Positions 1-64,000 of a DNA stretch of 64,000 bases are shown here, in pieces; within the stretch, counting starts at the first letter, position 1, and every line of letters begins with the position of its first letter. The position numbers and the translations under genes are program-made. The notes under the pieces are model-generated. The model ran no database searches and was not told where the DNA came from. It was given only the letters and a program-made list of their open reading frames with translations. The stretch is from Eledone cirrhosa (Eukaryota), in NCBI GenBank assembly GCA_964016885.1, contig OZ024740.1, forward strand, positions 216,814,001-216,878,000. Reading direction: 5' to 3'.

Positions 1-320
1 ACCGTGACTTCTGGCGTCACGCAGTAATACAGAGTACCCAACCTCCCATGGGTACATGCTGAAGCATATAAACAATATGCCCCCACACCCCCCACCGCAA
101 GGTGGTCGTGGAGGCGCCACGGCAAAAAAGCACCCAGCCCACACTGTAAATGAGGTTGGTGTTAGGAAGGGCATCCAGCTGTAGAAATCAAGCCAGATCA
201 GTTCCCGTATGAGCAAGGCATGATCAGCCGACCAGACACTGCACACAACAGGACAACCCGTCTAACCCATGCTAGCGTGGAAGAACGGACGTAAAACGGT
301 GATGATGATGATGATGATGA
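1..320 (+). mobile_element. RTE-LINE 3' end / extended 3' UTR copy (family A)
   Basis: Start aligns with the end of the RTE ORF at ~41620-41675; contains GGTTGGTGTTAGGAAGGGCATCCAGCTGTAGAAA and the tail CCCATGCTAGCGTGGAA..GGACGTAAAACG(GAT)n. Confidence 0.85.
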
Positions 321-396
321 TTATATATATGTATATATAAATATATATGTATGTGTATATATTATATATATACATATGTATATATATATATATGTA

Positions 397-440
<44 letters not shown>

Positions 441-824
441 ATGTATATATATGTATATATAAATATATATGTATGTATATATATATATGTATGTGTATAT
501 ATTATATCATCATCATCATCATCATCGTTTAACGTCCATGTTCCACCCATGCAAGCGTGGAACACGGACGCTAAACCTGATGATGATGATGATGATGATG
601 ATATATATATATAAATTCATATGTATATATATAAATTACACAATTATCAAAGTTATGTTCAAATCATTTAATTGCTGACAATCGTTTCTTCCAAACATTC
701 GTTTGGAGTCATCGGAGCATTAGCAATGTGTGTACATATAATTAACCTCCTATTCAACTGAACAATCATATAGATACAGTTGTGAACAACAGTTTCGTAT
801 TTACAGTGTGGAATGGATGCAATA

Positions 825-1160
825 TAATACAGAGTACCCGACCTCCCATGGGTACAAGCTGAAGTATATAGACAATATGCCCCACACCCCCCACCGCAAG
901 GTGGTCGTGGAGGTGCCACGGCAAAAAAGCACCCAGCCCACACTGTAAAGTGGACGTGTAGGCGCCACGAAAAAGCACCCAGCACTCACTGTAAATGAGG
1001 TTGGTGTTAGGAAGGGCATCCAGCTGTAGAAATCAAGCCAAATCAGTTCCTGTATGAGCAAGGCATGGTCAGCCGACCAGACACTGCACACAACAGGACA
1101 ACCCGTCTAACCCATGCTAGCGTGGAAGAACGGACGTAAAACGGTGATGATGATGATGAT
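825..1160 (+). mobile_element. Family A RTE 3'-derived repeat
   Basis: Near-identical to 1-320 with one extra ~41-bp internal module; (GAT)n tail. Confidence 0.85.
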
Positions 1161-1431
1161 ATATTATACGAGAGTTCTACAATAATTAAAATTAAAATTA
1201 AAAGCACCAAATGTTCTTAATTGAGCTATTTCTCTTACTGGTAAATAAGGTAGTAATAAATTACTAACCTTTCCTGTTTATAATTGTTTATAGTATATAC
1301 ATAACTATAAATAGTATCATTATGTATATATATATATAAATTTGTATGTATACATATATATACATATATGAAATGATGATGAATGATGATACATATATAC
1401 ATAAATATATATATATGTATCATCATTCATC

Positions 1432-1752
1432 ATCATTTCATTTTACGTCCGCTTTTTCCCTGCTTGCAAGGGTGAGACGGGAACTGATTCTGGCTTGATT
1501 TCTACAGCCTGATGCCCTTCCTAACACCAACCTCATTTACAGTGAGTGCTGGGTGCTTTTTTGCCGTGGCACCTCCACGACCACTTTGCAGTGGAATGAT
1601 ATGGACCTCAGTCCCTAACACCTCATTTCTACAGCTGAGTAAACTGGTGCAATGTGAAATAAAGTGTCTTGCTCAAGGAAACAACACATCACCCGGTCTG
1701 AGAATTGAACTCACAACCTTTCGATTGCAAGGCCAATGCAGTAACCACAGTA
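1432..1752 (-). mobile_element. tRNA-headed SINE (family B) sharing the family A 3' half
   Basis: On minus: B-box-like GAGTTCAATTCTC, central TTGTTTCCTTGAGCAAGACACTTTATTTCACATTGC block, GGAAGGGCATC motif, RTE-like tail. Confidence 0.8.
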
Positions 1753-1783
1753 AGTAAGGTACTGAATACATTGCAGGGTATGA

Positions 1784-1913
1784 ATATTTAATGTAGAAAT
1801 GGCTTCTACAGGACTAGAACTGTTTTATTCGGAAGAAATCATCAGGAAGCACTGATGATTTCTCCTGAATGAAACAGCTCTAGTCCTGTAGAAGCCATTT
1901 CTATATTAAATAT
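1784..1913. repeat. ~130-bp palindromic element with hammerhead-like core in each arm
   Basis: Arms are reverse complements around a 6-nt spacer; + arm reads CTGATGA(1852)-12 nt-GAAAC-agctcta-GTC; homologous copy at 19504-19621. Confidence 0.7.
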
Positions 1914-2127
1914 ATATGTATATATGTTTTAAAGATTGACAGCTGAGCTCTAACCATTTCAAGAGCTACTTCAGACTGATTCATATATACATATATATAT
2001 ATACACACACACACATATATATATTTATATATATACACATGCACACACACATATATATGTATCCATATATTCATATATATATGTATGCATGTGTGTGTAT
2101 ATATATATATATATCTTTTGTTGGATC

Positions 2128-2219
2128 ACCAGTCTGAAGAGCAGATAGTTACTGAAGTCAGGTCCATGACTCCTATGGGTTACCTTGAGCCAATCATCTA
2201 TAAAACGCGCGTAACAGGT
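2128..2219 (+). ncRNA. Type I hammerhead ribozyme remnant, long-stem-II subfamily (GAAA decayed to AAAA)
   Basis: accagt-CTGAAGA(2134)-61 nt-AAAA-cgcgcg-TA-acaggt; stem I 5/6 bp, palindromic stem III. Confidence 0.65.
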
Positions 2220-2283
2220 CAATACGCGCAGTAAATATTTTTCATATGTAAACGAAACTTCCTCGTTTTTACTGTATATATAT

Positions 2284-2891
2284 GTCAGGTCACCAATTGG
2301 TGCTACTGGTAACATGGATCCCAGTACAACCTGTCTCATGGTCGGGTCGTTGGCGACTAAACTGGCAACCCCACCAAGGTTTCTTGTTGAGGAGGGTGAC
2401 TTTGGACATCCTGCAGGACTAAAAACAAAACCTGTCAAAGGGCAAAGGAGCTCTTAAGAGTCAATGGCCATCCAAAATCGCCGGGAGAGATGACCCCTTA
2501 GCCTTTGTCAAGGCAGAATTCTAGGAGAAGGAAAACTCTGATATAACACCTGCAACCCTGATGGTATCCAATGATGTTGACTTGTTCTTCTTTTTGGTAA
2601 ATATCATCTTGGTTAAGAGAGTGGGACTGGCTTTGTGCAGTGCCTTTGCTCACTATAAAAGCTTCATGGCACAGGCATTGCTTTATATCTGGAGATCTCT
2701 CTGCACTTGTCGTCACATGGTACCATGGGCCCAGCGCTATGTGTCAATAATTGTCACAAGTGTAGTGTTTGTACCAGAGTTTTCAAGTCGCTGGCTGGAC
2801 TAAAAAGTCACACTCGTTCAGCGCATCGGTAGGAGTTCTCCTACATGGATATAAAGTAGTGGCCGTACTCGAAAACGAGTTGGCAGCCACC
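2284..2891 (+). mobile_element. Bipartite non-autonomous RTE-type retroelement (copy 1)
   Basis: RTE 5'-UTR-like motif CTAGGAGAAGGAAAACTCTGA; 3' part encodes C2H2 finger CSVCTRVFKSLAGLKSHTRSAHR* (2761-2832), then a hairpin tail CTCG-aaaa-CGAG; second copy with the same ends at 58380-58958; both flanked by TA repeats. Confidence 0.75.
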
Positions 2892-2956
2892 ATATATATA
2901 TATAACCCATGCTAGCGTGGAAAATGGACGTTAAACAAAGATGATGATGATGATAT

Positions 2957-3045
2957 ATAACGGAAGAGTTGTGGTAAGGAACCAGATGGACCATAACGCA
3001 CCAGAGTACTCAATACTGAGGGTAGTAGAGTGGGTAATAGGTCCT
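2957..3045. repeat. Short dispersed repeat abutting (TA)n (family F, probable PLE terminus)
   Basis: TGTGGTAAGGAACCAGATGGACCATAACGCACCAGAGTACTCAATAC recurs at 42114-42183 and inverted at 49665-49750 with the same end at a TA run. Confidence 0.7.
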
Positions 3046-3065
3046 ATATATATATATATATATAT

Positions 3066-3413
3066 ATGTAGGAGGTGAGTTTTATTGTAGTACAATAAGG
3101 CAATGCAGATATCGGATAAGTAGCACTCTACAGTTTGTAGGACTGGAGTATAAATAATATATAAGATCAAAAGATGGTTAAAAAAGTTCCATGTATTTTA
3201 TTATGCGCATTTCAAAAACAAATATCATCATGCAATAACATTTGATATGTTGATTTAAAACTGCACTATTCACAAGGGTTTTTTAACCTTCATATCATGT
3301 CTCCCTATTTTATATGACGAAAACGCAAATGTTATTGCATGATGATATTTGTTTTTGAAATGCGCATAATAAAATACATGGAACACTTTTAACCATCTTT
3401 TGATCTTATATAT
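3066..3413. mobile_element. PLE-type terminal fragment with ~88-bp inverted arms (3157-3244 / 3326-3413)
   Basis: Arms carry a degenerate hammerhead (atgatga..GAAA-tgcgca-TA); left flank GCACTCTACAG..TGGAGTATA resembles 24660-24682 and 54166-54192. Confidence 0.6.
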
Positions 3414-3919
3414 ATATATATATACACACACTCACATATATATTTATATATATATATATACATATATATGAACATATGGATATGTGTAATATACACACAC
3501 ATATACATATATATGTACACACACACACACATATATATATATAAACAACTATATATGGTTCCAGCTCGCTGTACAAGTGAACAAAATAGAGCACTTAACA
3601 CATGTCGTGAAGGTTAAATATTTGTATTAACAGTTTGACTCAGGTTTGCATTTTCGCATCCCAACAATCTGACTGACTATATGCTATTGTGCAACTTTTC
3701 ATATGTATTTGAGTTAAAATTACACAAAATAATATATTAGCAGCCCTACCCAGTGTTGCCCAGTTGTTGTATCATTGTATCTGTAGATATTTTTTTTTGT
3801 TATTCTGAAACATATTAATTTGTAGCAATGTTTTATGGTGTTCTTTATGCAGGGACTGGTTTAAAAAAACTCAGTAGCATCCATACAATTACAGGTAATT
3901 ACTGATATATGTGGGTGTG

Positions 3920-3951
<32 letters not shown>

Positions 3952-4318
3952 ATCATCATCATCATCATCACCGTTTTACGTCCGTTCTTCCATGCTAGCA
4001 TGGGTTAGACGGGTTGTCCTGTTGTGGGCAGTGTCCGGTCGGCTGACCTTGTCTTGCTTATACGGGAACTGAATCTGGCTTGGTTTCTACAGCTGGATGC
4101 CCTTCCTAACACCAACCTCATTTACAGTGAGTGCTGGGTGCTTTTTTCCCTGGCGCCTACACGTCCACTTTACAGTGTGGGCTGGGTGCTTTTTTGCCGT
4201 GGCACCTCCACGACCACATTGCAGTGGGAGGGTGTGGGGGCATATTGTCTATATGCTTCAGCTTGTACCCATGGGAGGTCGGGTACTCTGTATTACTGCG
4301 TGCCACCAGAGGTCACGA
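3952..4318 (-). mobile_element. Family A RTE 3'-derived repeat
   Basis: Reverse complement of 1-320 / 825-1160. Confidence 0.85.
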
Positions 4319-4671
4319 TATATATAAAGAGAGAGAGATATTAATTTAACTGAAGCCAAGCAATTTCAGCCTGTGTGTTCAGCAACCCTTTTTATGAGGG
4401 TTACTCTCTATACCCACTCTGCATTTCCTCATGCATAGAGTACTCCCATGATTTGTTGTCTCCCCGGTCTCAGCACAGCATACCTTTTGTCTCTCTCTCT
4501 CTGCATATATATATATATGCACCCATATATATTAACTTTATCTTGTCAGTGCTTTGTACAGATCTCAGAGATCAGCTCCGTATACATGATATTTGTTGAC
4601 ATTTAAAAGTTGTGATTCAGCTATGTATTTTAAGACAGTAAGAATTGTCATGGTCTGGCTTAATGGTTTAA

Positions 4672-4897
4672 CCCGTTAATGTTCAAACCGGCCAAAACTG
4701 GCCAGAATTCTCTACCTCTACCTCTTTCTGTTGAAACTGGCTGTAACTAGCCACTCATACTGATGTTAAGGTATTGTTCTCAAAATAAATACTTTCAAAA
4801 TCTCATAGATTCGATATTATGTGAGATATTTATGCGAGGTAAAGCCTTTACTATGAAAATATAATAGTTTATACAGAATAATGTGAATGCTAAAGGG
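4672..4897. mobile_element. piggyBac-like MITE
   Basis: TTAA|CCCG...AAAGGG|TTAA; inverted homologue of 20944-21151. Confidence 0.7.
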
Positions 4898-5067
4898 TTA
4901 AAGTTCCTAACTGGTATCTGGGAGATATGGATTTTTGATTTCTCATAGCAACCGACAGTAACATCTTTGTCCATCTTTAAGGGTCTTCCTCCTATTTTAT
5001 AAGCTATCTTATAGCATCTCCTCTTATATGCACACTGTGTTAAGTTATGTTGCTATCACAAAACACT

Positions 5068-5286
5068 CGGCCCACACTGTAAAGTGGTCGTGTAGGAGAC
5101 ACGGCAAAAAGCACCCAGCACACACTAAATGTGTTTGGCATTAGGAAGGGCAAGCAGCTGTAGAAATCAAGCCAGAAACAGTCCTTTATGAACAAGACAT
5201 GGTCACATGACCCACTTTTCCTCTAATGGGACAAACCTGTCTAACCCATGCTAGCAGGGAAAATAGACATTGAACGATGATGATGA
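5068..5286 (+). mobile_element. Family A repeat, diverged
   Basis: 41-bp module, AGGAAGGGCA motif and (GAT)n tail. Confidence 0.7.
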
Positions 5287-5795
5287 TATATGAATATATA
5301 TATTTTTTTTTTGTATTTTTTCTTTTAAAGAATTTTCTAACATTATAATATGTTCGTTTGAGGGCCCAGTTCATGTTTACTTGTGTGCCCAGTTTCTGTT
5401 CACTTGAGTGCTCAGTTCAATTTTATGTCCTGTTACGTTAAATATTAACCATTTTCTCAAGGTAACAATTATGTATCTACTCAAACTATGGATGAAACGT
5501 TTGTTAATTAATTAAAATCAAATATAATTAACCATTTTGCTCTGTTATATTATCATTATATATATATATGTGTGTGTGTGGTGTGTGTGTGTGTGTATTT
5601 ATATCATAATGATAATTAGGATGATAATAATAGAAATGGTAATAATAGTTATAATAATTATAATATTTTAACAGTGTTAGTTTAAAGAAATATTTTCAGG
5701 TGAAAATAACATAAGTTAATGAATACATTTGATACAGAACCTGAAGTGGGTGTGTGGGTGGGTGAACGTAAGTAGGATGTGATATGAAGAGGAGT

Positions 5796-5839
<44 letters not shown>

Positions 5840-6258
5840 CATATATACACGGAGAGAGAGAATGTAAGTGTATAAATAAATATAAAGGTGTGCTTATTGA
5901 CTAACATCGCAATGTGAGATTTATTTGTTCAGGTGGTGCTTGGCAAACATGCAACAAAACTAAACTTCTCTTGTGTGTGTGTTTGTAATATCCTGTATAC
6001 ATTTTTGTATATGTGTGTGTATATATATATATGTGTGTGTGTGTGTGTATTTAATTTGTATGCATGTGTGGGGGTACATGGTTTTATTTAAGCTATTTAA
6101 AGGATGAACTTTCATGGGTTAAAATGCAGTTGTTTTAACATTATTTCAGTTTATGCAAGGTACAATACTCTTTATCTCTCTACTATTTCTACTGTCTTCT
6201 TGTATAATTATCTATGGAAAGAGCATCTGTCTAATTTGCTATATATAAGATATATATA

Positions 6259-6342
<84 letters not shown>

Positions 6343-8099
6343 GAGAGAGAGAGTACTCTTCAGTCACATCAAGGGTATGACAACCTCCTTAGTTTTTGTG
6401 CTATAATAAAATGCATACAGTTTAGTCTGTAAACTGGTTGGTGTTAGGAAAGGGTACCTTGCCATAGGAACCATACCGAGAAAATTAATGTATTGTGTGA
6501 GATGTAGTACTTTGAACCATCTAGGTGGACATAGTTTCAATTAGGTACTGTGTTGATCTGACCAACTCATACCAGCATGGAAATGTGGATGTAAAAATCA
6601 TAATGATTATGATGAATGTATATATAATTGTGTGTAACGGATATGGATTGTAATAAGTGAATCATTTATTAAATAATGTTTTATTTATTTACTTTTCTTT
6701 ACTTTCTATACTTAAATGCTGAAACTGTTTTAACAATTTTTGTCAGGTATATTTAAAGTTTTTGGTTGTTGTGGAAGAAGATGATAAACATGACAAATAC
6801 CAACAATTCTGATTGAATATATAACTTTACTTTACTTCAGCAAAAAGGAAAAAAATATGATTACTTCGAATCATAAATATAAAGTTTGATTTATAGTATT
6901 CACAAATGAGTATAGTGTTGTGCTGGAGAATCTTTGTTGAATGTACTACATGTGATTAAAAGGTGACAAGTTGTAGTCAGATAGTATTACCCCAGCAGAG
7001 GTTGTAGTAAGCAGTGGCAAGGGAACTGTGTTGTCTTTATGAAGAGGCAGATGACTCTGTGTGGTTCAAGTGCCGATGGAAGAATTGCTGTCGAACCCTT
7101 ATCAAGAGGGTCATAGCGTTTTGCTAAGAGCTACATCTCGCCACTTGCTTGAGCAGCTCAAATTGATGCCGTTCTTCCGAGGAACCAGGGTCAAATGACG
7201 CAAAAGAAAATTTATCTCACTTCACTTCAAGCTGGCCAGCCTCTCCAGACTACTGACACCAACCGAGATAAAGAGAAATAGTAGCCAGATGTCATTCAGG
7301 GTTGAGTGTATGCAAAGAGATTTTGTTACATATTCATGTCTTTAATTTTACTCTTCTTAATGAAGATGGTGGATATGACTAGTCAAAGCATTATGAAGGC
7401 AATCCATCGATGACAGTGGCCACTCCAAAACAAAATCAGTACACACCAAGGTATTCCCAATAAAACTTACCTTTGTGCCTGTGGCAGAGAGAGAGAGAGT
7501 GTGTGTGTGTGATTATGTGTTTGGCTCTTATCAACAAACTGGAAGTAATGCAGTAGATTTATATGAGTAAGAATTCTTACATTGAATGTGAATTAGTGAG
7601 AATGTTGTGCTATTACTATTTAGTTAAGGGATATAATTATGTACTCTTGGATAATTCTCACTCACATTCTCCTCTCAAATTTTAGCATTGAAATGTTTCT
7701 TCTGAAATCTTTTGTTACCAAGTGTTACCTTTGACTCCAAACTCTCTTGATATGTACTTCAATATTATTGTATTGTTTGTCTTGTTATAACTCATTACCA
7801 TCAAGTGTTAGGTTTTAGGTTTTAACTATTAACTAAGTGTATTAGTTGTACAGTGAATTTGTTAAATTACCTCAATGGAATATAGTAGTAAAATGTCTTT
7901 CTTCTTCACAGCAAATGTTTTATATAAATAAACATCTGTAGAATTTACCATAAATTCATTTTAGTGAGGGTACATGGCCTAGTGGGTAGGGTGCTGCACT
8001 CTTTAATTTCTGGAGAGTCCAATGTGTTGTCCCTGTGTAAGAGAGTTCATTTCATGTTGCTCTAGTCAAAAGGTAATAATAATAATAATTGTTTTTATA

Positions 8100-8262
8100 T
8101 TTTTCTACCCTTGCAGGGGTTGGATGGGTCCTTTTCAGCATGGCATCTGGCCACTAATTGTGTTTCTTTGTCCTCTGTGAGTCTCACTGATTTCAGGTCA
8201 GCTCTCACAACCTCAGCCCAAGTCTTTCTTGGTCTACCTCTACGGCGGCTTCCTTCCACTGG
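8100..8262 (-). mobile_element. RTE LINE 3' fragment with short (canonical) tail
   Basis: Minus strand translates PVEGSRRRGRPRKTWAEVVRADLKSVRLTED, followed closely by CCAACCCCTGCAAGGGTAGAAAA. Confidence 0.75.
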
Positions 8263-8270
8263 GAATATTG

Positions 8271-8465
8271 ATAATAATTGTTTCTACTTTTGGCACAAGG
8301 CCAGTAATTACCCCAGTGCATTACTGGTGCTTTATTTTATCAACCCCATAAGGATGACAGGCAAAGTTAACCTTGACAGGATTTGAACTCAGACCGTAAA
8401 GGGCTGTAACTCTATGCTGCAAAGCATGGCATCCGACCCTCTACCGATACTGCCAATCCACAACC
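8271..8465 (-). mobile_element. tRNA-derived SINE (family C)
   Basis: Reverse complement of 10713-10908: GAGTTCAAATCC B box, TTTGCC..TCATCCTTA..GGG..GATAAAATAAAG central block, (ATT)n tail. Confidence 0.85.
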
Positions 8466-8894
8466 TGATCCACAATCATGATCATAATAATGTGTGCATT
8501 AATATGAAAACAATATATGTGCTTTTTGAAAGTAATTAAGAATGTAAAAGGATTCAGTTATATAACTTTCTCATAGCTAAGCTGGTGTTTAAAAATTATG
8601 ATGGAAGGTATTTAGATAAATATAAACACTGCAAAAATTGTTTTCCATTGTAGAAGTACAGCCAGTTTGTTATCAAAAGGATTAAAGTATTTATCTGAAA
8701 TTTTCCCATCATAATTTTATATAAGAACATTGTTAAGTTATGTTCCAGCTACCAGCTTAATAATGAGAAAGATAGTTTGTATTATTAAATCCCTCAAGAT
8801 TCTTGATTATTTTCAAGATTATTTGAAAACCACATGCAGTGTCTTTCATTAGAAATATAGTAATGGAATGGTTAACAAGTTGAATAAATGCATT

Positions 8895-9180
8895 TATACA
8901 ATTCTCAGACCAGGTGATGTGTTGTTTCCTTGAGCAAGACACTTTATTTCACATTGCTCCAGTTTACTCAGCTGTAGAAATGAGATGATAGGAATGGGGT
9001 CCCTATCATTCCACTGCAAAGTGGTCATATAGGCGCCACAGAAGAAAAGCACCAAGCACTCACTGTAAATGAGGTTGGTGTTAGGAAGGGCATCCAGCTG
9101 TATAAATCAAGCCAGAATCAGTTCCCGTCCCACCCTTGCAAGCAGGGAAAAGCGGACGTAAATTGATGATGATGATGATA
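8895..9180 (+). mobile_element. SINE family B
   Basis: Same body and tail as 1432-1752 and 57291-57590. Confidence 0.8.
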
Positions 9181-10511
9181 CTTTATCTTAGACATAATTT
9201 CTAACAGGCACATGGCCAAAAATTTGGAAAGGGAGCAGTTGATGGTATTGACTTCAGCGCTTGATTGATTCTTTATTTTATCAACTCCCCAGAAAAATAA
9301 ATGGTAATGATGACATCAGTGGGATTTAAACACAGAAAATAAACAACTGGAACAAATAGCACAATGCATTTTGTCTCATGTTGTAGCAATTCTGTCAATA
9401 CACCACACTAATTTAGTTTCTATATTGAGACAACATAGTTGTGAAAATAATGTTGATCTCAGCAGGGACCAATCTCTACGAGACATTCTATCCAAAGCTA
9501 TGAAGGAGGATTCTGCCAATTTATTGTCCTCCTTTAGTTTAAGACACCATAGTTTTAATATTAAACTCAGTTTTATCTTTGCTAAATTCTATAATAATCT
9601 TGAAGGACATATTTGTATATTATTTTACTCTTTTACTAGTTGTAGTAAGATTTCTACTAAATTCCACTCAAAAGGCATTGGTCAACCCAAGGGTATAGTA
9701 GAGGACACTTGCCCAAGGTACCATGCATTGGGATTCTACCCAGAACCTCATGGTTGCAAAGTGAACTCCTTAACTGCACCGCCATGTTTACTATATATCC
9801 TCGAATATAAGCACACGCACCCCACCCCACCCCCGCCACTCTGTATTTTATGTGTGAGAAATCCAAACCCTTTTTATGAGTTGAGACAGCTAATCAACAC
9901 ATTGTTTAGATGGCATATATAGTGTATATGATCTGACTGGATATATATATATAAGGTTATAGGAAGGGCTTCCAGCTGTAGAAAGCTTGCCAAACAAAGG
10001 GTTGTGAAGACACTTTGTTGTGTCAAACTTCTCCTGTACACTGTGTAGAATGTGAGACTGTACATAAGTGAGATGAAAAATTCCTGACTTGTCTGGGAGA
10101 TCAGTAGCCCCACTTCAGTATTGACTTGGTCTATGTAGCTCTAGCCAACCCTTGCTAGCAGGGAACATAGGGGAGATGACACATTCCTGGCTTGTGCCTA
10201 TAGTAGAAATCATCATTATTATTTCTGGAGAGTCCAATGTGTTGTCCCTGTGTAAGAGAGTTCATTTCATGTTGCTCTAGTCAAAAGGTAATAGTCAGTA
10301 GAGTGTTGGACAACATGCTTTGTGGCATAGAGTTATGGCCTTTTATGTTCTGAGTTCAAATCCTGCCAAGGTTAACTTTACCTTTCATCCTTACAGGGTC
10401 TATAAAATAAGGTGCCAGCCACACGCTGGTGTCGATATAATCAACTTTCTCCCTCCCCCAAATATTGTTGGCTGGCCTTCTGCCGAAATCAGAAAGCATT
10501 ATTATTATTAT

Positions 10512-10697
10512 TTATAATAGTTGTTTCTACTTTTGGCACAAGGCCAGCAATTATACAGTGTATTACTGGTACTTTATTTTATCGACCCCGTAAGGACGAA
10601 AGGCAAAGATAACCTCGGCGGGATTTGAACTCAGAATGGCAAGAGCCGTAACTCTTTCCTGCAAAGCATGGCGTCAGACCCTCTACCGATACTGCCA
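10512..10697 (-). mobile_element. SINE family C
   Basis: Reverse complement of the adjacent 10713-10908 copy. Confidence 0.85.
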
Positions 10698-10712
10698 TTA
10701 TTATTTATAAAT

Positions 10713-10908
10713 AGGGCAGTGAATTGGCAGTATCGGTAGAGGGTCAGACGCCTTGCTTTGATGCATAGAGTTACGGCCCTTGCCATTCTAAGTTCAAATC
10801 CCGCCGAGGTTAACTTTGCCTTTCATCTTTACGGGGTCGATAAAATAAAGTACCAGTAATGTACTGGTAATTGCTGGCCTTGTGCCAATAGTAGAAACAA
10901 TTATTATT
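10713..10908 (+). mobile_element. SINE family C, full length
   Basis: TGGCAGTATCGG A-box-like, GTTCAAATCC B box, central AACTTTGCCTTTCATC..CGGGGTCGATAAAATAAAGTACCAGT, ATT tail. Confidence 0.85.
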
Positions 10909-11091
10909 TATAATAATATCAATTCTTATGGACGTAAAACGGTGATGATGATGATGGCTGATTCTTAACAAAACTTCATTGTTTCTAATGTTTTCATCTT
11001 TGTGAGGTGATTTGACATAAATAGCAGGATATTGATCTTTTCAACTAGAACTCTGTGTGTGTGTATATATATATATATATATAAATATATG

Positions 11092-11186
<95 letters not shown>

Positions 11187-11624
11187 ATTATATATGTGTA
11201 TGTATATGTGTGTGTGTATTATATATGTGTATGTATATGTGTGTGTGTTTATGTATATATATGTGTGTTTGTGTATGTATATGTATATATATATGTATAT
11301 ATATATGTTTGTATATGTATATGTGTTTGTGTGTGTGTATACGTATATATATATATGTGTGTGTGTGTATATATATATGTGTGTGTATATATGTGTGTGT
11401 ATATATATCTACACGTGTGTGTGTGCGTGTGCATACATGTGAGAGACAGAGGTGGAAAGAGGCATATGATTTCAAAAATAATATAAAAGTAGAAAAGGAA
11501 ATGGAAGAAAGCAATTTTAAGTTTCTTCTCATTTGTAATTTGACTAAATGAGACTTTGTTAAATGAAATTAGAGATAAGTATATATTAATCTGTGTTGTT
11601 GGTTGAGGGGGGTTTATGTTATCA

Positions 11625-12646
11625 CTATGGTGTGTTGTGTGGGTCTATTTAGAATGTGTGTGTTGTGTGGGGCTATTTAAAATGTGTGTTGTGTGGGGCT
11701 ATTTAAAATGTGTGTGTTGTGTGGGTTTATTTAAAATGTGTGTTATATGGGTCTTTAAAATGTGTGTTGTGTGGGTCTATTTAAAATGTGTGTGTTGTGT
11801 GGGTCTATTTAGAATGTGTGTGTTGTGTGTGTCTATTTAGAATATGTGTGTTGTATGGGTCTATTTGGAATGTGTGTGTTGTGTGGGGCTATTTAAAATG
11901 TGTGTGTTGTGTGGGGCTATTTAAAATGTGTGTGTTGTGTCGGTCTATTTAGAATGTGTGTGTTGTATGGGTCTATTTAGAATGTGTGTGTTGTGTGTGT
12001 TGTGTGGGTCTATCAACAATATGTGTGTGTGTTGTGTGGGTCTATCAACAATATGTGTGTGTGTGTTGTGTGGGGCTATTTAAAATGTGTTGAATTGTGT
12101 GGTCTGTTTTAAATGTGTGTTGTGTGGTCTGTTTAAAATGTGTGTTGTGAGGTCTGTTTTAAATGGGTTATGTTGTGAGGTCTGTTTTAAATGTGTTGTG
12201 TTGTGTGGTCTGTTTAAAATGTGTGTTGTGTTGTGTGGTCTGTTTAAAATGTGTGTTGTGTTGTGAGGTCTGTTTTAAATGGGTTGTGTTGTGAGGTCTG
12301 TTTTAAATGTGTGTTGTGTGATCTGTTTTAAATGAGTTGTGTGGTCTGTTTTAAATGGGTTGTGTTGTGTGGTCTGTTTTAAATGTGTTGTGTTGTCTAT
12401 TTTAAATGTGTTGTGTGGTCTATTTTAAATGTGTTGTGTTGTGTGGTCTATTTTAAATGTGTTGTGTTGTGTGGTCTATTTTAAATGTGCTGTGTGGTCT
12501 ATTTTAAATGAGTTGTGTAGTCTGTTTTAAATGTGTGTTGTGAGGTCTGTTTTAAATGGGTTGTGTTGTGAGGTCTGTTTTAAATGTGTTGTGTGGTCTA
12601 TTTTAAATGTGTTGTGTGGTCTATCAACAATGTGTGTTGTGTTGTG
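11625..12646. repeat. GT-rich minisatellite, ~22-29-bp variable unit
   Basis: Repeated tgtgttgtgtgg(g)tct(a/g)ttt(t)aaa units. Confidence 0.9.
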
Positions 12647-12739
12647 GGAGGGAAAAAGAAATATATATTTTCCTTTCATCTTAAGACCAATCCTAACTTC
12701 AACAAGCAGCAGCAGTGCTAACATATGTTCAAATATACT

Positions 12740-15052
<2,313 letters not shown>

Positions 15053-16011
15053 ATAATTCTTTTTCTTCCTTTGTTTCTCTTGATTCTCATTTTAATCTTC
15101 AATTCCTCTTAAGGTAAAAATAGACAAGCATTGCTTATTATACCTGCAAATATATATACATTGATTTTTACATTCCCTTTCTTCCTCTTACTCTCTATTT
15201 CTCTCACACACACACACTCACACACATACATATTCATACACACACACACACACATGCTCTCACACATTTTGTCTTTAGACAGTTTTACTCTGTGAGTAAT
15301 AGTCTCTATTTTGTGAATACAGTAAACAAAGGCAATCATGGCATGTCTTACAAATGTCTTCATGATCCCAGTGGACAAAATGATGAATCTGTTACCCTAA
15401 AATAGGGCCCCTCAACCTGGACGATATCACCCACCGGTGGGCGATTTCAACAGTTCAATGGCTGATAAGCAACTCAACAGAAAATGGTGGGCAATTGGAA
15501 AATTTAGTGGATGATATAGGATTTAGAGTATTAAGATGGTATTTCAACATATGATACCCACTTAAAAATATTCTGTATATAAAAGAAAACAAGGCTACAT
15601 GGGATTAACGAACAAGTAACAAACTTTTAACAAACGTTTTTGGTATACTTTTGAATATTTACTATACAGGTGGGTGGTGAAAAATCTTTCCATGTGAAAG
15701 TGGATGATGACACAAAAAAAATAGTTAGGAACCCCTGGCCTAAAAATGGCAAGGGAGATGCATTGAAAGAGCCATTCTATCTTGCTGGGCTCATTCTTGC
15801 AGATGACCATCACTATCTTGATCAAACTATGTAGTGAGGAGGTTCAGGGTCCCAGAACGACAGGTGTTTTCATTGTTATATAAAACGTACACACTTATTT
15901 CTGTTGCCTTGGCCAACATCAAGTATCCCACAAATATTTTATATCATCTACTCCTTCATGAAGCCTCATCTACTCCAGACATATGTAAGTTATATATCAT
16001 TTTATTTCATG

Positions 16012-16475
16012 TGAATTGACAGAATCGATAGAGTGTTAGACACCATGTTTTGTGGCATATAGTTACATCTCTTTATGTTCTGAGTTCTAATCTTGCTGCA
16101 CCAGTAATGCACTTTGGTTCCATTTAATCGACCTTCCCCTCCTCCAAATTGATTGCCTTATGCCTAAATCAAAAACCAGAATGGAAAGGGCCGTAACTCC
16201 ATGCTTTGACGCATAGAGTTATGGCCATTTCCATTCTGAGTTCAAATCCCGCCGAGGTTAACTTTGCCTTTCATCCTTATGGGGTCGATAAAATAAAGTA
16301 CCAGTAATGCACTGGGTAATTGCTGGCCTTGTGCCTAACGTAGAAACAATTATTATTATAATTATCCATAATTCAAATCCTGCCGAGGTTAACTTTACCT
16401 TTTATCCTTACGGGGTCGATAAAATAAAGTACCAGTAATTGCTGGCCTTGTGCCAAAAGTAGAAACAATTATCAT
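16012..16475 (+). mobile_element. Cluster of three tandem family C SINE copies
   Basis: Repeated GTTCAAATCC..AACTTT.CCTTT.ATCCTTA.GGGGTCGATAAAATAAAGTACCAG blocks (first copy more diverged). Confidence 0.8.
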
Positions 16476-17884
16476 AATTATCCATATGTCATTTTTACAA
16501 TCCCAGGAGTGTCTCATGAACCAATAACCAAGCATCCTTTGGGATTTTTTCATCAGCTCAATTTGTTAGCACCTTTCTTAGGATCATTACAGTTTCTAAT
16601 TATGTTGTTTTCTGTAATACAAGGTTTGGCTGAAAAGTTCATATTCAGCCAAGAATATTTCAGCCCACCCTCTTAGATCTATCTGAATTTTAATCCCAAT
16701 CTTCTCCAACCATGATTTTATTTTCTTCATGATTTTACCATGAGTGCCCACAATTTCAACTTCTTTCATTCTCCACACTCCTTTCTCTCAGATATTGGTA
16801 GTTCTTGATCTTTGCTTGTTCTTTCTCACACATTCATCATCATCTTAATCATCATCATTATCATCATCATTTAAAGTCCCTTTTCTCTGCTAGCATTGTT
16901 GCTGCTGCTGTTGTTGTTATGTCTGTATTATCTGTAGTATTTCTCATTGTCTGAAATGGCTTTTATGATTAGGTAGCTTATAGGTTATCTTGGATAAAGT
17001 AACTCATTGATTCAAAGTAAAGGTTTGTGTGTGTGTATATATCATATACACACATATATATATATAAATGATATATATATATACATATATGCGTGTGTGA
17101 GTGAGTAAATGTGTGTGTATGTATGCGTAAGTATATGTGTGCGTATATGTGTGTGTATATATTATTTGAGGGGGGAGGAGGTTGTATAAAAATAGGTGTA
17201 TAATTGGGGAAAAACCCACATAAACAAAAACAAATGATTGAAATGTGCCAGTAGGTATAAATAAAAATAGAAAAGAAGAAAAACTTACTTATAGAGTTTG
17301 ACTGGAAGGAATGGTCTTTGAAAATAACCATGAATATTCTGTTTACTGAGAGGCCAACATTTGAGCCATAAGCCATATATTTCAGAGTCCCTAACATAAT
17401 TTCTGAGACAACACAATTGTTTATTAACAATATTTAGTGGGGAAACAACAGGTATAAGAATATAATTAAAATATTTACACCTGAGGCATTCTCATCTCGT
17501 TAAAGATTGGAAAAAAAAATTCTGCTTTAAATTATTTGAATTTGATGTAAAAAAAAAAACATGTGTGAAATTAGGAGATGTAACTTTTAGAAATTAATAA
17601 ATGACTATGTATGTATGTAACATTGTATATATAATGTGTGCATATATATATATATATATATACACATACACACACACACTTATACATGTTAAATATTATA
17701 TTTCTGTAAACACCAATCTAATATAAATACTGATACACAGGCAGATGTTTGTTCCACAATTACAAAGTTTGATCAGCATGAGCTTTGAGAGTTGAAATTT
17801 GGTAGATGGAAACTGTGTAGAAGCCTGTTGAGTGGATTTAATCGATTCCCCCTCCCCAAAATTTGTTGGCTTTGTGCCTAAATC

Positions 17885-18063
17885 AGCAGTGTCAGTAGAA
17901 GGTTGGACGCTATGCTTTCTAGCATAGTTACGTCCCTTTACAGTCTGAGTTCAAATCCTGCCAAGGTTAACTTTGCCTTTCATCCTTACAGGGTAGATAA
18001 AATAAAGTACCAGTAATGCACTGGTATATTGCTGGCCTTGTGCCAAAAGTAGAAACAATTATT
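17885..18063 (+). mobile_element. SINE family C
   Basis: Matches 10713-10908. Confidence 0.8.
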
Positions 18064-19074
18064 AGTACTTTGGAAGATTTGTTACAGTGTTGGACAAAAT
18101 GCATTGTGGTGTTTGTTCTGGTTTTATGTGCTCTGATTTTAAATCCTACCAAAGTCAACTTTGCCTTTTAACTTTGTGGAGGTTGATAAAATATAGTAGT
18201 AGTGGTGCATCGGTGGAATAGTTAGAGGGCTGAATGAGATGTCTTGCTGTATATGTCTTTGTTTAGCTCTTTGATAAGGAAGCTTGTTGTTTAGCCTTAT
18301 GATAAAGAAGTTTATTGTTACAGTTGTTTAGCCCTATAAAAATATCCTATATACTGCAGAGTTGCAGTTCTCTATGTAACATCTGAACCAGAAGAAATGA
18401 CTCTCTTCTCCTTTGTTTATCATTGAAATCAAAAGATAAGACAGTTTTAAACTTAAATCAAATCATATTGACAGAGAGTATGAACTGGTGCTAATATTCC
18501 ATATTCTGTGATTATGAGAAGGTAGAGTAGGAGATAGTGGCAGCAGATTTTATCATGGAATTAAATCAGGGAGAGATTAACCTATGATCAATGCTGTTCA
18601 TTTGGATAAAGAGACAATCTTACACTTTGTTTCAACTTATATATGAACCACTAATATTTAAAAGGTCAATGGTGTTGAAGAAGAAGAAGGAGTTGATGAT
18701 GATATTTATTTATATAAGTTTAAGTCTGACCTTTCACTTACTAAACATATGCAGTTGTATTTTCGTCTTGAGCAGCTTTTCGTTTCTTTTTATATGAAAA
18801 TCTAAGCAAATATTTGCATCCGAAATGTTTGATTTATGGCAAATAAATTGCATGTTTTCTATTTTCTGTAAATGACTCACTTTGAATTTTGCAAGTTTAT
18901 ATATATACATACATACATATGTATATACACACACATATATATATGTATACACCTATACACACACACATACATAGTGCAATTTATTGATAAGCGAATGTTT
19001 AAAACATCATAATATTCTTCACTTGCCTAATACATAAATGTTTGTATCTTGATCTATCTATACATACTTATTCG

Positions 19075-19414
<340 letters not shown>

Positions 19415-19503
19415 ATTAAGGATGTTTTCTGGAGGAGTTCAGAAAGAAACCACAATTAAATAAGTTATTCAATATATTAGTAGAGAAAAAGCATGTTTAT
19501 TTT

Positions 19504-19621
19504 ATATATAAATGACTTCTACAAGATCAGAACTCTTTCATTTGTATGAAATTTATCAGGGTATTTCTGGTGGTTTCATATGAATGAAACAATTCTAGTC
19601 CTATAGAAGTCATTTATATAT
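19504..19621. repeat. Palindromic element, second copy of 1784-1913
   Basis: AATGACTTCTACAAG...CTATAGAAGTCATT arms; decayed core ctggtgg..GAAAC-aattcta-GTC. Confidence 0.65.
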
Positions 19622-19630
19622 GTATATATT

Positions 19631-19805
19631 TGAGGGTCAGCTGACCAAGATACTCTCATGGAATGGTCAAATGTGGTTTATTTTACAACATACTCCCTGG
19701 AAAGAAACAATGCAGTTATTAACAAGAAGAGTTAAAATTAAAACATTTCACAGCTCTAGCATCACTCCTTCATAGTCAGCCTATGAACTTTTCAGCTAAC
19801 TCTCA
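19631..19805. mobile_element. Tc1/mariner-like MITE
   Basis: Homologous to 62764-62960; right TIR TCAGCCTATGAACTTTTCAGC..CTCTCA|TA. Confidence 0.6.
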
Positions 19806-20010
19806 TAATTGTTCTTAAATGAAATTATGCTGGAAGATTTAAATTTATATAGGAATTCTTTAAAATGGTTGACTTTTTGTCATAGAACTAGAGCTGGTTT
19901 TCACTGGCTTCGTATAAAAAAGATAAATTTAAACATGTTGCTATATATCTAAGTAATAGGGTTAGGGTTAGGGACTTAATCTACCACCTGGTTTAACATC
20001 ACTACCAAAA

Positions 20011-20213
20011 CCTTTTAACATTTACATTATTCTTTATATATTATTGTATTTTTGTGGTAATTATCTCAGATACTATCGGATCTATGAGATTTTGATGTTA
20101 TTTATTTTGAGAACAATACCTTAACATCAGTATGAATGGGTAATTACGGTTGGTTTGAACAGAAAGAGGTGAGAGAATTCTGGCTGGATATGGCCGGTTT
20201 AAATGGTAAAGGG
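20011..20213. mobile_element. piggyBac-like MITE, diverged
   Basis: Colinear with 20944-21151. Confidence 0.65.
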
Positions 20214-20943
20214 TTAGGGCAAATACAGAGCTCATTTAGTTTCAGGCATTTGAGCCAAGTCTTTGATATCTTCCTCTTATTAGTCCAGGATTTCCTCCAA
20301 AAGAGTCATGGAGATTGCTTTTTTCTTCCTGGCTAATGAGTTTAAAAAAAAAGTGGGTCTGAAAATACCTCTTGGTGCTGTCAGATGTTATATTGCTAAA
20401 ACACCAGACAAATTAACTTTCCATATATAATGATCCCTCTATGATGATGATGTTATTATTGGTGTTGTTGTTTTTCTTCTTCTTCTTCTTCTTCTTCTTC
20501 TTCTTCTTTTTCTTCTTCTTCTTTTTTTTTTCTTTTTCTTTTTCTTCTTCTTCTTTTTCTTCTTCTTCTTCTTAAGAGAGATGGTGAAGGGGAAGACTTG
20601 ACTCTAGTACTGGACTGGTATTTTATTCTTCCTGATCTCAGCTTGATTTGAACAGTTGGTGTTAGGAATGACTTCCAGTTGTAGAAAAATGACAAAAAGT
20701 GGCAAGGTGACCCTTCAGTCACAGTACAATTCTATGTTAACGTCATAAAACATTGTTCCCAGTACATCTGGTTGGTGATTGGAAGGGCAGGTGTTGAAAG
20801 CATGTAAAAAAGAATTGAGGGGACTCTGCAAATTGAGTCAGAAACGCACATCTTCCCTATAAAACTTAATCAGTACGTGTAGTGTGGAATTCTATGTGAG
20901 ATGTAGCCTGTTGCCCCTCTGAAAGGTCAGTAACTCACATTAA

Positions 20944-21151
20944 CCCTTTAGCATTTATATTACTCTATATTTACTATTGTATTTTCACGGTTAAGGCTTC
21001 ACCTCACATAATATTGAATCTATGAGATTTTGATATTATTTATTTTGAGAACAATACCTTAACATCGGTATGAGTGACCAGTTACAGCCAGTTTGAACAG
21101 AAAGAGGTGAGAGAATGTTGGCCAGATACAGCTGGTTTAAATGCTAAAGGG
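20944..21151. mobile_element. piggyBac-like MITE
   Basis: Perfect TIR CCCTTTAGCATTTA / TAAATGCTAAAGGG flanked by TTAA on both sides. Confidence 0.85.
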
Positions 21152-21574
21152 TTAAGTACTGACGTGGTCTGTGATGACCAATCCAACCCTTCCTAGCAGG
21201 GAAAATGGATGCTAAATGATAGTGATGATGATGATGGTGATGACTGTCTTTGAGAAATTTGTATTATTCTTTTAAAATGCTTCGTATTTATTCTTGGCCT
21301 TATTCTTCCAAATAAATCTGTTAATCTTTGCATAAATTTCTGATGTACAAAAGATCAATAAGTCTTTCAGCTTTGATTTTGGTTTGATTGTTATGATCCT
21401 GAAAATAGATTTGTTACATTCAGAATAAAAATAAAAGTGGTGGTGGTGCTGCTGGTGTTGTTGGTGTTAGTAGAGACAGTGGTGGTGGTGCTGCTGGAGG
21501 TAGTGGTGTTGGTGGGGGTGATAGTGTTGCTGTAGGTCATAGTTATCATGATGGTGGAGGTGTGGTGTGGGTAG

Positions 21575-22387
21575 TGGAGGTGGTGGTGGCAGTGATAGTA
21601 TTGGTGGTGGTGGTGGTGGCGGCAGTGTTAGTAATATTGGTGGTGGTGGTGGCAGCAGTGTTAGTAATATTGGTGGTGGGGTGGTGGTGGTGGCAGTGTT
21701 AGTAATATTGGTGGTGGCGTAGTGGAGGTGGTGGTGGCAGTGATAGTAATGGTGGTGGTGGTGGTGGTGGCGGTGATAGTAATGGTGGTGGTGGTGGCGG
21801 CAGTGTTAGTAATATTGGTGGTGGGGTGGTGGTGGTGGTGGCGAGAGTGTTAGTAATATTGGTGGTGGGGTGGTGGTGGTGGCAGTGTTAGTAATATTGG
21901 TGGTGGTGGTGGTGGTGGCAGTGTTAGTAATATTGGTGGTGGTGGTGGCAGTGTTAATAATGGTGGTGGTGGTGGTGGTGTCAGTGTTAGTAATGGTGGC
22001 GATGGTGGCGGCAGTGTTAGTAATATTGGTGGTGGGGTGGTGGTGGCAGTGTTAGTAATGGTGGTGGTGGTGTCAGTGTTAGTAATGGAGGTGGTGGTGG
22101 CGGCAGTGTTAGCAATATTGGTGGTGGGGTGGTGGTGGCAGTGTTAGTAATGGTGGCGGCAGTGTTAGTAATATTAGTGGTCGGGTGGTGGTGTTGGTGG
22201 TGGTGTCAGTGTTAGTAATGGTGGCGGTGGTGGCGGCAGTGTTAGTAATATTAGTGGTCGGGTGTTGGTGGTGGTGTCAGTGTTAGTAATGGTGGCGGTG
22301 GTGGCGGCAGTGTTAGTAATATTGGTGGTCCGGGTGGTGGTGTTGGTGGCAGTGTTAGTAATGGTGGTGGTGGTGGTGGTGGTGGTG
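21575..22387. repeat. GGT-based minisatellite (ggtggtggcagtgttagtaat(att))n
   Basis: Direct. Confidence 0.9.
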
Positions 22388-22649
22388 TAAGGTGCTGTAA
22401 CCATAGATGTCTACTTATGATGAAAACCTTGTCTTTTGAAGGTTTTTCTCAAATCTCTGCTCTAAAGTTTCTTCGGTGTGGAAGAGAAACGAAAAGTAGA
22501 GTGATGTTTGTATTTGAAGGAGAGAAAGCCTGAGAGTCAGACTGAGAGTCAGACTCTACAAAAAGACCAATGGAAGACAGATACTAACAAAACTCATTTA
22601 AATAATCATATTTTGATGTCTTTGATGATACACACACACATAAATGTAT

Positions 22650-22762
22650 TTGTGTGTGTATATATATGTGTATATACATGTTTGAATATATATATATATG
22701 AATATATATATATATCTATATATATATATATATGTATGTGTATGTGTATATATATGTATATG

Positions 22763-22803
<41 letters not shown>

Positions 22804-22812
22804 ATGTGTATG

Positions 22813-22847
<35 letters not shown>

Positions 22848-22933
22848 ATATGTATGTATGTGTATGTATGTATATATATATATATATGTGTATATGTATA
22901 TATGTATATATATATATATATATATATACACAT

Positions 22934-22965
<32 letters not shown>

Positions 22966-22999
22966 GGATGTATGTGTATATATATATATGTATATATAT

Positions 23000-23037
<38 letters not shown>

Positions 23038-23595
23038 TGTAAATATATGTGTGTATGTATATATATATGTATGTGTAGATGTATGTATATATATATATGT
23101 ATGTATATATATATATATATGTAACTATATGTGTGTATGTATATATATGTATGTGTAGATGTATGTGTATATATATATATGTATGTATATATATATATAT
23201 ATGTATGTATATATATGTATATATATATATATATGTATATATGTATATGTATGTATATATATATGTATATATATATATATGTATGTATATGTATGTATAT
23301 ATATATATGTATCTATACATATGTATGTATATATATATATATATATGTGTGTATGTATGTATATATATATGTGTGTATGTATGTATATATATATGTGTGT
23401 ATGTATGTATATATATATGTGTGTATGTATGTATGTATATATATATATATGTGTATGTATGTATGTATATATATATATATGTGTATATATATATGTATGT
23501 ATATATATATATATGTATGTATATCTATATATGTATGTATGTATATATATGTATGTATGTATATATATGTGTATATATATATATATGTATGTATG

Positions 23596-23628
<33 letters not shown>

Positions 23629-23637
23629 ATATGTATG

Positions 23638-23668
<31 letters not shown>

Positions 23669-23729
23669 ATATATATGTATGTATATATATATATATATAT
23701 GTATGTATGTGTATATATATATATGTATG

Positions 23730-23760
<31 letters not shown>

Positions 23761-23917
23761 GTATATATATATGTATGTATATATATATATATATATGTAT
23801 GTATGTGTATATATATATGTATGTGTATATATGTATGCATATATGTATGTATGTGTATATATATATGTATGTATATAAAGACAACTATATATATATATAT
23901 ATATATGTGTGTATGTA
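22650..23917. repeat. (TA)n/(TATG)n compound microsatellite
   Basis: Direct. Confidence 0.95.
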
Positions 23918-24239
23918 TTGATTTCTTTCTTTCTGTCTATTTCTCACCTCTTTTACTGGCATTGTTAAGGTATTAAGGAGAATGGGTTAGAAAACCAATC
24001 TTTATGCCGAGTGTTTATGTCTTTTTGTTTTCCCCATTCTATGCAGTATATAATATACATTGTGATTATTATCTAAATATTTGTGAGTGTGTTTGGTAAA
24101 ATGAACCAAAAATCTAAGGAATAATTGTATTTCTGTTAGAAAGTAGTAGATTCCAGATTGTAAATTGCTAATATTTGATTCTGATTGTAGAATTCATTAT
24201 TCATTACATGACACATTTTATATTTAAAAATTCTACTTT

Positions 24240-24276
<37 letters not shown>

Positions 24277-24333
24277 TGGGATATGCAAAATCCAGACCAT
24301 GAGGTTTCTAGTCTTAGTCATTATATATATCAT

Positions 24334-24391
<58 letters not shown>

Positions 24392-24438
24392 AAATAAAAC
24401 AAGGATCAGTGGCTACTCCTTCATTACATTTATTGGTT

Positions 24439-24523
24439 GGTGACACGCATATCACCACTGATCAGCTCGCGGTTCGATCTGTATCGATCTCGCCCAACTC
24501 TGTAATCCACGGCTTGTCAGACC
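24439..24523 (-). ncRNA. Hammerhead remnant, long-stem-II subfamily (core mutated)
   Basis: Minus: ggt-CTGACAA-gcc..60 nt..ggt-GATA-tgcgtg-TC-acc; homologous to 31410-31501 and 42274-42352. Confidence 0.55.
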
Positions 24524-24728
24524 CCTTATAATGGTAATGAAAATTGATAAACCTACAGTAACTCCAAGTTACACTCCCTGGATATATATATATATATATG
24601 CAAAGTTTTATTTAAATTGTTGGGTTACAACGAGTAAATATTTATAACTGATATAAAAGCACTCAACAAGTATTTGGAGTATATTTACGATATTAAATAA
24701 ATGGAAATTATATTTATAAAACCATATT

Positions 24729-24794
24729 TATTTCATTATATATATTTCAGGGATATCATATTAAAAATATGGTATGCCTTCATCAGACAAAATA
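24729..24794 (-). ncRNA. Type I hammerhead ribozyme (mirror copy)
   Basis: Reverse complement of 25013-25078. Confidence 0.75.
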
Positions 24795-25012
24795 CAATAT
24801 AAACAGTCTTATAAATAGATAGATTTGACATACCTTACAACTTCAACTTCCATTTAAAAAGTTGATTTGGTAGTGAAAAATGTTAGGGACAGTTATAACT
24901 GTCCCTAACAATAACTGTCCCTAACATTTTTCACTACCAAATCAACTTTTTAAATGGAAGTTGAAGTTGTAAGGTATGTCAAATCTATCTATTTATAAGA
25001 CTGTTTATATTG

Positions 25013-25078
25013 TATTTTGTCTGATGAAGGCATACCATATTTTTAATATGATATCCCTGAAATATATATAATGAAATA
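25013..25078 (+). ncRNA. Type I hammerhead ribozyme, intact core
   Basis: Stem I tattttgt/atgaaata (8 bp incl. 2 GU); CTGATGA 25021-27; stem II agg..catatt-ttt-aatatg..cct; GAAA 25059-62; palindromic stem III; AUA cleavage triplet ending 25070. Confidence 0.8.
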
Positions 25079-25119
25079 AATATGGTTTTATAAATATAGT
25101 TTCCATTTATTTAATATCG

Positions 25120-25150
<31 letters not shown>

Positions 25151-25174
25151 TGGGGTCTTTATACTTATTATTAC

Positions 25175-25208
<34 letters not shown>

Positions 25209-26252
25209 GTAATAATAAGTATAAAGACCAAAAAATATGTGTTTTTTTTATATGAATAAAACAATATGTTTCATTGTCATATTAAAATTTAGCTGGTGAG
25301 TATTGTTTGTAAAATAGTCTTGTGAGTGAAATTAGGCAAATGGAAAATCTGTTGAACCCTGTCAGACAAATTATAACTTTAATTCTAAGGTCCAATCTTG
25401 TCACACAAAGTGTCATGTGGATTCTACCTTAAGATTATATCAAGGTTAAAGTTTCTATGAAGAACTCAAACTTTTACATTGTAATGTAATGTAGTTTCAT
25501 AGAGTTGAGTCTGTAAAATGCTGTGTAGTAAGAAGGTATCCATTCTTAGAAAACTTGCCATAAAAGGGTTCAGGAAAACTATTCAGTTTTGTCAAAGATA
25601 CAATAACCTTCTTAGTGCTTGTGTCATGTTAAAATGTATCCACTAGAATCTGTAGAGACTAGGTAGGCTTATATGTGACATGCAGACTCCGGTACATCTG
25701 AGAAGAGATCAGTGGTGTTCCGAATAAGTACTGACTTAGTCTGAAATGTTCTATGATGACGATAATGTTGATGGTGGTGGTGGTGATGATGATGATATAT
25801 GTACATGTAAGCATGTACTGCAAACATTCCAATATTTGTTATTCTTGATGATTGTTGGTGGTGACCATGTTCTGATGTTGTTGATGATGATGATGTATAG
25901 ATATGTGGTTGTATGTTCATACTACTAACATTTCAGTAGAATTTCAAAGCTTGTTCTTATTATTATTCCACTATATCTTCATATTTATTGTTAAACTGTC
26001 CAGGTTAACTTTCAGTTCCTGTTCAATAAAGAATGTTATTTGAAATTTCTCAAGTCTATAATAAATAACTTGGTCAATTTCTCTCTGTTACTATTTATGT
26101 CATCAGGTATATTGATCAGTTCTTGTTGAATATCAGATATTTTTCTACTTATTCATGTTGAAATTCCTGGTTGTAGCAGTTGAGTAGCTTGAGGGTTAAA
26201 TCACATTTATTCATCTATGTCATAAATTGATATAGATATATCTTATTCTTTA

Positions 26253-26477
26253 ACCTTTGTGATACCAAATTACCTGAAATCACACCTGGTTCTATGATGC
26301 AAATATTTTTGTTTTATACTGTTCACATTTACCTTCCTTCCTATTTTTGTGTCAGAACCTTTAAGTTGTTATAAACACCAACTTAATGAGAGAGTTAATT
26401 ATATTACAAAATCCCTCCAAATTCTTGATTATTTCCCAAATGCAGTCTTTTTTATTAGAAATATGGTAACAAAAGGG
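26253..26477. mobile_element. Old piggyBac-like MITE (second family)
   Basis: TTAA|CCTTTGTGATACC ... GGTAACAAAAGGG; related fragments near 8745-8875, 29270-29470, 37900-38115. Confidence 0.5.
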
Positions 26478-27140
26478 TTTCTTGACCACATTTCTAAGAA
26501 AATACATCGTATTTCAATCAATTAACAGAGAATTTAGAGAGATTTGTTGAAATTATTATTTTAATAGCAAGATGATATTTGTAAGATAACTTAACAACAG
26601 GGTTTTATAACAAATCATGTAGGAATTTAATTTCAATAGGAATCCTAGAAAATAGGGTATTTTGTTTCATAGAAACTGGGGCTGTTTTATCAGAAGTTGA
26701 TATCAAAAGAGTTAAAGAAACTGCAGTACTCATTCACATCAGCTTTTCCTTGAGCATAATTATTCACACTGATAATAAAATCTCTCTTTGAATAATTGGG
26801 AGATCTTACTTCTTCTTAGGTTTTATTTGTTCAGCCCTTTGAACTGTGACCACCCAAACCCTGCCTTCCACATGTGTGGTCTCTAAACCCATGGGTGCAC
26901 ACTAAATTCAGGCCAAAGGGAATGATATAAAATAAATTGCCAATGTATGTAGAAAGTAGTGTAAATAACGAAGACAAAATTTTATTCCATTTAATGAAAC
27001 AATTATAAAAATATTCATTCTGTTGGATTAAAGAAATAATCTTTAAATATACACCTGTGCTTTTTTACTTTTACTTTTTACCTGTAACCTTTGATTTGTA
27101 TGGAACTATGGATCTTTTACCCCCCCCCCTTTTTTTTTTC

Positions 27141-27184
<44 letters not shown>

Positions 27185-27327
27185 AATAAAATATCATAAT
27201 TGGCTCACTGTAATTAGTATTATCTGATGTCATTCATAACTGAGTTAATTACCTTCATAGTATTTTATACACTTAAATAACTGTGGAATTGAAAGTTCCA
27301 CACTGTCTATTGTTGCATTGAATCTTA

Positions 27328-27566
27328 CTCAAATAGCACCATATACCCTTTAATTCAAATAGCACCATATACCTTTTAATTCAAATAGCACCATATACCT
27401 TTTGATTCAAATAGCACCATATACCTTTTAATTCAAATAGCACCATATACCCACCCTTTAATTCAAATAGCAACTTATACCTTTTCATTCAAATAGCACC
27501 TTATACCTTTTAGTTCAAATAGCACCATATACCTTTTAATTCAAATATCACCTTATACCTTTTAGT
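27328..27566. repeat. ~26-bp minisatellite (attcaaatagcaccatatacctttta)n, ~9 copies
   Basis: Direct. Confidence 0.9.
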
Positions 27567-28465
27567 TATTCTACCATAAGATGCTTCAACACAGGTTTCG
27601 TAACATGAAGCTTGAAGTGGTTGATCAACTTACAACAAGGCCATCATCTCTTAATTCTGTGAAGTGTTCTGTATTATTTTTTTGGCACAAAACCAGAAAA
27701 AGAAAACATGAAATGAATAATATACTTCTAGTTTCACATATCTCAAATATATTTAATTGGCAATGGAGTTTATATATTTAGAATTTTACATGTGTGTGTG
27801 TGTGAGATATTCATTGTAAAAAGATCAATGTAAAAAACAGTTTTGCACTGAACTGCATTTAAAATGTTTGTATTGTTTGCTATTAAGAATATGTAATACA
27901 AATGTTTGATGAATATACTATATGTAAAATATTTACATGACTTTTAATAGTGAGTATATAGAAGATGTATTAATAAATTAGTAATACTGACAATATTGCT
28001 ACTGATGATGATGATGATAATGGTCTCTAATTTGGGGAAAGTCAATTAACTCGATCTCAGTGTTACTTTATTTTATCAACCCTGTAAGGATGAAAGACAA
28101 AGTTAACTGTGGAGGGATTTGAACTCAGAATGTAAAGAACTGTAGTTGTCTGACGCTCTACCAATTCTGTCATTCCACTGCCTTTGATGATGATAATTAA
28201 CATTGTCTATTAATAAGGAATTCACTAATTGTTTTAAACAAGCCTGCAGTATTCAACTCCAAATATTTGCATCAAAATCCCCTGATATTCATCAAACCTG
28301 AAAAAAGAGTATTGTAAATGTAGAAACTTGACAAAATTGTTGTCAGTGTTTTTCTGTAGGAAGACTAAAGCAACAATGTAAAGCAATCAGTAATTCATGC
28401 AGCAAGTAGCATAAATAACAGTATTAAAGAGGAGAGTGTAGCAGAATACTGGGATTGTGAGATAT

Positions 28466-28640
28466 AATTGTTTCTACTTTTTGGCACAAGGCCAGCAATT
28501 TCCCAGTACATTACTGGTACTTTATTTTATCGACCCCATAAGGATGAAAGGCAAAATTAACCTCGACGGGATTTGAACTCAGACCGTAAAGGGACGTAAC
28601 TATGCTGGAAAGCATGGCATCCGACCCTCTACCGATACTG
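28466..28640 (-). mobile_element. SINE family C with target-site duplication
   Basis: Flanked by tgagatataat on both sides; inserted in the first unit of a ~80-bp tandem duplication (28432-28776). Confidence 0.8.
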
Positions 28641-29694
28641 AGATATAATGTAACCTCCTCAGTACCGGAGTACCAAACTGATGGGTTTAAAGTGGAGAGT
28701 GTAGCGGAATACTGGACTGGGGAGATATAATGTAACCTCTTCAGTACTGGAATACTAGGCTGATGGGCTTAAAGTGTTAATCATTTCTTCCTAATGTTTT
28801 TTTCATCCATTGTAGTAGTATAGTTGCCATTTAAAAAAGAACACACATCTTTTACTAAATATCTTTACCTCTTTCACTTGTTTTTCAAAACTTAATGAGA
28901 TGAATTTCCTGTTCCAAACTGTTCCAAAATAAAATTTTTACAGTGACTGAACAATTCACAGAGAACTACTAATGGTAACAATATCTTCTACATTACTAAC
29001 TTAATCTTGTATGTTTCCATCAACGCTAGAACTTCATTAATCCACTGTTTAATTGTCTTTAGGGCTTCAGTTTCTAAATATATACATAACATTGATTAAC
29101 CTTCATCTCAGAAATTTTATTTCTACCTTAGAATTTAACAAAGTTTTCCACAATTCTGTCCCTTCTAACAAAAAACAAAAACAATAAAAAAATAAAAAAA
29201 AAAGGAAAAAAAGGAATTTCCTATTCTTTCCTTTATCCCTTCCACTTTGATATTTCTAATCATTTTAAAACAATCAAGAATTTGAAGGGGTTTCATAAAA
29301 TATACAGCTTTTATTAAATATACAACAATATCAAATATACACAACGTTTATGAAGCTCATGTTCAGAACATACCAAAACAGATTCTTACATAAAATTATG
29401 GAAGGTTTTTATATAAACACTTTAAAATAAATATCTTAGAAGCTATAGATGGTTTGGTATTAAAAAGGTTAATATTAATCTACAAATTATTGACATTTCA
29501 GCAACAAATAGCGATGTATCAGTGAAAATTAGATGTTTATACTTGTGAGATATATCTTAATATATTGGTCACCTCCCATTACTACTATCTTTTGTATTTC
29601 TTCTATATGTGGGTTTCCTGAAATTTAGGATTAGTAATCATTTGGCCCCTTAGGTATTATTCATAGAGCCCTTATTATTATTATTATTATTATT

Positions 29695-30130
29695 ATAAAG
29701 TACCAGTAATGCACTGGGTAATTGCTGGCCTTGTGCCAAAAGTAGAAACAATTATTATTATTATTATTATTACGTTTGAATTGGCAGTATTGGTAGAGGG
29801 TCGGATGCCATGCTTTGACACACAGAGTTACGGCCCTTGCCATTCTGAGTTCAAATCCCGCCAAGGTTAACTTTGGCTTTCATCCTTACGGGGTCGATAA
29901 AATAAAGTACCAGTAATGTACTGGGTAATTGCTGGCCTTGTGCTAATAGTAGAAATAATTATTATTATTACTTTCTGAATTCAAATCTCACTGAGGTTAG
30001 CTTTGCCTTTCATCCTTATGAGGTTGTTAAAATAAAGTACCTGTAATGCACTGGGGGTCAATTTAATCGACTTACCCCTCCCATAAAATTGTTGGCCTTG
30101 TGCCTAAATCAGAAACCATTATTATTATTA
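29695..30130 (+). mobile_element. Cluster of family C SINE copies
   Basis: Three successive copies with (ATT)n tails. Confidence 0.8.
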
Positions 30131-31313
30131 AATCATCCACATATCACAATGTATAAAATAAAAAATTTCAAGTCACAAATCAAAAATGTTGGATTTCAAT
30201 AGAAACTGTATTATCAATGTAATTTCTGTATTAACTATTTTTTAATATAAATGTTGTTATGTCCATTGACATGATTGATTTATATGTATGATAGAGATAA
30301 ATAATAATAATAATAATAATAATAGTAGTCTTTGCAACAGCAATACTACTAATAATAGCGGTTGTTACTCAGTCTATTTTTCATGTTTCAAGAAAGATGT
30401 CTTTTTAAATGAGGCAGTATTTTTAGTAATGCAGCATATTTCACTTGTAACTCACATCATGGAATAAATATCTCAAAATAAATTGTCATAATAATATTGT
30501 AATTAAAATCTATTTATTTATATTAATTTTATGTTCCATCAACATCTATAAATTCACTGGCAACAAATTTTGACAAACAAATAGCCATCCACGAAAGAAA
30601 GAATGGTTTAATGCTTCGGACTTTTGTTCAATCTTGTATCTTTAGTTAAAATATTTGTTCTTGTCTGTTCTCAGAATTTGTAAGTTTATCAAGACTTAAA
30701 TAGTGAAAATAGTAAGCAAACACAAGTTTTTTTGTTGATAGGGACTAAAATAACAATTATTGATTAATTAAAAGATGACACTATATCAATCATCATCATT
30801 GTTGTCATCGTCATCATCATATATCTGCTGTCCATGTTGTTGGATGAGTCATTATAGTAATAAGTCAGTTATTATTTGGAGTTATTGCCCTTCTGCTTAG
30901 ATCAGATGGCCACATCTCACTTGTATGTTCCATTTCTTGCATAGTTTCTACATTTGGATATCCTTCCTAACACCAACTATTTTAAAAAACATACTGGATA
31001 CATTTTATTGTGACATCAGCACTAGAGATGTCAAGATCTTGACATGACTAAAGAGTTTTTTATGCCCTAAGATGTATTCTTTCGATTATCAACCACGTTA
31101 CAGAGTATACTGGGTACATTTTATCATGTCACCCATACTAGAAGGGTTGCCTTGTCCACTGCAAGTCCTCTCCACTGGTAGAGCATAGGATCCTATGTGA
31201 AATGCAGGACCCCAGCCCATCTGAGGGATCTGTAGCCCAATTGAGTACTGACTTTGTCTGTGAAGACCTGTCTAACTGTTGCTGGCAGGGAAATTGTATA
31301 TCAAATGATAATG

Positions 31314-31354
<41 letters not shown>

Positions 31355-31409
31355 TTATTAATATATAAGAGAACAAAGAATGAGTGTTGCATCATATACA
31401 TATTTAATT

Positions 31410-31501
31410 ACATATTACATATGTTTCACTGTTGATCAGCTCAAGGAATGATCTATTAATGATCAAACCTGACTCTGGAATTGGAAGTTCCTCAGATATG
31501 T
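31410..31501 (-). ncRNA. Type I hammerhead ribozyme with 61-nt stem II domain, intact core
   Basis: Minus: acatat-CTGAGGA-act...agt-GAAA-catatg-TA|atatgt; perfect 6-bp stem I; GUA cleavage triplet. Confidence 0.75.
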
Positions 31502-31636
31502 TTCAACATATATATACATATATACAATACAGTACTTACAAAAATCATTGATATTAACTCTGCAGCCAACATCTCACCCATTTAACACATATATATATAT
31601 ATCTGTATTTTACATGCATTTCACAACTACACACAT

Positions 31637-31705
<69 letters not shown>

Positions 31706-31716
31706 CTGTTATATGA

Positions 31717-32233
31717 CAGCTGCATAAAAAAGTGCAGAGCAATGAAAATCGACGGAAGTTACGGAGTGGGTAGACCAAGAAAAACCTGGGACAAGGTGAT
31801 AAAAACTAACCTTGTTCACTTACACCTCTCTAAGACAATGTCACTGGATTGAGATCTTTGGCGCCATGCAGTTGCACAGAAGACCCACCTTCCCTTGCAT
31901 ACAAACCTACAGTTAGTAGGCACCTCTTAACCCAATACACACCCCAACCAACACACCTTACTCCATCCTCCCATTTCCGTCCACTGTGTTGATGACACAA
32001 CAAAAAGCACCCAGTCCACACTGTAAGGTAGTCGTGTAGGAGATACGATAAAAAGGCTCCCAGTTCACACTGTAAATGTGGTTGGTGTTAGGAAGGGCAT
32101 CCAGCCATAGAAAACCTGCCAGAGACACTTCCGTACAAACTAGACATGGTCTCCTGGCCAATCCCGCATCAAATGGAACAAAACCGTCTAACCCATACTA
32201 GCATGGAAGATGGATGTTAAACGATGATGATGA
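31717..32233 (+). mobile_element. RTE LINE 3' fragment plus extended 3' UTR
   Basis: Aligns with 41490-42020 (DSCIKK..GRPRKTWD region), (GAT)n tail. Confidence 0.85.
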
Positions 32234-32519
32234 TATATTTATATATATATATTTATATATATATATACACACTTATATTTATATATATATATTTATATAT
32301 ATATATATATACACACTCTTCTTATAGTGTCTCCAATCCCCAATCTCCTCTCAGAGAACATCCCACCTTCTACACTGTTCCCAAATTCATGATTATCTCT
32401 CAGTATCTCAACCTCCACCATTTCTACTCACTTCCCAATTGCCTTTCTTGTTGACATTTCACATGTTTCCTAATGGCTTCTCTTATTATTCAGACCAGCA
32501 ACTAACGATCTTATTCTTG

Positions 32520-32560
<41 letters not shown>

Positions 32561-32592
32561 ATGTGTGTATATATATATATATGTATATGTTC

Positions 32593-32623
<31 letters not shown>

Positions 32624-33076
32624 CGTGTGTGTATATATATATGTGTGTCTTTATATATAAGTATACGTGTGTATGTATATGTGTGTGTGAGTGTGTGTAT
32701 GTACATTTATTTAAATTTATATATATGTTCCACTAACTTTTGTCATATTGCCTCTCATTGAATCCCAGAAATATCAGCTTGTTAAACTGATTGACTTTCT
32801 CCTACATCGTGTATATCTATTTGAGTTATATAGAGAGATCAGAAACATTTCTTGTTACAATTAGAGAGTTGTTTACAACGATAGCAACATATAATTATGT
32901 TTTTAGCAGCAACATAGAAATCACACAGAGAAAATATAGCTTCACTTGTTATTCAGAAAACAACAGAAATTAAACCATTTCTTCTTGTATGGTCTAACTG
33001 ATGTGGTAATACCAAAACTATTCAACTATATGTATGTGTTTCTTATATGATCTAACCAATGGCACATTGCTAGGGC

Positions 33077-33597
33077 CAGGGCTGGATTTAGACCTTGTAG
33101 GGGCCACTCATGGATTAAAAATTTTGAATACACAGTAAACCCCCCAATTTTACATATAAAAGTTAGCTTGGCGCAAGTAATTGGAATTGAAAAGTTATCA
33201 TCATCGTCGATTAATCTTCTACGCTAGCATGGGTAGACGGGTTTGTCCCATTTAGAGGCAAGTTGGGTTGGGTGACCATGTCTCGCTCATATGGGAAGAG
33301 TTTCTGGTTTGTTTTCTATGGCTGGATGCCCTTCCTAATGCCAACCACATTTACAGTGTTTGTTGGGTGCTTTTTGCTGTCTTTCACATGTCCACTTTAC
33401 AGTGTGGGCTGGGTGTTTTGGGGCTGGTTTTCTACGGCTGGATGCCCTTCCTAACGCCAACCACATTTGCAGTGTGTGCTGGGTATTAAATTCAAAAATT
33501 CTAACCATCCTAAAGCCAAAAAGCACAGCTGAGGGCACAAATAAATTGCTACAGCTGTCGTTGACTCCCCTCCCTCCCCCAATTAAATCCAAGCCTG
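33077..33597. mobile_element. hAT-like MITE interrupted by a family A copy (33198-33483, minus)
   Basis: TIR CAGGGCTGGATTTA / TAAATCCAAGCCTG; imperfect 8-bp TSD gctagggc/gttagggg; uninterrupted homologue at 46538-46821. Confidence 0.7.
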
Positions 33598-34300
33598 GTT
33601 AGGGGTGCTTGGAGGTGTGGCTGCACCCAACTTCTAAAAAAATTGTTGTCAAAAATTTAGTCTTTTTATTCCGGAAAATTATTCCCTTCTGTCAAAATTA
33701 TGAATGACTGCACCCCCAGAATGATAGGTGCAATAAATATACTTATAGATCAAACTGATGTACTACCAAACTAAAACTATTCAGTTATTTGTGTTTGTAT
33801 ATGAGGAATCAGCTGAAAGGGATACCCTCCTTCACAGCATAGAGTTCCGGCCCTTTACGTTGTGAGTTAAAATCCCACCAAGGTTAGCTTTGCTTTTCAT
33901 CCTTATGGTGTTGATAAAATAAAGTACTAGTCACACACTGGGGTTGATTTAATCAACTTTACCCTCCTCCCCAAATTGCTGGCCTTGTGCTTAAATCAGA
34001 AACCATTTTTTTTTCATTTTTATTGGTCTTTTGACCACAGTCAGGAGTATCACCTTCAAAATTTACATCAATTACATTAACTCCAGTACTTTATCTATTT
34101 TATTGACTTTATAGGGAGGTAACAAAATACAATGATTAGGTTCAACGCCATGGCCAAACGTATCCAGAAATTCTTTGTAAGCTACAATGCTAGTTGGTAT
34201 CCCTAGGGTGAGCAATACTGCCTGAAGATGAAGACATTATTCTAATCTCCAGGTGACAATCACTATGGTATTAGACACTTGCTCCAGCTCTACTATTTAT

Positions 34301-34712
34301 CATCATCATCATCATCATTTAATAGCCATTTGCCACACTAGCATGAGTTAGACAGGTTGTCCCATTTGAGGCAAGTCAGGTCAGGTGACCATGTCTTGCT
34401 CATACAGAACTGTTTCTGGCTTGGTTTCTATGACTGGATGCCCTTCGTAATACCAACCACATTTACAGTGCGGATTAGGTGCTTTTTATCATGACACCCT
34501 CATGACCACTTTAGATTGCAGATTAGGTGCTTTTTGTCATGACACCTACATGATTACTTTACAGTATGGACTGGGTGCTTTTTGTCATGACACCTACAAG
34601 ACCACTTTACAGTATGGACTGGGTGCTTTTTATCATGACACCGTAATGATCACTTTACAGTCATCATCATCATCATCATTATTTAACGTCCATCTTCCAT
34701 GCTAGCATGGGT
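34301..34712 (-). mobile_element. Family A repeat with amplified ~42-bp modules
   Basis: (CAT)n tail, GGATGCCCTTC motif, then 4-5 tandem tttacag..ggtgctttttgtcatgacacc units. Confidence 0.75.
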
Positions 34713-36009
34713 GGATATTAATTAATCTTCATTAAGAACATGAAATGCAGTTTTAAGAAATAATTTATTTGTGAAATTATAGTGAAAATAGAAGATAAAC
34801 CTCAAGTACCTTTGCTGTGAAAAAAAACATCTTTTTTCTGCACAAAAGTAAGAAATATGATAATGTATGGTAAAGAATGAAAGATATATGGTGTTGTGTA
34901 TTGAAGAGAAGTAAGCTGAGTTTACTCCTTAGAATGTTAATTTATGGTGTGTGAGTACAAGTGATCTTAGAAAGCAACTGTGGGTCAGTTATGTACAAGA
35001 AAATGAAGTGTACTCATGTGGAATATGTCATAGGAAAGAACAATACATGCTTGAGGGAAGATTGCTTCTTAGTTGACTAACCAACCCATGCAAGCATGGA
35101 TGTGAAAGAATGGTGATAATAATGTTCATGATGGGGGGAAGTTTCTGTAGAAGAGATAAACCCAAGTAGACATAGGATGATAGGGGAGATGAATTTAATT
35201 CAGAAGGAACCCATAGATATAAGAAGAGATGATTTCTTATAGATGTGTCCAGGCTGTTAGGCTGAGAAAATGTATGCTGAAACAATGATTATGTATATGT
35301 CATCCACATATTTCTTTGTACATTTTTTACTGATAATGTCTGAAACTGCTAAAAACGGTACTAGTTAGTAAATGTATGGATAAAAGGAACATAAACTACT
35401 GTCTTTCTCCCTAATGGATAAAATAAATTAAGATTTGAAATATTTTAAGAAGGATCAATTACCACATAACCCTAATGTAGCTAGAAAGAATGCCGTTTTC
35501 TTTATCTCTTCCTTTTTATCAATCTATTTATCTATCTGTCTATCAATAAAATATCTATTAGCTGTCAGCATATAGTACACATATATACATCCTACTCTCA
35601 TTATAGTAAATGGAACTGGAATATAATAGAGTTTAATGCTCTCTAGAATGTAATTTCATTGATTCCAAAGTACAATATTGAACTGGAGTCATTTTATATA
35701 ATAGTTCAAGCAACTCACATTTTTACATTCTTTTTCAGTGTCGACCATCTTACTGACTGACAACTGATATACCATCAAAATTAGGCAATTTTGCAGTGTG
35801 CTCATCATGTCATATGTGGGCGTGGTGTGGTGTGGTGGTTGCAGAGTGTGTGGTTGAGTTAAGGGCTGTGGTGGAGGAATAAAATTGTAAGAATGTAAAA
35901 AAATATAAAGACTTTAAATAAAAATGCCAAAAGCACCTCCGTAGGTCAGTCAATCATTGAAACACTTGAGGAATAAATTGTGGGGCACTAAAATATGTTA
36001 CTTAGATCA

Positions 36010-36400
36010 GTATCACCATCATCATTATCATCAATATCATTATCGCCACCATTATTAGCATCATCACCACCACCACCATCATGATCATTATCCTCACCAT
36101 CATTAGCATCACCATTATCATCACCACTTCCATTGTCACCATCTCTATCACCACCATCATCACTACTATTAATACCACCACTCACATTGCCATCACAATA
36201 TTTACCATCACTACCATCATCATGACTCCCAACACCACAATAATTACCTTCATCACTACCACTACCCCCACCACAATTACCATCACTAACACCAACATCA
36301 CCACCATGACTACCATTACCATGACCACCACTGCCAGAATAATTACCACCACTATCATTACCCCCACAACAATTACCATCACCAACACCACCACCACCCT
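36010..36400. repeat. (CAT/CAC)n low-complexity tract
   Basis: Direct. Confidence 0.9.
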
Positions 36401-38800
36401 TAATACAATATATTTCTTTTTTTTATTCTCCAATGGTGGCATTGGTTATAAATTGGCCAGAAATTTTACTGTCTTACCATTCTGTGATATACCACCAACT
36501 CTCAATTCTTATATCTGCACTTAAGTCTTCTTATGGCATTTCTATTAATCTGCTGCAATGAATCTGTTAAAATCACCATATTTTCTTCTCCCCTCCCCCA
36601 CACACACACTCCATTCCTTACCCCCTCCTTCCTTCCTATCTCTCTTGCCATTGCTTCATTATTAATTATGGTCTCTGAATTCTGTCTAAAGTTGTGAATA
36701 CAATGTTTCTTTGTAGAGATGTGTGTGTGTGTATATATATATATATATGTGTGTGTGCTTATGATTATATATATGTGTGCATGTGAATGTGTGTGAAGTC
36801 CTGATATTAAGTTAAGTAAGGTTTATAGATGTTACGGCCTTTCCTACTTAGTCTTTCATTCTTTCACTTTTTATTAACCAATCTATTTTATTTTAGCTTC
36901 CCATTCAAATATGACATTTTTTTTCTATAACACCCACCCCTTACATACTCACAAATCAGGGAAGGAATGATAAATTCATATTATTCTTTCTCCATACTTA
37001 AAGATGTAGAAATCGTTGAAACAATTTAGAAACGTATTTAATGACAATTTGAAATGTGATTCTTTCATAATATTCTAAAAACTTTATACTTTTATTTTCC
37101 ATGAAGTTTTCTTATGATTTCATTCAAGTTTGATGACATCTTTTTTGTTTCATTTAGACATGTAACATTTTTAGTGTTCTTAGTACATTAGATCTATTAG
37201 ACCTAGAGTGGTCTTTCATATTATACTGTTTAGTTTTCCAAGTAGATTACATATATCTAGAGTGGTATTTCATATTGTGCAATTATTACAGAACATACAG
37301 ATACATTTTGCAATAAGTTACATGAAACTAACAACTATTGAAGAAGCTGATATAAAAAAGAAAGAAGTTTGGTTTTATAGTATGTTCATATTTATAAAAG
37401 AAAGTTACTATCAGAATGCTGATTTAACTAGATAAGTAAAAAAAAAAAAATGTGTGTTACAACTCACTGTTATGTCTTCTACTTTTGCCGATATTCAGAT
37501 AAGTTCAGCTGGATTTTACCAATAAAAAAGAAGTGTTTTGTTGGCATTTATTTGATCAATCAAAGAGATTTGAAAGACTAAGTTGAGCTAGATTAGACTT
37601 GAGACAAAAATGAATTATTCTAGAGTTGTGATTCTCAATGCAAGGTGCACACGAGAGGCAAAATTTGAATACTTTGGAAGGTGATATTGTAAATTTAAAG
37701 CTATATTATTAATTAAACTAATTTCCTGGGTAAACTATCATTAAATATGTTGTTATATCAAAGGATAGTAAACATGAAATATTTTTTAGGGTTGGTCTTG
37801 AAAGAATGGAACAGAAAAGATTAAGAATCAGTACTGGAAAGTTTAGTTTAACTACTTCTATAAAACAGTGCACATCACTTCATCTTCTTTACTTCTTTCA
37901 ATACCATATTTGGTACAAATAACATTGTCTATGATTTTCTAAACATTTTAAAAACAATCGAGAATTTGGGGGGGATTTATTAATATAACTAACTTTATCA
38001 ATATTAAGCTAGTGTTTGGAACACAACATAATGTTAGATAAATATTAACACTTTAGAATAAAGTTTTTCTATTGTAGACTCAGTGGGGGAGGGTGTTTTA
38101 TTGACTAAAGAGTTAATCCTTCCATGTTTGAAATTAGAAGTTAAGGGCCGAAACACTTTCTTGAGATGGGTTTCTTCTTTGAAGACCTTCTTCTGTCTAG
38201 CTCTCTTGGGAGTTTCTTAGCACTGTAATTTCATCAATAAGTTTGACATTTTATTACTGTGTTATATAAATAACTGATATATCATACAAGGTAATGATGG
38301 CTCTTCCATCGGTTTCAATGATAAACATTGTTTGACCAACACAATGTTCAACTTATTTATTTAAAATGTAACTGACTGAGTATTCCATACACATGTGTAC
38401 CATTAACATAATTCCTCAGCAGAGTCAGTATGATACAATATGAGACAAGGTTGGACAATCTCCATTTAACAAATATGTTATGCAATTGAATCTAACATGG
38501 GACCTAGTGATTGTGAAGCAAACTTCTTAACCATAATAATAATGATGATGATGAGGATGATAATAATAATAATTATGTTTTCTAATTTTGGCACAAAGTC
38601 AAAAATGTTTTTTTTGGGGGGTGATGAGAAAGTTGAATATACTAATCCAGTATTTTACTATTACTTTGTTATTGAACCCTGAAGGTTAAAAAGCAAAGTA
38701 TCATTTTAATATATATATTTATATATATATATAAATAAATATATATATTAAAATGATACTTTGCTTTTTAACCTTCAGGGTTCAATAACAAAGTATATAT

Positions 38801-38874
<74 letters not shown>

Positions 38875-38880
<6 letters not shown>

Positions 38881-39536
38881 TAAAATAACAGATTCAAGTT
38901 TAAGCAAAGAATAGCTGCTTTCACCCTTAACAGGATCTTCTGAAACTAAAAAAATCAATCTGGGAACGCAGAAGTAAATATTTCAAAAAACGTTGCAACG
39001 GAAGGAAAACAGAAAGATGATACTTTGGTTTGTGAAGACATTCCCTGGCAATGAACATTATATAGAGCGATGAGAACAGATACACGCAAAGACAAAACCA
39101 CGTTTATGGTATAAATGGAGTCATTAGACTAATATTCTATTTGAAAAACCGAATGATTCTCGGCTTCGGAGTTAAGAATAATGAAAATAAATTTGTTGAC
39201 ATTATTCTCAACTCCGAAGTCGAGAATCATTCGGTTTCCTAAATAGAATATAAGTCTAATGACTCCATTTATACCATAAACGTGATTTTGTCTTTGTGTG
39301 TATTTGTTCTCATCGATCCATATAACGACGTATTAACTTCACTTTTTTTCGTTCATTGCGAGGGAACGTCTTCCCGAATCAAAGTATCGTTTTCCTGTTT
39401 TCCTTTGGTTGCAACGTTTTTTGAAATATTTATTTCTGCATTCCCAGATTGATTTTTTTTTAGTTTCAGAAGATTCCATTAAAGGTGAAAGCAGTGATTC
39501 TTTACTTAAACTTTAATCTGATATTTTAATAAATAT
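38875..39536. mobile_element. Long diverged palindrome (~310-bp arms), probable PLE terminal structure
   Basis: Arms are reverse complements with scattered mismatches and a ~30-bp indel; outer end recurs at 52594-52654, again next to (TA)n. Confidence 0.65.
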
Positions 39537-39678
39537 TTGCTCTATGGTTCTTATATATTTGATTTATAATTATCCTTATCGAGCCCTCTTTGGATTTTAG
39601 TCTTCATATTTATTAGAAACTCAAAATAATCTGTTACTATTAAATAGCTCAAAGAAAGAGGTTTTTCTGAGCCATGTA

Positions 39679-39882
39679 ATATAATTGAATATAAAAGAGA
39701 AATAAACACAGATATAAACATGTGTTCAAATCGTAAGGGACCAGATTCTTGATTTATTATTTTAAATTGAGTCTGGCAAACCCTATTGTTCATAGTATTT
39801 TTTTCACCCTAATGAATATGGTCCCTTACGATTTGAACACATATATGTTTATATCTGTGTTTATCGCTCTTTTATATTCAAT

Positions 39883-39887
<5 letters not shown>
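39679..39887. repeat. Inverted repeat, ~65-bp arms (39679-39743 / 39819-39887)
   Basis: ATATAATTGAATATAAAAGAG..CGTAAGGGACCA versus its reverse complement. Confidence 0.75.
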
Positions 39888-39915
<28 letters not shown>

Positions 39916-40324
39916 TTATCTTGATGTCCATTCTATCGGTTACTTGCTTAAATGTACCATCGTTCTGTCTTCCTCCTTCCATTGGTATATTTATTTTTTT
40001 CTTTCACTCCCTCATGGCCTTTTGATAGATAAAAGGCTATAGGCACGCTACGGATAGATGTATAGTTTATAATGCGCCGAAACATCTGTGACCCGTAGTT
40101 AACTACTGATGAAGGGAGAATGTCCACCTCTTGTTTGTGTCTCCTTAACTTCTAACACCCGTTATCAGTAACCACACAGTCCCTCCTCTCATCCATATTT
40201 TTGATATATAATATATATATATACCCTAATATATTTATAAATGTGGATATATAGCCATATATACATATATACATTATCATATAGACATTCATCTGAATAA
40301 AACTGTTTCTATTTATTCTTACAG

Positions 40325-40477
40325 GAAGATGGGATGATGGAAGGAGGCAGCCATCAGGAGACAGCCATTAACTTATCTACAAGCAAAGATTTGCTGCAGT
40401 CCTGTAACGGAGACCTTTACACTATCACTCGTTCAAGTGCAGCTTTACATGCTGCTGAGAATGGTGATGCTTCTCAG
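40325..40477 (+). CDS. Phase-0 coding exon of host gene, possibly FoxP N-terminal region: EDGMMEGGSHQETAINLSTSKDLLQSCNGDLYTITRSSAALHAAENGDASQ
   Basis: Polypyrimidine tract plus ACAG acceptor, CAG|GT donor, 153 nt open, non-repetitive and more GC-rich than flanks; AINLSTS..NGD recalled from invertebrate FoxP N-termini (identity not verified). Confidence 0.65.
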
Positions 40478-40535
40478 GTCTGTTCTTTTAGCAATGCATT
40501 TAATTATCACTATTCTGCTCAAACTTTTATGTATT

Positions 40536-40600
<65 letters not shown>

Positions 40601-40761
40601 TAAAATCAAATATATAGATGGAAAAATTGACTTTTAAATCATTTTCTTCAGACCAATGATATATAAGCACATTGAGATATTTCTGAACCTACTTGCCTAT
40701 TATATACTATCATATATAATTCTCTACATACATTTGAACTTTGTATATATTTTTACCTTTG

Positions 40762-40843
<82 letters not shown>

Positions 40844-40846
<3 letters not shown>

Positions 40847-42019
40847 AAGGAAAATAGGGCACCGGTCCCATGTGGGAAATGGCCATGCTCAGTGTGTAGG
40901 AAAGGAGTAGGTAGAAACTCCATTTTATGTCCCAAATGCAAAGTATGGGTACATAAAAGATGTAGCGGGATCACAGGTAAGCTAACTAAGAATATAGATT
41001 TTATATGTGGCCGGTGCTCTGGTGCAATAAGTAGCAGCAAGTGCCCACAGAATACTAACTCATTCCATTGCACAGATGGTTCTATAGAAATAGTGGACAG
41101 CTTCCGTTACCTGGGTGATAAAATCAGCAGTGGGGGAGGGTGCTCTGAAAGTACAGTAGCTAGAGTCAGAACGGGATGAAAAAAGTTCAGAGAGCTTATA
41201 CCACTATTGGCCGCTAAAGGGTTCTCTCTAAAAATGAAAGGCAGGCTGTATGATGCCTGCATACGAACAGCAATGTTACATGGAGGTGAGATCTGGGCAT
41301 TGTGTGCAGAGGATATACGCAGACTGGAGAGAAACGAAGCTTGCATGCTCCGCTGGATGTGTAATAGTAATATACGTGAACGGCAAAGCATAAACGTACT
41401 AAGGGAGAAATTAGAAATAAGAGGGATCAGATGTTGTTTACTCAAGAGAAGACTACGTTGGTATGGTCACGTGATGTGCATGAAAGACGACAGCTGTATA
41501 AAAAAGTGCAGGGCAATAAAAATAGACGGAAGCCACGGAGTAGGCAGACCCAGAAAAACCTGGGACGACTTGATAAATTCCGACCTCACACACTTACACC
41601 TCTCCAAGACAATGTCACTGGACCGAGAGCTTTGGCGCTACACAGTAATAGAGAAGACCCGCCTTACCTAAGTACAAAGTGAAACCTACTACAGTCAGAA
41701 GGCACCACTAACAAAGTACACCCCGTCAATGTAAAGTTATGTTGGTGTCACAACATCCAGCCCGAAACAAATGAGGTCGTGTAGGTGTCACGACAAAAAA
41801 AAACACAGTCCACGCTGTAATGTGGCCGTGTAGGTAACACGGTAAAAATCTCCCAGTCCCACACTGTAAATGTGGTTGGTGTTAGGAAGGGCATCCAGCC
41901 GTAGAAAACCCGCCAGACAGTCCTATGCGAGCAAGACAACCACTCTTGCCTCAAGTGGGAAAACTCCCGTCCAAACCCATGCAAGCGTGGAATATGGACG
42001 TTAAACGATGATGATGATG

Positions 42020-42020
<1 letters not shown>
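40844..42020 (+). mobile_element. 5'-truncated RTE-clade LINE with PHD finger; decayed ORF to 41671 plus ~350-bp 3' UTR
   Basis: KWPCSVCRKGVGRNSILCPKCKVWVHKRCSG..FICGRC (PHD), FRYLG, RLRWYGHV, GRPRKTW; in-frame TGA at 41177; (GAT)n tail; (TA)n on both sides. Confidence 0.92.
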
Positions 42021-42053
<33 letters not shown>

Positions 42054-42273
42054 AAGTTCAAATGTATGTAGAGAATTATATATGATAGTATATAATAAAT
42101 ATATATATATATATAACAAAGGAAATGTGGTAAGGAACCAGATGGACCATAACGCACCAAAGTACTCAATACTTAGGGTAGTATATATATATATATATAT
42201 AGATGATGATGATTATATATACATAGAGAGAAAGAGAGTTTAGTGATTCAAACATCATTAAGCTAACAGAATT

Positions 42274-42352
42274 CTGATGAGCTTTTGATTCCAGAGTCAG
42301 GCCCGATTAATTGAGATCAAACCACGAGCTGATCAATTGCAAAGAGCGTGTC
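42274..42352 (+). ncRNA. Hammerhead remnant, long-stem-II subfamily
   Basis: CTGATGA-gc..60 nt..gc-AAAG-agcgtg-TC; stem II domain aligns with 31428-31488. Confidence 0.55.
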
Positions 42353-45300
42353 ACGCCTGAATAAACTTAATGAAAATGTGACACCTCATCCATACTTATT
42401 GTTAACATATATATATATATATATATATACCATATATACAGTAAGCACCACCCAACCTCACCCTCCCATACATATTTCAAAGTGGTCGTGTAGGCATCAT
42501 GCCAAAAAGCACCCAGTCCACATTGTAAAGTGGTTGTGGAGGTATCACGACAAAAATCACCCAGTACTCACTGTGAGTTTGGTGCTAGAAAGGGCAGCCA
42601 GACATGGTCACCTGACCTAACATTGTCCACAACCGGACAACTCATCTAATCTATGCCAGGGTGGAAAAATTGATGCAAAATGATGATGATGATGTGTGTA
42701 TCTTTGTGTTTCATATAGTTTCTTGTGTAGATGAAACAATGATAAAGCCTTTACTTCACGATTACATTTTCCTAATGAATGTTTTACTGAAAAGTGTCTG
42801 CTTCTATTGCAATCTAATACTATTTGCCAGTTGTATCACCTGGCAAGAGGGCCAGGACTTGAACTCAGAGCATAGTAAACCAGAACAAATATCAAGGGAG
42901 ACCATCATATAGTTCTCTTAGAGTCCTATGTTACCACCTGCTTATGTTTTGAGCCCAATGAAGCAAGGATTTCTGTTCTCTTTCATATAGTAGGATTGGT
43001 TGTATTGTAGTTTAGAAGAGTCTTACTTTGGAAGAATTTGGTAGGTTGGAAAGCCAGATAGTGTCAATATTATTGCATGCTGACCTTACCTGGGCTTTAT
43101 TAGTGTTAAAAATATTTCCAGAGTTCATGATCCAAGAACCAAAAGTACTTAAAATCAGTAGCTTTCTTTATTTCACTTCCATCTGGGTCTTTGAGGGTGG
43201 TTTAAACAGATGAATTTGTGATGTACTCAGTCATACTTTCATTGAAATGAAGACTAACAAGAACAGCTGCTTCTTGGAGAGCCATGAGAAGGTGTTGGGT
43301 ACAGAAAACGTGTGATTACTAAAATAATGTAATCGTTGTAAAACATATACTGGTATCTGTTTTGTAGGATGCAAATATCTGATACTAATTCTGGAATAGA
43401 GTGAAATAATTTATTATATATCAAAAAGGAACTGTAACTTGTAATACAACTTTCACATAGACTCTGATTATAACTATCAGGCTTGTAGCACATGTGGTTA
43501 TCATTTTCTTGTATAAAATATATTGTATATATATTTGTATTTGTTTTGTTCTTGCACTAGCTTCAGTCATCAGACTGTGACCATGCTGTGGTTTTCACCT
43601 ATTCAAAACATTAATTTGGCAAAGACTGCTTACCTCCCTTACTTGCTTTATCTTCATTCCAACAGACGAAAATTCTGTTTTCTTATTCCATGTGGCATTA
43701 TTCAAGTTAAAACAATGAGTTAACCTATGCTTTTTGAATGAAATTTGGTATGCGAAAACTGTGTAGAAGCCCTCCATATATGTGTGTCTGTGTTTGTGTG
43801 TGTTTACATTTAATGTTTCTTTATGTTTCACAAGTTAGTTGTTCAGTGAAAAGTACCAAACTGGAAACAATACTAACTGGTGTTCATATGATCAACTAAA
43901 TCACTTCAAGACAGTGCCTTTGTATGGTCACAGACAAATGCCTGAAACCAGTAAAAGAATAGAAGAATGAAGTATTGAAAATGATAAACAACTCAACTAT
44001 ATAGCCATCTCTGTTGTAATGGACAACTTCATGTATTAACACTTTTATTATATTTCTAATGAAATATACTGCCTATGATTTTTAATAAATTTCAAAAATA
44101 ATCATATCTCATTTATTAAGTTGATATTTAGAACATAATTTAAGAAAAGGTTCTTAGAATAAAATTATCAATAGTTTAAATTTAAACCTAAACAATAATA
44201 GAATGTTGTAGTTTGCTTGAAGCAGTGTGTATAATGTAGAAAATGTTTTGTTTTAGGGCAGCTAAGACAGTGTGAAATGGAGAGTAAAATTTAGTTTAAA
44301 TGAAAGCAACAAAGAAGTTTGTGTTACCTGTATATTTTTAATCATTTTCAAATAGACATTGTTACTTGACAATCTGATCAAATACCTATCAGAGATAGGA
44401 AGCAGTGGAGGTCAACCAAGGAGGGGTTCCTCCAACAAGTGCGAGAAGGCCCTGGATTAGGATTGTTACCTAACCATTGTGTCTTTTACACAGTGACCAT
44501 GTAAAATATGTGAGGTTTTATATGTTACCTTTATTTTACCACTCTTGCAAAGTTGAAATACAATGTTGACCGCAACTGTACTTTATTCTGTCAAACCTGG
44601 AAAGTTGAAAAGCAATGTTGACCCCAACAGAATTTGAACTCAGAATTTCAAAAGTTGGAAAAATCACAGCAATGTTCTAATGACTGAGCATTTTATTGAT
44701 TCAACTTTTAAAAATAAAAATTAATTTATCAATGTTTCTTCTCAAGTATTCTATTAATCTATCTTCAATTAGATCAAATTTATTTTAAAATTTATCTGAT
44801 AAATAACAAATTACAGTTTATATATTTTTCCTCATAACTATGCGTGTGTATATATATTTTATGTCACTTTCAATTTAATCCTCTTGTGAATTTGTATGCT
44901 GTAAATATAAATTTAATATTTAATAGCTGTTTCACAACATTTTTGTTGCTAATTCAATGAGCTTTTTGGTTATTATCAAACTCTTTTCTTTCATAATAGT
45001 CAACATTATATTATTTTCATTATCTACAGTGAATTGGAGATGGGGTACACAGTTTTTTTTTTTATCATAAACAGATTGTCTCTGTATGTATATATATATA
45101 TATATATATATACACACGTGTGTGTATGTATGTATATATATACTTGTGTGTATGTATATATGTGAGTGTATGTATGTATATATACATACATACACACACG
45201 CATGTGTGTTTATGTGTATATGTGTGTGTGTATGTATTTTTTTTTTATTTATTATCCTATGAAAATTTGACACTGTTGTTTCTGCAAACCTGCCCTATTT

Positions 45301-46537
45301 ATGAGAAAAGGTTTGTACTGTGATGTTTAGTACATATATCTTGAAGGACGGATATTATTGTTATTGTTACTGTTATTATTATTAGTGTTGTTGTTGTGTT
45401 TTTAATGTGCTGCAGTGTGTGGCAGTGTACTGAGGTCATATTTAGACTAAAGTCTCCCCCCCCCCCCTCTCTCTCTCTCTGCCTGCTGTTTATACATCAG
45501 ATTCTTGTTTATGCTTTGCTATATAATAATTCCTTCCCTTTTCCATCATCATACACTCTCCCCAAACTAGAAAACATTATTTGTATGGTAAAAAGTAGTC
45601 AATAGCAAACAGGAAATCACACCTGTGTGAGAGATGGGACAAGAAAAACAGCATCAAACAAATTGTAGCAAAAAGAAAAAAAAAAATCAAAAATCAAACT
45701 AAAAAAAAATCAAAAATGCATACAAATCACCTTATTTTTGCTTTTCTTGTAAAAGCAACCTTTATTTTTTGCTTTATTTTTACTTTACATTTCCTCATCC
45801 TCACTTGGCTTGCTGCTTCTTTGGCCTCATTTTGTTGTTGTTGTTGTTTTCTCTCTCACCACCACCTTCGGCCTCAAGCAGATGCAATCTTTTATTATTA
45901 TTATTATTTTCATTTTTTTTTTATATCTAATTAATTTTTCTGTTTTTGATTTGTTTAATTTTTTTCTTGTTTATTTTATTTTCACTGTTGATAATGAATT
46001 TATTACACATGAAATTTAAATGCGGGGGAGGGGGGGGGGTTGTACTTGATAAGAAAATAATTTGACAGGATTCTATTATGTAGTAATATTTACTATACTA
46101 AATTGTCTTTCACACTATCAATGGTGTTGCTTTTATGTATTTAGTCAATAGATTTACCTAATATTATATAGCATGTTTAATATAGCCAGTTAAGATGATA
46201 TTAGGAATGAATTTGATATACTTTACTTCTTTCTTATTACTTAATCTATTAATACATTTAATATTCACTACTAGAGTCTCTTCTTATTGATATAAGAATA
46301 TTTCATTCACTTACAAAAGATATCAGTAAATAAAGAGATGTCAGAGGAATGACTTTATTTTTCAGTTAAATTTCAAATGGATTTAATAAATATACTTAGG
46401 AGCAGGTTTGGCTGTGTGGTTAAACAGTTTGCTTCATTATCAACTGGTTTTAGGTTCAGACCTGTGGGGCTCCTTGCATAAGTGTATTCTACTGTAGTCT
46501 AGGGTTGGGTGCTCATGATAGTCTGTGATATTGGTGC

Positions 46538-46821
46538 CAGGGTTGGATTTAGACCGTGTGAGGGCCCAGAGCACTTCAGGTTGGGAGGGAGGGAGGTCAT
46601 GCGCAAAGAATTAGAATACACAGCAACCCCTCCCACCAATTTTACATATCAAACTCAGCATGGTGCAAGTAATTGGAATTGAAAAGTTATACATACAGGT
46701 ATTAAATTTAAAAGTCCAACTGAGGGCACTAATAAATTGCTGGTGCCCCCCCCCCCCCCCCCCCTCATCCCAGAAGGGGCCCAGGACAATTGCCACCCTT
46801 TGCCCCATTAAATGCTGCCTT
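46538..46821. mobile_element. hAT-like MITE (uninterrupted copy)
   Basis: CAGGGTTGGATTTAGACC start; body colinear with 33077-33597. Confidence 0.65.
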
Positions 46822-46881
46822 ACTCACCATTATGGTAAAAGTCATTGTGTTCTGATCTCATCTTCATTATTATTTTCATTA

Positions 46882-46993
46882 TCTGAGTTCAAATCCTGCC
46901 GAGGTTAACTTTGCCTTTCATCCTTACGGGGTCGATAAAATAAAGTACCAGTAATGCACTGGGATGATTGCTGGCCTTGTGCCAAAAGTAGAA
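46882..46993 (+). mobile_element. SINE family C, 5'-truncated
   Basis: B box, central block, tail. Confidence 0.8.
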
Positions 46994-47800
46994 TCTTAAT
47001 GTTCCAAACACCAGCTTAATAATAAGAAAGTTTTGGGCAAAGTTGGCCGCCTGCAGGTGCAAGGTGGAGTGGCTGTTTCAGCGTATCTCCCTCCCCATAC
47101 TCGGGGCCATGCATTCTCCATTCTGTTAGCTGGGGCAAGTTAGTTTGTGGTGGAGGATACTAGTTCAGGCGTCACTTAAACACCTAAAGTATATTTACAA
47201 AGTTCCATTAAGATAGGAGACAAATTTTGCTATATTACTGAATCTTTCCAAATTCTTAATCATTTAAAGATCAGAAGCTGTGTTATTCGTTGGAAATGTA
47301 GTAATGACAGGATTAAAACATCCAATCACACAGGGTTGGGGAGATTAATGTAAGATAGCTAAAACAATTATTGAAATAACATATCGGGAGCAGTTTAGGA
47401 ACTGTCTATTATAAATAATGTTTTATACACTAGTCAAAACATTAAAGTTTTCAATACAAAGTAGGCCCAAACCACCGGTTCCATGAAAAAGCCCACCATT
47501 TTATCGGGTTTTTAATTTAAATTATAGTTTAAATTATAGTTTTCCAGCATAGTTTTTATAAATGAATTTTTGGTTATGTTACAAATACCATCTTGATAAT
47601 GAAATAATTAATAAGCTATCCAAATACTTCATGAATTAATTATAATACAAGGTATTTCATTAGAAATATGGCTACAAAAGAGTTAATAACCAATATGCAC
47701 CACTTTGGTAACAATTTCACTTAATATATTCATTTGTGTTTACAATAATTCCCACATATTTCTTGCAATAAACTGGAAATAAGTTGATATAAGTCAATGT

Positions 47801-48791
47801 TGTATGCTACAGTAGCAGTCTAAACTACACAATATCCATGAAATGTATGCTACAGTAGCAGTCTAAACTACACAATATCCATGAAATGTATGCTATAGTA
47901 GCAGTCTAAACCACACAATATCCATGAAATGTATGCTATAGTAGCAGTCTAAACCACACAATATCCATGAAATGTATGCTATAGAAGCAGTCTAAACCAC
48001 ACAATATCCATGAAATGTATGCTATAGAAGCAGTCTAAACCACCCAATATCCATGAAATGTATGCTATAGAAGCAGTCTAAATAAACCACGCAATATCCA
48101 TGAAATGTATGCTAGAGAAGCGGTCTAAACCACACAATATCCATGAAATGTATGCTATAGTAGCAGTCTAAACCACACAATATCCATGAAATGTATGCTA
48201 TAGTAGCAGTCTAAACCACACAATATCCATGAAATGTATGCTACAGTACAAGTCTAAACCACACAATATCCATGAAATGTATGCTATAGTAGCAGTCTAA
48301 ACCACACAATATCCATGAAATGTATGCTATAGTAGCAGTCTAAACCACACAATATCCATGAAATGTATGCTACAGTACAAGTCTAAACCACACAATATCC
48401 ATGAAATGTATGCTATAGTAGCAGTCTAAACTACACAATATCCATGAAAAATGTATGCTATAATACCAGTCTAAACAACACAATATCTATCAAATGTATG
48501 CTATAGTAGCAGTCTAAACCACACAATATCCATGAAATGTATGCTACAGTACAAGTCTAAACCACACAATATCCATGAAATGTATGCTATAGTAGCAGTC
48601 TAAACCACACAATATCCATGAAATGTATGCTATAGTAGCAGTCTAAACAACACAATATCTATCAAATGTATGCTATAGTACAAGTCTAAACCACACAATA
48701 TCCATGAAATGTATGCTATAGTAGCAGTCTAAACTACACAATATCTATCAAATGTATGCTACAGTACAAGTCTAAACCACAATATCTATCA
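47801..48791. repeat. 43-bp tandem satellite, ~23 copies
   Basis: Unit tgtatgctatagtagcagtctaaaccacacaatatccatgaaa, no unique spacers. Confidence 0.95.
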
Positions 48792-49579
48792 CATTTAGTT
48801 TTACATAAGCTTTGTTTATTGTTGTCAACATTGCTTTGTGCTTCTTCATAGTTTTACTCATTATAGCAGTTGCCTGTCATGATGAAGACATGTCACTCAT
48901 CAGTGATAACACCTTCATGTATAATTTGATTAGTTTGCTGAGTCATCACATCTATTCCAAGTCATGGATTTTTCTTCTTTCTTTTTGATTTTGTTTGCTC
49001 TTCATCCAATCACCCAGTAACTGTTCTAATTCTAATTTTTACATGTCTTTGTTAATTTTACATTATAAATACAGTTGCTCTGCAGTAAAGTTTCTGGTCA
49101 TTCCGACAATCAATTACTATATATATACTATAGTATTTTTATAATTTAATTCCACAAAACTTTTCTGTGAACAATTATAATTTTATAGTCTTCTACACAT
49201 CATTTTTCCCTGCTACATGTTCACTTTATTATATACATTTTTTGGCCCTTGTTTCGAATTAAAATTCTACAGGATTTGGCCATGCAGGTTTTTTAAAAAA
49301 CTATATATATATATATAAATGAAAAGTATAGAAATTATTGTAGCAAGAAGCCAACAGTATTCCATAATATATAAGTGACTATAGCGTCAAAATGGAAAAA
49401 TAGTTAACGTAAGATGTGGGAAAATGATTCAAACTCAATTCAAAAAGAATCAGGATATAGATTCATCCACAGAATTTGGTGAAATCCAGGGAAAAATCAA
49501 TAGAGCCTTAACTCAGAGTAATATAAAGTTTAAAATACTCATCCTTCAATTTGGAAAAACTACAAATGCTCTGTATAGT

Positions 49580-49653
<74 letters not shown>

Positions 49654-49930
49654 AAAATACTTTTTCCTATTACCCACTCTACTACCCTAAGTATGGAGTA
49701 CTCTGATGCGTTATGGTCCATCTGGTTCCTTACCACAACTCCTTTGTTATATATATATATATATATATATATTATCAGAATCATAACCATTTAACATGCA
49801 TTTTCAACACTACCATAGCTTAGACAGGTTGTCCCATTATGAGACGAGTCAGATCAGATGACCGAGTCTTGCTCACTCAGAACCATTTCTGGTTTGCTTT
49901 CTACAGCTGGATACCCTTTCTAACACCAAC

Positions 49931-49962
<32 letters not shown>

Positions 49963-50207
49963 CATGCACACACACAAATATATTGGCAGTCAATTGACAA
50001 GATCCCAGACCTCATTTGCATAACGAGTGGGGTGGAGCTTATCAAATTGGACCAAGGAAACAATGTTTCCATTAGTCTTTCCAATTGCTAATACTATCTG
50101 TCAGTCGCAGATCCAGGCAGAAGGAGCAATGTGGAATAAAGTGTCTCGCTCAAGGACATAATGCATCACCTGGTCAGGGAATCGAAATGACAAACTCATG
50201 ATATATA

Positions 50208-50285
50208 TTGGGTCGTCAAGTATGAAATTTATAGAAATTTGTAGAAAAAAACAAATTTCTACAAATTTCACACTTGACGACCCAA
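50208..50285. mobile_element. 78-bp mariner-like mini-MITE
   Basis: TA|TTGGGTCGTCAAGT.TGAAATTT ... AAATTTCA.ACTTGACGACCCAA|TA. Confidence 0.7.
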
Positions 50286-50969
50286 TATATATATACATAT
50301 ATATATGTATGCATTTTCTAATTTACCATTCCATCCTCAGGTCCTGCAAGGTCTGTAATCTACCACAAATTCAAAAATTTTTTTTTTGTAATATAATAAG
50401 CATCCAGATGTGTTTTAATCATATTACAACAGTCACCGTTTCTTATTCCATTACACTTAAATTTCTGTCTTTCTCAATCTTTCCTCCTCCCTCATGTGCC
50501 TTACTTTATCTATTTAGTCCCTTCTTTATATTTATTGTTACTTAGTGGATTCCTTTTCACAAATATCTCATCAAGTATCTCAGTATCTTGAATTGTTGAT
50601 TCTTCTTCAAATGTTATAAATATTGCTTTCATACCAGCTCACAATGGAACTACATCTTGTTATACAAAAATTTGATACGTATTAGTAATAAACAGATTGT
50701 TAAAGTGATCATTCAAAATAAAGCAGTTAAGAAACTTTAGTCTCATCTCTCAGTAACTGATGCTGATAATTTAATAGTATTGATGATGATGATGATGATG
50801 GTAATAGTAACACTAATAACTAGTGTTGCTAGCTACACCTCACCAAGACGGTTATTATTACCACCAACTATGGCTTCAAGATCTACGACATACCTTTCTG
50901 TATATAAGTAAATTTACATTAAATGATAGATATATGTACATTAACACCTGTATGCCTGTATATATATAT

Positions 50970-51324
50970 ATATATATACATACACACATGCATAGGTATA
51001 TATGTACAAACATACACACACATTGGTGTATATGTATATATATATATAGAGAGAGAGATACATATATATATGAAATTAGTGTTCCTCCTATATATATACA
51101 TACACACATGCATAGGTATATATGTACAAACATACACACACATTGGTGTATATGTATATATATATATATAGAGAGATATACATATATATATAAAATTAGT
51201 GTTCCTCCTATATATATACATACACACATGCATAGGTATATATGTACATACATACACACACATTGGTGTATATGTATATATATATAGAGAGAGAGATACA
51301 TATATATATAAAATTAGTGTTCCT

Positions 51325-51376
<52 letters not shown>

Positions 51377-51392
51377 ACATTAGTGTTCCTCC

Positions 51393-51452
<60 letters not shown>

Positions 51453-51465
51453 ACATTAGTGTTCC
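50970..51465. repeat. ~120-bp tandem repeat (3 full units plus decayed partial units) built on microsatellites
   Basis: catacacacatgcataggtat...attagtgttcctcc repeated with ~120-bp period. Confidence 0.85.
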
Positions 51466-52012
51466 ATCTACTAAAGCAGTTGGAGATATTTGTCACAGTA
51501 CAATAAAATGGTCTCACCTATAATTTTGCCATAGTAACAAGGTGACTAGCTATTTTATTAATATTATACTAAGAGAGAAAAGGTTATCAACTGAATATTG
51601 CAATGGTATCAGATCCAAGAAGTTACTATTGCATGAATATCATCATTATCATCCTTTTTACAGCCATTTTTACATGTTTGCATGGCTTGCTGTCTTTATA
51701 TATCTATAGATGTTTATATACATAAATATGTTCATGTTTGTATATATGAATATATACAGGATTGAGATATGTGGTGTTATGCAGTAATACAGAAGACACA
51801 CCTTCACATGTACTCGAACTCAAACATACATCTAGTAGGCATCTCTTAAACACTATACCCCTTTCCATACACCACACATGTCCCAACTCCCACCCACCCG
51901 CTTCTCTCCACACCACTGTTACACAGTAAATGTGGTTGGCATCAGCAAGCAGATCCAGCCGTAAGTAGGCACCATGACATCATAGGCCCATGCCAACTAG
52001 ACTGCTTGCCTT

Positions 52013-52326
52013 ATAATAATTGTTTCTACTTTTAGCACAAGGCCAGCAATAACCGAGTACATTACTGGTACTTTATTTTATTGACCTCGTAAGGATGAAA
52101 GGCAAAGTTAACCTCGACGGGATTTGATTTCAGACCATAAAGGGATGTAACTATGCTAGAAAGCATGGCGTCCGACCCTCTACCGATACTGCCAATCCAC
52201 CGCCCTTGCCTGCCTTATAATAATTGTTTCTACTTTAGGCACAGGGCCAGCAATTACCCAGTGCATTACTGATACTTTATTCTATCGACCCCCGTAAGGA
52301 TGAAAGGCAAAGTCAACCTTGGCGGG
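52013..52326 (-). mobile_element. Two tandem family C SINEs
   Basis: Each preceded by tgccttataataat. Confidence 0.8.
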
Positions 52327-52652
52327 TTGACTTTGCCTTTCATCCTTACAGAGTTGTATAAGGATTTAGATTGATATCTAATGACTTTGTTCTTGTTGCT
52401 TACAAGTTACTCAACAAGTTGGAGAACACACATAGGATTGTAAGGCAACATTCCCAGCCAGACGCCATAACCATGAAATCAGAGTGGAATTATTATTTTA
52501 ACAGTTTAACATATGAAATCGTTAACTGCCAGTATCTTCCTTTGTTAGCACACAAAAAGCTGCTGGAATACAAAAATCCACTATATATATATATCCCGTT
52601 AAGGGTGAAAGCAGTAATTCTTTGCTTAAACTTTAATCTGTTATTTTAATAA

Positions 52653-52706
<54 letters not shown>

Positions 52707-52750
52707 AGTGACGAAACATAAGTCAATTGCATGAACTTATAATCCTTTAT

Positions 52751-52810
52751 TTACTCCTATATATATTTCGATGATAGCCATTGAATGGCTATGACCTCAT
52801 CAGGCAGTTA
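52751..52810 (-). ncRNA. Type I hammerhead ribozyme, intact core
   Basis: Minus: taactgc-CTGATGA-ggtc-atagccat-tca-atggctat-catc-GAAA-tatata-TA|ggagtaa; strong stem II, imperfect stem I. Confidence 0.75.
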
Positions 52811-52905
52811 GTCAGTTCTTAGATATGCCAGCTCTGTGTTTATAGTGTTGATGGTATCAGAGCCTTGGGACATATATATATACATATATATATATACATA
52901 TATAC

Positions 52906-52941
<36 letters not shown>

Positions 52942-53124
52942 GTGTGTGTATATGTATGTATATATATATATATGTGTGTGTGTGTATATGTATATATATA
53001 TGTATATGTGTATATATATATATATGTATATGTGTATATATATATATAAATATATGTATATGTATGTTTATGTATATATATGTATATGTATATATATATG
53101 TATATGTATGTTTATGTATATATA

Positions 53125-53461
53125 TCATCATCATCATCATCATTTTACGTCCACTTTTCCATGCTTGCAAGGGTGGGACGGGAACTGATTCTGGCTTGAT
53201 TTCTAGAGCTGGATGCCCTTCCTAACACCAACATCATTCACACTGAGCACTGGGTGCTTTTTTGCCGTGGCACCTCCACGACCACTTTGCGGTGGAATGA
53301 TATGGATCCCAGTCCCTATCATCTCATTTCTATAGCTGAGTAAACTGGGGCAATGTGAAATAAAGTGTCTTGCTCAAGGAAACAACACATCACCTTGAGC
53401 AACACACTTTATTTCACATTGCTCCAGTTTACTCAGCTGTAGAAATGAGATGATAGGGACT
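53125..53461 (-). mobile_element. SINE family B with fold-back inverted duplication
   Basis: 53311-53379 repeated inverted at 53393-53461. Confidence 0.8.
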
Positions 53462-54241
53462 GTATGTATATATATAAGTATGTATATATATATATGTATG
53501 TATATATATATATGTATGTATATATATATGTGTATGTATATATATGTATGTATGTATATATATGTATGTATGTATATATATATATATGTATGTATATATA
53601 TATATGAATGTATATATATATATGTATGTATATATATGTATATGTATATATATGTATATATATATGTATATATATGTATGTGTATATATATATGTATATA
53701 TATGTATGTGTATATATATATGTATATATATATGTATATATATATATGTATGTGTATATATATATGTATATATATATATGTATGTGTATATATATATGTA
53801 TATATATATGTATATATATGTATATATGTATATATATATATGTTTATGTATATGTATATATATGTTTATGTATATATATGTATATGTATACATATATGTA
53901 TATATGTATATGTATACATATATGTATATATGTATATTTATATATGTATATATATATATATGTATATATGTATATGTATATATGTATATGTATATATATT
54001 TATGTATGTATATATATATGTATATATATGTGTGTATATATATATGTGTATATATATGTGTGTGTATATATATGTGTGCATGTATGTATATGTACATTAT
54101 ATATAAGCAATGAGTTATTTAATTTGTTGATTATTCAGCAAATTTAATTTATAACAGATCAGAAGCACTCAACAGTTTTCTTCTGGATTATAATATCAAT
54201 AATATTAATAAATGTAAGCTATCTTTATAAAACCATATTTC

Positions 54242-54298
54242 TTTTATTATATATATTTCAAGGGTACCTAAATTTTGGTACGCTCTTATCAGATAAAA
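54242..54298 (-). ncRNA. Type I hammerhead remnant (CUGAUAA, G8 lost)
   Basis: Minus: ttttat-CTGATAA-gagc-gtacc-aaaattta-ggtac-cctt-GAAA-tatata-TA|ataaaa. Confidence 0.65.
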
Positions 54299-54586
54299 TA
54301 CTAAAGTTGGTTTACAGATAGTGACATATTCAGACAAGAACTTAACGTTGTGAGTTCTACTTGAATAGTTAAGAAAAACTTCAAAATACAAGATGAATAT
54401 GCTAATGAGGATAATGTTAAAACTGAAAAAGATCATTGTTTAGACGCTAGGTAAATTTAAATAATTATTAGGATTATTTTTTAATAAGAAAAGGAAATAG
54501 GAGTTATTATTAGAGTGGAAGAAAATTTAAGGAAAGATTTTAATAAAAAAATATATTAAAGCTACTAATAGAATATTTATAGGAAA

Positions 54587-55173
54587 GTACGGCCACACTT
54601 AGAATTTGCATCACCAGTCTGGAACCCCTTTCTTGCTCAGAACATTGACCGCCTGGAAACTGTTCAGAGACGTGCAACCAAGCGAATACCCTCCGTCAGG
54701 CATCTACCATACTCTGAACGCCTTGCTTCCCTGGGCATGGATACATTGAAGCTCCGACACCTGGCAACTGACTTGGTTAACACCCACAAAATTATTAACC
54801 ATCTTGCCAACAACAACCCTGAGTACCTTTTTGATTTCCATGTGGGCATGCCTACAAAGTCAGAAAACAGCACAGTTCCCATGACTTTCGGAAACATTTT
54901 TTCACGCTCAGAGTTGCTGAAGCATGGAACAAACTACCTGCATCAGTTGTTAGCTGTCGAGACACTGCATCCTTTAAAACCTCCATGCTTCTTGAGATTC
55001 GCCAACACTACACCTAATGTTCCCCCTCCATACACATACACACATGTATATCATGACTCATACACTATTCACTTCCCTGACATTTGTATATTATTCTATG
55101 TACTATACATGCACCTTTGACGAGTTGTAGTGCACCTGAGCACTTTACACAATAATTTCATCATTATTATTAT
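54587..55173 (+). mobile_element. CR1-clade LINE 3' fragment
   Basis: VRPHLEFASPVWNP..LETVQRRATKRIP..LPYSERLASLG..(frameshift)GHAYK..RKHFFTLRVAEAWNKLP..SFK; (ATT)n tail. Confidence 0.9.
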
Positions 55174-56166
55174 AATTGTCCGGAACGTATTTGTAAGGGT
55201 GTAGAGAGAATGAAATAATTATATTTATTTTATTATTTATTTATATATTTTGGAAGTATTTATAATACAATGTGTGAATTATAAATAAATGTGTTAAAGT
55301 GAGAGAATATTAATTTAAAATGTGAAAGATATCTTATATTTATATATACGATTGGGTCTATTCTATTGGTGTGTTTTTAATATTATGCAGATTGCAGTTA
55401 CAAGTATATTTTATTTTATTATATTATACGAGGTTAGTTGTATATATATATAACTAGTATTGGTGAGTATATATGTTATTTATTTAATAGATAAATAATT
55501 TTGGTGAGTATATATGTTATTTATTTAATAGATAAATAATTTTGGTTAGATATATATAGCTTTATATAAGAAGAGTTATAATATGTTGGACGAAGATATG
55601 TTTACATTTTCAATATATGGCTTAAGACTTTGGAAGTAATTCTATTTTAGTATAGAAGATGTATATTATTTTGTATATTCGATAGTTGTATCAAGATAGA
55701 AATAAATTTATGAAATTTTAATATTTATGTAAAGTTTAAATGTTACGTAGATATTAGATGTAACCATGTTTCTTTTCAAAGGAAAAGATAACTCTAATTA
55801 TTATTAGTTTACGGAGTTAAGTTATAGTTATATTTATCGTTTAGTCTCAAATTTACTTTCAGAATATATTCTAATTGTAGTATATGGAAAAATGATTTTA
55901 TATATGATTTTAGAGCATCATATATTACATATGTTCTCAGATAAAAATGTTATGTATATATTTTGATATCATTACTTATACCTATGTATAAATTTGGTGA
56001 TATTAAGTATGTGTATGTATGGATTTAAAAGACCTATAAAGCCTATTAGAAAAAAGGTCAACAAACATCAAAAATACCTTTAAAAATATCATTAAAAACA
56101 TCACTAAAAAACAGCGAAGACATAAATTGTAACTGGGCAAGATATAGAGGCTATATATAATATTTT

Positions 56167-56730
56167 CTATAGACTATAGATACTTTTAAAAGTCTTGGAC
56201 TGTTGATGCAAACAAGAATTAAATAATTCTTACTTTTTGTTTATAGCATTCTTAGGGTTGGTAATTATGTGAAAAATTTCTTCAATACAGAAATGACAAA
56301 TTCTTGAGAGAGCCATATTCTGTTATGTGGGCGCTTTCGAAATCGTTCTACAACAGATGGAATAGTCAATATTACTGTCTTTTAAGGACCAAATTAAATG
56401 TGAAAGTGATGTTGAGAATTTTTTGTCCTATCTGTGAAATGTGTGTTTATGATTAAATTTTGTAGAAGTGGCTACTATATAGTTATATAATTTATCTCTA
56501 GTTTTTATGGTGCATTTGTATACTAAGTTTTTATCTAGACAATTATTCTGTAGAGTGCAACATAATTTGTTTCTGCAGTTACATTTTCTAGAGTTGTTGT
56601 CTAGAGGAACGGTATAATTATTAAAAGTACTGTTACTAGTAATATTATTATTGCTATTAAGGTTTATTTGGGTTGGGTTTAATTTTAAGTTTCTATTATT
56701 AATTCTATTAATATTTTGTGCTATGTAAAT
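56167..56730 (-). pseudogene. PLE GIY-YIG endonuclease remnant
   Basis: Single frame: KCNCRNKLCCTLQNNCLDKNLVYKCTIK..YNYIVATSTKFNHKHTF..STSLSHLIWSLKD..ICHFCIEEIFHI..INKK*ELFNSCLHQ; three internal stops. Confidence 0.85.
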
Positions 56731-56735
56731 GTATA

Positions 56736-56955
56736 TCATCATCATCATCATCGTTTAACGTCCATCTTCCACGCTAGCATGGGTTAGACAGTTTTGTTCC
56801 ATTTGATGCAGGAATGGTCAGGAGACCATGTCTCGCTCGCATTGAAGCGTCTCTGGCAGGTTTTTTACAGCTGGATGCCCTTCCTAACTCCAACCACATT
56901 TACAGTGTGGACTGGGAACCTTTTCACCGTGTCTCCTACATGGCCACCTTACAGT
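56736..56955 (-). mobile_element. Family A repeat
   Basis: (CAT)n tail, GGATGCCCTTCC motif. Confidence 0.8.
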
Positions 56956-56956
56956 A

Positions 56957-57031
<75 letters not shown>

Positions 57032-57042
57032 GTGTATATATA

Positions 57043-57077
<35 letters not shown>

Positions 57078-57136
57078 ATATATATATGTATATATACGTG
57101 TGTGTGTATATATATATGTATATATACGTGTGTGTG

Positions 57137-57181
<45 letters not shown>

Positions 57182-57290
57182 GTGTGTGTGTATATATATA
57201 TGTATATATACACATGTGTGTGTGTATATATATATGTATATATATGTATATATACATGTGTGTGTGTGTATATATATATGTATATATATG

Positions 57291-57590
57291 TGGAGGCACA
57301 TGGCTTAGTGGTTAGTGGTTAGACCATTGGCCTTGTGTTGTTTCCTTGAGCAAGACACTTTATTTCACATTGCTCCCGTTTACTCAGCTGTAGAAATGAG
57401 ATGATAGGGACTGGGGTCCCTATCATTCCACTGTAAAGTGGACGTGGAGGTGCCACGGCAAAAAAGCACCCAGCACTCACTGTAAATGAGGTTGGTGTTA
57501 GGAAGGGCATCCAGCTGTAGAAATCAAGCCAAAATCAGTTCCCGTCCCACCCTTGCAAGCAGGGAAAAAGCGGACATAAAATGAAATAAA
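57291..57590 (+). mobile_element. SINE family B
   Basis: GGAGGCACATGGCTTAGTGG tRNA-like head, central block, family A 3' half. Confidence 0.8.
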
Positions 57591-57591
57591 A

Positions 57592-58379
<788 letters not shown>

Positions 58380-58958
58380 GTCAGGTCACCAGTTGGTGCT
58401 ACTGGTAACATGTATCCCAGTACAACCTGTCTCATGGTCGGGTCGTTGGCGACTAAACTGGCAACCCCACCAAGGTTTCTTGGTGAGGAGGGTGACTTTG
58501 GACATCCTGCAGGACTAAAAACAAAACCTGTCAAAGGGCAAAGGAGCTCTTAAGAGTCAATGGCCATCCAAAATCACCGGGAGAGATGACCCCTTAGCCT
58601 TTGTCAAGGCAGAATTCTAGGAGAAGGAAAACTCTGATATAACACCTGCAACTCTGATGGTATCCAATGATGTTGACTTGTTCTTCTTTTTGGTAAATAT
58701 CATCTTGGTTAAGAGAGTGGGACTGGCTTTGTGCAGTGCCTTTGCTCACTATAAAAGCTTCACGGCACAGGCATTTTTTTATATCTGGAGATCTCTCTGC
58801 ACTTGTCATCACATGGTATCATGGGCCCAGCACTATGTGTCAATATTTGTCACAAGTGTAGTGTTTGTGCCAGAGTTTTCAAGTCGCTGGCTGGACTAAA
58901 AAGTCTCCTACATGGATATAAAGTAGTGGCCGTACTCGAAAACGAGTTGGCAGCCACC
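58380..58958 (+). mobile_element. Bipartite non-autonomous RTE-type retroelement (copy 2)
   Basis: Colinear with 2284-2891; ~29-bp deletion removes the zinc-finger His codons. Confidence 0.75.
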
Positions 58959-59909
58959 ATATATATGTATATATGTATATATGTGTATATATATATATAT
59001 GTGTATATGTATATATGTGTGTATGTATGTATATATATGTATGTGTGTGTGGGTGGGGTGACATCCATATGTCTTGTGAGACTATGAATCATCTAAACCT
59101 GGACATTTCCCCTCTAAGACTCTAGCCTGAACAAGGGTTTCTTTCTTTCTTTTTTGTTTATTGAAGACGTGTGTGTGTGTATGTATGAACGTATGCATTT
59201 ATGTATGTATGTGTGTGTATGTATGTGTGCCGTTATTACTCAATGAAATATATTTGACTTATGAAGATGTCAATGAAATACATTGTTAGTCTTTACAAAG
59301 ATGACATTAACATTATTATCAAAGTTAAAATATTTTTGTACTTCTGTCTAAAATATTTCATTTGTTTTTACCTTTCATTTATCTGGATGATTCAATGAGT
59401 TTTAGGGAGGATAGATTTAGAGTAGTTAATGAAATTATTCTTTATTTCACAGAGGATAATTAAAAATGAGATAAAACTGTCAAAATTGAACCAAATTCTC
59501 TCTGCCAATCTTTGACCATGTAAAACTGGCAGGGGATGTTTGCAAGGAGAAACAAAAATGATTATTGCAGACGATAGTAATAAGAAATATGAAGAAGAGC
59601 CAAAGGCAAGAGGAGAACTTTCATGATGAAATATTGTTGGTTCAATAAAACATTTGACCCTCAATATTTTCTGACTGTTTACTTGTATTTCTGTTTAGAG
59701 CTATTTATTTTTATTTTTGTTGGTTTGTTAAGTAACTATTTTTATCAAACTAGTTATTTGTTTATTTGGACTTTTTGTTTTCTTTTATTAAGAATGAAAA
59801 GAGAAAATATCAAAGTTCTACATATGTGTGTGTAGAATATTTATAAAATGTTGTGATGTTTGTATTGGCTTCGTCAATCAGTGTTTAATAACAAACATGC
59901 TATTGTTGT

Positions 59910-60420
59910 CAGCACTACAACCCACAACACCAGCACCACAACTAACAATCAACAACAACACAACTAACAACACCACCACCAACACCACCACCACAACTAA
60001 CAACACCATCACCACAACCAACAACACCACCTCAACCAACAACACCAACACCACCACAACACCAGCACCACAACTAACAACACCACCACAACCCACAACA
60101 CCAGCATCACAACAAACAACAAAATAACCAACAACACCACCAACAACAACAACAACAACAACACCACCACCACCAACAATACCACAACTAACAACAACAA
60201 CACAACCACCACAACCAACAACATCACCACAACCAACAACATCACCACAACCAACAACACCACCACCACGAACACCACCACCAACAACAATACCACAACT
60301 AACAACATCACCAACACCACAACTAACAACCCTACCACCAAAACCAACAACACCACCACAACCAACAACAACACCACCACCACCAACAACACCAACACAA
60401 CTAAGAACACCCTACCAAGA
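59910..60420. repeat. (CAA/CAC)n low-complexity tract
   Basis: Direct. Confidence 0.9.
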
Positions 60421-60504
60421 CAGTTACCACAACTTCTACCACTCTGTTTTTCCCTCCTTTACATAATTAATATAATGATCTGTTTAACTGAATGTTAGAA
60501 AAGC

Positions 60505-61255
60505 CACAAGATATGCTTCATTGGATGTGTAATAGTAATATACGTGAATGGCAAAGCATAAATGAACTAAGTGAGAAATTAGGAATAAGAGGGATCAGAT
60601 GCTGTTTACTTGAGAGAAGACTACATTGGTAGTGATGCGCATGAAAGACGACAGCTGTATAAAAAAGTGCAAGGCGATCAAATTTGATGATAGTTACGGA
60701 GTAGGTAGACCCAGAAAAACCTGGGACGATTTGATAAATTCTGGCCTTACACACTTGCACCTCTCTAAGACAATGTCACTGGACCGAGATCTTTGGCGCT
60801 TCGCAGTAATACAGAAAACCCGCCTTGCCTATATACAAAGCGAAACCTACAGTCAGTAGGCACCTCTTCACCAAATATACACCACAATCCACTACCCTAC
60901 CCTATGCTCCCACTCCCACCAACACCACCCTCTCTTTGTAAAGTTGGTACCACAACATCCAGTCCAAATAAATGAGATAATGAGATCGAGATCGTGTAGG
61001 TGTCACAACAAAAAAAACACACACAGTCCACGCAGTAATGTGGTCGTGTAGGTAACATGGTAAAAAGTTCCCAGTCCACACTGTAAATGTGGTTGGTGTT
61101 AAGAAGGGCATCCAGTTGTAGAAAACCTGCCAGATAGTCCTATATGAGCGAGACACGGTCACCCAACCAACCTTCCCTCGAGTGGGACAACTCCCATCTA
61201 ACCCATGCTAGCGTGGAAGATAGAGATTAAACGAAGATGATAATGATGATGATGA
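60505..61255 (+). mobile_element. RTE LINE 3' fragment plus extended 3' UTR
   Basis: MKDDSCIKKCKAIK..GRPRKTWDDLINS..DRDLWR; colinear with 41340-42020. Confidence 0.9.
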
Positions 61256-61273
61256 TATATATATATATAATAG

Positions 61274-61643
61274 TAATACAGAAGACCTGCCCCCCCCCCC
61301 CCCCACACACACACATATGGGTACAAGCCGAAGCTGAAGCATATAGACAATATGCCCCCACACCCTCCCACTGCAAAGTTGTCGTGGAGGTGCCATGGCA
61401 AAAATGAACCCAGTCCACACTGTAGAGTGGTCGTGTAGGCGCCATGGATAAAAAGCACCCAGCACTCACTGTAAATGAGGTTGGTGTTAGGAAGGGCATC
61501 CAGCTGTAGAAATCAAGCCAGAATCAGTTCCCGTATGAGCAAGGCATGGTCAGCCGACTGGACACTGCCCACAACAGGACAACCCATCTAACCCATTCTA
61601 GCGTGGAAGAACGGACGTAAAATGGTGATGATGATGATGATGA
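61274..61643 (+). mobile_element. Family A repeat
   Basis: Colinear with 825-1160. Confidence 0.85.
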
Positions 61644-61740
61644 TATATATATATATAAAGGTAAACAGAAATAACAACACAATCGGTGCAGTATATGGAA
61701 GGAATATATTAGGTTAATGCTTGAAATAGCAGGAAGAGAG

Positions 61741-61776
61741 TCTTAACATTTCGGATGCTAGTCCTTCATCAGAAGA
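61741..61776 (-). ncRNA. Minimal Penelope-type hammerhead motif
   Basis: Minus: tctt-CTGATGA-a-gga-ctagca-tcc-GAAA-tg-TT-aaga. Confidence 0.6.
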
Positions 61777-62763
61777 AAGAATGAGAAATTAGAAAGATTG
61801 AAGGGACTGCTAGGTCACCTTCTGTGTTGCTGCTCCTTTGCTCCATCCACAAGTCACATCAGTGGCCTGTAGTAGGTCTTCATGTAGGAACTTTCAATTG
61901 TCCTCCATGTCATGTTTATCTAGTTCCTCCTCCAGATGTGTGTGTGTGTGCAGCATATATATACATTTACAAACATATAACACTGTAAATGCGGTTGGTG
62001 TTAGAAAGAGTATCCAGCTGTAAAATACAGAGCCAAATTTACAGTCCTCGCCAGAGCAAGGTGTAGCACATGGCCAACCCTGGCCAGACTTGCCCCTCGG
62101 TGTGGACGATCCGTCTAACCCATGTAAATGTGGAAAAATTGACGTTTGGAAATGATGATACACACACACGTATATATGTCTGTGTTTGAGTGTCCATGCC
62201 CATCTATATGTGTATGTATGCATGTATATATATGTGTATATAAAAGAATGTGATATTGTAATGAGTACAGACAGACACACCTACACACACACCTACACAC
62301 GCACACACCTACACTCACTCTCTCATATACAAGAAATATCTAAAGGTTTATTATTGTAACAATATGTTTCATTTGTAGATTTCTCAAATCAGTATTAATT
62401 AGTTTGTAGGTCAGTTGTAGTAAAGTGCTAATTATAATTAACTTAATAATTTAAGGGACTAATTAACTTAATATTAGAAGCTGAATAATCTAATGGATTA
62501 TTAACTTAATATTATAGGTTGGATGAATTAAATTACTATTTAATTATTTTAGGTTGAATAATTGAAAAGACTAATTGACTAATTAATATTATAGGCTGAA
62601 TAATTAAATGGTTTAATTGATTAAACTGTTACTGTATTAAAGAATTAATACATGTATTAATTAATTAATGATTAATTGGTTTATAGGCTATGCATTAAAA
62701 AAATAATTAGTTAATGGGTTAAATTTATTGAAGTAATAATTAATCTTAAGACTGACTTATGTA

Positions 62764-62960
62764 CAAGGATTGGGTGAAAAGTTCATAGGCTGACCAATAT
62801 ACTCTCATGGAATGACCAAATGAGGTTATTTTTCAACATAGTCTCTGGGAAGAAACAATGCAGTTATTAATAAGAAGAGTTGAAATTAATGCATGCAAGA
62901 TTTCACAGCTCTCACATCATTCCTTCATAATCGGCCTATGAACATTTCAGCCGACTCTCA
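62764..62960. mobile_element. Tc1/mariner-like MITE
   Basis: TA|CAAGGATTGGGTGAAAAGTTCATAGGCTGA ... TCGGCCTATGAACATTTCAGCCGACTCTCA|TA; TIR-only derivative at 16618-16675. Confidence 0.7.
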
Positions 62961-63247
62961 TACTATAAACTTAACTAGTAAACTTGATTATTTTCACCTA
63001 TTACTAAATAATGTTATAGGCTAGATATATATTAATTCATATTGGTCACATTAGATTAAATATTTAATCTATTTCTTTATAATATTCCTAACAAACGACA
63101 CTGGCTATGTTTTAAAATAATCAGGAATTTAGAGGGATCTAGTAATTTAATGTTCTCATTAAGTTAGTGTTTGAAATAACATAATAAATGTTGTCACATA
63201 GATATCTGATGAATTTTTTAGGTAAATGTAAACAACTTAAAATAAAA

Positions 63248-63436
63248 TATCAGAAAATCGGGGGTTGTTTCATGTGTTTTGTATCAGAAAATCTGGGGTT
63301 GTTTCATGTGTTTTTATATCAGAAAATCTGCGGTTGTTTCATGTGTTTTTGTATCAGAAAATCTGGGGTTGTTTCAGGAGTTTTTGTATCAGAAAATCTG
63401 GGGTTTCAGGAGTTTTTGTATCAGAAAATCTGGGGT
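63248..63436. repeat. ~35-bp minisatellite, ~5.5 copies
   Basis: tatcagaaaatctggggttgtttcatgtgttttt(g) repeated. Confidence 0.9.
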
Positions 63437-64000
63437 TAGTTAACTGATTTTGTTAAGTGTTAACTGTAATGGCTCTCAAAGGATTTGTTCATAGTTTATA
63501 ATGAAAGGAGTGATAAAAAGGCTAATTGTTAATGTACTAACCTATCCCTGTGTCAATTGTTGTTTCTATGTGTGTTTTGTGTTGCTGTCAAATTGATGTA
63601 TGAAGCATCCATCAAAGAAGCATCTGTACAGGATTTTGTTGTTTTATGTATGGAGACTTAGTAATAGAGACAATATGCAAAGTTATCAAAATGCATGATT
63701 TTCTTGGCATAGAATACATATTTCTATTATAACTTCTAAATTCATTATTGTAGGCTGCAGCATAGAGGATACATTATATGTTAACAAAGCACATGTGAAA
63801 TTGTTAATGAAATACTATAATTTGGTGTTAATTCATATGAATCAACTGAAGGTATAGAATGAGATCAGTTGGTCTGGCAGATGTAAATGTTTTATTAATG
63901 AAAGACTTAAACTTTACTATTTGTAATGGTTAAATCATTTATAGACTTAATATTTCACTTGGTAAAACAAGGGTTTGGTTGGTTGGGGGTGGGAGTTCTG

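Follow-up and report, generated by a model that had tools for sequence, protein, structure and literature searches.

Penelope-like retroelements (PLEs) carry minimal hammerhead ribozymes in their pseudo-LTRs (pLTRs). These ribozymes have a type I topology, the core boxes CUGANGA and GAAA, a stem II of 6-8 bp and a very short palindromic stem III; they are predicted to cleave as dimers and occur as many dispersed solo copies (Cervera and de la Pena 2014, PMC4209133). Their sequences vary strongly between families (PMC4209133; Lunse et al. 2017 via PMC6765202). On their own they are poor cleavers, and in one example that has been tested the protein is required (PMC4209133, PMC8557442, PMC11167929). 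That example, the PAc hammerhead of Anolis Poseidon, is of the Penelope type and depends on its own protein for cleavage; stem II is where the ORF begins, and the first 172 nt of this ORF form the protein-binding region, which is not specifically stem II; the assisting site is not mapped to stem II (PMC11167929). Longer spacers between the boxes are described in PLE-X1_sMoe and PLE-X1_sTam, single plant families targeted to 28S rDNA, whose hammerheads are marked as deviating from the canonical structure and drawn as a stem with a large loop. PLE-X1_sMoe has 54 nt between the boxes, in a 9-bp stem and a 35-nt loop, and no covariation is reported for either family in the relevant parts of PMC8557442 (File S2). 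In eight Naiad elements, including two from cephalopods, 35-50 nt separate the two core halves of the HHR_half_core motif, and the hammerhead of Hydra-1_oBim has ~22 nt between its boxes (PMC8557442). Non-LTR retrozymes are short non-coding type I units derived from pLTRs, with tandem units, many solo monomers and a short stem II (PMC7229834; bioRxiv 10.64898/2026.07.22.740005).

The repeat analyzed here lies at 31410-31501 on the minus strand of a 64,000-nt stretch of Eledone cirrhosa DNA (the window). Judged by its sequence it is very probably a hammerhead variant of the Penelope type, a type I ribozyme with an unusually long stem II and predicted cleavage as a dimer. It shares with the minimal PLE hammerheads the topology, both boxes, the short palindromic stem III, the predicted dimer cleavage, the many dispersed solo copies and the strong variation between families. 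It differs in having a stem II of ~20 bp in 60-62 nt, an A-U or G-U pair next to the core and a central loop that is conserved in sequence. Whereas the Penelope-type stem II is characterized by ~4-9 bp and a small loop (PMC8557442 File S2, PMC4209133), the insert between the boxes holds 20 pairs in 61 nt. Like the two PLE-X1 hammerheads it is long between the boxes, but no sequence likeness to them was seen. It is of the same type as PAc, which serves as a model for protein-assisted cleavage; unlike PAc with its ORF, the insert of the 31410 copy contains no ATG. Naiads share the (TA)n insertion, yet the two Octopus Naiad 3' ends that we compared have GAAA before CUGAUGA and show no likeness, and the hammerhead of Hydra-1_oBim differs in sequence and has a far shorter spacer. 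With non-LTR retrozymes the repeat has in common a short non-coding unit with a type I hammerhead and many solo monomers; the retrozyme units are tandem, in contrast to the four solitary window copies.

The preliminary description of this locus had proposed a distinct hammerhead class. This is overstated, because stem II measures 13-36 nt in other motifs of the window and 54 nt in the published plant element, and we regard the repeat as a variant of the known Penelope-type hammerhead. Rfam returned 11 matches and 1 match for two copies (E up to 10), with no hammerhead model among them and nothing near a gathering score; searched with the whole window, no hammerhead model was among the 150 of 274 matches listed. 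Blocks of the long-stem family were not found in the supplement of PMC8557442, where line breaks could hide a match. A metagenome scan with two blocks gave 119 loci, the best at 15 bits; the full layout was absent among those inspected, which were chance matches, two of them tRNA-like. Likewise, a viral scan gave one match, a GC-rich coding-like stretch without the core. No 60-nt conserved stem II in animal PLE hammerheads was found in the literature, with subscription papers, Repbase and Dfam outside the scope of the search. The long-stem-II form is probably undescribed, and the alignments of Lunse et al. 2017 could already include the family.

The 31410 copy contains, as first described, both core boxes, a perfect 6-bp stem I and a GUA site. 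Read 5' to 3' on the minus strand, it begins with the stem I 5' arm ACAUAU (31496-31501) and the core box CUGAGGA (C3-A9; 31489-31495). The 5' arm of lower stem II (31482-31488) varies in its letters with pairing kept. It is followed by the 5' arm of the central block, AUUCCAGAGUCAGG (31468-31481), which is predicted to form helices, a 2-nt bulge and an AG/G internal loop, by a variable apical 5-bp hairpin of the GAUC/GAUC type with a 7-nt loop (31447-31467), and by the 3' arm of the central block, CCUUGAGCUGAUC (31434-31446). The lower stem II 3' arm (31428-31433), which fold, variants and covariation support, leads to the core box GAAA (G12-A15.1; 31424-31427). Stem III is an 8-nt palindrome, ACAUAUGU (31417-31424), for which intermolecular pairing is predicted (self-duplex -9.0 kcal/mol). 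The GUA triplet occupies 31416-31418, and the sequence together with hammerhead numbering (PMC4209133) places the predicted cut between 31416 and 31415. The stem I 3' arm AUAUGU (31410-31415) makes six perfect pairs. Beyond it, the element continues as a 3' tail (31352-31409) that includes an AAUAAA-like word and ends at a (TA)n run (31316-31351). Three helices thus surround a core with the ends in stem I: stem I of 6 bp, stem II closing at the core in the majority fold, and stem III of 2 bp or intermolecular. The word AUAUGU occurs twice in the 31410 subfamily, so that the stem I 5' arm can pair with either (31410-31424, 31496-31501). At the position next to the core (G10.1-C11.1) the subfamily has A-U or G-U, and one of the four window copies has G-C; the usual G10.1-C11.1 pair is highly conserved, not absolute, and natural exceptions exist (PMC3088659). 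For the stem I-loop 2 contact, no conserved loop lies at the usual distance from the core in the 31410 subfamily or in the four copies.

Four homologous copies are present in the window, at 2128-2219(+), 24439-24526(-), 31410-31501(-) and 42268-42358(+) (below, copies 2128, 24439, 31410 and 42274), in the layout that had been reported. The spacers from CUGANGA to GAAA are 61, 60, 61 and 60 nt, and the 6-nt near-palindromes are CGCGCG, TGCGTG, CATATG and AGCGTG, in that order, each followed by UH. The claim that the copies share both boxes holds for 31410 and fails for the other three, which are decayed: copy 2128, of a distant subfamily, reads CUGAAGA and AAAA, followed by CGCGCG and UA, with 5 of 6 stem I pairs; copy 24439 reads CUGACAA and GAUA, then UGCGUG and UC; and copy 42274 reads CUGAUGA and AAAG, then AGCGUG and UC. 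The CUGANGA box is therefore found in three of the four copies and GAAA in one, and the A15.1-U16.1 position is A-U in three. In BLAST comparisons, copies 24439 and 31410 match copy 42274 at 71% and 75% (E 6e-9 and 3e-6); copy 2128 has no BLAST match to the other three, and its relationship is seen through the alignment alone (four copies, 93 columns, mean column identity 73%). Each copy is an island of 160-240 nt adjoining (TA)n runs or between them, with related 3' tails. The copies are solitary, 7-22 kb apart, and tandem copies are absent from the 64-kb window. None of the four whole-copy folds beats its shuffles (z -0.71, -0.57, -0.99 and +1.06). The pattern CUGANGA, 55-66 nt, GAAAC, palindrome and GUH has a single occurrence in the window (31416-31495), and none of 100 shuffles contains it; a generic hammerhead descriptor matches 4 window motifs, again with no match in 100 shuffles. 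A covariance model of the four copies found no fifth long copy in the window, and its next matches (at most 23 bits) are short-stem hammerhead-like motifs.

We examined the subfamily in public data by aligning four runs to 31355-31590 at 80% likeness, with X5 and X7-X11, whose shares were small, left aside. The method selects look-alikes and hides short-stem sisters. The aligned material comprised 2,038 contigs of organism A (X1), 1,974 contigs of organism B (X4), 38 contigs of organism C (X6), of which one covers the ribozyme, and, from a separate study of organism A, 1,942 RAD reads (X12). Among the variants listed (the best 40 of 50), none falls in 31489-31501 or 31410-31428. Since no variant of at least 10% is listed in CUGAGGA, GAAA, the palindrome, GUA or either arm of stem I, the intact core and the AT-rich CATATG palindrome are the norm of the subfamily in two organisms. 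Reading CATATG and the AT-rich stem I of copy 31410 as per-copy CpG decay of CGCGCG is refuted, as both are that norm. Depth over stems III and I is 5.6x (X1) and 8.5x (X4) that over the apical loop; summed depth does not equal copy number, and the contig counts show a large family. The depth shows no step across the predicted cut, that is, genomic copies do not visibly begin there, and it extends to ~31360. Family copies also run past both ends of the window copy (31356, 31371, 31501), with shared flanking sequence that is absent elsewhere in the window and might be followed to the parent element or a longer non-autonomous unit.

At five positions of the insert (31482, 31465, 31449, 31443 and 31433), copy 31410 departs from the majority of both organisms. 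Each of the five is a CpG position of the majority, which has 10 CpG positions in 61 (p 4e-5), and CpG decay explains five of five shared insert differences in this copy. Two of the changes break stem pairs, and two turn a C-G into a U-A pair and mimic compensation. Copy 31410 had been called intact; this applies to the core and not to the insert, with its five positions off both organisms' majority. Likewise, the covariation claimed with this copy included was in part CpG decay, with one false U-A compensation. Together the five CpG transitions point to methylation-driven decay of these repeats in the genome.

When the letters of the majority are used, folding gives a single 20-pair hairpin for the insert, closed at the core (-17.3 to -18.7 kcal/mol, z -2.1 to -2.4), and with a 39% variant of organism B it reaches -22.6 kcal/mol (z -3.3). 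The insert of the window copy folds at -13.4 kcal/mol with its base open. What had been seen as a separate folded domain is, in the predicted fold, one irregular, bulged hairpin of ~20 bp, an extended stem II. Its reputed constant length can be kept as about 60-62 nt among the copies that align. Among the variants listed, one indel alone reaches 10%, and it lies beyond the ribozyme, at 31397. Individual length differences are an apical loop of 8 nt in one clipped subgroup, a loss of 35 nt from the 5' arm in one X4 contig and, apparently, a longer tip in the only X6 contig that covers the ribozyme. The apical hairpin is retained with other sequence, GAUC/GAUC type as against CCAUG/UAUGG in copy 2128, and the tip is variable.

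The base of stem II covaries, in agreement with the preliminary description, as alignment columns 17/73 and 19/71 carry three pair types each. RNAalifold on the four copies gave 9 pairs only (-3.5 kcal/mol, covariation term -0.06). With the majority-derived structure applied to the four copies, 78.5% of 121 cells are paired, and both partners have changed in 7 of 31 pairs; an equally high score comes from 3 of 500 shuffles and slid structures give 28-36%, which for four related sequences does not amount to a probability. In the read data, X1 and X12 share two variants that X4 lacks, G at 31484 (52%) and A at 31480 (44%), and a clipped 3' arm UUCGC shows the same distribution, found in the two runs of organism A and not in organism B. 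We infer from these two compensations in the organism-A subfamily, G-C and A-U as against C-G (39%) and U-A in organism B, with linkage deduced and not read from one molecule. The sense strand has many G-U pairs (10 cells in stem II), which fits RNA folding and is not decisive against pairing of the DNA strand. The evidence for covariation from the four copies is modest.

The uneven conservation of the insert is the stronger signal. The central block is identical at 113 of 156 comparisons (72%; 86% without copy 2128), against 38 of 84 in the lower stem and 55 of 121 in the tip (both 45%), 31 of 63 in stem I (49%) and 88 of 192 in the 3' tail; the contrast has a permutation p of 0.0008, the segments having been defined once the data had been inspected. 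Polymorphism in the subfamily affects 2-3 of 27 central positions versus 13 of 34 in the lower and apical stem II (Fisher p 0.007-0.02), and no variant is listed in the core, the palindrome, GUA or stem I. Helices whose only requirement is pairing drift and the middle does not, an apparent sequence constraint. Selection had been proposed for the auxiliary domain; it is the middle, more conserved than the remainder, that points to selection on master elements.

The predicted folding of the majority form differs between one molecule and two. In the monomer, the stem I 5' arm pairs with the palindrome at P 0.82, as against P 0.06 for its true 3' arm. Stem III of the monomer consists of two pairs, and the predicted off state lies 3.6 kcal/mol below the monomer hammerhead. 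This predicted built-in off state is seen in the 31410 subfamily; other subfamilies are without it. The double hammerhead is at -47.6 kcal/mol versus -43.0 for two monomers, and the best cofold of two majority molecules, at -49.8, is 2.2 kcal/mol below the double hammerhead. The seven core nucleotides have a mean pairing of 0.15 in the majority form versus 0.70 in the window copy. The double hammerhead of the window copy reaches only -32.6 kcal/mol, and copy 31410 is therefore a poor test substrate.

The high-copy repeat is likely, by analogy, the 3' end (pseudo-LTR) of a Penelope-like retroelement, an origin assigned because of the (TA)n insertion and of a hammerhead with palindromic stem III near the 3' end. 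The (TA)n flanks and the position of the hammerhead, ~50-60 nt from the 3' end, match PLE anatomy (PMC8557442). Pfam gave no match, RT and GIY-YIG included, for any of 74 ORF pieces; 73 of these lie within 4 kb upstream of the copies and 1 elsewhere in the window (8 of 81 listed pieces were left out). Further on, at 56428-56754(-) and ~250 nt beyond, lies a broken endonuclease remnant with a CxCX5C linker motif. By eye it matches the Hydra clade of Penelope-like elements in a published alignment, its Atlas matches include GIY-YIG clusters at 10% of members, and no long-stem hammerhead follows it. Broken ORF pieces of non-LTR retrotransposons are found at 40676-41671(+), which has a PHD finger (Pfam E 3e-7), and at 54572-55120(+). 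We take the former to have an RTE-like C-terminus after the PHD finger and the latter to be a second LINE C-terminal piece.

Other hammerhead-like motifs accompany the four copies. Two identical ones, at 24731-24792(-) and 25015-25076(+), have intact boxes, a 31-nt stem II, a UAUAUA palindrome and an 8-bp stem I, and are inverted round a near-perfect 128-nt hairpin (24839-24967), an arrangement typical of PLE insertions; copy 24439 lies directly beside this pair. Motifs at 52752-52809(-), 54242-54298(-), 3308-3374(+) and 61772(-) have ~27, 26, 36 and 13 nt between the boxes, some with damaged cores. At 40106-40190(+), CUGAUGA, the start of a purine-rich hairpin and a tail to (TA)n are found without GAAA, possibly a rearranged or decayed hammerhead-bearing end. 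The length of stem II looks like a continuum in the genome (13, 26, 27, 31 and ~36 nt in the other window motifs).

We suggest the following mechanism, parts of which rest on modeling and on analogy. RNA of the repeat would fold as a type I hammerhead in which the stem II hairpin closes right at the core. As a monomer it would be off, with two pairs only in stem III and the stem I 5' arm mispaired with the palindrome. Two copies would pair through the palindrome, form a double hammerhead and be cut after GUA; the models make this dimer mode of cleavage reasonably likely. By binding the central loop, the RT-endonuclease of the element may bring in the RNA and favor its cleaving fold. A role of the stem II middle in protein docking, drawn by analogy, is putative, with about an even chance of being right. 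Docking is favored because the central loop, given its distance from the core, lies beyond the reach of a 6-bp stem I, and stem I is not conserved; a further reason is that cleavage of the one Penelope hammerhead assayed together with its protein depends on that protein (PMC11167929). Taken as a whole, a PLE 3'-end repeat with a dimer-only hammerhead and the stem II middle as the likely docking site for the RT-endonuclease is a reading that could equally well hold or fail.

The conserved middle could instead act as a folding aid made of RNA only, which by docking on stem I or its partner molecule would take the place of the loop 1-loop 2 contact without protein. A sequence-conserved internal loop suits a tertiary motif as well as a protein site, and natural hammerheads commonly use contacts between stems I and II (PMC3088659). 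However, the part of stem II that would lie beside the 6-bp stem I, its first 4-7 pairs, is the most variable one, and stem I differs wholesale between subfamilies (49% identity) with no conserved partner visible, so we hold this reading to be unlikely. We give a similarly low probability to a long stem II that arose once in a master element as a neutral extension, with a middle conserved by descent or by chance in a few subfamilies. Stem II length is loose, as judged from the window motifs of 13 to ~36 nt (13, 26, 27, 31, ~36) and the 54 nt of PLE-X1_sMoe; the segments were chosen after looking, with four full copies compared; and CpG decay alone gave the false U-A compensation in copy 31410. 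Yet descent alone should erode all segments alike, whereas the middle stands at 72-86% and the lower stem, tip, stem I and 3' tail at 45-49%. The read data give the same contrast independently within one subfamily, and the length stays at 60-62 nt.

The insert might also be a built-in off switch, in which the GAGCUGAUC block pairs with the CUGANGA core and prevents cleavage until the core is released by a partner RNA or a protein. Copies 24439 and 42274 do show this pairing in their minimum-energy folds (core paired 0.71 and 0.69), but both copies are decayed, the core of the majority form of the 31410 subfamily is mostly unpaired (0.15), and copy 2128 is without a complementary block; the switch is improbable. 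Least probable by far is that there is no ribozyme, and that a retroposed box C/D snoRNA (UGAUGA ... CUGA) or a tRNA-derived SINE resembles a hammerhead by chance. A CUGA word does stand ~50 nt after the UGANGA word in three of the four copies. Box C needs U at the N position of UGANGA; here this position varies (A, C, G, U), as in hammerheads, and the terminal stem has 1 of 5 pairs in three copies (24439 left out). For a tRNA-derived SINE, the majority reads GGUUCGAUC, which resembles a tRNA T-arm, but the T-arm-like word is missing from the other three copies and ARAGORN finds no tRNA. Furthermore, for any reading without a ribozyme, Rfam gave no match near a gathering score, and GAAA, the palindrome, UH and stem I are the best-kept parts. 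A tRNA or Pol III B-box was rejected as not conserved and ARAGORN-negative; an intron was rejected by eye, since not every copy retains the AG|GU word and its length would be ~40 nt; and K-turn, loop E and SECIS gave no fit, by eye, to the respective consensus.

Returning to the docking of the RT-endonuclease on stem II, its strongest form is a protein-gated hammerhead, with the central internal loop as a dedicated RT-endonuclease module and cleavage only in an assembled dimeric transposition complex. This form, drawn by analogy, is tentative, and we think it rather doubtful. If it is true, thousands of copies in several related animals would make up a new structural subtype, missed by Rfam and by short-stem descriptors, and would offer a direct handle on what Penelope hammerheads are for. 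Counts of hammerheads based on Rfam or on short-stem descriptors miss whole families. A family with an intact core and a conserved stem II loop offers a defined target for mutation and many natural variants for the study of covariation. Stem II is the site where engineers insert aptamers, and a natural stem II module would be of interest for ribozyme design.
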